Source: Vicugna vicugna (Eukaryota). Taken from it: 64,000 nt of DNA. The number at the start of each line of letters is the position of its first letter. Within the stretch, counting starts at the first letter, position 1. The position numbers were made by a program, and so were the translations under genes. The stretch spans positions 2,294,001 to 2,358,000 of the forward strand of contig MU058000.1 in NCBI GenBank assembly GCA_013265495.1, read 5' to 3'. This document shows, one piece after another, positions 1-64,000 of the stretch. The notes beneath the pieces were generated by a model. That model was not told the origin of the DNA. It ran no database searches and worked only from the letters and a program-made list of their open reading frames with translations.

Positions 1-1424
1 TATCTCTAAAAGTCGGGAAGACAGAAAATAAAACATGAAATCCATGGTTGTCTGGTAAAGAGAGTTTATTTCTTTATGGGACTTCTTTGCAAGAATGAAC
101 AACTTAAGAAAACATTAAGAAACCAATGATTATATGATCCATGACAGTTATTCAGAAAATATGTGGATGATGCATTTCTGAGCTGAAAAAAAGGACCAGA
201 AGTTCAACAGAATTTGAATGGAAAAAAAAAAAAATGAAACGCCTGCAAAATTCAAGTCTGTTTTTTTTTTTCTTTATACAGGGCCCATTTTGTTAATTTG
301 CATAAACTGCCCTGTGAGGATATGTAAGTAGGAGATCTCTGTCCTAAAGTCTTTTTTTTTCCCCCTAAGGAATTCTTTCTCTTCATTATGGATGGGCTGA
401 GTCTATTCTTAGAAGAGTTCAAATTTATTCTCCTGATGGAATCATCAAATCTGCCTCCCTTTTCCACATTTCTTGGGGATGATTTTTCATCTCTATGACT
501 GGTACGATTTCAAACCCAGACTTGCATCTTGACATTTTTATGAATCCTCTTCAAATTACATTAGTTCATAAAATCCTGTTATTTCTGTGTATTTTTCTTG
601 CTTCTAGAATATATATCTACTGGTGTAACTCATCACACTCTCATAGGCATTTTCTATTATATTTGTGTAAATGTCAAATCAATGTAACTGATTTGCTTTT
701 TATTTGTCTTACATCACCTACATACCTTGCGTAAGACTGAAGCCAATAACTATATGTTGAACATAATCTCAAAATGATGTCACTGACACTAACTTCCAAC
801 TTAACTTAATTTTTCTCCCACAATGGCTCGATCATTATTAGGTTCCTCAGTGGACTCTGAATCCCAGTGATACCTGCCCTGTTCCAGTATTCTTGTGGCT
901 GGTTTAAAATCATCCTATGCTTTTGGAGATGTTATTTATCAAAGTTTCCTCTTAACATCTTCAATGTTGAAGATCTGATATTAGTGGAGTTGTAGAAGTG
1001 GAATTATTAGGGTGTCCTTAAAGTCCTTTTCCATAAATGAATGATTTATTGGGGCAATGAAAAGAAGGAACAAGTTTGCCTGCTCAGTATTGCCCGTCAC
1101 TTTTGATGAATGTGATTCACCTTTCTATAAGAAGTCCAATTTAGCACTGGGGCCATTTCTTGAATTTTATAGAGAAGGAAATTGTAAAATACCTTAGAAA
1201 TGTGGCCGTGGAAGAAACAAACTGGGGCTGAAAGGTTCAAAGTCTGAAAAACATTGGGTGAAACATAAAGTCAATAATGTTCAATGTCAAGGTAGCCACA
1301 GGATAAAATTTGGCTTTTTCTTTTTGTAGCAACATTTGCTTGGTGTTGACTACATGGTAGCAACACTTTACTTCACTATGTCTTTTATGTTCAGATTAAA
1401 CTGTAGCTTCTGTTGAATGACCTT

Positions 1425-1629
1425 CGGTGGTGTGCTGGGCTGGCTTGCAACATTTTCTGAGTGCACTGTGTACATTTCTTCCTGACTCCATCTTGAGTGA
1501 CATTGTGTTGACAGCTTGAAATTGGTCACACTGAGGGCATTTGCACCATGAAAATTGGTACACCCTGTACACGTCGGAACTTCCCCCTTTCCAGGGACCC
1601 TGGGCTAAGCATTTATCAGCACAACACTA
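1425..1629 (+). mobile_element. MER63A-like hAT-Blackjack MITE
   Basis: Termini cggtggtgtgctgg ... cagcacaacacta resemble the MER63 inverted repeats; internal cagcttgaaattggtcac...tttgcaccatgaaaattgg matches MER63A as I recall it. Confidence 0.75.
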
Positions 1630-1904
1630 CACTACCACCTTCACAAGGATGAACTGCAGAAGCCTCTCAAACTTTCACCAAAGCATCCATGATTACTTTG
1701 TCAGTATGATATTCTGGTCATCTGTAAACACACAAGTGCTTTCCCCTTCACAACTTTGCTTGACTATTACCAACTAGTGACTAAATGAAATGAAATACAC
1801 CAAAAAGATTAATTGGTGCACATTTATTCTCAGGTAATATAAGATATATTTAAATATAATTCCTCTTTTACAAAGTAGACTTCCCATCAACTACAGAAGA
1901 AATG

Positions 1905-2085
1905 AAATATGGGGACTTGGGGTTTAATTTTAGTTTCATTTCTTATGTTTATAATGAAAGTGATCTTGAAGAAATTATGCAGTTTCTCTGAGCTTCAGAT
2001 AAATCATCAGTAGTTCGTTTATCAGGAAACAGAATTGATCACATCTGCATTTTAGGATTATTGTGGCTGCATGTTGTCCAAATGA
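1905..2085 (+). mobile_element. Degenerate MIR SINE remnant
   Basis: gtgatcttgaagaaattatgcagtttctctgagcttcag resembles the MIR core. Confidence 0.45.
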
Positions 2086-3561
2086 CAATAAATATATGCA
2101 CATAACTACAGACACATCAAAGAAAATACCTGAATTCATGGAGAACCTAGTCCTCATCCCTTTGCATTGTTGCAATGTTTAGGATGTTAGTTCCTTAAAC
2201 CTTGTCTCTGTCCATCCTCTTGGAACCATATTGAACAAAATGCCCCCTTTCTGGAATCTCAGCTATGCCACAAGGTTGTTTAAGTATTTGTGTGAATCTG
2301 GGAATAATGCTTCATTGACACAAGCCTTGGTCATTTCATCTGTAAAGTAAGAATAACAAAACTTACATAACTTTAATCAAAATTAAATAAAATAATGCTT
2401 TTAACATATATCCCAGAGATGTTTCCCTGTAGGTACTTGACAACGATTGTTTGCTTTGTTATTATTAAAATTATTATTATCGTTATTGTTACTACTGCCA
2501 CTTTCCTTACCATTAATTTCTGATATGTCTTGGGTGCATATGTCTCTCAAAAAATATGAATAGAAGGTCATGGAATGGTCTGTCTCCCTTTCACAAAGGA
2601 GATATTTAATCAAGGGGTGCAGGCTGCCTGTCAGAGGGAGCCAACTTGACACTGACACTGACCCGAATCTGTATCACCACGTGTTTGAGTGACACTGGGA
2701 CACCCAGTCCTCTCAACTTCACCTTTCGTTTCCAAAAAACCTCAGGGAACAACTGCTAAGGTGTCTTCCTTGACTGAGTACGAAGACTTGGGTCTTGCAA
2801 AAATGAAATACAGTGTGACTTGCTTGAGGCTGTTGGGGAAAAGCAGAGTCCACCTGCGGTGGAGATGGTGCCTTGCCCGTCCCCAGGACATTCACATTTA
2901 TCCTTCACCTCAGGATCTTTCTGAGGGGCTGGAGTAACAAGATGGGTAGTGAAGGCTGACTTATAGTTTGAGGAATTTGGTACCAGGGACATTTGTGTGG
3001 GAAGGGAGAGGGCCTAAAGCTCCTTCCCTCCGCCATCTGCATCCTCTGGTCCCTCCGGGGGGCTCACTCCCCACAGCTTGTCCTATTTTCCTCTCGTGAC
3101 GACCACCGCATCTTCTTTCCTCCTCACCTCTCTCCTTTTCCACAACGCCTAAAGCCCTGCAGAGTTCCCAAAGTTTTAAAGTTTCTTTCTTTCCAAAAGT
3201 TCCAAAATGTTCTCCCAGTATGTGCCAAGATCATACTAGGTGCATCCCAATGTTATCTCCTAATAGCCCTGTATCACAGGAATTCTGGTCTCCATTTTTT
3301 TTTTTTTTAATGAGGGTAGGTGATCTGACTCACTCATGACCACCAGCTTTTCAATGGTACCAGAGGGATTTTTTTTATAGAGATTGATTTGTTTAAGAGC
3401 ACCTGCTTTTTCCACTACAGTTCATTAGCCCCAAAGGTAAGACTGGATAAAAATGAGAGGATTCAGGCAACAATTCTAAATAACTCAGTGGACCCTCTAA
3501 AGGGTTGTAATTAAAGTTTCTCTATTCTGAAAACTCTCTGTGAAATAAGAAAAAAGCTTAC

Positions 3562-3591
3562 CTCAGACAGCTGGAGATGAAGAAAGGTGTC
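3562..3591 (-). other. Candidate 30-nt micro-exon (unassigned gene)
   Basis: Minus strand reads ggatttttctctctcag|gacacctttcttcatctccagctgtctgag|gtaagc: a pyrimidine tract plus AG, exactly 30 nt, then a near-consensus donor. No partner exon identified. Confidence 0.25.
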
Positions 3592-4534
3592 CTGAGAGAG
3601 AAAAATCCAGACAACTGAGACTCTTGGGAAAGACAGGGTCTGGCAGAAGTTGGATGGAGAATGGGTGAGAAGAAAATTGTTCCTAACCGGAAAAGAAAGA
3701 AAAAAAAATGTCATTGTGAGGTTTGGAGCATTATTCTCTCTTTGCTGGTGGAAGGAACTTTATTCTCATCTGGCAAGCAAGAATTGTTCATTCTGAGGGA
3801 GAAGGCTGGTCTTTTAATCTCCCATTCCCTACTTAAAGTTAGGGTGTTGACTGAGTCCCCAATCCAGATGCTATGACAGAGGAGTGGATCTGAAGCCATT
3901 TTGTATTAACGGCTGTAAGGCTGGCTTAAGAAATTTTTTTTTTAATTAGAAATTCCCTTTTCTAATTGTATTTTGTGGGTCCTAATCGTCTTTAGCAGTA
4001 ATGCTAGCTCCACTCCCGGGACGGGGCTCTTTGTGAAGAAAGGAACTGAATGCTTCATTAGTTTTGAGGTTGTTTTTCTTTAAAACTGATGATAATGCTA
4101 TAGATCTTCAGTCCTCTTTATTCCTCCTTTTTACTGCAGCGTTCAGTTTGACTCTACTTGTTGTTAAAGTGACTGCAGTATATTTGGGAAGAGACTAATT
4201 CGTTTAAATGTGTACCCAGTTAATCTGTTGCCTGATTTGCCCTGGTTTGCTCTGCAGACCTGAGATCCAGGAAAAGAGCCTAAGAGACTTTGCAGGGGAA
4301 AAGACGTGCAGCACGTTTTCTGAACACACTTATTCTCAGCTCCCCCCGTGATTCGTCCATCCTGATTTCTGACCTGAAGGGATTCGAATCGAATTTCGTC
4401 TTTGATCTAGCGCAAAGTGAATTTTTATAAAGCGAGTGTCGTTTTTCATGGGAACCTAAATGCGATCAGCCCCTTGGTTGAGCATTTCTAAAAGGAGAGG
4501 AAGCACGTAATAGGACTTCCTCCTCTACATCCCA

Positions 4535-4770
4535 CAGTCAGATCTGGTTTTGAATCCTCTTACAAACGCAGCACTGGGCAAGTCGCACATCCTAGCTAAA
4601 TGACAGGCTTCTCATCTGGAAAATGGTGATAATATTAGTCCTCACAATCATCCACAGTAATCCTCACAATAATGCTAAGTGTAAATAAATGAAGCTATGA
4701 ATTTGGACAGTGATTATGCAAATCTTAGAACTTAGTGCAATACTTTGCACAAAATATTAAATAAATATGG
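4535..4770 (+). mobile_element. MIR SINE remnant
   Basis: cagatctggttttgaatcc...ctgggcaagtc...ttctcatctggaaaatggtgataata is typical of MIR. Confidence 0.6.
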
Positions 4771-5479
4771 TCTTCTTGTCATTTTCCTTCCTCACTCACC
4801 TCCTCCTGCATTTCCTTCTCTTTTCCTTTTCCTATTTTTGTCTCTAGTAAACCCCATGCTCATCACCTGGATGTACTGAATTTTTTAACGAAGGATGGGA
4901 GAACACAAAGAATTGAACTGAATTTATACTTTTACTGTTGCTAATACTAATTGAGCTACGAGTCCAGGACTCAGACTTTCCTACTTCAGGCTTTTTCTAC
5001 AGCTACGGAACTATTCTCCCTGTCCTCAGACAGCGACAACGGCCCTTCTCTAAGTTTGTGAAATAGATTCAAGTAGACTTCTTTGGCAAAAAAGAAAAAA
5101 AAAACCCTCAGCTCTTAAAATCCACTCTTTGAACAAAAGGAGATACAACCTGAGGCAACTGCTTTTTTAACCGCGTTAAACTCTCTGAGAGATACCTGGG
5201 TATCAGCAAGGATTAACAAGCACGGCTGTAATGCCTGAAAGGAGACTGGGGTACCTTATACACGAAACAGAAGATGTAAAATATTTACTTTGGTTGAGAT
5301 GAAGCTAATGCTTATCCTATATATTATTACTGGAATAGAAACAGTGATTCTGTTCCAGGAGCAACAGAAGGGACAAAATTCGGACTGTGTAATATCATGC
5401 TTGCTTTTCTCTTTTGGGGAGAAAGTTGACAGTTAGAGGCTTAGATTCTGAACCTCATGGGTTTATGCTTAGAGACACA

Positions 5480-5565
5480 GAGGCTGGCGTATAAAATGCG
5501 CTTCTTCCTGGCTTCCCCCCGCCCCCGCGCCAGTGCACACTGATGTGTTCTCTAGATAATCTCTT
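5480..5565. promoter_or_regulatory. Small GC/CpG-rich patch with promoter or enhancer-like motifs
   Basis: ggcgtataaaatgcgcttcttcctggcttccccccgcccccgcgccag holds TATAAAA, an ETS-type TTCCTG and an Sp/KLF GC box, with AGATAA just after. Several CpGs survive in an otherwise CpG-depleted window. Confidence 0.3.
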
Positions 5566-6822
5566 TCTCTGCATTGTGCTTTGTCTTAACAGAATCAGTA
5601 TATTTTGCCTAATGAAAAAAGTCTACACTTTTCCATGGCATACATCTATTATATTAAATGTTTCAGCTATTAATAATCCTTGTTACTTAGCAAAGAATAT
5701 TCTTTCTGGTTATCTTTTGCCATTGTGCAGAACATATTTCTGCCCATCCTTTTCATAGTCAGAAAGGAGAAACATACTTTCTATAACTCTTATTCCATGA
5801 GGACTCCTCTTTTTATGTTATTCATGCGTGAACACTTCCCTAACCCATTTTGGTGTACAGGAATCAATGCAAATGCCACCTAACTCAAGTGACTTAACAT
5901 TGACTCCTGCAGTGTCTACCTTGCTCAACCACCCAGCAGTGAACTTAAGTCTGGCAGACATTTTTAATAAAGGAAAAAAACACTTCTTAGCCACTCCTAG
6001 TCCTTTAAGCAAAGCCTGAGGAAGGTTAATTTACCTCAACTAGCTTTTCTATTTAAAAAAAAAAAAAGGAAAAAGAAAAAAAATCCTGACACAATAAGGT
6101 TCAATGTTGGAAGAGGGAAGTCCCTTCTCCAGTCCTGTAAACTCCATGTCCCATTGTCAAGACACTTGCCACTCCCGAGTCACTTCCTACTCTATCTTAT
6201 GAAAATACATTTGTCAATAAATTAGAACAAAAAATAGCAAGCTTTCTTAGCAATTTCTGATAAAGCCAGTTTTACGTGAAGAGTCTAAACATTAAATGTA
6301 CAGATTGTTTAGCATCTTTTTATACACAGTTGCTCCAATCTCTAAAGCTCATCTATGGAATTTCTGCGGGTATACAGACATTAGAAAAGAGCTCCCGATG
6401 TAGGGGAAAGTAATGGAGAACAGACAAGGCTGTGAAGACTCGCAGGGCAAACGTCCAAGGCAGCAGGAAGCTCTGCAACACTTGGCATTGGTGTTGCTTT
6501 CTCTTGGAAGTACCTGGTGATACCTGGAGACGTAGCTGGAAGACTGAGTAATTGCACAGAACTTCTGAAAGTTTGGGCAACTCAGGATGGGGATGGTTAG
6601 AGAAAACAAATGGAGTCTAAGGCTTCCCATGTTGGGCAATGGATCCCGGCAAAACTCAGGGGTAAATGTATGGCCACAATCTCAGTGGCATGTATCAGGA
6701 TTTAAAATGTTCTATGGTCTTGTATTTTTCAGAAAGAGACAAACGTTCTAAACTATATTAGATTTCATAGGTCCAAATTCATCTTGCAATCTCAAGAGTA
6801 AGCACTAAAAGAGAGTACAGTA

Positions 6823-7327
6823 CAGACCTTCTCAATTTATGATGAGGTTATGTCCCAAGAAACCCATCACAAATTTAAAATATTGTAGGTCAAGATCGCA
6901 CTTAATGCACCTAACCTACCGAGCATCATAGCTTAGCCTAGTCTCCCTTGAATGTGCTCAGAACAATTACTTTAGCTTACAATTGGGCAAACTCATCTAA
7001 CACAAAGTCTATTTTATGATATGGTATTGACTATCTCATGTAAATTATTGAATACTGTACTGAAAGTGAAAAGCAGCATTGTCATATGGGTACGTAACAG
7101 TTCTAAGTGTATTGGTTGTTCACCCCTGTGACCTGGCTGTGGCTGACCCGGAGCTGTGGCTTGCTGTCCCTGCCCAGCATCATGAGAGTCTCATGCTGTA
7201 AATCACTTACCTGGAAAAGACCAAAACTCATAATCTGAAGTATGGTTTTTACTGAATGTGCATTGCTTTCATACCATCAGAAAATAGAAAAATCTAAGTG
7301 GAAGCATCAGAAGTAGGTGTCCATCTG
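6823..7327 (+). mobile_element. MER47/Tigger5-family TcMar-Tigger non-autonomous DNA transposon
   Basis: Starts after TA with cagaccttctcaatttatgatgaggttatgtccc, contains acctaacctaccgagcatcatagcttagcctag, and ends catcagaagtaggtgtccatctg (decayed inverted repeat). Confidence 0.85.
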
Positions 7328-7379
7328 TGAAATCACTGAATTGCTACAGGAAAAGAAGAAAACGTTTTAAGTAAAAAAT

Positions 7380-8230
7380 AATCAATTAAATACATAAAGG
7401 AAAGAAAAAAGAAATACGCAAAAAGGAAAGCAAATAGTGAGAAAGAAGATGCACATTTACATGAGTATTTTAATTAATATAAAAATGTAAGTAAGTTATG
7501 ACATTAAAAGGCAATCTGGTTAAGCTAGGGAAAAAAAAACTAAAATCAAACCAATAAATCAAAACACATCTAAAATAGAAGATTAGGGAGAAATCAAAAG
7601 TGAGAAGATTTAAAGGTATATAACATGTAAATACTAAACAAAGAAAGGTCAAACAATCACTACCTAAGTATTAAAATGTATTTTTAAAATGCAAACAGTA
7701 TTGCCGGAAATAAAAGAGAGCTCCAGATGATTAAATATTTAAGTAACCTGGGAAACTATTCCAAACGTATGCACATGTGAATGTAGCTTGGAACATGAAA
7801 AAGCAAATATTGACAGAAATAAAAGAGCCGTACGTACCTGTGATCACAATGGGATGACTCTTCAGTAAACAAAATAAACAACTAAAAATAGTTAATAGTT
7901 CTATGGAAGATTTAAAGAATAATAAACATTTGTAAATAAACTAATGTGGCCTAAGTTACACTTATGGAATACTGTACTAAAAAATGGTAGACTCTATATA
8001 CATTCTTTTTAAAAAATGATAAAATGTTTGTTAAAATTGACCATATGCTAAGCCGTAGAACGATTCCTACAACTTTCAAAGAAGTGAAATATTCAACAGT
8101 CAATGAGCTGTTCTTTCATCACAGCGCACTTACTAAAGCAATCAAGAATACAGAAGGTAACGAGAAAATTACTATGTTTGCAAATGACATATACCTGCAG
8201 ATAATCCATGTCTCCACAGAGAAATCTGTT
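7380..8230 (+). mobile_element. Old LINE-1 remnant (endonuclease region of ORF2)
   Basis: A-rich, with decayed L1 motifs such as tatacattcttttt...aaaattgaccatatgctaagccg (KIDHML). Confidence 0.65.
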
Positions 8231-8239
8231 GAGGCGGCT

Positions 8240-8715
8240 TTATAATCTTTCCCAGTTCCTTCTTGCTTCTAGCTCTGCCTTTCATGTCAGTCCTAATAAA
8301 GGCACCCCCAGATATTCATACATTGGTAGTAAGTCAAGAATTTGAGCAGGATTTACATGAACACTTTGAAGCTCCGACTTTGTGCACCTCCCTTCTTCTA
8401 CGTTTTTCTCCCTGACTTCCCAGCTGCTCTCATGCAGCACTTTGGCTTCCATCACAGAGTGAACTGCATCGTTCTGCTCATCTGGCCTCTTGAGTTTAAG
8501 AGCGCGGACCACGAAATGCCACGGTTTCCCCAGGGCAGTTTCCATCTTTCAACTGTAAACTCCCCTCCAGATTCTGCACACTTTACTTTTGATTACTCCC
8601 TAGTGCCTTTAAATACATTATTTCACACACATACACCAAAAAAATGCCTTGATTATGCAATGGTTATTCATGGGGCATTAGCTCCACAAAGCTACTCTGC
8701 CTTACCAGAAGTCAT
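8240..8715 (-). mobile_element. Probable 5' region of an ancient L1 (L1ME-like), antisense
   Basis: Ends with acaaagctactctgccttaccagaagtc, resembling the reverse complement of old L1 5' ends. This would explain ORFs 8282-8545 and 8342-8725 as spurious. Confidence 0.45.
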
Positions 8716-9264
8716 CTGTTTTTAGTTGTATAATTTAGATTTTCAAATGATAAGTCCATCAATTTTTGTATTATGTAACTGAAGTTTCCATATTTCAAAC
8801 CATAAAGAAACTTTGGTTTGTTTCTCTGGTTTGAGTTTTGCAGGGATGATTTTGGCCCTTCATGCTCTGTGTGATCCATGAATTCATATCTTTTCCTACT
8901 CCAAACTTGTCAGAAAGATTTGCTCTTTTATATGGCCTAACTTAATTGTCTGTTCTGTGGCACAGAGAACTAGATTTGTTTAATTATCTTGGTGCTCTAA
9001 TAGACTGCCAGTATTAAGGACTGACTTATTCATATTTTTGGCATTTCAAAGGAAAAGTAAAAGGTAAAGTATATCTGATTGTTTTTATTGAAAGACTATT
9101 GTTTGAAACCAAATTGACTCTAAATCCTGTTTGCCTTTAAGATTATAAGAAAGAAGACAGAGGAGGCAACGATAGGTATGTTAGGTCAATATATAATTCT
9201 ATGTTTTGTCAAGAATTTGTCATAGCCACTGAATTCCTGCCAGCTTGCAAGTGTCAGAAATCCA

Positions 9265-9690
9265 GTAAAAGCAAAATGAAAACCACTAGATCAATAAAAT
9301 AATATCTAGTAAGATTTTATTGGACATATAAGAACATTTCGCAAATTAGGAGCTGTCAATTCAAAACTGTTACAAAGTTCAGGGACGTGATGCTATAGGT
9401 TGGTTTATAAAGTGGAAATTGAGAAGCTGTTCAACCTTAACCATGATTGGCTAAAATTACAATGGGAATTTCCAGATTGCAAGGGATTGGTTAAGAGTGA
9501 TTATCTTATACCATTTTAGGAAGATGAATTTCTTTTATGATATTCAGAGGCATTAACAAAAAAAAATCTAAATTAAGCTTTGTGTGTGTTCATGAAATAA
9601 GTTAGATTTAGTTTTGTTTACGTGCTTAAATCGTTTTGTGTGCTTGGGGAATTTTTAGGTCTGATCATCATTTGGCATTTAATAATAACA
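9265..9690 (-). mobile_element. Probable old ERV1-class solo LTR
   Basis: Reverse-strand AATAAA (ttttattgg near 9315), TATA (tttataaa near 9405) and two CCAAT boxes (gattgg) lie in LTR order; the segment ends ...aataaca. Confidence 0.45.
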
Positions 9691-10159
9691 CAGTAATAAT
9701 GCAGTATTAAATTAGACTAATCATTTTTTAAACACTGTTGATTCTGTTTCAGTTGGATTACAGAGAGTATCCATCAGATAAGGTAATACAGGATTTCATG
9801 AAATTTTTGTCAGTAAGTATGGGAAATGGACCATAAATTCCAATGAAAGTGGTATTATTTTATATAAATCTATAATTCAAAAGAAAAAACCCAAGCATTC
9901 CCTACTTTTTTGTATTTAGATTTATGGGAATGATGATGGTGGCATTTTCGTCAGAGCCCTTGTAAATGGTGAATGGCAGCAAGAAAGAAAGTTTAATGCA
10001 GACTAGTTATTTTCAATTGTGACTATGGGATTTTAATATTTTCATTATTAATGAAAAATTATGTTTTATAGATTTATGTTCATTTTGAAAGTTTACCAGC
10101 TTAAAAGAATTTGACTATTGGTTTCACTACAGAATAACTGAATACAAGCTAATAGACAT

Positions 10160-10515
10160 AGCTTTAGATCAAATGTTTGAACCCTCCCACCCTCAAATTC
10201 ATATGCTGAAATCATAATACTCAATGTGATGGTATTTGAGGGTGTGGCCTTTGGAAAGTGATTAGGTCAGGAGGGTGGAGCTCTCGTGAATGGGATTACT
10301 GTTTTTTAGAGGCTTCACAGGATTCCTTTGTCCTCTTCCACTATGTGAAGACATTGTAAGAAGATGGCAGTCTATGAACCAGGAAGCCGGCTCTCACCAG
10401 ACATTAAATCTGCTGGCACTTTGAATTTGGACTTCCCAAACTTTGGAACTATAATAAATAAATTTCTGTTTTTCTGTTGTTTATAAGTCATCCAATCTAT
10501 AGTATTTTTTAGACC
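10160..10515 (+). mobile_element. MaLR LTR, MLT1A-like
   Basis: aaattcatatgctgaaatc...gtggcctttggaaagtgattagg...gaaccaggaagccggctctcaccagac...aataaatttctgtt...tttataag is the MLT1A pattern. Confidence 0.85.
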
Positions 10516-13500
10516 ATATACAGAAAGGCAAAACAGTATATTAATTTAAATCAGAGAATTAGAATATGGAAGACCATTATCCCATGCTTTAAAAAATAAA
10601 CATTCTTTGCTCTTGAAACATGGTCAGAATCATGTCAGTAATTGTATCTGTCCTAGTTCCAGTTAGTCAGTCTTTCTGATTGCTGTGTGCTCTGATGTGA
10701 ATCAACAAGTTTGTGAAGTGTTTGATCTTTATGATAATGAGTATTTTGTCAATTACTGTCAAGCTAGGTTTTTGTTTTTTGCCTCTGGATGAGTGTTCCC
10801 TTTGAGACTGGACAGGGATGCAAATGAAGAACTAGGCAGAAAAGGAGAGATGATTTAAAAAGACAGCTGGGATCCCCAGAAGTGAGTTTGAAAATATAAT
10901 TCTATTTTTGTTCCTGTTTTCTATTTCCTACCTAGAGATTGATCTGTGGTAGTTATGGGAACGGGTCATTTAGTGTGTCTTTTGACAAGGCACTCCAAAC
11001 TCCTCTGTGAGGATTTCTGTGCAAGATATTTTCAATGAAATATCTACTACTGGTAGAATTATTAAGTGTGGATAGAAAGAAACTATGATAGCAGACATGT
11101 TGGCATTTATCTGTTTAATTTTTTTTAGCTTTTCCAACTGCTACAACTGTTATTTGAATAATCATAAAAAGTAAGTAGCAGAAATCTCCAAACATAGAAT
11201 TTAACCTAAGAAAGCCAACTAGCCAATAATTTCTCTATCCAAATTATCAAGCAAAACTAGCCACATTCTTTATAGAGGATCATACAAATGTAAAGATGAA
11301 AATAGGACCTGCGAAAAGGAACCACCTGCATGGCAGAGTAAACGGTCAAGGGAGGAAATTTTTCCAGCAAGGAAATGATATTTTTTCTTTTTCTTTCTAG
11401 GATAGTTGGAACAAATGTACTAGGATCTGGACTTCTCAAGAATGCTTTATTTACTTTTGTATACTTGGTGCCAAGTTCAAACACCTGCCTTATAAATGAT
11501 AATTAACACCAATATTGCGAATGAGATCATAGTACCTATTTCACATGTTTGCTGTGAGGAGTAAATGTGTTATTTTTTGCAGACTTTTCCCATGTGTATT
11601 CCCTGGACCACATATAAATATCAAAATCAAAAATCACAAATTTAAATCCAGATTTAGTGAAATAGAATTTTAGATTGGGTGTAAAGTTTGTTCCTGGCAA
11701 TAAAAAAATTTGATAATTTGTACAAGTTATTTTTAGGCACACTAAACGTTAGCTATAAGGTGGATAGCTTATCAGTTCAATTGATTATCAGTTCAATTGA
11801 TCAGCTTAATATTAAAATATATATTGTCAGTTAATCAAAGCTGTTTATGCTTATGGGAGTGAAGATTGAGTGCCCTTTATAATTTTTACCCAACATGCAC
11901 TTTAATACTCATAAATGGGGAAACCTCTGAAATTTACTGATTCACTTGCCTCAAAAGGAAACTATATCAATTTGGGAAGATGCATTTGCCTAACAGATTT
12001 CCCTGGGAGACTTTTTTTGGTTGGCAACACATGAATTTGAAAGTTGAAGGCATTATTCAACTCTTTAAGTCAACGCGAAGAGTGTTCTGCTATCAAAGAA
12101 GACAAAATTAATTTTGGTTTGTATTTTAATTTGAATTAACTTCATAACCACTCAAGTGCCATTATTCCTCATCTTTCCTTCAACTCTTTCGAGTGATTGC
12201 ATTTCTTTTAGCATAAACTCTGCATTACATTTAATTCTGTAATCTCAGTGGAAGCAAGCAACGTCTTTTCATTAGGCACCTCTCACTGCTCCCGTCAAAT
12301 TCTCCACAGAGATCAAGTCATATAATCATAACAAAAACTAATCAGCCTCCACTTGTGAGGAAGAAAATGTGTCAGGGAAAGTAAATAGAAGCAGTAAATC
12401 AGGAGACAATTGAGAAGGAAAACAGAGCACTGAGGTTACTAAATAATCCAGAAAGAGGTAAGATTGGAGGTACTCACAGAATTAACTTTTGCCACTTTCT
12501 ATGATCACATTCTTTACTGCCTCGATGCTTGGAATACATTCTGCCTTCTAATTAGAGTGAGAAGAGTACATTTTTCTTCCATTTCTCTAAACAAAATTTA
12601 AAGGAAAAGTAATCATTATTCTGCCTTTTCATTCTGTCCTCAGTAATGAATGCCCTAGGAGAGGGAAGACGGAGATTTTGTTTGCCTGCATCTATTCTTT
12701 TTTTCTCTTCCTTTTCAAATTTACCTTTTAACAAGTTTCTTTTATTAAATTAATGATGGGTCTTATTATAGCTATTTAGTATCGTCAAAGGAGTTTTTTT
12801 TTAAATTATATTCAATCTTGTTAAGGCAATTTAAGGCCATTATCTTAAAAACAAAATTTGAGAGGGTGTATTATTAATTGTCCTATTATAGTTGTAATTA
12901 AAGACTTATTATTTAAGCTTATTGCCATTTTCTTTATATCATGCTAATTTATAGGCTTTGAAAATTATCTGGCTCTTTATTGCATTGCAAGGATTAAAAA
13001 AACTAAATTATAGTTAATTTAATTGTCAATTTTTCCCTTAAAGGGCTTTTCATCAAACAAGAAACATTTGTTTTTATATTATCTGAGATATTATTATTAT
13101 TCACACTTTTCTTTTCTCAATAAAAATAAAGCCAAGTTATAAATTAGCATGATAGAAAAATTACAAAATATCTCTTGAAGACAAAAATCATCAGGTCATT
13201 TATTAAATTATCGACTGTATGGCACCAAGATCATGGGGCAAAAGTTTTTGTGATATTGCTGCCCAGTTAGTTATTCAGACACAGCATTCCTACCCCGTAA
13301 TTATAGGTTTTGTTTTTAAACCATTGGCTAAGGGAAGGTTTACAAGTGTGAGACTGGGTGGCTTAATGTACCCCATTACTTTTACTAGAGGAGAGTGGCA
13401 GAAAAGTTTATAGGGAATTTTTATCTTGAGCAAAAGTTTATAGAGAATTTTTATCATAAAATAGATATATTTTATGATGAGAGGACATAGGTTGAAATTT

Positions 13501-14102
13501 ATTACTGCTAATTAACTGACTGAACACTTCGAGTCATTCAACCATTTTTTTCACATGTAGAGTAACATGACTCCTGTAACTGATATCAAAAGGCAAATGT
13601 ATGTGAATATAATCTCATACAGTTCTCATCTCTTGCAATATAATATTTCTATGTAAGGGATTTTTATTATTTAAATATGTATTTCAATTTTCTTTTAAGA
13701 ATCAAGTTAGGTTAGACTTGCCATCGTCCTGGACGATTTCAAAATTTGTACTGATAACCCAAAATTCTGTAAAGTTTCAAAGTCTGGTAAAAAGTACACC
13801 CCAAAAAAGAGAAGTATAGACCAATCACACTTATAAATATTTTGTAAACAATTTAAACTATATACTAGGTAATAAACTACAACAGCATACGACAATAGAA
13901 TATCAAGGATTAAGTCCTTACCAAAGAGATTTTATTTTAGGGATAAAATGGCATTTTATTACTAAGGTGTTTATGAATGCAATCTAGCCTATTAATAGAA
14001 TTTAGAAAAAAAATAATTGTCTCCATAGAGTCAGGGTAGATGTAGAAAAAGCATCATACAAAAAGCAACATTAACATTAATTTATGTTAAAGCTTCAGTA
14101 AC

Positions 14103-14814
14103 ATAGCAGCTCTTAGAATACTATTTACAGTAGCCAAGACCTGGAAGCAAGCTAAATATTCATCAACAGATGAATGGATATATACAATGGAATACTACTC
14201 GGTCATAGAAAGGAATACAATAATTCCATTTGCTTTTTGTGTAATGCAATGATATTTTGTTTCATTATTTTTGTAAAATAAATTATGGGAAAGTGAAACA
14301 ATCATAACTTTTTAATCTATTATGTAATTTTTAAACATTCCTCCAAATACATGCTATAGAGAAATTATAGGGCATTTTGGATGCGTTATAAAAAGGAATA
14401 TGATCATGCCATTTGCAGCAACATGGATGAAACTGGCGATCATCATACTAATTGAAGTAAGCCAAAGAGAGAAAGAAACATGCCATATGATATCACTTAT
14501 ATGTGGAATCTTAAAAAAATGTCACAAATGAACTAATTTACAAAACAGAAACAGACTCACAGACATAAATTACAAACTTATGGTTACCAGAGAGGAAATG
14601 GGGTGGGAAGGGACACATTGGGAGTTTGAGATTTGCAGACAGTAACTACTATACGTAAAATAAACAAAAGAGTCTTACTGTATAGTACAAATAGCACAAG
14701 GAACTATATTAAATACCTTGTAATAGCCTATACTGAAAATAAATATGAAAAAAGATATATATATTTAAGTGAATAACTATGCTCTACCGGAGAAATTAAC
14801 ACATTGTAAATCAA

Positions 14815-14857
<43 letters not shown>

Positions 14858-14880
14858 CTTCAATAAAAAATTTAAAAAGT
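14103..14880 (+). mobile_element. Younger 5'-truncated L1 3' end (cetartiodactyl-type), containing a 155-bp non-L1 insert
   Basis: tatttacagtagccaagacctggaagcaa...gccatttgcagcaacatggatg...acaaaacagaaacagactcacagaca...tagcacaaggaactatatt...cttcaataaaaaa. Confidence 0.9.
14815..14857. repeat. Compound (CT)n(AT)n microsatellite in the L1 tail
   Basis: Run of ct dinucleotides followed directly by a run of at dinucleotides. Confidence 0.95.
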
Positions 14881-15222
14881 AACTGTTAGATAATATCACA
14901 CACACAGGCATATACATAAACAAAAATACAAAAACATCCACACAAGTTCAAGGGCAGAAGCTTGCTTATTCAATGGAAATACTAGAAGCTTCTCTACTAC
15001 AATTCAGCAAGGTAGGGATAGCCACCATCTCCAGGAACATTTAATGGTCTCTAGGAACTATTAGCTAATATAATTAGACAATAGGAAATGATTAAAATTG
15101 TATGAAGTGGAAACACTAAAGGTATCTCTACTTTCAAATGATATAATTATACATTAAGCAATTCCAAAAGAATCAATTTAAAAACTATTAGAAACAGACA
15201 AATAATTTATTAAAGTAGCAGG

Positions 15223-15391
15223 CAGTATACTGCTGGAGGCAGCTGGGACTGATTTTAATGCAGATTGTTAAAAGTTCAGGGATTTTGAAAGCCAGTGTAT
15301 AAACTATTGGAAGTTTAAAATTGACTAAATAGAAGTATTTCTCTTACAGAAATTAGCAAACTAGTAAAAGCTGCAAATCAGCATACCATTT
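15223..15391 (+). mobile_element. MER63-like hAT MITE with intact 8-bp TSD
   Basis: Termini cagtatactgctgg ... cagcataccattt. Flanked by gtagcagg at 15215-15222 and 15392-15399; 8 bp is the hAT TSD length. Confidence 0.8.
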
Positions 15392-16699
15392 GTAGCAGGC
15401 AATAAAGTCAATATACAAAATCAATAGCATTTCTATGTATAAATAAGGGGTTAACATCCTTCAACTCAACAACAAAAAACAACTTGATTAAAAAAATGGG
15501 TATTCTTGAATTTCAGACAGTACTCGGGTATTCTTGAAAGCAGTACTCCAATGAAAATATACTAATGACCAATAAGCATATGAAAAGGTACTCAACTTCA
15601 CTAATCATTACAGAAATGAAAATCAAAAGTGAAATGAGGTACCACTTCACACCCATCAGGATTATCAAAAAGAAAGAAACATAAATATTGGGAAGCACAC
15701 CAGCAATCTATTCAGAGTAAGAAAGAGTGGGCATGTGAGAAATGTATGTTGTTTTCTTTTTGACTCAAAGAAGATATTAGCATTGCTTGATTATGGCTTA
15801 AAATGAAGTATAAAGAGCAGAAGTTTCTCATGCCATGGAGAAATAATTTAAAAAACATACATAGTTTTAAAATGAGTTGGGGCAGATGGGATCAAAGCAC
15901 TGGTAGGTTAAATTTATCCTTGACAATGAGATGCATTTCTTCCTCTAAGATGGGAGAAAAAGAGGTAACAATTTTATACAGATCTACAAAAATGATAGGA
16001 AAGAGGAGACTGGAAAAATTTAATGATATTGCACAGGTTGAAAATACCTCATATCTAATATATTGCTGTACTGGTTTACAGTATTGATTCTGTGTTTTGA
16101 ATCCTTTGTGTTTTTTCACTCAGTCCTTGCCCTATTTTGGTGCTTCAGTATAGTGTTTCCAAATGAGGGGAAGATTTGGAACCCTTGTATTCTTTATTAT
16201 AATGGTGTATGAATCAGTTGAGCTGACCGAAGTAAGGCATTTGAATACTACCAATAGATTTAATAAACAGAAGTATAGTTATTAGTTTACTATACCCATT
16301 TACACTGGACTTCAGATATTCAATCTGATGAAAATATATATTAATTTGCCTTGTAGATGCAAGGGGCAATTTTCATCATGTTTCATAGAAGAATTAGGAC
16401 TTTTTTATTCCTATCTCAGCCAGTTGTCATTTCCTTATGGAAATTTTTCATGACCATATTATTTTATCAAAGCTCCACACTAAATGCTTTAAGAGTTCGA
16501 TATTTGCAGATATTTGCAGATACTATATATAATACAGCTAAACAACAAGTTCCATAATGTCTAGTTCCATAATACTATTCCTCAAAATATCACAGAAAAG
16601 TCTCATTAATAAAATAGCATTACCATAATCGGTTATTGTCTTTGAGACTAAGAGTATTTTGCCATACTCAGCACTGAATCTAAGGATTCACTAAACTTC

Positions 16700-17360
16700 T
16701 TGAATATTTTTTAAAGTTTGAAAACATTATAGTTTACTGTTTTTGCTGTGAAAGGTCAATGGGCTTTGATACGTGCGTCATTTATGTGTCTGCAATGACA
16801 ATATCACACAGAACAGTTTCTCATCCTGAAATAATTCCTTGTGTTTCCTCTCTTCAACCCTCCCCATTCTGCCCAAACCTCAGGAAATCACTGATCTACC
16901 TTTTCCAGGATGTCACATAATTAGAATCATACAATAGGTGGTCCTTTTAAACTGACTTCTTTCGCTTGGTAACATATATTTAAATTTCCTTCATGTCTTT
17001 TCATGGATTAATAACTAATTTATTTTAATTGTATAATGGTATATCATTGCATGGATATACCACAGTTTATTAATCCATTGACTTATTGAAGGGCATTTTG
17101 ATTGTTTCTTGTTCTTGATGATTGTAAAACTACTATACACATCTGGCTGTGGGGTTTTGTGTGGACATATGTTTTTAAAGTGAGGTAAGTAGAGAGGAGT
17201 ATTGCTGGATTATGTGGAAAAACTATATTTACTTTTTAAAGAAACTGCCAAAGTAACTGCCAGGATGGCTGTGCTATTTATTTTGCATATTTGTCAGCAA
17301 CGAATGAGAATTCCTGTTGCTCCACATCTTTGCCAGCAACTGGTGTTGCCAATTATTTAA
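16700..17360 (-). mobile_element. L1 3' region (L1MC-like), antisense
   Basis: atcacacagaacagtttctc...ccttttccaggatgtcacata...cattgcatggatataccacagtt...aatgagaattcctgttgctccacatctttgccagca. Confidence 0.85.
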
Positions 17361-17869
17361 GGGACCAACTACCCTCACTGTTCTAATTGTAGTACAGTAA
17401 TTAATTACCTGAGACCTACTGGCCCATTCCAGTTCTTAATTTTGTTTTTTCACATTAAGCTTACATGTTCTCCTGAACCACCTTGGAAAGAATTGTTATT
17501 TTTCCTGGAGAGTTTTACAGCAGATTTATTTGTTATTTTACCAGCCGTCTATTTCTCTGGGTTGTTCTCAATTGTAATGGCCCATTGCTTCTTTATTTCC
17601 TTATTTGCTGATGTTGTTATTGTTTCATCCTTCTTTTCACACTCTCCGTCATCTAAATGAGAACTCTGGAAGAAGGAAAAGGTGATTCTTCTGCTCTGTA
17701 CACATCCCAGAACCAGTAATACTCATCTTTTTAAATGTCTATTTACAGGGATATTTTTGTGTAAACTTAAATATTTTTTAGAAATTTACTAAGGCTTTCC
17801 TTGTAGTTTAACAATCCTACAATATTTTCCTTTTTATAAGAAAGTTATTTCAACTTTCAACTGCATAAA

Positions 17870-18700
17870 GTACAGATTCTTCTTATCTTATAAAAGTGAT
17901 TCTTAATATATTACTTGCATCTAATGTAACCCTGATATGAAAAAGGGCAATGACACTATATGAAAAGAAAATTAAAGACCAATGTCAATTATAAGAGTAG
18001 ATGTAGATATTCTAAGTGAACTATAAACAGGTTAATTGAAAAGTTAAAAATAACTTTCTAAAAATTCTTCCTCCTGAGATTTGCAGATGAGAGCTCTATT
18101 AGGATAACTAAACACATTAATGAAATAAAGAAAAAAAAGAAATAATATTTTTAAGAAGATGCAGATAGTGAATTTGGTAAGTTTCCAATCATTCACACTA
18201 AAGTTTTAAAGCATGTTAGGAGAAATAAACTTCCCTAAACAAGTAAAGTGTACCCACCAAATACCTACACCAAACCTATTTAATGTTATTTATTTAGAAA
18301 TAGTTTCTTTATATGTCAGAATAAATGATAGCATATTTAATAGCCACTACTATTCATCATTATATTGGAGTTTGAAATTTCTTCTCCAGAAAGCATTAAG
18401 CCCAGACATTCAGATTAAAAAAAAAAAAGTAAAGAAAAAAGTGTCCATTATTTATTGAAGATACATGGCGAATTTTGCAAATACAAGATAATTAATGGAC
18501 AAATGTGTATAAATAATAAGAGTTCAGCCAGTATGTTTGGTATAACAATAATATGTAAAATAAATAGAAATAATATGCTTTTTAATACATAATTCATTTT
18601 TGATTAATAGATCATAAAATTATACATATCTTTAAAATAGTACTGTAAATAATTATTGTATCAAAGAAGAAACTTGAATAGAAATGTCCAAGACTGGAGA
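17870..18700 (+). mobile_element. Highly decayed L1 ORF2 remnant
   Basis: aaagaaaattaaagaccaatgtcaattataagagtagatgtag (ENYRPISLMNID-like) followed by further RT-like motifs. Confidence 0.6.
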
Positions 18701-19298
18701 TATACATCAAACACTACAGCTGTATGTATATCAATGTTTTAATCTATACTGACAGATTTGTAAGTCTGTATTAAGGCTCATCTAGGTAAGGAGTACAGGC
18801 AACACAGAAAGTGCATAGGAGAAAGTGATGAGCAATCGATTAATTAGGGACTGAAAAATTCAACTCTGCTCTTTAAAAGAGACTGAGAGAGAGAGTAGTA
18901 ATGTAAGAAGAAAATCAGGAATATGTAGTATATGTAGGAATATTTCAAGAATTGTGTGGTCAACTCTGATAAATTTTGCTGTAAAGTTGAGTGAATCAAG
19001 GGCAGACAGTTGACTATTGGATTTGGCAAGGTGCCCGCCATAATTAACCTTAAAGAGAGCCTTTTCCACATGGCAATGGGCTGACTACCTCTGTGAATTA
19101 CCTGTATGACAGTGTATTCTTTTCTATATTTGGCTGCATTGAAGTCGAGAGGCTGGACCCAGTATTGTTTAATATCGGAAGTAGAAAGTGTCTGGTTAGG
19201 GAGATATTGACCATTTTGTCAGCTTATATATGACTTTCTTTCTTTGATACACAAAATAAACTTATTCCAACATTATGTTGTTTGAATTAAAGACAACA

Positions 19299-19452
19299 CC
19301 GTGTTTCATCAAATATGAGATGCTGCCAATCACAAGATGCACCATTAACCATAGCCAATGAAATTATAGCAATGCCATCAATTGTAAGGCATACCAGTTA
19401 CAGAGATGTTAGGATGTAGAGCCAATTGTGTCTTTGAATTGATGAAGTATTA
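19299..19452 (-). mobile_element. MER104/Kanga-like TcMar-Tc2 MITE
   Basis: Inverted termini ccgtgtttcatcaaat ... gaattgatgaagtat; internal aatgccatcaattgtaaggcat...cagagatgtta. Confidence 0.65.
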
Positions 19453-20810
19453 TAAATCTCCTCTTAAATAAGTTGAGATATTACTTTTGCATTAAGCAAA
19501 TTCACAAAGAAATCAATCAGTAAACAAAGAAATAGTTCCAGGCCAATGATGGATTCCTTAGCATCCAGGCAATAAATATAAGAATATTCCCTAATAGCAA
19601 ATACAGATTCAGTAAAGAGAATATAGAAAAGAAAAAGCTATTCTGTGCTAACGTGTAACTGTATTTGAATCTCGCACTGTGTCTATCTTGCTTGCTTTAG
19701 TGTCTTCTTGTGGTTGATGCACAGCATTTATTTTTTAAATTAATTAATGTTGTATTATGTAGATTAATGAAACATTGGTGAAGTTTTGAAATAGTAGGGT
19801 TGTTTGAAATTTTGATTTCCAGGTCACTGGAAGATCCCTAATTTGAGAAAAATAAAAAGATAAATATTTATAAATATTTATAAATATTTAAAAATTTATA
19901 AATTACTAAGAATGCGCTTTATGGTAACTTGGTAGCAAAAATATTAACATGATACTCATGTGTGCTAGAAGTGGTTTTCTCTTTTTTTTTTTAGGCCAAG
20001 TCAGTAATGTTTTAAAGTGGTGAACAATTTTCTTTCTCTTTCTTTCTCTTTGTCTCTGTCAGTCTTCTTCCGGATTGTGCATGGGACTATGATGAGATTT
20101 ATCTGAAGACATAACAAATTCAATTTAAAAAGAATGTTAACTTGGGTGGGCCTCAGATAACCATGGGTCTCTGATATGGATGGGAGCTCCTTTTAGAAGC
20201 GATGGATTTAGAAAGCATAGGCAGAAACTACATTTCATTACTTCTTTGAAGGATATTTTAAATGCTAACATTATTTTTATCCATTCCTTTAATACACAGC
20301 GTAGTTGTCCCTCAGGTTTTAAGTAACTTTGTGACTGGGGCCGCTGTATTTCTAGTCATTACCTGATTAGTCTTTAATAGAATGAAAGTTGCCAATGGCA
20401 AGTCATTCTAATATAACATTTTGAGGAAATACTATGTGAAAAATCTGCATATTAAAGCACGAAAAGTCTTTGAAATTCAGCATTAGGTCTTTCTACTTAC
20501 AGAATCTTTCAAGGTAAGAAAACACAATATATTTAAGTGGATTTATACATAGTGGTATAAGGTGACGTACCTCATGCAGACTGATACAAAATTTATTGAA
20601 CGCATGGCCTAGTTACCGGAAAGAATTGCCCTCTAGATTATTTACGCAGGATGAAATGAAGGCTGTGCTAATACTCACACAGCAGCAGGCCTATTTCATT
20701 TATATGTACAGAAATGTTTTAAAAACTTTGAAAGAACACATATTTATCATATTCTCTTATCTAGTTAGATTTTGGAGTAGAAAAAAATTAAAAGATAATT
20801 AGGTAGTCAT

Positions 20811-21405
20811 TGTCGGAGCCAGCCGACAATCGATCAGGTCCAGAAACCTGTGCTGCAGGACTGAGAAAAGGAAAGACGTAACAAAAAGACAGCAAGACAA
20901 GACTAAAAGGTGGGGTTGAGAGGGTCTCACTCTAGCCCGCAAGACGCTAGGTCAAGAGTGGACGACGAGTTTATTTCAGGTGGTTCTTTTATATGATTTT
21001 AACCCATTAGCTCATACATTCCTGCACGTAGGCAATAAAGCCTAACCTCGTGACTCGTATACATTCAACTCAGGTGATACATTCAACTCAGGTGATTGTT
21101 CTCTAAAAGGATCACTGATTTGTGTGCCAATTGTATCTCTCCCTCCGAAGGTCTTTTGTGACTTAATAGCTCAAAGATGTTTCCTCAGGCATTAGCGCAC
21201 CTGGTGCATTCTTTAGTAAAAGAGGTGGCGGGACAGAGATTGTTCTAACTCAATTGACCTTTGAGCCGGGCGCCCCGCACTGTGGGAGTTTAGGCCCAAC
21301 CTTTGTGCTCGGCAGCCTCAATCTCAGAGCCTGGCGCCCTGCACTTTGGGGTTTTACGCCCAAGTTTTGTGCTCGGCAGCCCTCCGTCACGAGCGGCTCC
21401 CCGCA
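20811..21405 (-). mobile_element. Young solo ERV LTR (ERV2/betaretrovirus-like), 595 bp
   Basis: TG...CA termini and a perfect gtcat TSD (20806-20810, 21406-21410). Many CpGs. Minus-strand start TGCGGGGAGCCG; TATA at about 20987-20994 and AATAAA at 20970-20975. Confidence 0.9.
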
Positions 21406-22249
21406 GTCATAAGGAACAGGAAATATGTTTACGATTTATAGCTTTTCTGTAGAACAAGTAAATAAGCTAGTAAGAATGTATTTGGAAAGAGAATCAATGA
21501 TCTGGAAGAAATTTTCTAAGAGAAATTTGGCTGGTTAAGAAAAATACACATAAAATCTGTCTAATATAGAAAAAGAGGAATCATTATCGAGAAAGAAAAT
21601 CCATAGTGGATGGCATTTCAAAAAGAAGCAAATATAACTGAATTAAAAATAGTATGTAGGACCTCAAAGAGGCCTACTTAAGTAAAGAGTGGGTAAAATG
21701 AACCAAATGAACTTGAAATGTTTAAAAAATGGTACATTATATCTAATGGTAAAAATTTACCCCTAAAATTTGATAGAAGAAAGAACGACTATACTTTTTG
21801 AACAGTGTCTATATGCGTACATGTATTTGTGTGTGTGTATGTGTGTATGTGTAGAAAATCCTAATTGCTATTATCTGACTACTATAGCTATTGCAGTAAA
21901 ATTGAGGTTGATTTCAATACAGATTTAAAATTATTGCCAAGAAATAGTGTGATTAGTGGTTTCCAATATTTAGCTCTCTAGGATATGTGATTCTGATGGA
22001 AGAGAGTTCTATACACTTCTGAAATGACAGTAAAATAAATCATGACAAACATAGTAAAACTGGTTGATGACATGGACATTAATACAAATTTGAATATGAA
22101 AATCTATTTATCTAGGAATACACCTAAAACAAAAATTGAGAAGTAGATGAGTGTGAAAGAGGTAAGATCAGAAAATACGGATGAAACCCAAGAATAGGAT
22201 TTAAAAGTTTATGAGCGATTTTAAACAGTAATATAACCAAGTTCACATT

Positions 22250-23137
22250 TTCAGAAGGTCCTCATGAGGCCATGTAGCAAGTTCCCCTCTGGTCCCCAGA
22301 GCTGCATGCTCTAGGGGTGCCCTTCTGTTGTGGTGGGCTGGCTACTGCAGGTGTCTTAGTAGGCAGGGGTGGCCCTTGGACCTTTGGCTGCAGGGTCATG
22401 TCCCCTGTGGTGGCTGGGGACCCACTGGAAGGTGAGACTGGGTCCCTGCACAGTTGTCTTCATGGCCAGGGAGACTTGGGGCTGGTACAAGCCACGGGTA
22501 GGCAGGGCCAGATCCCTGGCGTTGACAGGCTAGAGCAAGGATTCCAAAATGGTGCTTGCTGGTGCCGAAGCTGTCACAGTGGGACAAGCTCTCCTAAATG
22601 GCTGCTGCCAGCATCTCCATCCCCAGGGGTCTCCATCCCCAGGAAGCTCTCCAAGATCAGCTAGTGGGTCTGACCCAGGCTCCTTTTAAACTGCTGCCTT
22701 TGTGTTGAGACTCGTATGAAACTTTGCACACACGCTTTAAGAGCAGATTCTGTGTTTCCTTTAGCCCTCTGGCTCTCCGAACATAAGACCCATAAGATGT
22801 TCTGATGGCTTGTCTTTCTGGTGCATGACCCCTAGGTTGGAGATTCTGATGTGGGGCCCAGAACCCCTGCTCCTCGGGAAGAACTTCTACGATGGTGATA
22901 TTCTACCTGTTTGTAGGTCACCAACCTGTGGGCGTGGATCCTGACTTCATCGCACCATTGCCCCTCCTACCCATTTTGTTGTGGTTCTTCTTTACATCTT
23001 TAGTTGTGGAAAATCTTTTTGGCTTATTTTCACGTCATTCTCATAGATAGTCGCTCTGAAAGAGTTGCACTTTTCATGTGTTCATGGCAGGAGGTGAGTT
23101 CAGTGACTTCCTATCCTGCTGTCTTAGCCCATCTTCT
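22250..23137 (-). mobile_element. Isolated L1 5'UTR fragment (cetartiodactyl-type), antisense
   Basis: Minus strand begins gaagatgggctaagacagcaggataggaagtcactgaactcacctcc, like an L1 5' start; GC-rich body with ttccaaaatggtgcttgc and ctctccaagatcagc motifs. Confidence 0.75.
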
Positions 23138-23984
23138 TGGGAAGTATTTTATATGGTCATAAAAAATGCATTTCTTGTTCAATGATTTTTGCATATATAT
23201 GCTAAATATTTTAGGGGGAAATGCTATCTACCTAGGCTTTTAAGATGAATTTATAAAAATGATTTATGTGTAATGCAATGATTTTTTGATACATTATTTT
23301 TGGAAAATAAATCATGGCAAAGTGAAACAATCATAACTTTTTTTTCTTTTTAATCTATTATATAATTTTTAAAACTCTGCTTTCCTCCAAATACATGCTA
23401 TAAAGAAATTATAGTCCATTTTGGATGTGTTACATTTTTGGTTTTGAAGTTCATCACCATTTTCTGAAGCTTAAGAAGGGATATTTTAAATTGACAAAGT
23501 GAGTCTAAGTGGTTTGAAAAGCTTTATAGAGAAAGATAATATTCCTAAAATGTCACTTTGTCTAGTTGACAGAATTTAATGAGAAATTTTCCATCTTAAG
23601 ACTCAGACACGCGTTTTCAATCAGACCATTATCTTTTTCTGCAATAATCCGTCTTCTAGACTTAAATTAGGGCAAATATGAGAGGCTGACCACCGGGGAA
23701 ACTGAAAAGAAAACTCACTCTCTTTTTTCAATATCACCATAAGTATTCTGAAATATGTATGTTCAGAAACTTGCCTCTGCTTTGTTACAAAGCTAATCAA
23801 TGATATTTAGGTAGATTTTCCTCTCTCTCTCTGAGTGTGACAAATGCAAGTACAATTTTAGTATTTTCATTTAATATAGTGTTTATAGCACAGATTTGAT
23901 TAAACTCACCTGTCCTTATTTACACTCAAATAAAATGTTATTTACGTATTATCTAAAAGCACACGCAAACTTTTACTTTTGGAA

Positions 23985-24155
23985 TGGGACAACTTGGGCT
24001 TGATTCTCAGCTCTGTTATTCAAGCTTATGAATTTGAGAGCTTTCCTTAACCTTTCTGAGTTTCAGTCCTACCATCTGTGAATTAGTGTCATAGTACTAT
24101 CACATAATCCTGTTTTTACAATTAATGTAATAATATTTGTGACATACCCTAAGGA
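23985..24155 (+). mobile_element. MIR remnant
   Basis: cttgggcttgattctcagctctg...ccttaacctttctgagtttcagt. Confidence 0.6.
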
Positions 24156-24189
24156 TTAGTTTCATATAAGCCATTACTTACCCCCTTTT

Positions 24190-24640
24190 TTTTCTCCTTT
24201 CCTCTTCTATAGAGCCTGAAAAATCAAGTCACTTACCTTCCCAGATTCTTTTGCATCTCGGTGGACGTGTTACAAATTCCGGCTAGTAACATGGAAGGCA
24301 GAGTCCCTGGAGAAAGCTTCTGGTGATATATCTTTTATGAAAGAGGCTCAGATGGCATGTCCCTTGGGATTTTTGCCCGTCTTTCTGCCCAGAATGTAGA
24401 AAAAATGCCTGGAGGTGAAAGAATCCTCTTGCAATGAGGAGGATGAAAGCCATGTACCACACACAGTGGAGCTCAAAGATGAAAACAAACAAACAAACAA
24501 AAAATCTCCTGATCAGCATCCTTGAGCCTTTGAACTTACCCTGAGTTACTGTCTCTAGAATTCTTCTATGGTGAAATGAAGTATTTGCTTGTTTAAGACA
24601 CTGTTAGTTTTTAGCTTTTTGTTTGTTTTTGCTTGTGGGG
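24190..24640 (+). mobile_element. Old MaLR LTR (MLT1J/K-like)
   Basis: tgcctggaggtgaaagaatcctcttgcaatgaggaggatgaaagcca...gtttaagacactgttagttt. Confidence 0.65.
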
Positions 24641-26354
24641 AACATTTTTGTTTTTACAATGTGCAAAGGGTCTAAGAAGTCTGTTAAAATCATTTGTTAT
24701 TAATACATTTAATCTTCTCCCTACCACTTTACTGACTCTGATAGCACAGGAGAAGAAAACAAACCCAAACTAATGAAAATTAGAAAATCTTCAGATTGTG
24801 CAGTTTGATTTTGATAGGGAATAGCTTGTTACTTTGAACAGCAGAATTGAAGAGTAGCAGAGCATCTCAGGGTCCCTTTTTAATATTCTTGTGTAGGCAG
24901 AATACCTCTGTCCTACACATCACAACAATCAATCAAATTTCCTATCTCACTGATAAGTTGTGTGTATTTTAGTAAGGAGATGAGACACGCATTTTACGGT
25001 TTCTAGCTTCTACTGAAATTTCATCAAATTCTTCATGAAACAGCTCAACGTTTGTCTCCCTTTTTGGCTCATTCATCTCTCAAATTATTCAGAGACACAG
25101 CCCCTTTGAAAAATCACCTTCAGTGCTAAGCCACTCAGCTCTTACTCCCATCCTGCCAAATAGAAGTTATCATCTTCTGCTTCACAGCCATGTCCACGGT
25201 GAGAGGGGGGAGGTGTAGAGGGTGACCCTCAGTCTATTTTATAACAACTGCAATGAAATGAAAATGAACTAAATAGGAACTATTTGAAATGTTCATTATT
25301 TTATAAAATTAGGCATTTTAAAGGACATAACAGGAAAAAAAAAAAACCAGTTACTTATAGTAACTCATTGTTGAACCTAATAGAACTGTTCCACAGTGGA
25401 CTGTGTTTTGTTGCCAAAAAAAGCAATGCAATGTTACTACATCAAATATGCTCATTGGTGTAGAACTTAGCAACAAAAGATAAAGGGAGTGAAATAAAAC
25501 TACCTAAGCTTGTGCTTCCTTTTAATTACAAGCACTTGGGTACTTGGGAAATAAAGAGGTTTTAAAACCCAGATGTTTTAAAACTCAAAGGTAAAGCTAC
25601 ACTATGTTATGTAAATGAACAAGGTTATTGACAGCTATAGCTCCACTGCCTATTCGGAGACTTAATTTTAGTAAGATATCTTTACCCTCTATAACCAAAA
25701 TTTAAAAAAAAAATTTGGATACAGTCAGGTCATTCGAATGAAATGCATCTTTGTTTCACTCTCTTTGTGCCTTGGACTTAAATCTTTATTTACTTATTTA
25801 TATTCCACCTCTTCAATCTTCAAGCATAAAGTATAATATTATAGGTCTGCTCATTGACAAGAGGGTCGTGAATCAAAGCGGGCTGTCTCATTCACTTAGA
25901 GAAGGCTGAACTTCCTATTCTGTGCCACCAACCACGATTGATATCCATGCTTTTTCCTCGGGAGAGGCTTTTGTTGAAACTTGGCAGGGAAAGCAGGCTG
26001 CAAACAAAGATGGGCTTCTCTGTGCGTTAGTGGCAATTTAACTTCTCGTGCATCTTAACATATAAGCAAATCCTACTGAAAGGCAAAGGCTATTGTAGGG
26101 GGTTTCTAGTTTCTACAATGTGCTATATTAACCCATATACATGTGCCTCTGTTTTGGTGCACACATTTATAAAACAATATTTCCATCATGAATCTTCATC
26201 TTTATCTTCTTCCTGTGAGACATGGGCTACCAAACTAAGAATTAGTTTGCTCTTTATCTCTCAGAAAATTTCTAAAAGATAGGAATGACCGAAGACAAAA
26301 ACAATTTATTTTTCCAAAGAATTTTTAGTGAGAAAAAATAATTTTTTTTGCTTC

Positions 26355-26560
26355 CTTAAAATATGTCAGGCACAGATTTGGTGCATTACCTACATTATCT
26401 CATTTAATCCTAAAAGTAATTCTGTAAAGTTAGATGAACACATCGTTTTTAGATGATAAAACTGAAGCTGAGTGGAATTAGATCATATTCCCCAGGGTCA
26501 ATGGCTGGCTGTCAAATTACAAAGCTGGAATCCAAACAAATTTATCCTGAAATTTCTTTC
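26355..26560 (-). mobile_element. MIR SINE
   Basis: acattatctcatttaatcct...tttttagatgataaaactgaagct...ctggaatccaaac. Confidence 0.7.
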
Positions 26561-27163
26561 ATCCAGTATGTGCGTTGAGGGGAGGGAATGGGGTTTGATG
26601 GTTAATTTTCCTTTCTGAGCTGTGGAAATTCTGCAGATACAAAGAATACTGGCCCACAAAACTGAGAAACCAGAACAGGATGAAGAAATGTCAGTATTCA
26701 ACATGAAGGGATGATGACATTTGAGAAACCAGCAGGGTAATGTGGACAGATACAGACTTGTGATGTTAGGGAAGTCCCCTGAGACAAAATTCTGCACAGG
26801 GAGAATGAAGTAAAGAGGATAATACAGAATTGACTGAGTTCATTTAACTCAAAATTGACTGTTTATTATTTCTCCCATTAGTTAAAATAATGCTGAGATA
26901 TACAGATTAAATTTCATCAGTATATAAGCTAAGTTATATATTACTTGTACACATAATTTTCAAGAAATGCTATATACATTAGAAAATTATTATCTTACTA
27001 TGTAGTTGTCTTGGGATCCTTTTGTTTTGTCATTGATACATTTTATTTCCAATATTTCCTTGCATGTAGCAAAGATTCAGGAAAGAGTGATAAGTCAATG
27101 AAATAAATTTTGCTAATTTCTGCAAAACACAGATTAATCACTTCTTTTAAAATATTCTCATTA

Positions 27164-28210
27164 TGTTAGGTAGAATCATGCACTGAGTCTTCTAAAGATG
27201 TCTGTTAGGTTCTAATCCCTGTGCCATGTGAAATGTTCTTTTACATGGCAGAATGGATTCTGCAGAGGTGATTAAGTTAAGGATTTGCGATGGGAAGATC
27301 ATCATGTATTTTGTAGTCATGAAGATTCTTACAAGAGAGAGTCAGGGACAGCCAGACTCAGGGAAGTCTGTAAGTGTGGAGTGTGGGTTCTGGCCGGCAG
27401 AAGTCCCACCAAGACAGAATGAATTACTCAAGACTCTGTGGAAAAGCCAAGAGAGTGAGAGGGAGTGGGGAGCCAACTCCCCGAGCATCTCAAATCTCCC
27501 ATCTTTACTGAGCACAGTCAAAGGAGGAATGCAGGAATTGAGGGAAGGACAGGGTGGGATCACAATGAGTACAAAGGCTTTGTTTGTTGTCGGTGTTTGG
27601 CTCAAGGTCAGAAGAGGCTTTTTGGTGAATCATGTTCAGTTGAGCCTTTCAGCTCATCAGGGCGAATGTGTGAGAATCAGCTGCTTAACAACTTGGACTC
27701 AGGCTGCTGTGCCCATCTTAGGTTGCCCCCCTCAGGGGATCTTTCCCGTCATTGGCTAACCAGCCCTCTCCCCTCTGACTCTGCAGCTTTTTATAAGTTG
27801 TTTACCGTTCCAGCCCAAGGCTGTTCTGGGGATAGAAGACTAACAGCAGGCACACCCAGGGTCATTGCTAAAACCTCAAGGCAGTTACTAAGCACATCTT
27901 CTTTAAGGAGATCCGTGGCTGGGATCTGTTACAATTTGTTAACGCAATCATGGGCTCCCACAGTGAGAACAGGAGCAGAGTTAGGAATGTTACAGCCACA
28001 AGCCAGGTGATGCAGGCAGACTCTCAAAGCTGGAAAAGACAGGGAACAGATTCTCCTTTAGAGCTTCCAGTAGGAAGGTAGCTCTGCTGACACCTTGACT
28101 TTAGCCCTGTAAGACTCATTTCACACTTAGGACTTCTAGAGCTATGAAATAATGAATCTGTGACATTTTAAGCCTGTGGTAATTTGTTACATCAGAAATA
28201 GAAATGTCGA
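27164..28210 (+). mobile_element. MLT1D-like MaLR LTR split by an inserted ERV LTR
   Basis: The 5' half (ttacatggcagaatggattctgcagaggtgattaagttaagga) runs to about 27374. The 3' half resumes at 27963 (aagctggaaaagacagggaacagattctcctttagagcttccag...gtggtaatttgttaca). Confidence 0.85.
27375..27962 (-). mobile_element. Solo ERV LTR (588 bp) nested in the MLT1D-like LTR
   Basis: TG...CA termini; near-TSD gtaag/gtgag; minus-strand TATAAAA near 27790, CCAAT near 27750 and AGTAAA near 27505. Explains the long ORFs 27253-27759 and 27465-28010. Confidence 0.75.
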
Positions 28211-28329
28211 CATTCATCTGTTTCTGTAAAAACGACTTCTAGAAGACTGATAATCAGAACTTAGAGAAGTCCAAGTCCATATCTCTTTTCAGAAAATGCT
28301 GTTGTCATGGGATCACTTGCTGGTGATGT

Positions 28330-28730
28330 AGAAGCATCTAAAGGCAAGTATCTGGTTTAATCTGAAGATGTATGAATGGGAGTTAACTGACACAGAAGAC
28401 GTAAGAGTTACCCAAGCTAAAGGGATGTTGTAGCGGAATGAGCAAGAAGAGGGAGGTACTTCTGTCAAAGGGAAAATGTGTTTGTGAACAGCTCATTTTG
28501 GTTAAGAGCCTGGAGAAGTTCAGAACTGAAAGAACTCATATACGGCTGGAATCTTGAAAGTAATGTGGAAAGTAGTGTTAAGAAGACACTGGTGAGCTGG
28601 AAAGAGTGTGGAACTCAATCATTTTAAGTTGGGCAATCGAGGATTTTTGCCTTTATTTTAGGAGCACTTGGAAGCCATCAATGGATTTTACTGCCCAGGA
28701 CTAGAGTAGTTTGAACTTGTGTTTTAATTA
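28330..28730 (-). mobile_element. L2 LINE remnant
   Basis: aggatttttgcctttattttaggagcacttggaagccatcaatggatttta is the antisense L2 pattern. Confidence 0.6.
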
Positions 28731-31577
28731 AACTAATCTATTTTATGACATTTCCTCGACATTGTCCATTCAAATATTATGATTTTCTTCACCCCAATGT
28801 TAAAAGCATCCACAACAAATAAGTGGCGAGGGTCACCATAGTTTTAGGATATCAGCCTCTTATGCATCCGTAATAATGTAAACACTACAGATGACTGCGA
28901 TGTTTTATGCAATGGAATACCATAATTAAACGCCCATATTTCTGGGTCCTGAGTAGGCAGTTTAGATAATTAATGAAAGTCAGTTAGTTGTTCACATCAT
29001 CTTAATCAATAAAGTTAGATGGCCTGAATATTTCTTCCTGCCCTTTTGCCCAGCCCTAATGAAAGGGGAGACGAAAAGAAAAATCAGTGTGATTAAAAAC
29101 AAATCTTCTATAAGTGAACTTTAAAATTAATGTGCCCCTTGTGATAGTCATGGTCTGAGTTTTATTCCCAATTAAGTGCAATCTAAAAATGAATTAAAAA
29201 TGACATTTGTAAATGGATGGAAAAGAAATCATATATAACAGTGATTTGAATTTAAAGACTCAATGATATTAGCTCTTTATAAAAGTCTGAGGGTAAGAAT
29301 GAATTGGTCCATAAAACTTCTCATGTCAGTGTTTCCCAGAGACAGATGAGGCCTTACTAATTTTCACTTATTTGAATGGAACTGCTCTAAGTTTGATAAA
29401 GGGTATTTTTTAAGAGGGGTACAGGATGACATATATATTATTTCATATAATCTTTATCAGTCATGATAAAAATTTAAAGTGGGAAGAAACACATCCAAAA
29501 TGGATTTTAGAAAGGATAAGGAAAATTTCTTGTGGTAGCTTTAGTTATAATCAAGGTAAAGAGTATACCGTGTATTTCTAAACAGATTTAAATGCATTTT
29601 TTTAAATTAGGATGGACCCAGATCTTTTTGTGTATTATCATAAATCTCTTTCTAATAGATGAATAACTCAGGCTGAAGCAGTAGAACTCAGTTAAAGTCT
29701 CTCTTAGAGAGTCATGATGTTTCCTCTATGCTGACAACAGAGAAGTTTTTCTCTACTCAAAGTATGTTCTTTCATTTTTTTAATCAGAATCATTAAATTC
29801 ACATAGAAATACTTTAAGTACAATGAATAAGTCATACAAACTTAAGGTCACCATATTCAGTCTTGGAGCTTTTAACATTAGATTCTGAGACGAGAATATC
29901 AAAATTCTTCCAGATTGTCCTCCACTCATTGACTTCAATATACCCCCTTTCTTCCCATTTAAACAATTATTTTTTTCCTTCTTCACATTCCATTTCTAAA
30001 ATAAAACCTTGAACTTACGGCATTATGTTATTCTCAAAAAAGACTTTAAAAGAGAGATTGAGTACAATGGCTGTGGTCCATGAAGACATTATAATTTCTG
30101 GATTTATTTTATTATAAATTTCAGGTTTAATTCATGGTCTTCTATTCTGGGAACATGTGTATTTTTTTTTAACTCCAACCCTTTTATGCTTAAGGTCTTA
30201 AGGTGGTTTGCGATACCTGAAACCAACAGTTGCCCTAGAGAAAAAGCTAATATTTACCTACGAGAAACTTAGGATATAAATGATCTGTGTTTATAATGTC
30301 AAACCTCTAAACAGGTTAAAACACTTCTGAATAAAAGAATGTAATTACTGAATTTCTATCATTAAGTTTAGTACTTTAGATGATTATTTATATTCCAACC
30401 GAAAAAGACCCCTCATGATGACTTTCTTCATTATCTGCAGACATTTTCCTTAGCATCATTAGGAGGTTAAATGACATATATATGTTCCTCTTCCTTTTCA
30501 TATTTTCCAGTATCTTCTATTAGAGAAGTGATAATAAGGCCATAGACTGCATTTGGTTGTCTAAAATCTTTTCATGAAACAATCAGGGATAACTTGATTT
30601 AATCTAATTCTAAACTTAATAAAACACGATGTATGCAACAAACCATTTGTTCCATGATAGGAAACTACCCATGAATGAAAACAATTGCGCTAAATTTTCT
30701 AGACAATCTACAAGGATTCCAAACCCAAGAAATTATTTTAAAAATCCACCTGAGTTCTATGTGTGAGTATATATCATATATTAATTTAATTATAGTCATA
30801 CTATGTATGTATACAATATTAAATATTAATATATGTTATAAATACCATCTTTCCATTTTTGTAAGCAAAAAATATAATCAAACTTGGTTGGTGCTGAAAA
30901 TTGAAAACTAAACAAAGGTTTAAATAATTTAATGTTGAGGTTACTCTGTCCTTTGAAATGCTCTATTTTGAGCTGGATAACTTAGAAATGAGGTTTTCTT
31001 GTTTGTTTCCTTATATAGTCATGAAGGGTAAAGATTAGTGCTGGCCTCTCACATTCCATTCTTCTCTTAGGGACAAATTGGAATTGGGGAAACGAACTTC
31101 ATCACACATAAGCAGAATTTTAGGCATTTAAAATTGTGGCACCAGCAGTTTAGAAATATGAATTAGGTTATTTATTTATTGTAAGCAAAAATTGAGGAAA
31201 ACAGGACTTTATCATCTCCATTTGCAGCTGAGGGAGACTAATACTGACAGATGTTTACAATCAATGTCAGACGATTGTTTAAAGACCTAGTCTTGCTCCT
31301 GGTTATCAGGATTAACAGTTGGCAAGGAAAGCAGGAATTCAGACTGGGGTGGGTGAGGACAAACTGGAACCCACCAAATTCTCAGTGGAGATACAATGAT
31401 TACCTTTCAGGATGTCATGGCAACTGCTTTATTTTGCCTTTCAAATCTCCTACAGCTTTATTTTGACAGACTCTAAGCTGGAATCACACAGGAAAGGGCA
31501 TTCTGTGAAATTCAGTGCCTAGTGTAACCAAGTCAACAAAAGTACAGTTCAGCATCTTGCTCAACATTGAAGCAAAT

Positions 31578-31943
31578 TGTCTGATGTGGAGTTCTAGGAG
31601 GTGAGCAGCCCAAATGAAAAAATGCACAAGGAGTTGCCATACTGCCGGACAGACTTCAGCCAGGGACACCATGGGGTTAACAACACTTTATTGCCACAGG
31701 GAGGCACGCCGATGATGCACCTGTCCTGCTTTTATCTGTTTTCTGTCAGCACATGCGCAGTCTGAGTTTCTTTGTTCATTAGGCTTACAAAATATCTCTA
31801 GCACGTGCGTACTTCTATTTCCTTTGTTCTAAATCTTATATAACTGATGCACGCGTGGAGCAATTATTTACTGCATGCTATAAACATGCTCTGATCGTGG
31901 CCTTGGGTCCCACGGCCTTAACTCATCTCAAGACCAGCTCACA
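31578..31943 (-). mobile_element. Short solo ERV LTR (366 bp)
   Basis: TG...CA termini with caaat TSD (31573-31577, 31944-31948). Minus-strand ATAAAAG near 31730 and AATAAA near 31690. CpGs are retained. Confidence 0.7.
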
Positions 31944-31989
31944 CAAATATATTGACCAATTTGTCAAATCATTTTTTGTTCTGTTTGAA

Positions 31990-32105
31990 GCCATTTTTAA
32001 GTGAGGTATAATTGACGTGTAACCTCATATTAGGTTCAGTTGTATACCATAATGATTTGATGTTTATGTGTATGGTGAAATGATCACCATAAGAAATCTA
32101 GTTAA
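31990..32105 (-). mobile_element. Short L1 3' terminus, antisense
   Basis: tttttaagtgaggtataattgacgtgtaac...gaaatgatcaccataagaaatctagttaa. Confidence 0.75.
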
Positions 32106-33679
32106 ATAGAAAGTATGTTCTACGTATGCAGAGAGTAACACTAAATAGAATCTTTAGTACCCTAAGTATTCTCAAGTAAATCCGTGTAACTATGAGCAAA
32201 TGTTTTCCTAGGAGGCATACTAGGACACTGTTTTAGGACTATTAATAGCATGTTAAGGATAAAAGAGGGTTTCTACACTCAATTGTTTGGGAAATGCAGT
32301 GATAGCAAGGTTTAAACAAATATTTTTAAATGCTGAAAGAATTTAATATTTCAGTGTTTATTTTAATTCAGTAAGAAAGGAAAATAGGAAATAGTGTGAA
32401 GAATTTTGTTAAATTATTTGTGCATATAACTCTCCCACTCCCTCCACCACTTTGGTGACATCACTAAGAACAAAGAAGGAAGTGTTTCTATAGACTGAAA
32501 AATCTCATACAAATTTTCACCTACAGATCTTATTCTTTGTGTTTAAAAGGTAAATTCTTTCTTTTACATGAAGGATGAAGATGATTGATGGCTTTTTACC
32601 ATACACAATTATCTGGAATTTTGGATTGCTTAGAAAGTAAAGAATGGATAGCTTAATGCAAACAAACCAAACATTAAGGGTCATTTTGAGTTAATCAGCA
32701 ATTCTCAAAGTTTTATAAGTTGTCTGCAGAGTGGAATTCATCCTTTGTCCTTGATTCATGATATTCCTATGACTTTGCTCTGGGGAAGAGTTGGCAGAAT
32801 CATGCTGCAGTCAATCATAAAACTATCATTAAATGTCCATATTAATGACCAGCTTCTAATCACGCTGTGGATCCATTTAATCAAAGATAGAGACGTGCTT
32901 TGAGAAAAAATTACTCATGGAGTTGGTTTTGAGTGAAAAGTTACACTTTTGTTCATAAAGTTAAATTTTAATTTTATCTCATATTTTTATTTTAACACTA
33001 GACAACTCACATTTCACAGTCTGAAAAGACATTTAGCACTGACACGTTTTCCTAATATATTATTTAAATAGCAAGTCAGTATGAGGACTGCAACGTCTTA
33101 AAAACTCTATTATGTAATAACCCAAATGCAGTGTGAATGAGAGCTCAAAAGGGGCACCATGAAGAGACATATAAGTAAGGTCAATGTTTTAAAGCAGTTT
33201 AGGGACTTTCTATGCATAGATCAAAATTAGAGTTTATAAAATTAACACTGTGAAAATATTGCAAGAATGCTTGGAAAAGAAAGATTAAAACAAACATATG
33301 AACAAAATTTATATTGGTAACATTTTCCCAATGCTTTTATATTTGAAATAGAATTGATTATTCACTCCAGATCTCCAATGACATGGTTTAAATTTTATCA
33401 GGTCTTCCCCAATCTGCATAGCTTTATCTGCCCCTTCTTTTGATTAAAGAGTGCCATTAAAAATAAAATGAACTTGTTGAATATCAAAATAAATATATAA
33501 GTATATATATAACAATCTATTTTTATAATATTTGCAAATAATAGTACTCAATATAATATTATATAAACACTTGTATATGCTATAAGTAACATATTTGAAT
33601 TACTTTGGATATAATAAAGGGCTTTGAGATTGAGATAAAGTGATATTTCCTACACTTTTAGAGCCTTGATTTACATTTA

Positions 33680-34625
33680 TTCTCTGATATTTCTGAATAT
33701 ATTCAGATTGATTGTTGATATGCATTTTTTTTGTTTATTTGTGTGGACTATTTATAAAGTCTATCATTTGTCACATGCAGCCACTGAAATCTTTGCCCAT
33801 TTATCTTAGTGGTTAGTATTTGATTGGACAGAAATATCCTAGTATATCTTGAGTCTTGCTGAGGGCAGATGAGGCAGTTTGCAGCTCTGCCTTAGCTCCC
33901 TTTTTGTTCATGCAGACTCTCAAAGTCAGCCAAGGGTGAGAGATTAGGTCCTTCTAATGGACTTTCTGGGCACGTACACCATCATGCATGTGTGTATGGT
34001 CTTCTAAATTTTCAGAAACATATTAGAGCTTCTCAAAGTCCACTCTGGACACTCTTTCCCCAATTTGTCCTTTTAAGATTTTTGGTGAGTCTCTTCTCAT
34101 CCCAAACTGGTGTTGCTGCTTCAGACTTCCTTGATATTAAACCACTGCCAGTGATTAGTTCAGAAAAAATGCCTTAGATATGAGTCTTTTTCCTGAGGGC
34201 TTGCACTGAGTAATGTCAGTACAGACAACCCTGAGAAGAGTGACATGTCAAATAGTGACTTTTCCCAGGACATGGGACTTTTGAGGTGCTCCAGTCCTTC
34301 TCTGTTCCCTGGAATGACTGCTAAGCAGCTAGCCTGCTGGTTTTTATAGATACTGTGACTACAAGGCTGTTATTTTTCAGGGACACCAAAAACATGTCAA
34401 GAGGAAAATGGAAAGATTTGTGGCAAGGTAAAAATGCCACCAGATTTGCTCTTTTCACTGAGATTTAGCCATTTTTCTTGAATAAACTGTTCTTGGATTA
34501 TTATAAATTTTTGGTTATTTTCCACAGCTTTTAAAAGGTTGATTTGAAAAATTTTGGTCAATGTTCTCAACACTTTGGTGGAGAAGTAGATTTTTGGATT
34601 TCCTTAATATTTTGTTTGACATCTG
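33680..34625 (-). mobile_element. Old L1 5' region (L1MC/L1MD-like), antisense
   Basis: Its reverse complement shares ctaaccactaag...tcagtggctgcatgtgac with the L1 5' region near 46550-46600. Confidence 0.7.
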
Positions 34626-34789
34626 AATCTTATATTTGATACCTCTATTGTTTAAATCATATATAATAACTAATTACTTCAGTGATCTTTACCATCTCTT
34701 CAGTGGTATCAACTTACTCTGGAAAATAAGCTATGGTAGACGGTATTGCTCTTTACTATATATATAGTTATAAATTTATATATATGTGT

Positions 34790-35090
34790 ATATGTTAAGT
34801 CTTTCCCTGCAGGTTGAATACATAACTCTGTAGAACTCAATTATAGTCATATGACTTATTGAGATTAATGAGATGTGAACTGAAGAATGCTTATCATTTC
34901 TTGGCAGAAATTTAAGGGCAAATATATACTTTTTCACATCCTCATTTTTCTATCATATTTCTAGATATAATCTAGATCTCTGAGTAAAGATGTTGGAGAA
35001 CAATCTGTAGCTTCCATCAATGGACTTACCATAAACCACTGACATTTGATGTTTGTTACTGCAGCATAACATAGCTCATTCAAATTTATA
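34790..35090 (+). mobile_element. Old MaLR LTR (MLT1J-like)
   Basis: Ends ataaaccactgacatttgatgtttgttactgcagcataacatagc. Confidence 0.6.
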
Positions 35091-38054
35091 TATTGGCCTA
35101 ACAACACATATATACATTAAACAAATACCTGCCATTTGTTTTATGACAAATCTCCATATCCTCTATGATTCACAGGGGTTTTTTGTGCATTGAAAACAAA
35201 AACAAAAACTACATTGCTTCTATATGGTGAGTCAGTGAGTTGTAACTGACAGTGTATCTAAGATGCTAAAATATCCTGTACATCTCAAAAAGTGATAAAC
35301 GGAGATCCTAGAGGCTTTTTTTTCCTGTTTATTTCTAGGGAAAATGGGTTTTGCTTACATATTTGAAACAGAGTGGGAGTAACAGGTATGCACAGAACAC
35401 TTGATGGGAGATTAAAACTTCTTAACTCTGCATTTTATTTTTCTCATTAAAAATAATAGTAATGATTCTCCTAGGTTCCATTTAGGGTTGTTTTAAGAAA
35501 GCATAGGTGAAAACAGTTAATAAAAACAGTTTTAGCACTATCGTATTGTAAAGCAATGATGTGATGACGCAGATCTGTGTAAATCTTCAAACGCTTATCT
35601 TCAAATATCTACCCTGTTCTCATAGGGAACCTTAGACTAGGCATGATCACAGAATAACAAGATATTCTTTGAGAAATCAATGTGCGATCTCACCTTGCCC
35701 AGTCCCTTTATCATACAGACAAAGAGTCTGATGTTATGGAAATTTAAATGACTTTCCAAAGGCAACCCAACTGGCAAATCCCTCATCTAGATGGAACCAG
35801 GGCCTTCTGCATCCTTGGCAAGCTCTAGTCTACATTTAAGAAAAAAAATTGATTATATATAATATTAGATATTATATCTCATGTATACATATACACATAA
35901 TATCATATTTTTATATCCTTATAAACACACAGAGTAGAGTCCAAAGCCAGATAATGATAGGATAAGCCTGGAAGAAAGAGCAGAATAAGTCTCAGATTAG
36001 AGAAGAAATGAACATCTATGTAATGTTAACTCTTCAAAATAAGCCATTATAGTAGTAAAACAGAGCTTTGATTTTTGCGTGAGAATTTATGTTTGGAAGT
36101 TGTTTCAAGGGTGATGTGTTTTCCTTTAAGTTGATGAAAAAATTGACTGCTTTTTTTTCTTACATAAACCTCTCTTCTTTGCATTTAACAGCTGTGTGTT
36201 GAAGGTAGGAAGATCTGTGTCACTGCCCTCAGTTAAGGGTAACTTCATTTTAACTTTACTTAATTAAAAATGTAAGAAAATGACATCTTGGAGTTATACC
36301 AAGACTTATTCCATAAGTTTTTGTCATGAGCACTAGGTGACCACCATTCAGGACCAGCTGCCCTAGATACTTCTTGGACAGGACGCATTGAATCTACCCA
36401 CCCACTCTAGCATTTAGCTACTGTAATTACAGGGGTGTCCTCTGGAGCTACCTAACCACGTGGACAAGTAGCCTTATGATGATGTGGAAAAAGTATCTGA
36501 AGAGTGCCAACACCCATCAGCCGATCACCCCCACCCCTGCTTTTCCACTACTGGTAAAACACAACACATGAGTTTGTCCTGTCCTGTTTTTGAACACATC
36601 CTGAGAATTAGACAATTCTGTCACACTCTTTTCCCTTCTTAATGTTGTTTTAATTTAGTATCTTCCGGAAAACTGCTAGGGTTGTCAGAGAGGGGAAATC
36701 CTATGTGAATGTTTGACTCTGGTTCAGTTTTCCTCAGGGGATTTCCTGTGGCTGAGAACCATGGGTGAGTTTTACGATGCAGGCTCTGCTCACAAACCAA
36801 TCATTGTCCCTGGGAGAATACTGAAGAGGCAGACACTCACACTAAAGAGAAAACCCTAGGGATTCTGGCCACTTGTCTCTCCTTTAAGCACATAACCAGT
36901 GTATCAGAGGAGCCTTTGAAATAACACACATGGATTTCGCTACTCTGGTTATGTCCCTGTTTCACCAGAACATTAGGCTGAAATCTGCCTCTGACATTTC
37001 CTGGGGTTGCATCTCAACTGCTGGCAGATTCTTTGATTCTTTATGCAGTGTCCTTTGGAGACCTTGTAAAGCTAGATCAGAAACACCCATGTGGCAACAC
37101 ATTTAAGCTGTCTTATTAGAAACAACTTTGCAGGCAGCTTTGCCATCATCTGTTGCAGAAGCTGGGGTAGGAAACCTATTTGCACACACAGTGTGCTACA
37201 AACGCCAATCAATGTGATCTTTCCCAACTTGAAGTGTTGCCTCATAAACAGTCTCAAAACACCTAAATCTGCCCGGAGGTCCTCCACTGTGACCTCCTGT
37301 GAATGTCTGTTTGGAACCTGGACCACAAATTTGTAAAATTTTTGGAGATATGAATGTGTTAAAGGCTTGAAAGCTGACAGTGCACTTTATTCTCAGTAGA
37401 AGGGTTCTCTCTCCTTGGTGAAACCTATGTAAATGGATTTTCTAATAAATTCTTTCAAGCCAGCTGCTTTTTGTTTCAGTTGCAGGAATTTAATTGATTT
37501 GTTTGTAATTGCTGTTACATGCAATGCTCTACCTTCTGAAAAGATAAATGCCAGGTGTATTTTTAAAACCTCCTTAAATAAATTATGTTGCTTAACTAAA
37601 TAGACCTTTTTAAAATGCACAGTGCCGCTTCAAAGACCAAGTAATTGAATGGTAAGTGGTCTCCTGTAATTCCATTCATAGTGTATGTAGCGATGGTGTT
37701 AAAGAGGCAGCAACCTGCCATTGGTATTGTAAAGTGCCTGAAGAGGCTATTGTCCAATGTTTTGAGTGAAATTATTGCTTTGATTTGTAAATGAACAGGT
37801 AAATACCAAGAAATTAACAGCTATGCCAGTTGGAGCTCTAAAAATGGAATTCAGAAAAATTTGCGGAACGCTGGAACTGTAGTCTTTATGCAAGGAATGC
37901 AGAAATCAATTTTCAAAATGTTTTCCGCGTGTTGCCAGGGGAAAAAGAAATTGACATTTCAGTAATGCAATGAGCATTGACAGATCAAGTGTCTAGGAAC
38001 TCTTTCCCTGTTATTATCTAGCGTATCATCCTGTCATTCCTCTACATAATTCTT

Positions 38055-40540
38055 TCTTCAACATTCAATTATATTTGTTGAGTTCTGGTATCTTCTAGAT
38101 ACTGTTTTAGTAACTTGGGTTTTATCAGTAGGGAAAAAGCAAAGTAGCATAGAACTATGAAGCTTACATTTTATTTTAACAGTAAATAAGAACTGTAGTA
38201 GAGAAATCAATTTTATGGTATAGAAGTATAGAAGGCAATTGTTTGTATAGCCAAAGAAAACAAAACAGCAATGTTAGGAGAAAAGGAGTGGATAGAAGGA
38301 TGGGAGGAAACTTCTTCATTAAAATCAGGCTTCTTTGAAAACACTTACAGGGGGTAATGAGGTTGAACATTGTTTTAATCTGAGGAAAAGCTTTCCAGGT
38401 ACAGGAAAATGAGTATCACTGTTCTCATGCTCCTGGGAACATGCCTAATGTATCGGAGCAAGAGCAAGAGGTGTGGCTGAATAGCTGGCTGGGACGCTGG
38501 GGGAGACAGAGGATACATTCTAGCAGATGAGAGCAGAATTTAATATAATAGCAGTAAAGAGACCACGTAGAACCTTGTAGGTTATTGTAAAAAACTCTGG
38601 CTTTCACTTTGAATGAAGTTGAGAGCTATTGTAAAGTTCTGAGCAGAGAATCTGACTTTCTTGTTTAAAAGATAATTCTGGCTTGGAGGGAGGGAGAGAC
38701 CAATTAGGAGTCTATTTTAGTCGTCAATTTGAGAAAAGATGGGGACTTAGACCAAGAGGTAGCTTTGGAAGATGTGGTAAGAAGTGCTCAGCTTCCAGAT
38801 AAATCTTGGGTGTCAATCCAACAAAATTCTTGACAGATTAGATTAGGGTGTGAGCACTTAAGAATGACCAAAAAGCATCTACATAGATGGAATTGTCATG
38901 GACCAAGGTGTACAAAACTGAGGATCCAGCAAATTTGGCAAGGTCGGAAGCTCAAGAGATTTCTTTTGGAAATTCTAAGTAGAGATATTTATTAGGATTT
39001 TGCTTGGAGATAATTAGTGGCATTTATAAGGATCTGCATTTCAGGAGCAAGTTGTGGGTTGGAGATATATAATTAGAAATGTAGATGGAATTTAAATCAC
39101 GACATTATATGAATGTGAATATAGATAAAATAGAGAAGATAAAGGAATAGAAAAAAAAGAAAGGGAAGGGGAGAAGGGAGAGGAGAGGAAGGAAAGAAAG
39201 GAAGAAGAAAACTAAGGATTGAGTCCGCAGTGATCAACATTAAGCGGTCCAAGGGAAGATTAGGAACTCACAAAAGAGACTGAGTGGCCAATGAGAAAAG
39301 AAAAAAAAGAAAAAAAGAAAAACAAATACCCTGGGAACTGAGTGAAAAGACTGATAAAATTTGTCAAATACAAAGACAGCTGAAGCCATGTATTGACTAA
39401 TAATTGATCATTGGATTTTACATGGAGTTTATTGGTAATTTGACAAAAGCAGTTTCAGTGGTGTGCTGGTGGCAAAAGTTCGGAGTGGGCTTAAGTGAGA
39501 ATTGCTAGATGCTTTTTATCTTCACCTACGCTTAGCAAAGCAGAAGAGCATAAAAACACAACAATGTAGGGAAAAGTGGAGGGGAATTCTAGGGGAAAAA
39601 GTATCCTTGAACAGGTAAGAGTGGGTGGTATCTTTGCTCAACAGAAGATACTGGCTTGCATTATGGATCACACAGAGTTAACTGATGGCAAGTCGAACTG
39701 TCATGATACAGAGGCTGTTATATAGGAAAGTATGATGATGGAAATGCCAGCTTCATCTTTTGACTGCTTCAGTGAAGTCAGAAATAGGGCCATTCACTGA
39801 AAGTAAGGACGAGAAGGAGGTCTGGGGTTTAGGAGAGAGAAGAACATAGGGAATTGTCTTTTAGAATCTCTTTCTAAGGGCATGGTCTAAGAAAAAGCAG
39901 TATCAACATTGGGAGTTTGTTAAAAATGCAGAATTTCAGGCTCCTCCACAAGCTCACTGAATCAAAATCTGGACTTTACTGAGATTCCCAGATGATTCGT
40001 GTGCACCTCAAAGTTTAAGGGAAACAAACAAAAAAATACCTTTTCTAGGAGAGTTAGGATAGCAAAACGATTATAGGAATGCGTTCTGAGTGACTGGTAG
40101 TACTAAGGAAGCCTGGAGGTGGAGGTCTATGGTAATCAACATAGGAGCCACTAATTGTGCTTTTGTGTTTTCCCCAATTGTGACCAACCATGGATGGATG
40201 GACTGCGCAAAGAGTTAGATTTTAACTAGCTGTGTTTTTGTCAGTGGAAAATAACAAAACATGAGGGGACAAAGGAGACGAGTGTGTACAAGAAGAAGAT
40301 TTTAATGTCTGGCCATGGTGTTTAAGTTAGATAAGCATGCAAAAGAGGACATTAAGGAGGTGAGGTGCAGTGAAAAGAAAATTAGATCAATGGATTATAG
40401 ATTATGGTGACTTACAGGACTTTTAGACACAGGACCTTAGAGGGCTTGTGATGGAAAAATAAGAAATGGTTTGTCAGAGAATGGTTTGCAGGAAAGAGAT
40501 CATAGTATCAGAAATTAGGTAATTTAAATTGTAGATGATA
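38055..40540 (-). mobile_element. Long L2 LINE remnant, antisense, interrupted by a MER5-like element
   Basis: ttcaattatatttgttgag (L2 3' end); gagagctattgtaaagttctgagcagaga; gaccaattaggagtctatt; gacaaaagcagtttcagtggtgtgctggtggc. Confidence 0.8.
39870..40025. mobile_element. MER5-family hAT-Charlie MITE
   Basis: gggagtttgttaaaaatgcagaatttcaggctcc...actgaatcaaaatctg...ttcccagatgattcgtgtgcacctcaaagttt. Confidence 0.8.
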
Positions 40541-40604
40541 GGGTCCTTGAAGGACATGATAAACAATATTTGTATGTATATATGTAAATATGTAAATATG
40601 TATT

Positions 40605-41107
40605 ATTATATCAGTTAACTTTTACTGTGTAACTAAGTACCTCAAAATTAATTTAGTAGATTAAGAAAACAGTATCTGCTTACTTCTTGATTCTGTGGGT
40701 TGGCTGGATGATTCTTCTGGACTGGGCTTACTTACAGCAGGAGGAACCCTGCTGGGCTTTCTTAGGTGTCTGTGGTCTTGTGAAGAATCAGCTGGTAAAT
40801 GGATGATCTAGGTGGCTTCACACGTAGCTCTAGAAATTAGCAGGCTGTCAGCCAAGGCATTAGGAGTGCCTCGCCTCATCCTTTAGCCGACTAGCCTGGA
40901 CTTTTTTTTACATATCGGTACTAGAGCTTCAAAAACAAGAGTGCACAATGCACAAATATTTCCCAAGTCTCTACTTGCATTATGGTTGCTAATGATTCAT
41001 TGGCCAAAACGAGTCACATAGCCAGCCTACATTAAAGGGATGTTGAACCAGGCTCTATCTTCAGATGGAAAGGGACAAATTTGACACCATTTGAAAAATC
41101 AATCACA
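40605..41107 (-). mobile_element. MaLR LTR (MLT1H-like), antisense
   Basis: gattctgtgggttggctgg...gactagcctggacttt...cattggccaaaacgagtcacatagccagcc...aatcaatcaca. Confidence 0.8.
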
Positions 41108-41109
41108 TG

Positions 41110-42190
41110 TATTTATTTTCTGTCTTCTCTGTTACACTCTAACTTCCAGGAAGGCACGAACTAAGTCTATCATGTTCATTTACTAAATCTCTAGTACTTA
41201 TTATGGCATTTGAAACACAGTGTGCATTAACAATATAGATGCCTATTTGTAAGAACCTCAACAAATCCAAAACAAAGTCATCCGCTTCTCCAATAAACCA
41301 TCAACATTTTCAAACTTCCTTATTTTTAATGAGATAAACATCAATTTCCCAATTCTTTAGCCCAAAACTTTGCTGTCACTCTTAGGCATCCTTATTATCT
41401 CTTCTCTGTTGCCTTATCAGATCCAGTCCCCCATTTGTTCTATTTATTCAGTTACTCTCGGTTGTTCCTTTCTCAGCTTCCATTAGCTTTGTTCTCTCAT
41501 CATGAGAACCTTCTAGGTCACATGATCTCTTGAACAGATAAGTTCTAGCTTGACTTTCTGCTTCTAGATCTCTCATCCCGTTGTTCAACTGCCTTCCCAC
41601 CAAAGTCTGGAATTAATCTTTCAAAAGCACGCTACTGATTACTTCTCTTCTCTGCTCAATGATCTTCAATACTTTGCTCTTCTTTAACAACTTGTCAGCT
41701 GAACATTGAAAGGTCAGGAGTCCATGGAATTAATCAGCTTTTACAGCCTTACTCTCAAGCTTTCATACTGGACTTACAACCCTTTTCCTTAGCACCCGAA
41801 TTATTTTTATTTTGCTCTTGTTCTTTATCCACTAGCAAATCAAACTTTAATTTTAAAAAGAAGTATTTCCCATACTCTGAGTTTCTTACCGGTCATAATC
41901 CAACTCACTAAACATTACTTTATTCAATGACACTTCCTTCAAAAAACTTATGTAAAACACCCCAACCCACAACAAAGAAAATTCTGCTTTTGCTATTGAA
42001 ACTTCAGAACACTTTTTATCTCTTTTATGTCTTGTTTTAAAATTGTTCACTCTTCTGTCTGTCCCTCGAGGGTCTAACCTGTTTCATTGCTGAGAATGTT
42101 TCCTATTAGTATATTCACAGCATACACAACATAATGTCTTATGCGTAACCTGTACACCGTAAATACTTACGAAACAGTAGGAGGCAATGT
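41110..42190 (+). mobile_element. L2 remnants, sense
   Basis: ttccaggaaggcacgaactaagtctatcatgttca...; ctcaacaaatccaaaacaaagtcatc; attacttctcttctctgctcaatgatcttcaat. Confidence 0.6.
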
Positions 42191-43389
42191 AGATTAATAA
42201 AATGAACTGGAATTACTCTCTCATGCCACTTGGATTTGCTCACTGACTTCCTCCCACGGTGCATCTATTTCCAGAGACTAAAAAGTAAATCGTACACCCT
42301 ACAAATGCAAATTAATTCAATGCTAAGGGAAGTGTTGTTAATATAAAAGAATACAGTAGAACTACATTTCTCTGTTAGAATTTATACATTTTATTGCCAG
42401 GATGAGGATAAGGGAATCTTGATTCTTACTCATGTATCACCGAGAACCCAGAATTAAAGAAATGCTGTTAAAAGATATGTTCATAGTTAATCAAATATAG
42501 TAACAGTTGCTCTTATGTAGTTAAGTAAAAGAAAAAAAAAGTTTCTAAACAATACTGAATTAAATAGCACAATCATTTTTGTTTGTAAGCCATATATGCA
42601 GTGAAACTTTTCCATTCTTTCTTGACACTGCATTTACTCACATCAGTTGAAATATCTTGAAGTCCATGTTTTGCTTTAAATGCATAATATTAATTTTCAG
42701 AGTTTTCTTGTACTCTCAATAAGCTGATGTTCTATCATCCAGTGGCACTCAAGAAAATTGCCCTAAAAAATTCTTTCTGAAAGGATGTATGCTATTGAGT
42801 GTTTCACTGGAATTAAGAAAGAAATCTAGAAACAAAAGTTTTTTTTTACTAAAATAGGTTAGGAAAAACTGTGTTCAGATTATTTGAATACAAAATTTCA
42901 TAGAGCTCTGGCTTGCTGATTTATTTAATAAATATTATAGAAAAGGGTACACATATAATAGTTCTCAGAATTCTAATACCATGGAACAATTATAATTTTC
43001 CTCTTTCTATGCAGTTACATGGATCTACTAATGTGAGGAACACATCTTGGAAAATAAATATTGATACTATGGACTACATTATATGTTTCCGTGTGCTGTG
43101 TTTGCCAGTGGGTTTACTATTTACTAATTCTATTGGACACTTGTTATTTCATAGTTTCTTGCATTCATTCTTCTGGCCCCTGGGGTAGTAGGTCCTCAAT
43201 AGACTTTCAAGGATCTCTCTCATTAAGCACAGAATTGATGGGAAGGAGGATTCCATTCTATACCCACGGAGCAGATATAATGACCCAATCTGTGCTGTTT
43301 GTACTTCCTTCTTTAGAATTTTGAATCTTTAGTGGAGAGACAGAAAAACAAAGAGCCAGCTCATTGCAGGACTGACAATACTGTTGATG

Positions 43390-43818
43390 AGTGTGGCAGG
43401 GTGAATACACACCCTCCTGCCTCCACCCCAAACAAAAGATATCCATGTCCTAATCCCCAGAACCAGTGGAAAGGTTAACCAGGTGGGCTCCAAGAAATCT
43501 CAAGTATCTTTAAAGGTGGAAGAAGAAGGATGAAGAGGTAAACCAGAGGAGTGAGAGTGTGAACAAGAATTCGCTGTTGCTGGCTTTAAAGATGGAGCAA
43601 GAGGTCTAAGCCTCTTGAAGTTGAAAATGTAAGGGAATGAATTTTTCCCTGGAGCCTCAGAAAGGAATGGAGCCCGGCTGACCTGTGGATTTTAGCTCAG
43701 TGAGACCCATTTCAGACTTCCAAAACTACAGAACTACAAGATAATATACTAGTATTGTTTCAAGTCATCATGTTTATACCAATTTGTTACAGCAGCCAGC
43801 CACAGAAAACCGATACAA
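43390..43818 (+). mobile_element. MLT1D-like MaLR LTR
   Basis: aaagatatccatgtcctaatccccagaacc...ttttagctcagtgagacccatttcagacttc...aatttgttacagcagc. Confidence 0.85.
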
Positions 43819-44689
43819 TAAACCAACCTTGATCCTTGAAATCAACATGGGTCTTATCCATTCCATAATAGTTCTTCAACTTCCTCTTATATTACATAAT
43901 TCTTCCTAAAACATTTTAATAAATTTTATTTTTGCTAAATGTATGCAGAGTCCATTTCCGAGTCTTGGTAAAAAATATAATTTAAGATGTTTAGCCACGT
44001 ATTTTGGTCATTTTTTGTCCTTATTAAATAATTATCAATGCATTCTAGAAAATATCTTCATTTATTCCATATATAGAAATGGAATATATAAATGGAATAT
44101 ATAAATGGAATCTAATGCAATCTTATGAATTATTTGCTGTTCAATAGATGCACACTAATCCTGATTAATTGGATTCATTGAAAAATATTACAAAAATAAT
44201 TCACAGAGAAATGTGTACTGTGGATATTTTACTAGAAAAGAAAAGAATAGTGTAAAATTAGTAGTAAAGCATTCCATTCCTTCTGAAGCTTTGTTTAGAT
44301 GTACGCCTACAGTTAAATAAGTCTAATGTAGCAGTTACACAATTTTCATTTGTATCTTTTACTTAAGAATTTTGTGTATTAACATAGTATCTTCATTACT
44401 TTTATTTTTTTCTGTCAGCAATATTTCACTAAGCTATGTTACAATTTATGCATTGTTAGGGTTTATACTATTCTCATTTTTTAGAAAATAATAAATGCCC
44501 TAGTTTCCCTTATAATAAATTCTCATGAGTTGTAGTCTTTTGTCCAAGGTAATTAATTTTATTATATTTATTTATACTTATAGTATTCCCAGAAGCTTGT
44601 AGAAATAAACAGTGGCTTTAGCTATATGTGAATGTAAAAATATTACGCTACAATCTTGCAAAATTTTATATCATTACCTTTTATTTGTT

Positions 44690-45720
44690 CCTGTTTTTTT
44701 CTCTTTAAGCAAATTCACAGGAAAACTAGATAATTCATTCCTCTCTGCTGACTTTTGTCTACATAGTTGCTATTGAGAAGTCAGCTGTTGGTTAAATTCG
44801 TGCGCATCACCTGTGTATGTGTGTGTGTGTGTTTTCCAGACGCTTCACACATAATTTATTTGTCATTAGTATTCTGTGGTTTAACTATGCTGTGTCTAGG
44901 TGTGGCTTTATCATCTTTATCCTTATTGGAATTACAATTAAGAATATTATTTTTACTGATTTGCTTAGGTGGCTAAGTCTGAGAATTAGTGTTTCTCAAA
45001 AATTCTGGAAATTTCTTTGTTAATAGTTCTTTAAATACTGTTTCTTTATTGTTTTTATTTTTTGAACTCTGATTTCATGTACATTATTCTATTCTCTTGA
45101 GCATTCATGCCTCTTTAGCTCCTATCCTACTTTGATCTTCTCTTATGTTCTGAAATCTGTCACATTCTTTACATCTAACTCCAATTTCATTAATCTTTTT
45201 ACTATAATTAAAAATTTTTCTGTTTTCTAATCTGCTGCTTACGTATCTTTTGATAATTTTGATGATTACATATACATATAAGTGTATGTGCATGTGTGTG
45301 CACATATATTTATATTTCCACTTTAAGACTTCATAATCAAATTTATTTTATTTTTTATTTTAAAATCTACATATTTTATTTTATATTTAGATATTCACAC
45401 CTTTCTTATTTTTGTAAACACATTCATCTTATTACTTTATATCCATGTTTGAAAATTAAAATAGAAGCATTTTAAAATCAAATTCCATATCAATTTTATT
45501 TTATTGGCTGTAAATCATGTTGCTTCATTTCCTCAGCTGATTTGTGACTTTTGACAATGGAAATATGGTGAACATAGGTTAGAGTTGAGTTACTCTGGAC
45601 AGACTATCATTTGACTGTCTGGAGGCACTACAAATATAGGATCCTTTTAAATTAAGTTATTTGGTTAAAATTTTTCAAACAAAGCAGGTTGCTTAAATTT
45701 AGTTTACAAATCTGCATGAC
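44690..45720 (-). mobile_element. Decayed L1 (ORF1 region), antisense
   Basis: gttgctattgagaagtcagctg...tttaactatgctgtgtctaggtgtgg...aattctggaaatttct. Confidence 0.6.
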
Positions 45721-47965
45721 AGACAGATTGTTAAAAAAGAGAGAGAAGAGGCTTTAAAAAACTATCCTTTACTTTTAGACAAAGTTACATATACTGCTAA
45801 ATATATGTTTTTATATTCCCCAATAATATTTGAAATGGAGAATGTCATGCTTTGAGAAATTTGATTGTTTTCTAGAAAAGTGAGTTTATTATAATATCAC
45901 ATAATATTTTCCAGTAATAATGCATCAGAGGTGATTGTTCAGAACCTATAGGGACTAGTTAATAACAAAAGGAAGGCTGGAGAGACATGGTTAACAAAGA
46001 ATAGATGCAGTGTAATAGTGAGAGGCACAGCTCAGTTATCACCATGCTTTCCTCGACCTTGTATATTATAGGCATGGTACTGGTATATTTCCAAATTTTA
46101 TGGAGGTTCTAGAATTCTGGATTTTGAAATATTAGGAGCACATTACAAATAAATAACAGCATTTTATAAGCAAAAATGGTGGTGTAAAGACCTCTGAAAA
46201 TTTAACCCTCCTTTAAAACAATGATTATGGTTTCAACATACAACTTATGGGGAACAGAGGTCAATCCAGAAAAGATGTCATAGAGCCTTTAAGGAGCTCT
46301 GACGTGTTCCTGGGAATCTAGAATGCCATTCACATTTGTGGACCTGTGTAGATGCCCAGGAAAGACCTGGGAAGGCCCTAATGTCTCACTTACAAGTGAT
46401 CTTGAAACTCTGCACAAGCAGGGATTAAAGGCCAGGGAAGAGTGGTAAAAGGCCTTTCTGAGTGTTGAAAGCATGCTATGACATGTATGCAGACACCTCA
46501 TCAAAGATGGAGAGATTTACTGATTTCAGGAATTTAAAGAAATCTTTCTCTAACCACTAAGCTAACCAAGCAGACACCTCAGTAGCCACACATGACAAGG
46601 AATACCTACTCTAAATAATTAGTCCTGAGAAGTTAGTAAAAACAACAACTACAATAAGCAGTGACAAAAGCAAACCCTAGGGATGGGGAAGGAAAAATAG
46701 TAACTGTCTCTGAGGAGGTCATGTTGAAATTACTAGACAAAGAGTTTAATCAACTATTTTAAATAAGTTTAAAGAGCTAAAGGGAAACATGTCTGAAAAA
46801 CTAAAAGAAAGTATCAAAAATATAATAATTAAAATGAAAAATTCACTACAGTGATCAACAGTACATTTGAGTGCGCAGAAGAAAGAAGTAGACTAGAAGA
46901 CATGACAGAGAATATCAATAAAATCAAACTGTGTTTCTTTGTAAAGATCAACAAAATCGGCCAACTGTATCTAGACTGATCAAGAAAAAAATCAGAAAAT
47001 ATTCAAATGGTTAAAATTAAAAAATGCAAGAGGGGCTATTACTACATGTCATATAAATTTAAAAAAAAATTAGGTGAGAACTATGAACAATTATATGCCA
47101 ACAAATTAGCTTTATTAAAAAGGACAAATACCTAGAAAGACACAAACTAGCACACTGACTCAAGAAAAAAATAGAAATCTGAGCAGATTCATAACAAGTA
47201 AAGATGTTACAATTAGTGATTTATGAAAACAAAAACAAAAACAAAATTTTCCACAAAAAAGGCTCTGGAAGAGATAACTTTATTTGTGAATTCTGTTAGA
47301 CATTTAAAGAAGAACTTGCATCAACTTGTCACAGACTATTGAAAAATAGAAAAGGAGAGAATAATTCTTTAGTCATCATAAGAGGCTAGTATTAACCATG
47401 ATACCAAAACATGGCAGACATTAGGATAAAAGAAGCTACAGAACAAAGTCACTTATGAGTATAGATGCAAAACTTTTTGACAAAAAAACTAGCAAATTGA
47501 ATCCAGCTCCATATTAAAAGGATTATAGGCTGTGCCTAAATGGGATTTATTCCAGAAATATAAGTTGGTACAATGTATCATTAAAGTTAAAATAAACAAT
47601 AAAAAACAATAACTGAAGACACTTGACCATCTCAATAGATGCAGAAAACTCATTTGACAAAACCAACATCCTTTTATCAAAAAAACACTCAGCAAAGTAA
47701 GAACAGAAGTTAAATTCTGCTACGTGATAAAGGGCACCAGTGATAAACCCACAGCTAACATTATACTCAGTGATGAAAAACTGAAAACTTTCTCCCTAAG
47801 ATCAAAAATAACACAAGGATGTATACTCTTGTTATTTTTATTCAGCATTGTATTGGTGATTCTAGCCAAGGCAATTAGGGAGGAAAACAAAATAAAAGGC
47901 ATCCAGATGGGAAAGGAAGTAGTAAATTATCTCTTTTCACAGATGTTATAGAGAAAATCCTGAGG

Positions 47966-47989
47966 AACACACACACACACACACACACA
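47966..47989. repeat. (AC)n microsatellite within L1
   Basis: Uninterrupted ac dinucleotide run. Confidence 0.95.
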
Positions 47990-48924
47990 GAGCTGATAAA
48001 TGAGTACGGTTAGATTCCAGGCTATAAGATCAATATATTCAAAGACGCATGGTATTTATACATTCATAATGAACAAAGTGGAATTAAGAAAACAACTTGA
48101 ATTGAAATATCACCAAAGATAGAGTGCTTAGGAATAAATTAATCCAAAGTGCAAGATGCATGCAATAAAATATACAGAAAATTATTAAAATAAATTAAAG
48201 AGCATCTAAATAAATAAAGACATCTGTGTTCACTGAAGACAATTCAGTTAAGATGGAAATAATCTCCATATTGATGTATAGATTCAACATAATCCCCATC
48301 AAAATGCCAATGGCTTTTATAAAAGATAGACAAATTTATTCTAAAATTCATTTGGATTAGTAAGTTTCCCAGAATAGCCAAAAAAATCTTGAAAAAGAAG
48401 AACAAATACAGAGGACTCAAAATACTCTATTTCAAAATTTACCACAAAGCCTTAGTAATTAAGACATGTGGTGTTGGCATAAGTATGGGCACACAGAACA
48501 ATAGAGTTGAATTGGGAATCTAGAAATAAACACGTATTTATTAACATTTTATTTTAGAAAAGAGTGCCAAGAACATTCAAGGGAGAAAGGAAAGTCTTCA
48601 ACAAATGGTGCTAAAATTATTAGAAATCCTTATGTAAAAGAATAAATTTGGATCCCTATTTCATGCAGTATGTACAAATTAACTCAAAATGAAATAGTTA
48701 AAAATAGCATAATATGCATCAAAGAAAATATAGGTGTAAATCTTTGTAACTTTGGAATAGTCAATGGTTTCTTAGATGCGACACTCAAAGTACAAGAGAA
48801 AATAGAAAAACTAGATAAATTGACTTCATCAAAGTGCCAAACTTTTGTGTATCAAAGGACACTATGTGGAAAGTGAAATGACAAACTACAGGACATGAAA
48901 GTGTATATAAAAATTATATATCTG

Positions 48925-49104
48925 TAGATAAACAAGATTACACTGTATAGCACAGGGAAATATACACAAAATGTTATGATAAATCACAGAGAAAAAAATG
49001 TGACAATGAGTGTGTATATGTCCATGAATGACTGAAAAATTGTGCTGAACACTGGAATTTGACACAACATTGTAAAATGATTATAAATCAATAAAAAATG
49101 TTAA
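48925..49104 (+). mobile_element. Very young 180-bp L1 3' end with perfect 16-bp TSD
   Basis: aaaaattatatatctg occurs at 48909-48924 and 49105-49120. Body: actgtatagcacagggaaatata...gacacaacattgtaaaatgattataaatcaataaaaaatgttaa. Confidence 0.92.
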
Positions 49105-50579
49105 AAAAATTATATATCTGATAAACATTTGGTATCTGGGATGCATAAGAATTGTTAGAATTCAACTGTGAAAAGACAAAATGACTCCATTTAAAAATGG
49201 ACAAAAAGTATTTGAATAGACATGTCTCCAAAAATATATGTGGGTGGTCCACTGGCACATAAAGAGCTTCTTGAAATCATTAACCAGTAAGGAAACTCAA
49301 ATCAAAATCACAACAAGGTAACACTTCAAATCTACTAAGATAACTATGATCAGTAAACAGAAGGTAAACATTGTTGGTAAGTGTGGAGAAATTGGAACCC
49401 TTATATATTGCTGGCAGAAATATAAAATGGTGCAACCTTTGTTAAAAACAATTAGTAACTACTAAATAGTTAATCACAGAGTTACCACACAGATGGCATT
49501 CTCTCAATCACCACAAGTAGAGCACCATGGTAGATCTTACTGGGAGTAAATCAGTCAAAAACATGAATATTGTCTTCCAACTAAGTGTAACACAGTTTGT
49601 AAAAGAAACTGTCTACATAGCAAGGTAATATGATCTGGCTTTACTAACGCTATAATCCAAGCATAGCCTTGTAGAAGTGTGTCTTTCAGTGTTACAGGGG
49701 ATTACAGTTCTTGGGGGGGTGTGTACTATCTCACTTCATTGAAATTGTTTCTGAGCTACTATTTTTTTTTTCAAATTGGATCAACCATATGAATTGTATA
49801 AACATAGTCTATCTCATTAAGTACATCAATATTGCATTACATATGTTCTATTATTCGTTTGGAAGAGTAAGCACTTAAGACACAGAAATGCCAAGAAACA
49901 ATTCCAGTTTGTCAGATCTGTTAACAGCGAAACCATGATTTTAACTTGACTGCATAGGATTCCAAAGTTTCTGGTAATCGTACTGTGCTCCAAGTTCTAA
50001 AATAATATTGAGATGATTCTTGAAATAATTGGGTGATAATCATTTTAATTTATATTTCCTCTTAAAAATATTGTGTTGGGATTTATGGAAACTCAGTTAT
50101 ATCCTCAAATTCTGGGTGCCTCCAATTTTTTATCTATTTTTAAATTAGAAAGTAAATAAATGCCTTTTCTAGACTCATTTTGAAGATTTCATAAGATAAG
50201 TGAACTCTTAGTGAAGTATAAAGAACACTGATGTGGGTTTTTTTTTGTCTTGACCATCAAGAATACCACACAGACTGAAAATCCTCAGACTAAAAAGAAC
50301 AACCAGTAAATTCTAGGCCCCCAGCATCCTGTAAGATAAAATCCATCTCTGTATAAATCGTTATCACATAGTCTTGTTATACACTTGAAGTAATATCACT
50401 TTTAAAAAATGTTATGACAACTTGTGATTGAGCAATGACTGCACAAAGCCAGCTTAGTCAGTGGCTATTTTTGGTCCCTGAAATGGCCTTTCTGATCTTT
50501 AGAGCAGAACTCTTGCCTGGAGCTGTCTTTAATAATATATTAAGTAACAATGTATGAACATAGCAGAAGCACATTAGTA

Positions 50580-51294
50580 TTTTTTTCAATAGGTGGCTTT
50601 TCTTGCATCTTTAAAATATCACAAGTAAGTCTGGAATTATCCAGCATCTTGCTGTTTCTATAGCTGGACAACTTGGATCTTATTCATAAGCCTGCTGAAC
50701 TGTTCCTTTTTCAGAAATGTATGTATCATCCAAAAATTTTCTGATCTTGCTTTTAACGTTTGGGGTTTGCTGAATCAAAACAGCTAAATTTGATACAATT
50801 TCAGTGTTGTTTCCTTCAAGAATGAACTCATCTTAAAAACAAACATACAAATAAAACCCAAGAATTAACTCATTTCTTTGGTCTTGAGATACTGAACAGG
50901 CAACTCTTGCTTCATCCAAACACTGAAGATGTGATTTTGCCCAAGAAATTCTGGATTTCAACAAAAAACCCTATTCTTCTGAATGAAATTGGTGGGGAAG
51001 TAGGCAGACACAGACCTCATCTTATAACAGATTGAAACCCTGGGTCATGTCCTGTATGTGACTACAGGTAGTGCAGACAGAAGCCATTTCCTTTCTATTT
51101 CCCCACCGGTTGTAATCCACAGCCACCTCTTTTTCTTTCCAAGGAGACTGTGATTGAAACCCTTCCACAGGGTGCCTCTGGAGCCCTTCACAATAACTAT
51201 GTCCCTTCAGAGTCATCATGACTTTATCTGGAACGTGGATAATCAATGCTGCAAACAGTCTTCAGCTGTTGTGGCAGTAGATGTGGCAAAGAAT
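50580..51294 (-). pseudogene. RPL9: Processed (intronless) pseudogene of 60S ribosomal protein L9, near full length and heavily disabled
   Basis: Minus-strand translation gives ...TLKG...WGNRKEMASVCTTCSHIQDM...KMRSV...[22 protein letters not shown]...[21 protein letters not shown], matching RPL9 ([63 protein letters not shown]). A pyrimidine 5' leader (ttctttgccacatctactg) starts near 51293. The start codon is mutated to CTG (51263-51265) and the stop TAA is at 50680-50682. An RPL9-like 3'UTR and a short A-tail (50580-50586) follow. No introns; several frameshifts and deletions. Confidence 0.95.
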
Positions 51295-52217
51295 CTTTTG
51301 TTACTTTTTAACTGCCTTGAATTCCATATACTTATGTACCTTCACTCATGTCCTTGTCAAAGAAATATAATTTACTTAAATGCAGAATTTCTTGTTATTT
51401 TGCTGTGTGTCCTCTCATGTAGAATACATTTTGTTACCTAATTTTCAAGTGGCAGTGTCTCAATAGCTAATATTTTCAAACTCTCTTAATCTTAGACTTG
51501 TAAGAGTTTCTTAAGCTGTTATAAATAGAAATATATGTATAAAATATATATATATATAAAATCTGAAATTTAAATCTAAAGCAATCATAGCCCTGTGGGT
51601 AGAGGCATGGTTAAAAACGGATGGCATGGAAAATAAATTAAGTAGCATCATGGACTTGTTCAAATTTAACAGAGGCCATGTTCAAGAAGGATCTTTTGTT
51701 TTTCTTAAGTCGCTCAATACACTAGGTGTTATTCACTAAAATCTCAGTTAGATGTACATGCTGAGTACTGTGGGGCTGCCCAGATCAAATGTGTGTAGGC
51801 TGATCAATGAGCAACCATCAACAAGTAATCAAAGTTGAAATATATTCCACTTACAGTTTCTTGTTTCCAGTACTCTAAGAGGTAACTGTAATTGTTATTC
51901 CCTTTAGCTCTGCCACTTGGAAGACTGACAGAGCAATAGAACTTCAGGGGGATGTGTTCTTCTCATTGGGTGAGCTGATGAGTAGGTACCTAGGGGTTTA
52001 CAACTGAGGAAATCTGATCTATCCTGTACCAATGATACACACAGATATTCAAAAGTTATGATGTTGGCCTCTCTGAAGAATGTCAACAAGCTTGCAGCTG
52101 GTCACTCAGATTCAAAAGGCATCATTGAAAGGGGTTCCTATTCCCCAAAGCCTTCATCCTCATTCAAACCAAGGTATAGAATTACTTGGTTATTAGTATT
52201 TAAAATGGACACAATGA

Positions 52218-52817
52218 CTGTGGTGAACAGATGATGATTTCCCATCTTCTCATACCCAGGAATTTGTGTCACCTTTTCTTGAGTGGAGGGTGGGACAGTG
52301 GGTTGCTGCTATCCAATAGAATATGGCAAAGGCAATGGAAGGTCACACTTTTGGTTAGGTTATATTATACACCAAAGGTGAAGGGAAGTTTTCTCCCTGA
52401 GTATTTTGTATTCTATAAGACTCTATCTCAGCATATGCTGTCTCACTGGTTTTGAAGAAACAAATATCCATGTTGTGAACTTCGTACTGAGAGAGTCATA
52501 TGGTAAGGAACGCAAGGCAGCGTAGAAGATTTGACAGCTACAAAAATGTAGAGATTTCAGTCCTATACTGGCAAGAGGTTGACTTTTGCCAACAACCTGA
52601 GGGACCTCGGTTCCAGTTCTCAGCTTGAGCATCTAGATGAACACGTGGCCCAGCTAACACCTTGGTTGCAGCTTTGTGAGACTCTAAGGAGAGGAGTTAG
52701 ATAAATTGTGCCTGAACCCCTGACCCATGGAAAACATGAAAAAATAAATGTGTGTTGTTTTAAGCCTCTAGACTTTTGGTAATATTTTTATGCTTTATCA
52801 CATTGAACAGACATACA
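52218..52817 (+). mobile_element. MaLR LTR (MLT1E/F-like)
   Basis: tgtggtg...ccaatagaatatggcaaagg...tgccaacaacctgaggga...aataaatgtgtgttgttttaagcc...taca. Confidence 0.85.
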
Positions 52818-52959
52818 ATAACAAAGGAATAATTCCCACCTATATAGTTGATGACAAATATTTTTGATAAAATATTACTGTCAGGTCATTAGCAAATATT
52901 TATGACTGGTAAATTTGCTCTATGAAAGTTCTCTTTAAAATGAGTTATGTATTTAATGG

Positions 52960-53170
52960 AGAGAGCCTGCATTGCATAATGTTTAAGAACATGAGTTCTG
53001 CATTCCTAGGATCAAATCCCAGTTCCTCTACTTTCTAACTGCATTATCTTGAGTAATTCATGCAAGATGTCTGAACTTCAGTTGTCTCAACTGAAAAATG
53101 GATAACAATTGCATATATCTCATAGACTTGCTATGAAGATTGAAAGAGTAAAAGCATGTCATTTGTATGT
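52960..53170 (+). mobile_element. MIR SINE
   Basis: aatgtttaagaacatgagttctg...caaatcccagttcctctact...aaaaatggataacaat. Confidence 0.75.
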
Positions 53171-55762
53171 TAAATTATACATATGTTAAATTATTGAAAT
53201 AAACATTTTGGTTTTATCCAGTATTGTAAATAGATATTGTAAATGTGTGTATGTGTTATTTTTGCCAAAATAGTTAATCTTCAAAAGTGAAATGGATAGC
53301 TCTACCCATTGTACCTAGAGTTAAGGTCAGGAATAGTACTGGCTGTGAAAAATAACAACAAATTTGCAGATGCCCCAAATTGATAGAAAGTGAATTCAAG
53401 GACAGAGCAAAAAAAAAAAAAAGTTAAGAAATAGTCACAGATTCATAGCAGATAACTGTGGCAGATTACAGAAGTCAGAGAAAGATCAAGTAGAACTTTG
53501 CTTTCAGAGAAAATTTGTTGCCTGTGAATAAAACAAAGTCCCATTCTGTTAAAGAATAGAAACTTTACTTAATAAGGATATGTAGGCAATACAGAGGAGG
53601 ACTAGTAAAGAAATCATTATGCTAGTGGTAAATTTTAGGGGGATTCTCTAAGGCTAAAGTCATAAAGCACACTAAGGAAGGAATGACAAAAAGTGGCTCA
53701 TCCAGGCACATATTTCACAAAAGTAGGACAGAGACCATACCCGCTTGTTCCTGGCTGGAGAATTACTTTTAACTTCCACGTGATGTCACATCAGGGGTGT
53801 AAACTAAACTTAGCGATATTTTGTGTTTCTAGTTTTTTATATATACTTCAAATAAATAGTGAATCTCTATATATATGTCCATCCAAGAGATAATCTGATT
53901 CTGGCAAATATGTTTTATTGGATTCTCAGTCAACTAATGCAATTTATCCCTGAGATCATGTTGTTCAATGGATGAGCCCATGGTTAATTTTCCTTAGACT
54001 TCTCTCGTAGGTAAAAGCATTTTTATTCAAGGTCCTTGCAACCAAAGTGAGGCAACATACTTGAAAAAAGTAAAGTGCCCTTGATTTAAGTGGATATTGA
54101 GTTTAGACACCTTTTCAGTAAGTTTAGATTTAATTGCCTTTTCAATGATTACATTCAATAGGCAAAATGATTGAAAAATCAAGATTCTTTGAATCAAATT
54201 CTCTTTGTCATTTGAGTGTAGAGATAGCTTTTTAGTTTTCTATTACAAAGATTAAACAGTTGTAAAATAATCAACTTTAGACTAATAAAATCTTCTGATG
54301 AAAAACAAAAGTAAACTTTAATTTATTTAATGAGGGGCAAAGTCAAATGATGAGCAGAAAAGGGGGTGCTAGTGATTTTAAACAAGTTCTAGATTTTGAA
54401 ATTTTCCAAGTCTACTTTATACTGTCGTAATAAATCACAAAAATATAACTAACCATTCTCAGTAAACATGACCTTTTTTAAAGGATTTGTAAATATCACT
54501 CTATTTTTCTCTGCCACTCTTCTCTAATTTAGAAAGATAAATAGAATGTAAATATTGCTCAGATGTTGAATCAGCTAGTCATTAGTATTTAAAGTCCCAG
54601 TGGTTTTTCCCCTTAAATAGCCAAAGTTCTTTAATAATTTTAGTTATCTATCAAATCAATACTTCCAAATATAGTAACATTATATTTGTTTTTTAAATGT
54701 ATAAAATGAGATTTTTGTTTTGAATGTTAAATGTATCTATATTTAAAACACGATATATATTATTGGCTTAATTTTCTATATGAGCCCTCAGAGATAATTT
54801 TTTGAACTATAGAATGATAAGCAAAATTGTATATATGTATGTGTACATAGTTTTAAATGTTTCTGTTCTCATTTCTCTTTTCTGTGTTTATATTTACCCT
54901 GATAAAGAATTTTATCTCAATTGATGCTATTATTCCAATCCGAAATGTGAGCAATTCATGAAATAGATGCCATTATGACATAATACTAAAAAGTAGTTGC
55001 AAAAAATGAAGTACATTTCCAGATAAGCATTTCTCATAACTTTATAGACATAGATACATAGACTGATAAGACAATAGATTTGCAGCTAGCTTAATAGTGG
55101 TAGACAGATGGACAGATACCCGATGGTAGTAAACTATTTTTGTGTTCTGTAAATTGTCATACAATTAAAGAATGATACAGCTCTGAAAATAATTTCAAAG
55201 AGAAGTGACAAAATCTTTTGGGGGAAAAAAAAAGGCTTTACTAGTGGGATAAATGTGTAAACTGTGAAGGGAATGGTTAGATTGTACAAACGTTTGTTGA
55301 CCATTCATTATATGTCAGTATTTCTTTTAGGGAATTGTATTAGACATTGGGGATTTTGCTACTTGTATGTTTAGAAGCATAACTTCTTATATGTTTCTTT
55401 AGAAGCAGTCTCATTAATTTACAGATGTATTGAACAGTAGGTAGATTAAGAATGCTAAATCTAATTCATTTATTCATTTATTTATTCCAGAAATCCCATC
55501 AATTGCTGACATTTTGCTGTTCACTGAGTGAGTAAGAAAAGTGTTTCTTGTCCCATGGGGCTGAAAATCTAATGAAAAATAGTCTTCTTAACTTGTAAAC
55601 ACGTATTCATTTATTTATTCATTTAACAGATACTTGTAAGAAGGAGAGAAACTTTTAATGCTGACATATCATAAATGACATGAAAATATTTACAACATGG
55701 TCACTCAGGACCAATCTTCACATTTGAAATAAGAATTTAGGTGCTTGTGCTGATATACATAT

Positions 55763-55829
55763 ATGGATGGATGGATGGATTGATAGATAGATAGACAGGT
55801 AGGTAGACAGACAGATAGATAGATAGATA
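55763..55829. repeat. Compound (GGAT)n/(GATA)n/(GACA)n tetranucleotide microsatellite
   Basis: ggatggatggatggattgatagatagatagacaggtaggtagacagacagatagatagatagat. Confidence 0.9.
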
Positions 55830-58800
55830 TTAAATTTTTTTTTACTATTCTTGAAGATCTTCATTTTCTGAGGTACATTTATGGCATTGTGTCCACAATG
55901 AAATGATGCTTCAATAACAGGTAAGGGGATATTAATTGAGGGAAATAATATCAGGTTGTTGCTCATCTATTTTATATGAAGACAAAGTAGAGGGTAATGT
56001 TCAATCTATGTGTTTTGCTGTATTTACCATGAAAATAGATTATACCCTAGGAAAAATGAGATAGAAAATGGATATTAGATTGTTCAAATTCAATTTGAGA
56101 GGACAAAAGATGATTCACTTGCGGTGCGGCATTAGCATACACTCCAGACCATGGGTTGGTGTTCCCTGAAACACACCAAAAATAATGAAAAATCAATGAG
56201 CTTTGGTAGATGTTAGCAAACATAAGCTAATAAAAATAATATAATACATTAAGTTTCCTGAATTTTTAGAGGAAATTAATTTTGGTTTAAGTAAGCCATC
56301 TCTATGGAAAGCAGTTATTTTGTCCATCAATCTCTTCCTTCATTCAGCAAACGTTATATAAGGAGAAATTTTTGAGTGTATCAAATAAGTCTCAACATGG
56401 CCAATTATTTAATTTTTAGTTTAATAGGTATCTTTTTAACATTCAAGTGACTGATTCTTAGAAAACTGATTGAATACATATCTCACCATATAATGAGTTC
56501 ATTGTAAATGCATTAGATATTGTGTTTATACTACTTATTGAGGAATTATTTTATTGAGAAAATAATATTAGTAATAATAGCATTGTCGTACGTATCAGTA
56601 ACTGTCATTCTTTTTCTTGCCATTTCATCTGACTGGTTTAAAAAATTTAACTTTTGTATATAAGTTCATATATATGTTTGTACAGTCAGTTATTTTTAAA
56701 ACACATGTGTTTATACAGTTATTTATTAAAAAATATACAGGCAAATGTAGATATGTAAATTATTATATCTGTATTTCTATAATTGTTTCTTTATTCACAT
56801 TCTTATGTAAGTAGCATATTTGTTTGTGTGTCACTGCAGAAATGACACAAACTGGCAATTATAAAGCCAATTTTATTTAAAATCATGATGGTTTTATTTG
56901 CATTGATTACAAGGTGTCTGGAACAATTGCTAACAAGAACAAATCCATAGAAGATGTGAGAATATCAATATGCTTCTAAGTCACAAATAATGAAGATGTA
57001 TATCTAAGGTAATTTGAGTTTCTGAAAATTATTCCTTGGCTCTCAGAGTGAATGGAGCTACAGTAAAATCAGTTTTGGTTGATTAGATAGAAATGACAAT
57101 ATCAAGTGGAAAGAGTAGAAAGTAAGTTGTAAGCTTCATTTTCAATACACACTGTACTTTACAATGATATAAATACGCTGTATCTTGCAATTATATGTAT
57201 TATGGAAGTCATGGTAATTTTTCCTGCATTGTTTTTTCTTTACTAAACTGCCACATAGCTGAGTTGTCAATATGATATTCTTGGAGTAAGTAAAATGGAA
57301 CCTTAAGAAAATGCTTAGATATCTCAAACAACAACAAAATGAAAAATTCTTAGCTAATTAAAGACGGGGGGAGAGGTATGAAGACTGATGTGTTCAGAAT
57401 CAGGGACTCAGTTTGATGTCCTTATTTCCTGACTCAGTGATTAGCAACCACAGGCAATGACATTCATGCGCAGAAACAGACTAAGACAGCTGATGTTATA
57501 TTATCCTCCAATTACGGTAGTATCTCTTGATTGTAAAATACCTTGTTAAAAAGTATATAGCAACCATTTTAGTTATTAATTCCCTGTTATTTCTTACCCC
57601 TGATTTGATTGTAATGAATATGTTTAAAGTTGATACTTGTGTAGTTGTAAGGGTTAATATTTTTAAAAAGTTAACTTTTAACAAACTCTTCTGACATACT
57701 CTTAATTTGAGAATATATTGAAATATAATATTCAGATATATAAACCATATATTTGCACATTTCCACCCATCTATAAAACTGACATTTACAGTTCAGAACT
57801 TTCTCAAGGAGTAATTAGGTTAAGTTATTTTACAGTTTTACCAGAACTCGAATTCATCTTCTAGAAACATAATTTTTAAATGTCTTGTAAAAATTCATAT
57901 TAAATTGCCATCAGGAAATCACTTTGGACTATTACAAACTCTGCTCTCATCTAAATTACCCTTACCTGTCTTATTTTTTTGTTAAAAGATCCTATTAGTG
58001 TAAAATCCTTTATAGGAAACTAGACATGAATTAAAAATTGTTTTCTTTATTCTGTATTTGAAACTTTTTACAGGTGATATAATTTCCTGCAAACTGAGTT
58101 TTAAATCAGATTACCTTAAGGGAAAGTGCTGAATGTACATAGGGCGCTGTCTCTGTTTAGACATTTACTGAATCCATTATAAGGGGGTGCTGGAAATGGG
58201 CAGTGAAGAATAGGTTTAATTTAAGAGTGTCGGTTTAGAACAAGTCTGTCTGAGATACTATATATACAATATACATAAAGAAATTTTGTATTTGCAATAT
58301 TATAGGAGAAAAAATTCTGTGCTCAAACTTTCTGTGATGAATTGAAAGTAAGTGGGGAATGAGAAAGAGTAACATTTATTAAACCCTGCTATGAACCCGA
58401 TAATGGTGGGGGGAGGATGAAATCTATAAGCTATATTGTATCACTTTTTCTTTAGTGGGCTTTCATTGAATTTTTTTTTCTTTCAAAGATTGATTTATTT
58501 AAAATTATTTATATGTAAGTATCTTACTAAAGAGCATACTAAGTATATTACTAGTATAAACTACTAAGAAAAGTGCCTTTTCTCACACAGTTCTATTATG
58601 TTGGTAGCTAAAAGTTTTGCTTGAATTAGCTAAATTATCTTTGTTCAGCTGGTAATGATTACATCTGAAATTTAAAGAGAATTTGTTATATTTTATTCAT
58701 AATATTCTTTGCTATGCAAACTGTCAGATGTTGAAGATCTACAAACACTCTTTGTTCCCTATTTTTATGTACATAATGTACTACCTGTGACCAGGAGTAA

Positions 58801-60109
58801 TCTTAAGATATAGATGAATCTTTTGATTGTTTTTCTGAGGATCAGCAGTTCATGACATTGTGACAATGTAAAACTCTGTCTTGAAGAAGCATTATTTAGT
58901 AAATACGTTCACACTCCCAAATTCCCCCTCCTTATGTCAAGACATTCAATTCTTTGGGAATGATTATGGCAGCTGAAACTTCCTGGCAGGTCCTTCAAGA
59001 TGCTCTCAGGCTATAAACAAGAGGACCTATACTGAGATCCTTACGATAATGACAATTTCAGTTCTTTGTAAGTTTCAGGAATATTTTCAAATTAAATTTC
59101 TTCTTCCATGGTGAATGTTCAAGAATTTAGTTCTGAGTAAAGTCGGATTGAAAGCTACTGATAACTTTAGTTGAATAAGAACATCCTCCTCTCTGGGATC
59201 TCAAGCATGAAATGAGCACTTTATCCAACAATAACAACTATTAGCACAGTAAACCCATGTGCCATGACCAAGGCTGTCTGTAGATACGTGAACAGACAAA
59301 TTCTGGTTGTTGTTCGCTAGTTATGTTACCCTATATATTTCCTATCCTGCTTTAATTTCCAGGAGACATTTAGCAAATTAAAAGCCAGACTGCTGACAAT
59401 ACTTCTTTCTCATGTACTTTTTTGATCATCCAATTGTGTTTGTATTTTAATTTTCTGTTTTGCTTTATATTTGTTTGTTAGGCCACCTCAAATCCTTTTG
59501 GATGTGGATTTATTTATTGTAAATTATTAATTTATGATCTCTGAAACACTCAAGGTAATAGTACACTAAATGTTGAAAGAAAATAAGGCCTACTGAGAAG
59601 AGCTCTTTTCCCCGCATCTTTAAAAATGGACATATTAATCACTGTAAGAATGAAAGTCATAAGGGAGGAAAGAGTGGTTTAGAAACTGAGATGGGAGATG
59701 ACAGGAAATCATTAGAAAAATCAATATGTTTAAATGATGAAAGATCAAAGCATTATACTTCTAAGAAATGTACAAATATCAAGCATGGTAGTTTAGTTTT
59801 CAAAAAAGCAGTATTATTCTACTCTAGGGGAAAACAGGGGATCAGGGCATAAAACATGATAATAGGGAAACTAAAATAAGATTGAGTGTTTTGCAGAGAG
59901 TGGAAATGATGCTGAGTTCCAGGAAAGAAAAAAATGGTGATGAATTACAACATTGCATTTGAAAGTTTTGCTGATAGCTGTGTGTTATAAAATCTATATA
60001 TGTGTTTATATATATGTGGTATATGTTTATATATGTGCTTATACAGAAGAAAGAGAGTTGAAAAGATCTAATTATTAGGTTGTGAGTCTACAAACAAACT
60101 TGCTATTTT

Positions 60110-62430
60110 TTAAAATAAAGTTTAACATATATATATTAATTCCAATTCCAGCAATTCCAACTGCAGGCACTTACACAAGAGAAATTAACAAGAGATTTCC
60201 AAAGAGAGTTTTGTACAGTAATCTTTATAATGGCTTAATTATAATAATCTTAAAGTAAAAGCAACTCAACTATCCAACAACACAAAAATAGATAAGCAAA
60301 TTGTGGTATTTATTAGTAATTAAAATTTATTAATTTTGTACACTTTAAATTTGTGCATTTTACTGTATGTAAAATTTGCCTAAAACACCATAAACAAAGA
60401 TTAAATTCTAATTAATAATATGAATCCTGAGACATTTTAGAGTAAGATGTACAGTTGTCTGAAACTTAATAAGACACATTGATAGGGGGCTAGAGAGAAA
60501 GATGTGTGTACTGTACACAATAGAAGAAATATGACAAAATGTTAATAATTATATAATTTAAGTGATTAGAACATGTCTATTCACTGTACAATTTTATATA
60601 TGTTTAAAAGATTAATGATAAAATGTTGAGTATAAATTAAAAGAAAATACTACAAAAGGAATGATCTTTTATGCTTACCTCTGTATTTATATCTATATCC
60701 ATATGCATCCAACACATATAGCAGCAGGAAGGAATCTTACTAAATGAAAGAAACTGGACCAAAAAGTATATACTTTATGATACCAGCATTAGGAAGCTCA
60801 AGAATGGGCAAAATTGATACGTGATAACAGAGATCAGAAAATTGTTGTCTGTAGATGTTGGTGATGGCCTGAAAGAAGCAATAAGGACATTTTGAGGTGC
60901 TGGATATGCTCTATATCTTAATTGGGGTGGTGGTTACATGAGTGTATACATGACTAAAATCCATCACTGGTAAAATTAAGATTTTATCCAAGAGAAAAAA
61001 AGCAAAATAAAAATATATTAAGATTTTTTAAATGCTCAGATGACTCATCTGCAATGTAATTTTAATAAAGGAAACACTAAAGAATGTTCTTTATTAGAAT
61101 AACTGCATAATTGCAGGTAGCTGCAGAATGAGGGGCAACATAAAAAGTAAGTATGTAGGCAAATCTAGATATAAAACCATTTTAGTTGTTACACTGTGTT
61201 TAAAATGTGTATCAAGTAAAATTAAATGATTAAGGTAGCCCACAGGAAAGGGACAGAAATATTGAGTTAGACTTCTCTAAGGTTACTGAGTCTTGGGAAA
61301 ATTGCAAATGTACTAACTCATGTAAGTTTTATACATCAAAATTTTATATTGTAATCTTTGTAAGAACTATGACAATAATGATAAAACATATGAAACTAGC
61401 AAGTTATAAGGAAAGATTGTTTTACAAGTAAATAAACACAAAAAAAAGATATAAAGTAGTAAAAAAAATAATAAATAGGTGCTTAAATATTTAGAGTTCA
61501 AGTGCTTGGTTGTGTGCAACTTTCTTTGAAACACCTAAGAAATAAAATGAACTGATGACTAGAATGATAAGTAGAAAAATGTATAAATATGTAATAAGAT
61601 AAATGTAGCAAAATGAGAGAAAGTTAGATGCTGCACGTAAGCCCAAATATGTCATTAATTACATAAAAATATTTTAAACAAATTACTAAAAGGCAAATAT
61701 TGCCAGACTAGGTTTGAAAGAAAATAGACCAAAAAAAATTCTGCTTACAACTTGCTTTAAACCTGAAGACACAGGAGAAAAATAAAGAAAGCAAAGGAAC
61801 TGAAACAGTGTTAACCAAAAGAAAATTCATGTGACTATACAATTATCAGACAAACAGAATTTAAGGAACACTACTAAGATGAAGAGATGTATGTCAAAGT
61901 GATATAAGGACAGTTGACCAACATACGTAAAATTTTAAATGTATATGCACCTAATAACATAGTGTCAGAATATATAAAGTAAAATAGGCAGAAATCAAAA
62001 TGGGAAATAGTCAAATTCACAATGTTATTGGAAGATTTTAATCTATTTCTCTTAGTCACTGACAGAATAAGCAAACAATAAGTTTGTAAGGATAAAAAAA
62101 GTCCATTATGAATGACAATTATGGTCAAATTTTTTATATATAAAACATAGTACCAACTAAAGCATACTAATTCTTTTTAAGGGCACATGGAATATTTACA
62201 AAAAACAAAAACATACTAGGAAATGAATCAAGAGTATATTACCTTCTTAACGTGAAGTAAGATAGATGACAATAAAATAAAATTAGAAAATATCAAATAT
62301 TTGTAAATCAAGTAGAATATTTCTATATCACCAAGGACTTAAAATGTACAAAATGAAAATTATAGACTATTTTGAATTCAGCAAAACTTGAAAAAATGGC
62401 ATTTATAAATTTATGAAGCAAGAATATCTG
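60110..62430 (+). mobile_element. Old L1 (L1ME-like) fragments: 3' region, then an endonuclease-region fragment
   Basis: ccagcaattccaactgcaggcacttacacaagagaaat; ggatatgctctatatcttaattggggtggtggttacatgag; aattttaaatgtatatgcacctaataac (ILNVYAPNN, L1 endonuclease motif). Confidence 0.8.
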
Positions 62431-62794
62431 TATAACTTGGAGACGGTCAGCCCTTCTTTCAGTTGGTGGCTTTAATTCTTGTTTCCAACTCCTGATTTGT
62501 TATATTGGCCAACATCTTGTCACAAAATGGCTAATCTGGAACTCTGGTTATCTATTTTGTCCTTTTTCTCTCCCATTCCACCCTCTGCTCTAAAAATCAT
62601 CTTTCCCTATTGCTTACAACAAAATACAATGCATCAATCATAGCTAATAATCCATAGATACTCATACTCATAGAAACTCATTGTATCCATTTTCCTACTG
62701 TGAAAGTTGGAACAATATTGGTTCAAAGATACACATAAGAAGTTAGATGATCCAGAATATGTATGTGAGCTCCATTATTGTCATCATCACCGTC

Positions 62795-63032
62795 ATCATA
62801 GCAAACACTTTCATGGTTCTGCCCATAAACTAGGCTGAATTCTGAATGCTCAATTAATCCTTAGAACAAGCCTATTAGGTAGGCACTATTATATACCCCA
62901 TTTATACATGAGGATACTCAGGTGGCAAATGTTAAGTGACTTTCTCTGGTAACAGAGCTAATAAACATGGACTTAATTTGAACCAACGTAGCCTAGCTTA
63001 AAAGTACTCTCTTAGCCATTGTGCTGTACTGT
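62795..63032 (-). mobile_element. MIR SINE
   Basis: ttaatccttagaacaagcctattaggtaggcactattatataccccatttatacatgaggatactcagg. Confidence 0.8.
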
Positions 63033-63294
63033 TTCTTATAAATACAGAACACACAAATATATCCAAAAATAGGCTTTTTTTTTTTCATCAACTGTCACCT
63101 AACCTATTATTTGCAGTTAGTTAATCTGATGTATCCTAATTTTAGAGTTTGTTAATCAAAAAAAATCTTTGACTTTATTGCACTAGTTTTTTTTAATTAG
63201 ATAAAGATAATCTGCAATGTGATTAAATCTTTGCTGCCTAGCTGTATGCTTTTTACCCTTTAATCATATGGTAGTATGCAAGTACTTCAAGCCA

Positions 63295-63530
63295 GGAGAC
63301 ATTATGTTTAGCGATTTTGCCAGAGCATAGCCTTTCAAGGAAAATGCCTGCATTCAAATATCAGTTTAGTATTTGAACCAATTGGATGACTTCCTAGTTG
63401 TACAGATCAGGCAAGTTACACAAACTTCCATAACCCCAGTGTTCCCATGTGTAGAGTTAAGATGATAACCCTATTTCATAGGAAAGTATTAAAATAGTGC
63501 AGGTAAAACACATAAAAGTCTTTGCATGCT
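63295..63530 (+). mobile_element. MIR SINE
   Basis: aggcaagttacacaaacttccataaccccagtgttcccatgtgtagagtt. Confidence 0.65.
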
Positions 63531-64000
63531 GGTTGAAAGAGAGAGGGATACAGAAACAGAGAAAGAGAAAGACAATGATAAAGAGAGAGTTGTTAAAAGA
63601 TATACTGAAGCATATTAAAATTTTAAGAGTTTATCTGAGGTCCCCAACTTGATGGTTTCCAAGCCAAGCTCTCAGGACAAAAGAAGACAAGCAAGAGGGC
63701 AATTGCTGTCCCTGGGACAGAACGTCTTAACAATCAAGGTGTACCCAAAAGCAAATTCCCAAGTCAAAATTCAAAGATTTAATTCTTACAAATGTTTTCT
63801 GATTGTTAATCTGAATTTGGAAAGGAAGGGATAATGTGAAATTTTACCTTTCTCCCTTGACCAGGCACTGCAGATAAATATGTGGGAGCACTTTGACTTT
63901 GCTAAGAATTTACACCTTTTGCCAGCTTTTGCTAGTTTTCCCAGGATTCTGTCTCCAGGCTCTGGAGAGAGTATGGTATCCCTGTGGGTCTCATCCTGGT

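Follow-up and report, generated by a model that had tools for sequence, protein, structure and literature searches.

A 155-bp copy of DNA lying 8.9 kb away interrupts an L1 3′ end between two copies of a 29-bp host segment

How does a stretch of foreign DNA come to lie within a retrotransposon, copied from a site about 9 kb away and bracketed by two copies of the same piece of its host, and was it captured when the retrotransposon integrated or later? These questions are raised by a 5′-truncated L1 element in a window of mammalian-type DNA with a GC content of 28–41%; the window is the whole stretch of 64,000 nucleotides that was analysed. By their appearance, the 3′ ends of its L1s may point to a cetartiodactyl. 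The coordinates of the features are given in Table 1.

Table 1. Features of the interrupted L1, its insert and the donor (positions in the window)
Feature	Position	Strand	Remarks
5′-truncated L1	~14103 to 14877	+	interrupted at 14233
L1 left piece, end of ORF2	14103–14233	+	BLASTN to 17/20 L1 loci; left edge placed from the reading frame
L1 right piece	14388–14877	+	last 41 ORF2 codons, 3′ UTR, AATAAA at 14862–14867, short A-rich tail; BLASTN to 20/20 loci
Left copy of the 29-bp host duplication	14205–14233	+	24/29 identical to 14388–14416
Right copy of the 29-bp host duplication	14388–14416	+	begins with an A-rich run
Acceptor, 155-bp templated insert	14234–14388	+	GC content 24%; neither added tail nor terminal repeat
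Donor, 170 bp of AT-rich DNA	23263–23432	+	8,874 bp downstream of the acceptor; no flanking repeat
Right junction zone, possible eroded microhomology	14385–14390	+	5/6 to donor, 5/6 to left L1; donor versus left L1 4/6
Candidate 6-nt target-site duplication of the whole L1, AGTAAC (weak)	14097–14102, partner 14878–14883	+	read from the sequence

When the whole window was compared with itself by BLASTN, 14231–14388 aligned with 23260–23432 on the same strand over 173 columns (83.2% identity, E=2e-47). This match is the top of nine non-self matches at E≤1e-3, with the runner-up at E=1.7e-10, and the self-comparison that the first-pass annotation had proposed thus returned insert and donor as the only such pair in the window. 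That annotation had counted about a dozen substitutions and two indels by hand. A global alignment of 14234–14388 with 23263–23432 gives 13 substitutions in 155 columns, of which 4 are transitions and 9 transversions. On the insert side, the alignment also has two gaps, 9 and 6 bp long. The substitutions correspond to a divergence of 4.2% per copy (13/155; 95% CI 2.3–7.0). The differences are rich in transversions (9/13; P=0.008–0.03 if 60–67% transitions are expected), an excess that may stem from the AT-rich surroundings or from error-prone synthesis when the segment was captured. With permissive scoring within the window, the donor scored 159 bits and the next match 35.4 bits, a value attained by 18 of 200 shuffled inserts (shuffle maximum 48.3). 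No third copy of the insert in the 64-kb window was supported by this search and its shuffles, and the stretch 57993–58067, tried as such a copy, was discarded as chance by the shuffle control.

The L1 ORF2 is broken by the insert and the donor has no flanking repeat; 14234–14388 is therefore the derived copy. The limits of the match coincide with the insert's own junctions, as for a cut-out of the donor region. We looked for a terminal inverted repeat in the insert and for a repeat flanking the donor and found neither, in agreement with the earlier description of an insert without poly(A) or terminal repeats and of a donor without target-site duplication. The longest A run in the insert is four. 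Its 5′ end consists of five T, where the donor reads TTTAT, and is therefore, apart from one substitution, templated sequence and no added tail. A poly(A) of 10–40 nt with an upstream signal is absent on both strands, words of the AATAAA type being found in the middle of the insert, and Rfam gave no matches in the window. An assembly artefact is unlikely, since a mis-join predicts near-identical copies and not copies separated by 13 substitutions and two gaps. A comparison of sequencing runs with 11000–14400 yielded 24 rows, 18 of them with at least 0.90 of the words (organisms A–D); none of the rows listed was from RNA, and two with small shares (0.19 and 0.15) carry no weight. The insert makes up less than 5% of this stretch, so these figures are uninformative about the junctions.

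On the side of the host, the 24/29 identity between the two 29-bp copies was reached by none of 20,000 shuffles, which bears out the annotated resumption of the L1 by repetition of its previous 29 bp. A repeat search extends the duplication to 32 nt (14202–14233 and 14385–14416, spacing 183). In BLASTN comparisons with three relatives (L001, L016 and L020), the L1 pieces on either side of the insert have exactly 29 bp in common, and the two copies are therefore duplicated host sequence and not a chance likeness. Two separate L1 insertions, considered as an alternative, are ruled out by this exact overlap together with the rare changes common to both pieces. The right piece matches residues 1235–1274 of 1275 of a LINE-1 ORF2p in PDB over 14388–14510 (E=0.006), and this match, together with the BLASTN matches to the L1 loci, identifies the element as an L1; no Pfam families were found in the two short ORF2 pieces. 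In the alignment, the left piece carries an 18-bp deletion relative to the relatives. The insert, the donor, their orientation, the doubled host segment and the direction of copying are established.

Several smaller observations concern the L1 and its flanks. The candidate target-site duplication of the whole element is weakened by the frequency of matches of 6–12 nt in control windows (127/200). Near the 5′ end of the L1, nine bases (14112–14120) seem to be absent from the relatives, whose BLAST matches begin at 14113–14127; the reverse complement of these bases was found once, at 18008, which is explicable by chance. From the look of its flanks, the L1 was also considered to be nested in the ORF2 of an older L1, for which in-window searches gave no confirmation. 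At ~16495–16560 lies a scrap of a second L1 3′ UTR, which has a 12-nt word in common with the host L1 and an 11-bp tandem repeat of that word.

The right junction was only partly as annotated: the duplication stood, but the position of this junction is ambiguous over about 14385–14390, so the duplication measures 29–32 bp. The microhomology seen there has a chance probability of about 0.055, for a window picked after the fact, and at the left junction two of three positions match (chance 0.13). Both junctions would fit, weakly and short of proof, short microhomologies eroded by age. The A-rich start of the right 29-bp copy would suit a nick by the L1 endonuclease, yet such runs are also common in L1 DNA.

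For comparison with other elements we used 20 L1 loci, confirmed in 1 of 315 candidate stretches in genome contigs and in 19 of 428 in metagenome contigs; among 138 candidate stretches in viral contigs none was confirmed. Eight of the loci are near-duplicates (L008–L014 of L007, and L015 of L004) and were left out of the dating set, which consists of 12 non-redundant loci. On the protein level, 127 L1 proteins were used, made up of 8 hits and the best 120 of 6,217 hits (one common to both), a subset chosen for likeness to P0002. The insert was found in none of the 20 loci, the best match covering 20 bp in reverse orientation (E=0.009), and the doubled motif was found neither in the 20 loci nor in the 127 proteins (8 plus the best 120 of 6,217 hits). 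The annotated foreignness of the insert to the L1 family is in keeping with these results. The sampled relatives are uninterrupted at the insert site (20 loci), and none is established as belonging to the same subfamily. A word in the downstream 3′ UTR of this L1 occurs in no sampled relative, and the true source or exact subfamily is therefore not among the samples. One of the relatives, L001, is a 937-bp contig (coverage 0.7) of a bacterial genome assembly; the mammalian L1 3′ end on it is most likely a contamination.

Capture at integration predicts that the distance of the L1 from its source is about the same as the value between insert and donor. The coding part of the L1 outside the duplication was compared with the majority of the 12 non-redundant relatives, from which it differs by 5–17% depending on the filter. 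In three of five measures the divergence of the L1 exceeds the per-copy value of insert and donor about three- to fourfold: it departs at 22 of 157 columns conserved in at least 75% of the relatives (p=0.0003) and at 11 of 95 non-synonymous sites in conserved codons (p=0.012), and over all columns it is 17% off, versus 3–4% for the two youngest relatives. Two strict filters show no age gap, with 5/91 for columns conserved in at least 90% of the relatives (p=0.57) and 13/187 for changes found in no relative (p=0.21). The first-pass annotation had proposed that similar ages would favour capture during integration. This comparison came out divided, with the L1 older by three measures and no gap by the two strict ones. 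The strict filters favour slow sites, under which old relatives fall from 18% to 12% and this L1 further, to 6%. The pN/pS of the L1 versus its relatives is about 0.4, and part of the L1 distance is therefore subfamily difference.

The two 29-bp copies offer a second view on the timing. Each differs from the family majority at 5 of 29 positions, and is thus about as far from it as the rest of the L1. Positions 8, 13 and 14 are off the majority in both copies, which are identical at 8 and 13 (P=0.024); without position 13, a change that is also present in 2 of 11 DNA relatives, P becomes 0.086. Among 121 L1 proteins, from the subset with the best 120 of 6,217 hits, the residue common to both copies at codon 3 occurs in four and the residues of the two copies at codon 5 in none. 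At codon 5, one earlier CpG state that decayed on opposite strands would explain both residues. If the source element did not already carry these shared changes, they would favour a duplication in an L1 that was already mutating. The two copies differ from each other by 8.6% per copy (CI 2.9–17.9), which is compatible with either age. On the whole, these comparisons lean towards a capture later than L1 integration, not firmly. Templated capture with re-copying of 29 bp, as first annotated, is upheld by the anatomy of the locus; of the two times offered with it, integration or later repair, the second is the one leaned towards.

We consider it fairly probable that one repair or replication event in the germline, long after integration of the L1, gave rise to the locus. 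A DNA end inside the dead L1 would have moved to a DNA template about 9 kb downstream, on this chromosome or on its sister or homologue, and about 170 bp of the donor would have been copied. The end would then have rejoined the L1 29–32 bp behind its exit point, so that this L1 stretch was copied twice, and the copies of insert and donor would have decayed neutrally since. Such an event may have proceeded by synthesis-dependent strand annealing or by microhomology-mediated template switching, two routes that the sequence cannot separate. From the data above we infer the timing after integration, the DNA template and the polymerase route.

An unlikely alternative is that the insert was captured while the L1 integrated. 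The cDNA would have left the L1 RNA, copied DNA looped in from 9 kb off, re-primed 29 nt back and run for about 130 nt up to the truncation. The position of the insert, just 131 bp away from the 5′ truncation, suits such a course of events, as does the 18-bp deletion in the left piece. In addition, the age gap is gone under the strict filters, and the distance of the 29-bp copies from the family majority is close to that of the remaining L1. There is also a precedent: templated insertions were reported in 22 of about 3,600 somatic solo L1s in tumours, with templates of less than 250 bp (bioRxiv 10.1101/2024.08.27.596794). As in those cases, a non-L1 template of less than 250 bp is built into an L1 here. 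However, the templates described there typically lie at most 15 bp from the site, whereas the present donor is 8.9 kb away from the insert and 8.4 kb beyond the L1 3′ end. Moreover, in the somatic cases the capture is as old as the L1, while here it looks younger: the L1 is three to four times more diverged than insert and donor in three of five measures, and the changes common to both 29-bp copies are rare or absent in the 121 relatives drawn from the subset with the best 120 of 6,217 hits.

The DNA around the donor bears on a further possibility, in which the template was RNA. A GC-rich piece on the minus strand (~22270–23130) resembles an L1 5′ UTR and stops ~130 bp short of the donor; an L1 fragment consisting of the 5′ part only, as this would be, is unusual. 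Between acceptor and donor lies a solo LTR-like element of 597 bp (20811–21407), which is flanked by a 5-bp repeat, GTCAT, and contains a direct repeat of 55 bp (21263–21317 and 21327–21381). Two very short candidate exons were seen on the + strand, 20503–20513 (11 nt, with good acceptor and donor sites) and, by eye, ~9762–9791 (~30 nt); no gene could be built from them. Crude splice-site scans of the window yielded no convincing exon chain or host gene. Elsewhere in the window, 28018–28128 / 43609–43719 and 33936–34038 / 46287–46389 (inverted) form weak pairs of 68–71% identity, which are probably members of old repeat families.

In this second alternative, which we regard as quite improbable, ORF2p would have cut the old L1 at an A-rich site and turned a fragment of a nascent + strand transcript through the donor into cDNA; the insert would be a tailless retrocopy and the 29 bp a true target-site duplication. 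The A-rich start of the right copy directly follows the 3′ end of the insert, which is the geometry needed by a + strand RNA. The putative neighbouring minus-strand L1 has its apparent 5′ end ~130 bp from the donor, and its antisense promoter could transcribe the donor. A diffusing RNA is not expected to land 9 kb from its source. A transcript still tethered while nascent, possibly started from this antisense promoter, could have served as template 9 kb away, with an equally low probability. On the other hand, transcripts that run across the donor are not known here, nor did the splice-site scans give a convincing host gene. The donor continues with T and not A past the junction, so that priming at a canonical nick would have only 1–2 nt of pairing.

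Published systems can be set beside an RNA template as well. Experimental templated insertions can derive from RNA (PMC5110952), and the orientation of L1-RNA chimeras is treated in PMC13174262. In the tailless class as described in PMC5322556, retropseudogenes were screened for with duplications of 8–35 nt; they have no tail, 3′ complementarity of 2–18 nt and a TT/WAAAAWW target. The present insert resembles this class in its 29-nt duplication and in having no tail; the A-rich start of the right copy fits the target and the 3′ complementarity in part, with the position of the junction being ambiguous. Against this, L1 duplications are reported to peak at 14–16 bp (PMC2912911). The TSIPs described in PMC5110952 have inserts of similar size, and they share with the tailless class and with this locus a flanking duplication (class 1) or the missing tail (class 2). 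However, class 1 as defined there has a poly(A) of 10–40 nt and a signal 10–30 nt before the end, both of which are missing here, so the locus is not class 1. Class 2 is described as being without a duplication, unlike this locus, and the donors of TSIs are reported to be distant, whereas here the donor is local. As a last alternative, the segment would belong to a small family of dispersed repeats, one member of which entered the L1 and made a 29-bp target-site duplication, another lying nearby by chance. This is very improbable, as there is no Rfam match, no terminal repeat, no tail, no repeat at the donor flanks and no third copy in the 64 kb, and the match is limited to the insert's own junctions.

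The favoured repair event has a known counterpart in mammalian genomes. Pace, Sen, Batzer and Feschotte (2009) sought repair-mediated duplications (RDs) via interrupted TEs (PMC2671141), and the account given there also cites the 'doublets' of Thomas et al. They report 1,136 such events in human, 824 of which have a donor within 5 kb (mean 162 bp) and are confidently classed as RDs, together with 202 in cow and 192 in dog, and a median size of 147 bp; 58 human intrachromosomal cases with a donor beyond 5 kb were not confidently classed. The junction signatures that they describe are microhomology of 2–9 nt, filler, deletion and host duplication of 4–21 nt, the last being present in 6 of 39 proximal RDs examined.

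The present locus resembles these RDs, as defined in that study, in most respects. RDs require the same TE in the same orientation on either side of an insert of at least 50 bp, and here L1 ORF2 flanks 155 bp on the + strand, a length close to the published median and mean of 147–162 bp. The TE pieces must lie within 30 bp of each other on TE coordinates; the two L1 pieces overlap by 29 bp in L001, L016 and L020. A donor must cover at least 80% of the query with at least 50% identity, lie more than 50 bp off and have flanks that are not duplicated; here the whole insert matches with 83% identity and its flanks do not, the query being the insert alone, without the 100-bp flanks used by those authors. 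RDs have one donor on the same chromosome, as does this locus, with the single donor checked within 64 kb. They have no added poly(A/T), and the five templated T of the present insert formally reach the 5-nt threshold. Two differences were found: at 8.9 kb, the distance of the donor exceeds their ad hoc cut-off of 5 kb, and the host duplication of 29–32 bp is longer than the published 4–21 nt. On those entry criteria that are testable in the window the locus behaves like an RD and belongs to the wider single-donor set, not to the proximal 824.

The locus is also a cycle of templated insertion with a single template. In the cycles described by PCAWG (PMC7025897), the path comes back to the host, part of which is replicated a second time; likewise, the 29-bp host segment is doubled and the template is present twice here. 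The published cycles are somatic and typically link different chromosomes, whereas the present event is old and inherited and used one local template of 170 bp.

The locus is a real but ordinary scar, of a class that is already catalogued by the hundreds in mammal genomes. It is old, lies in a dead L1 and is probably neutral, with no sign of function. RDs are reported at 0.18–0.26 per Mb of TE DNA in non-primate mammals (PMC2671141), and we estimate hundreds of such events per genome, or about one in 150–200 windows of this size if a window holds 25–30 kb of TE. As a presence/absence marker, the insert could be used between related species. Its value is that of a clean example from the poorly classified tail of RDs, with a donor beyond 5 kb and a long host duplication, a tail in which DNA-templated repair and L1-driven RNA capture are not yet separated in the literature cited here. 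If the template was RNA after all, those catalogued RDs in which a long duplication at an endonuclease-like site goes together with a donor more than 5 kb away would be cases of cis-local tailless retrotransposition.
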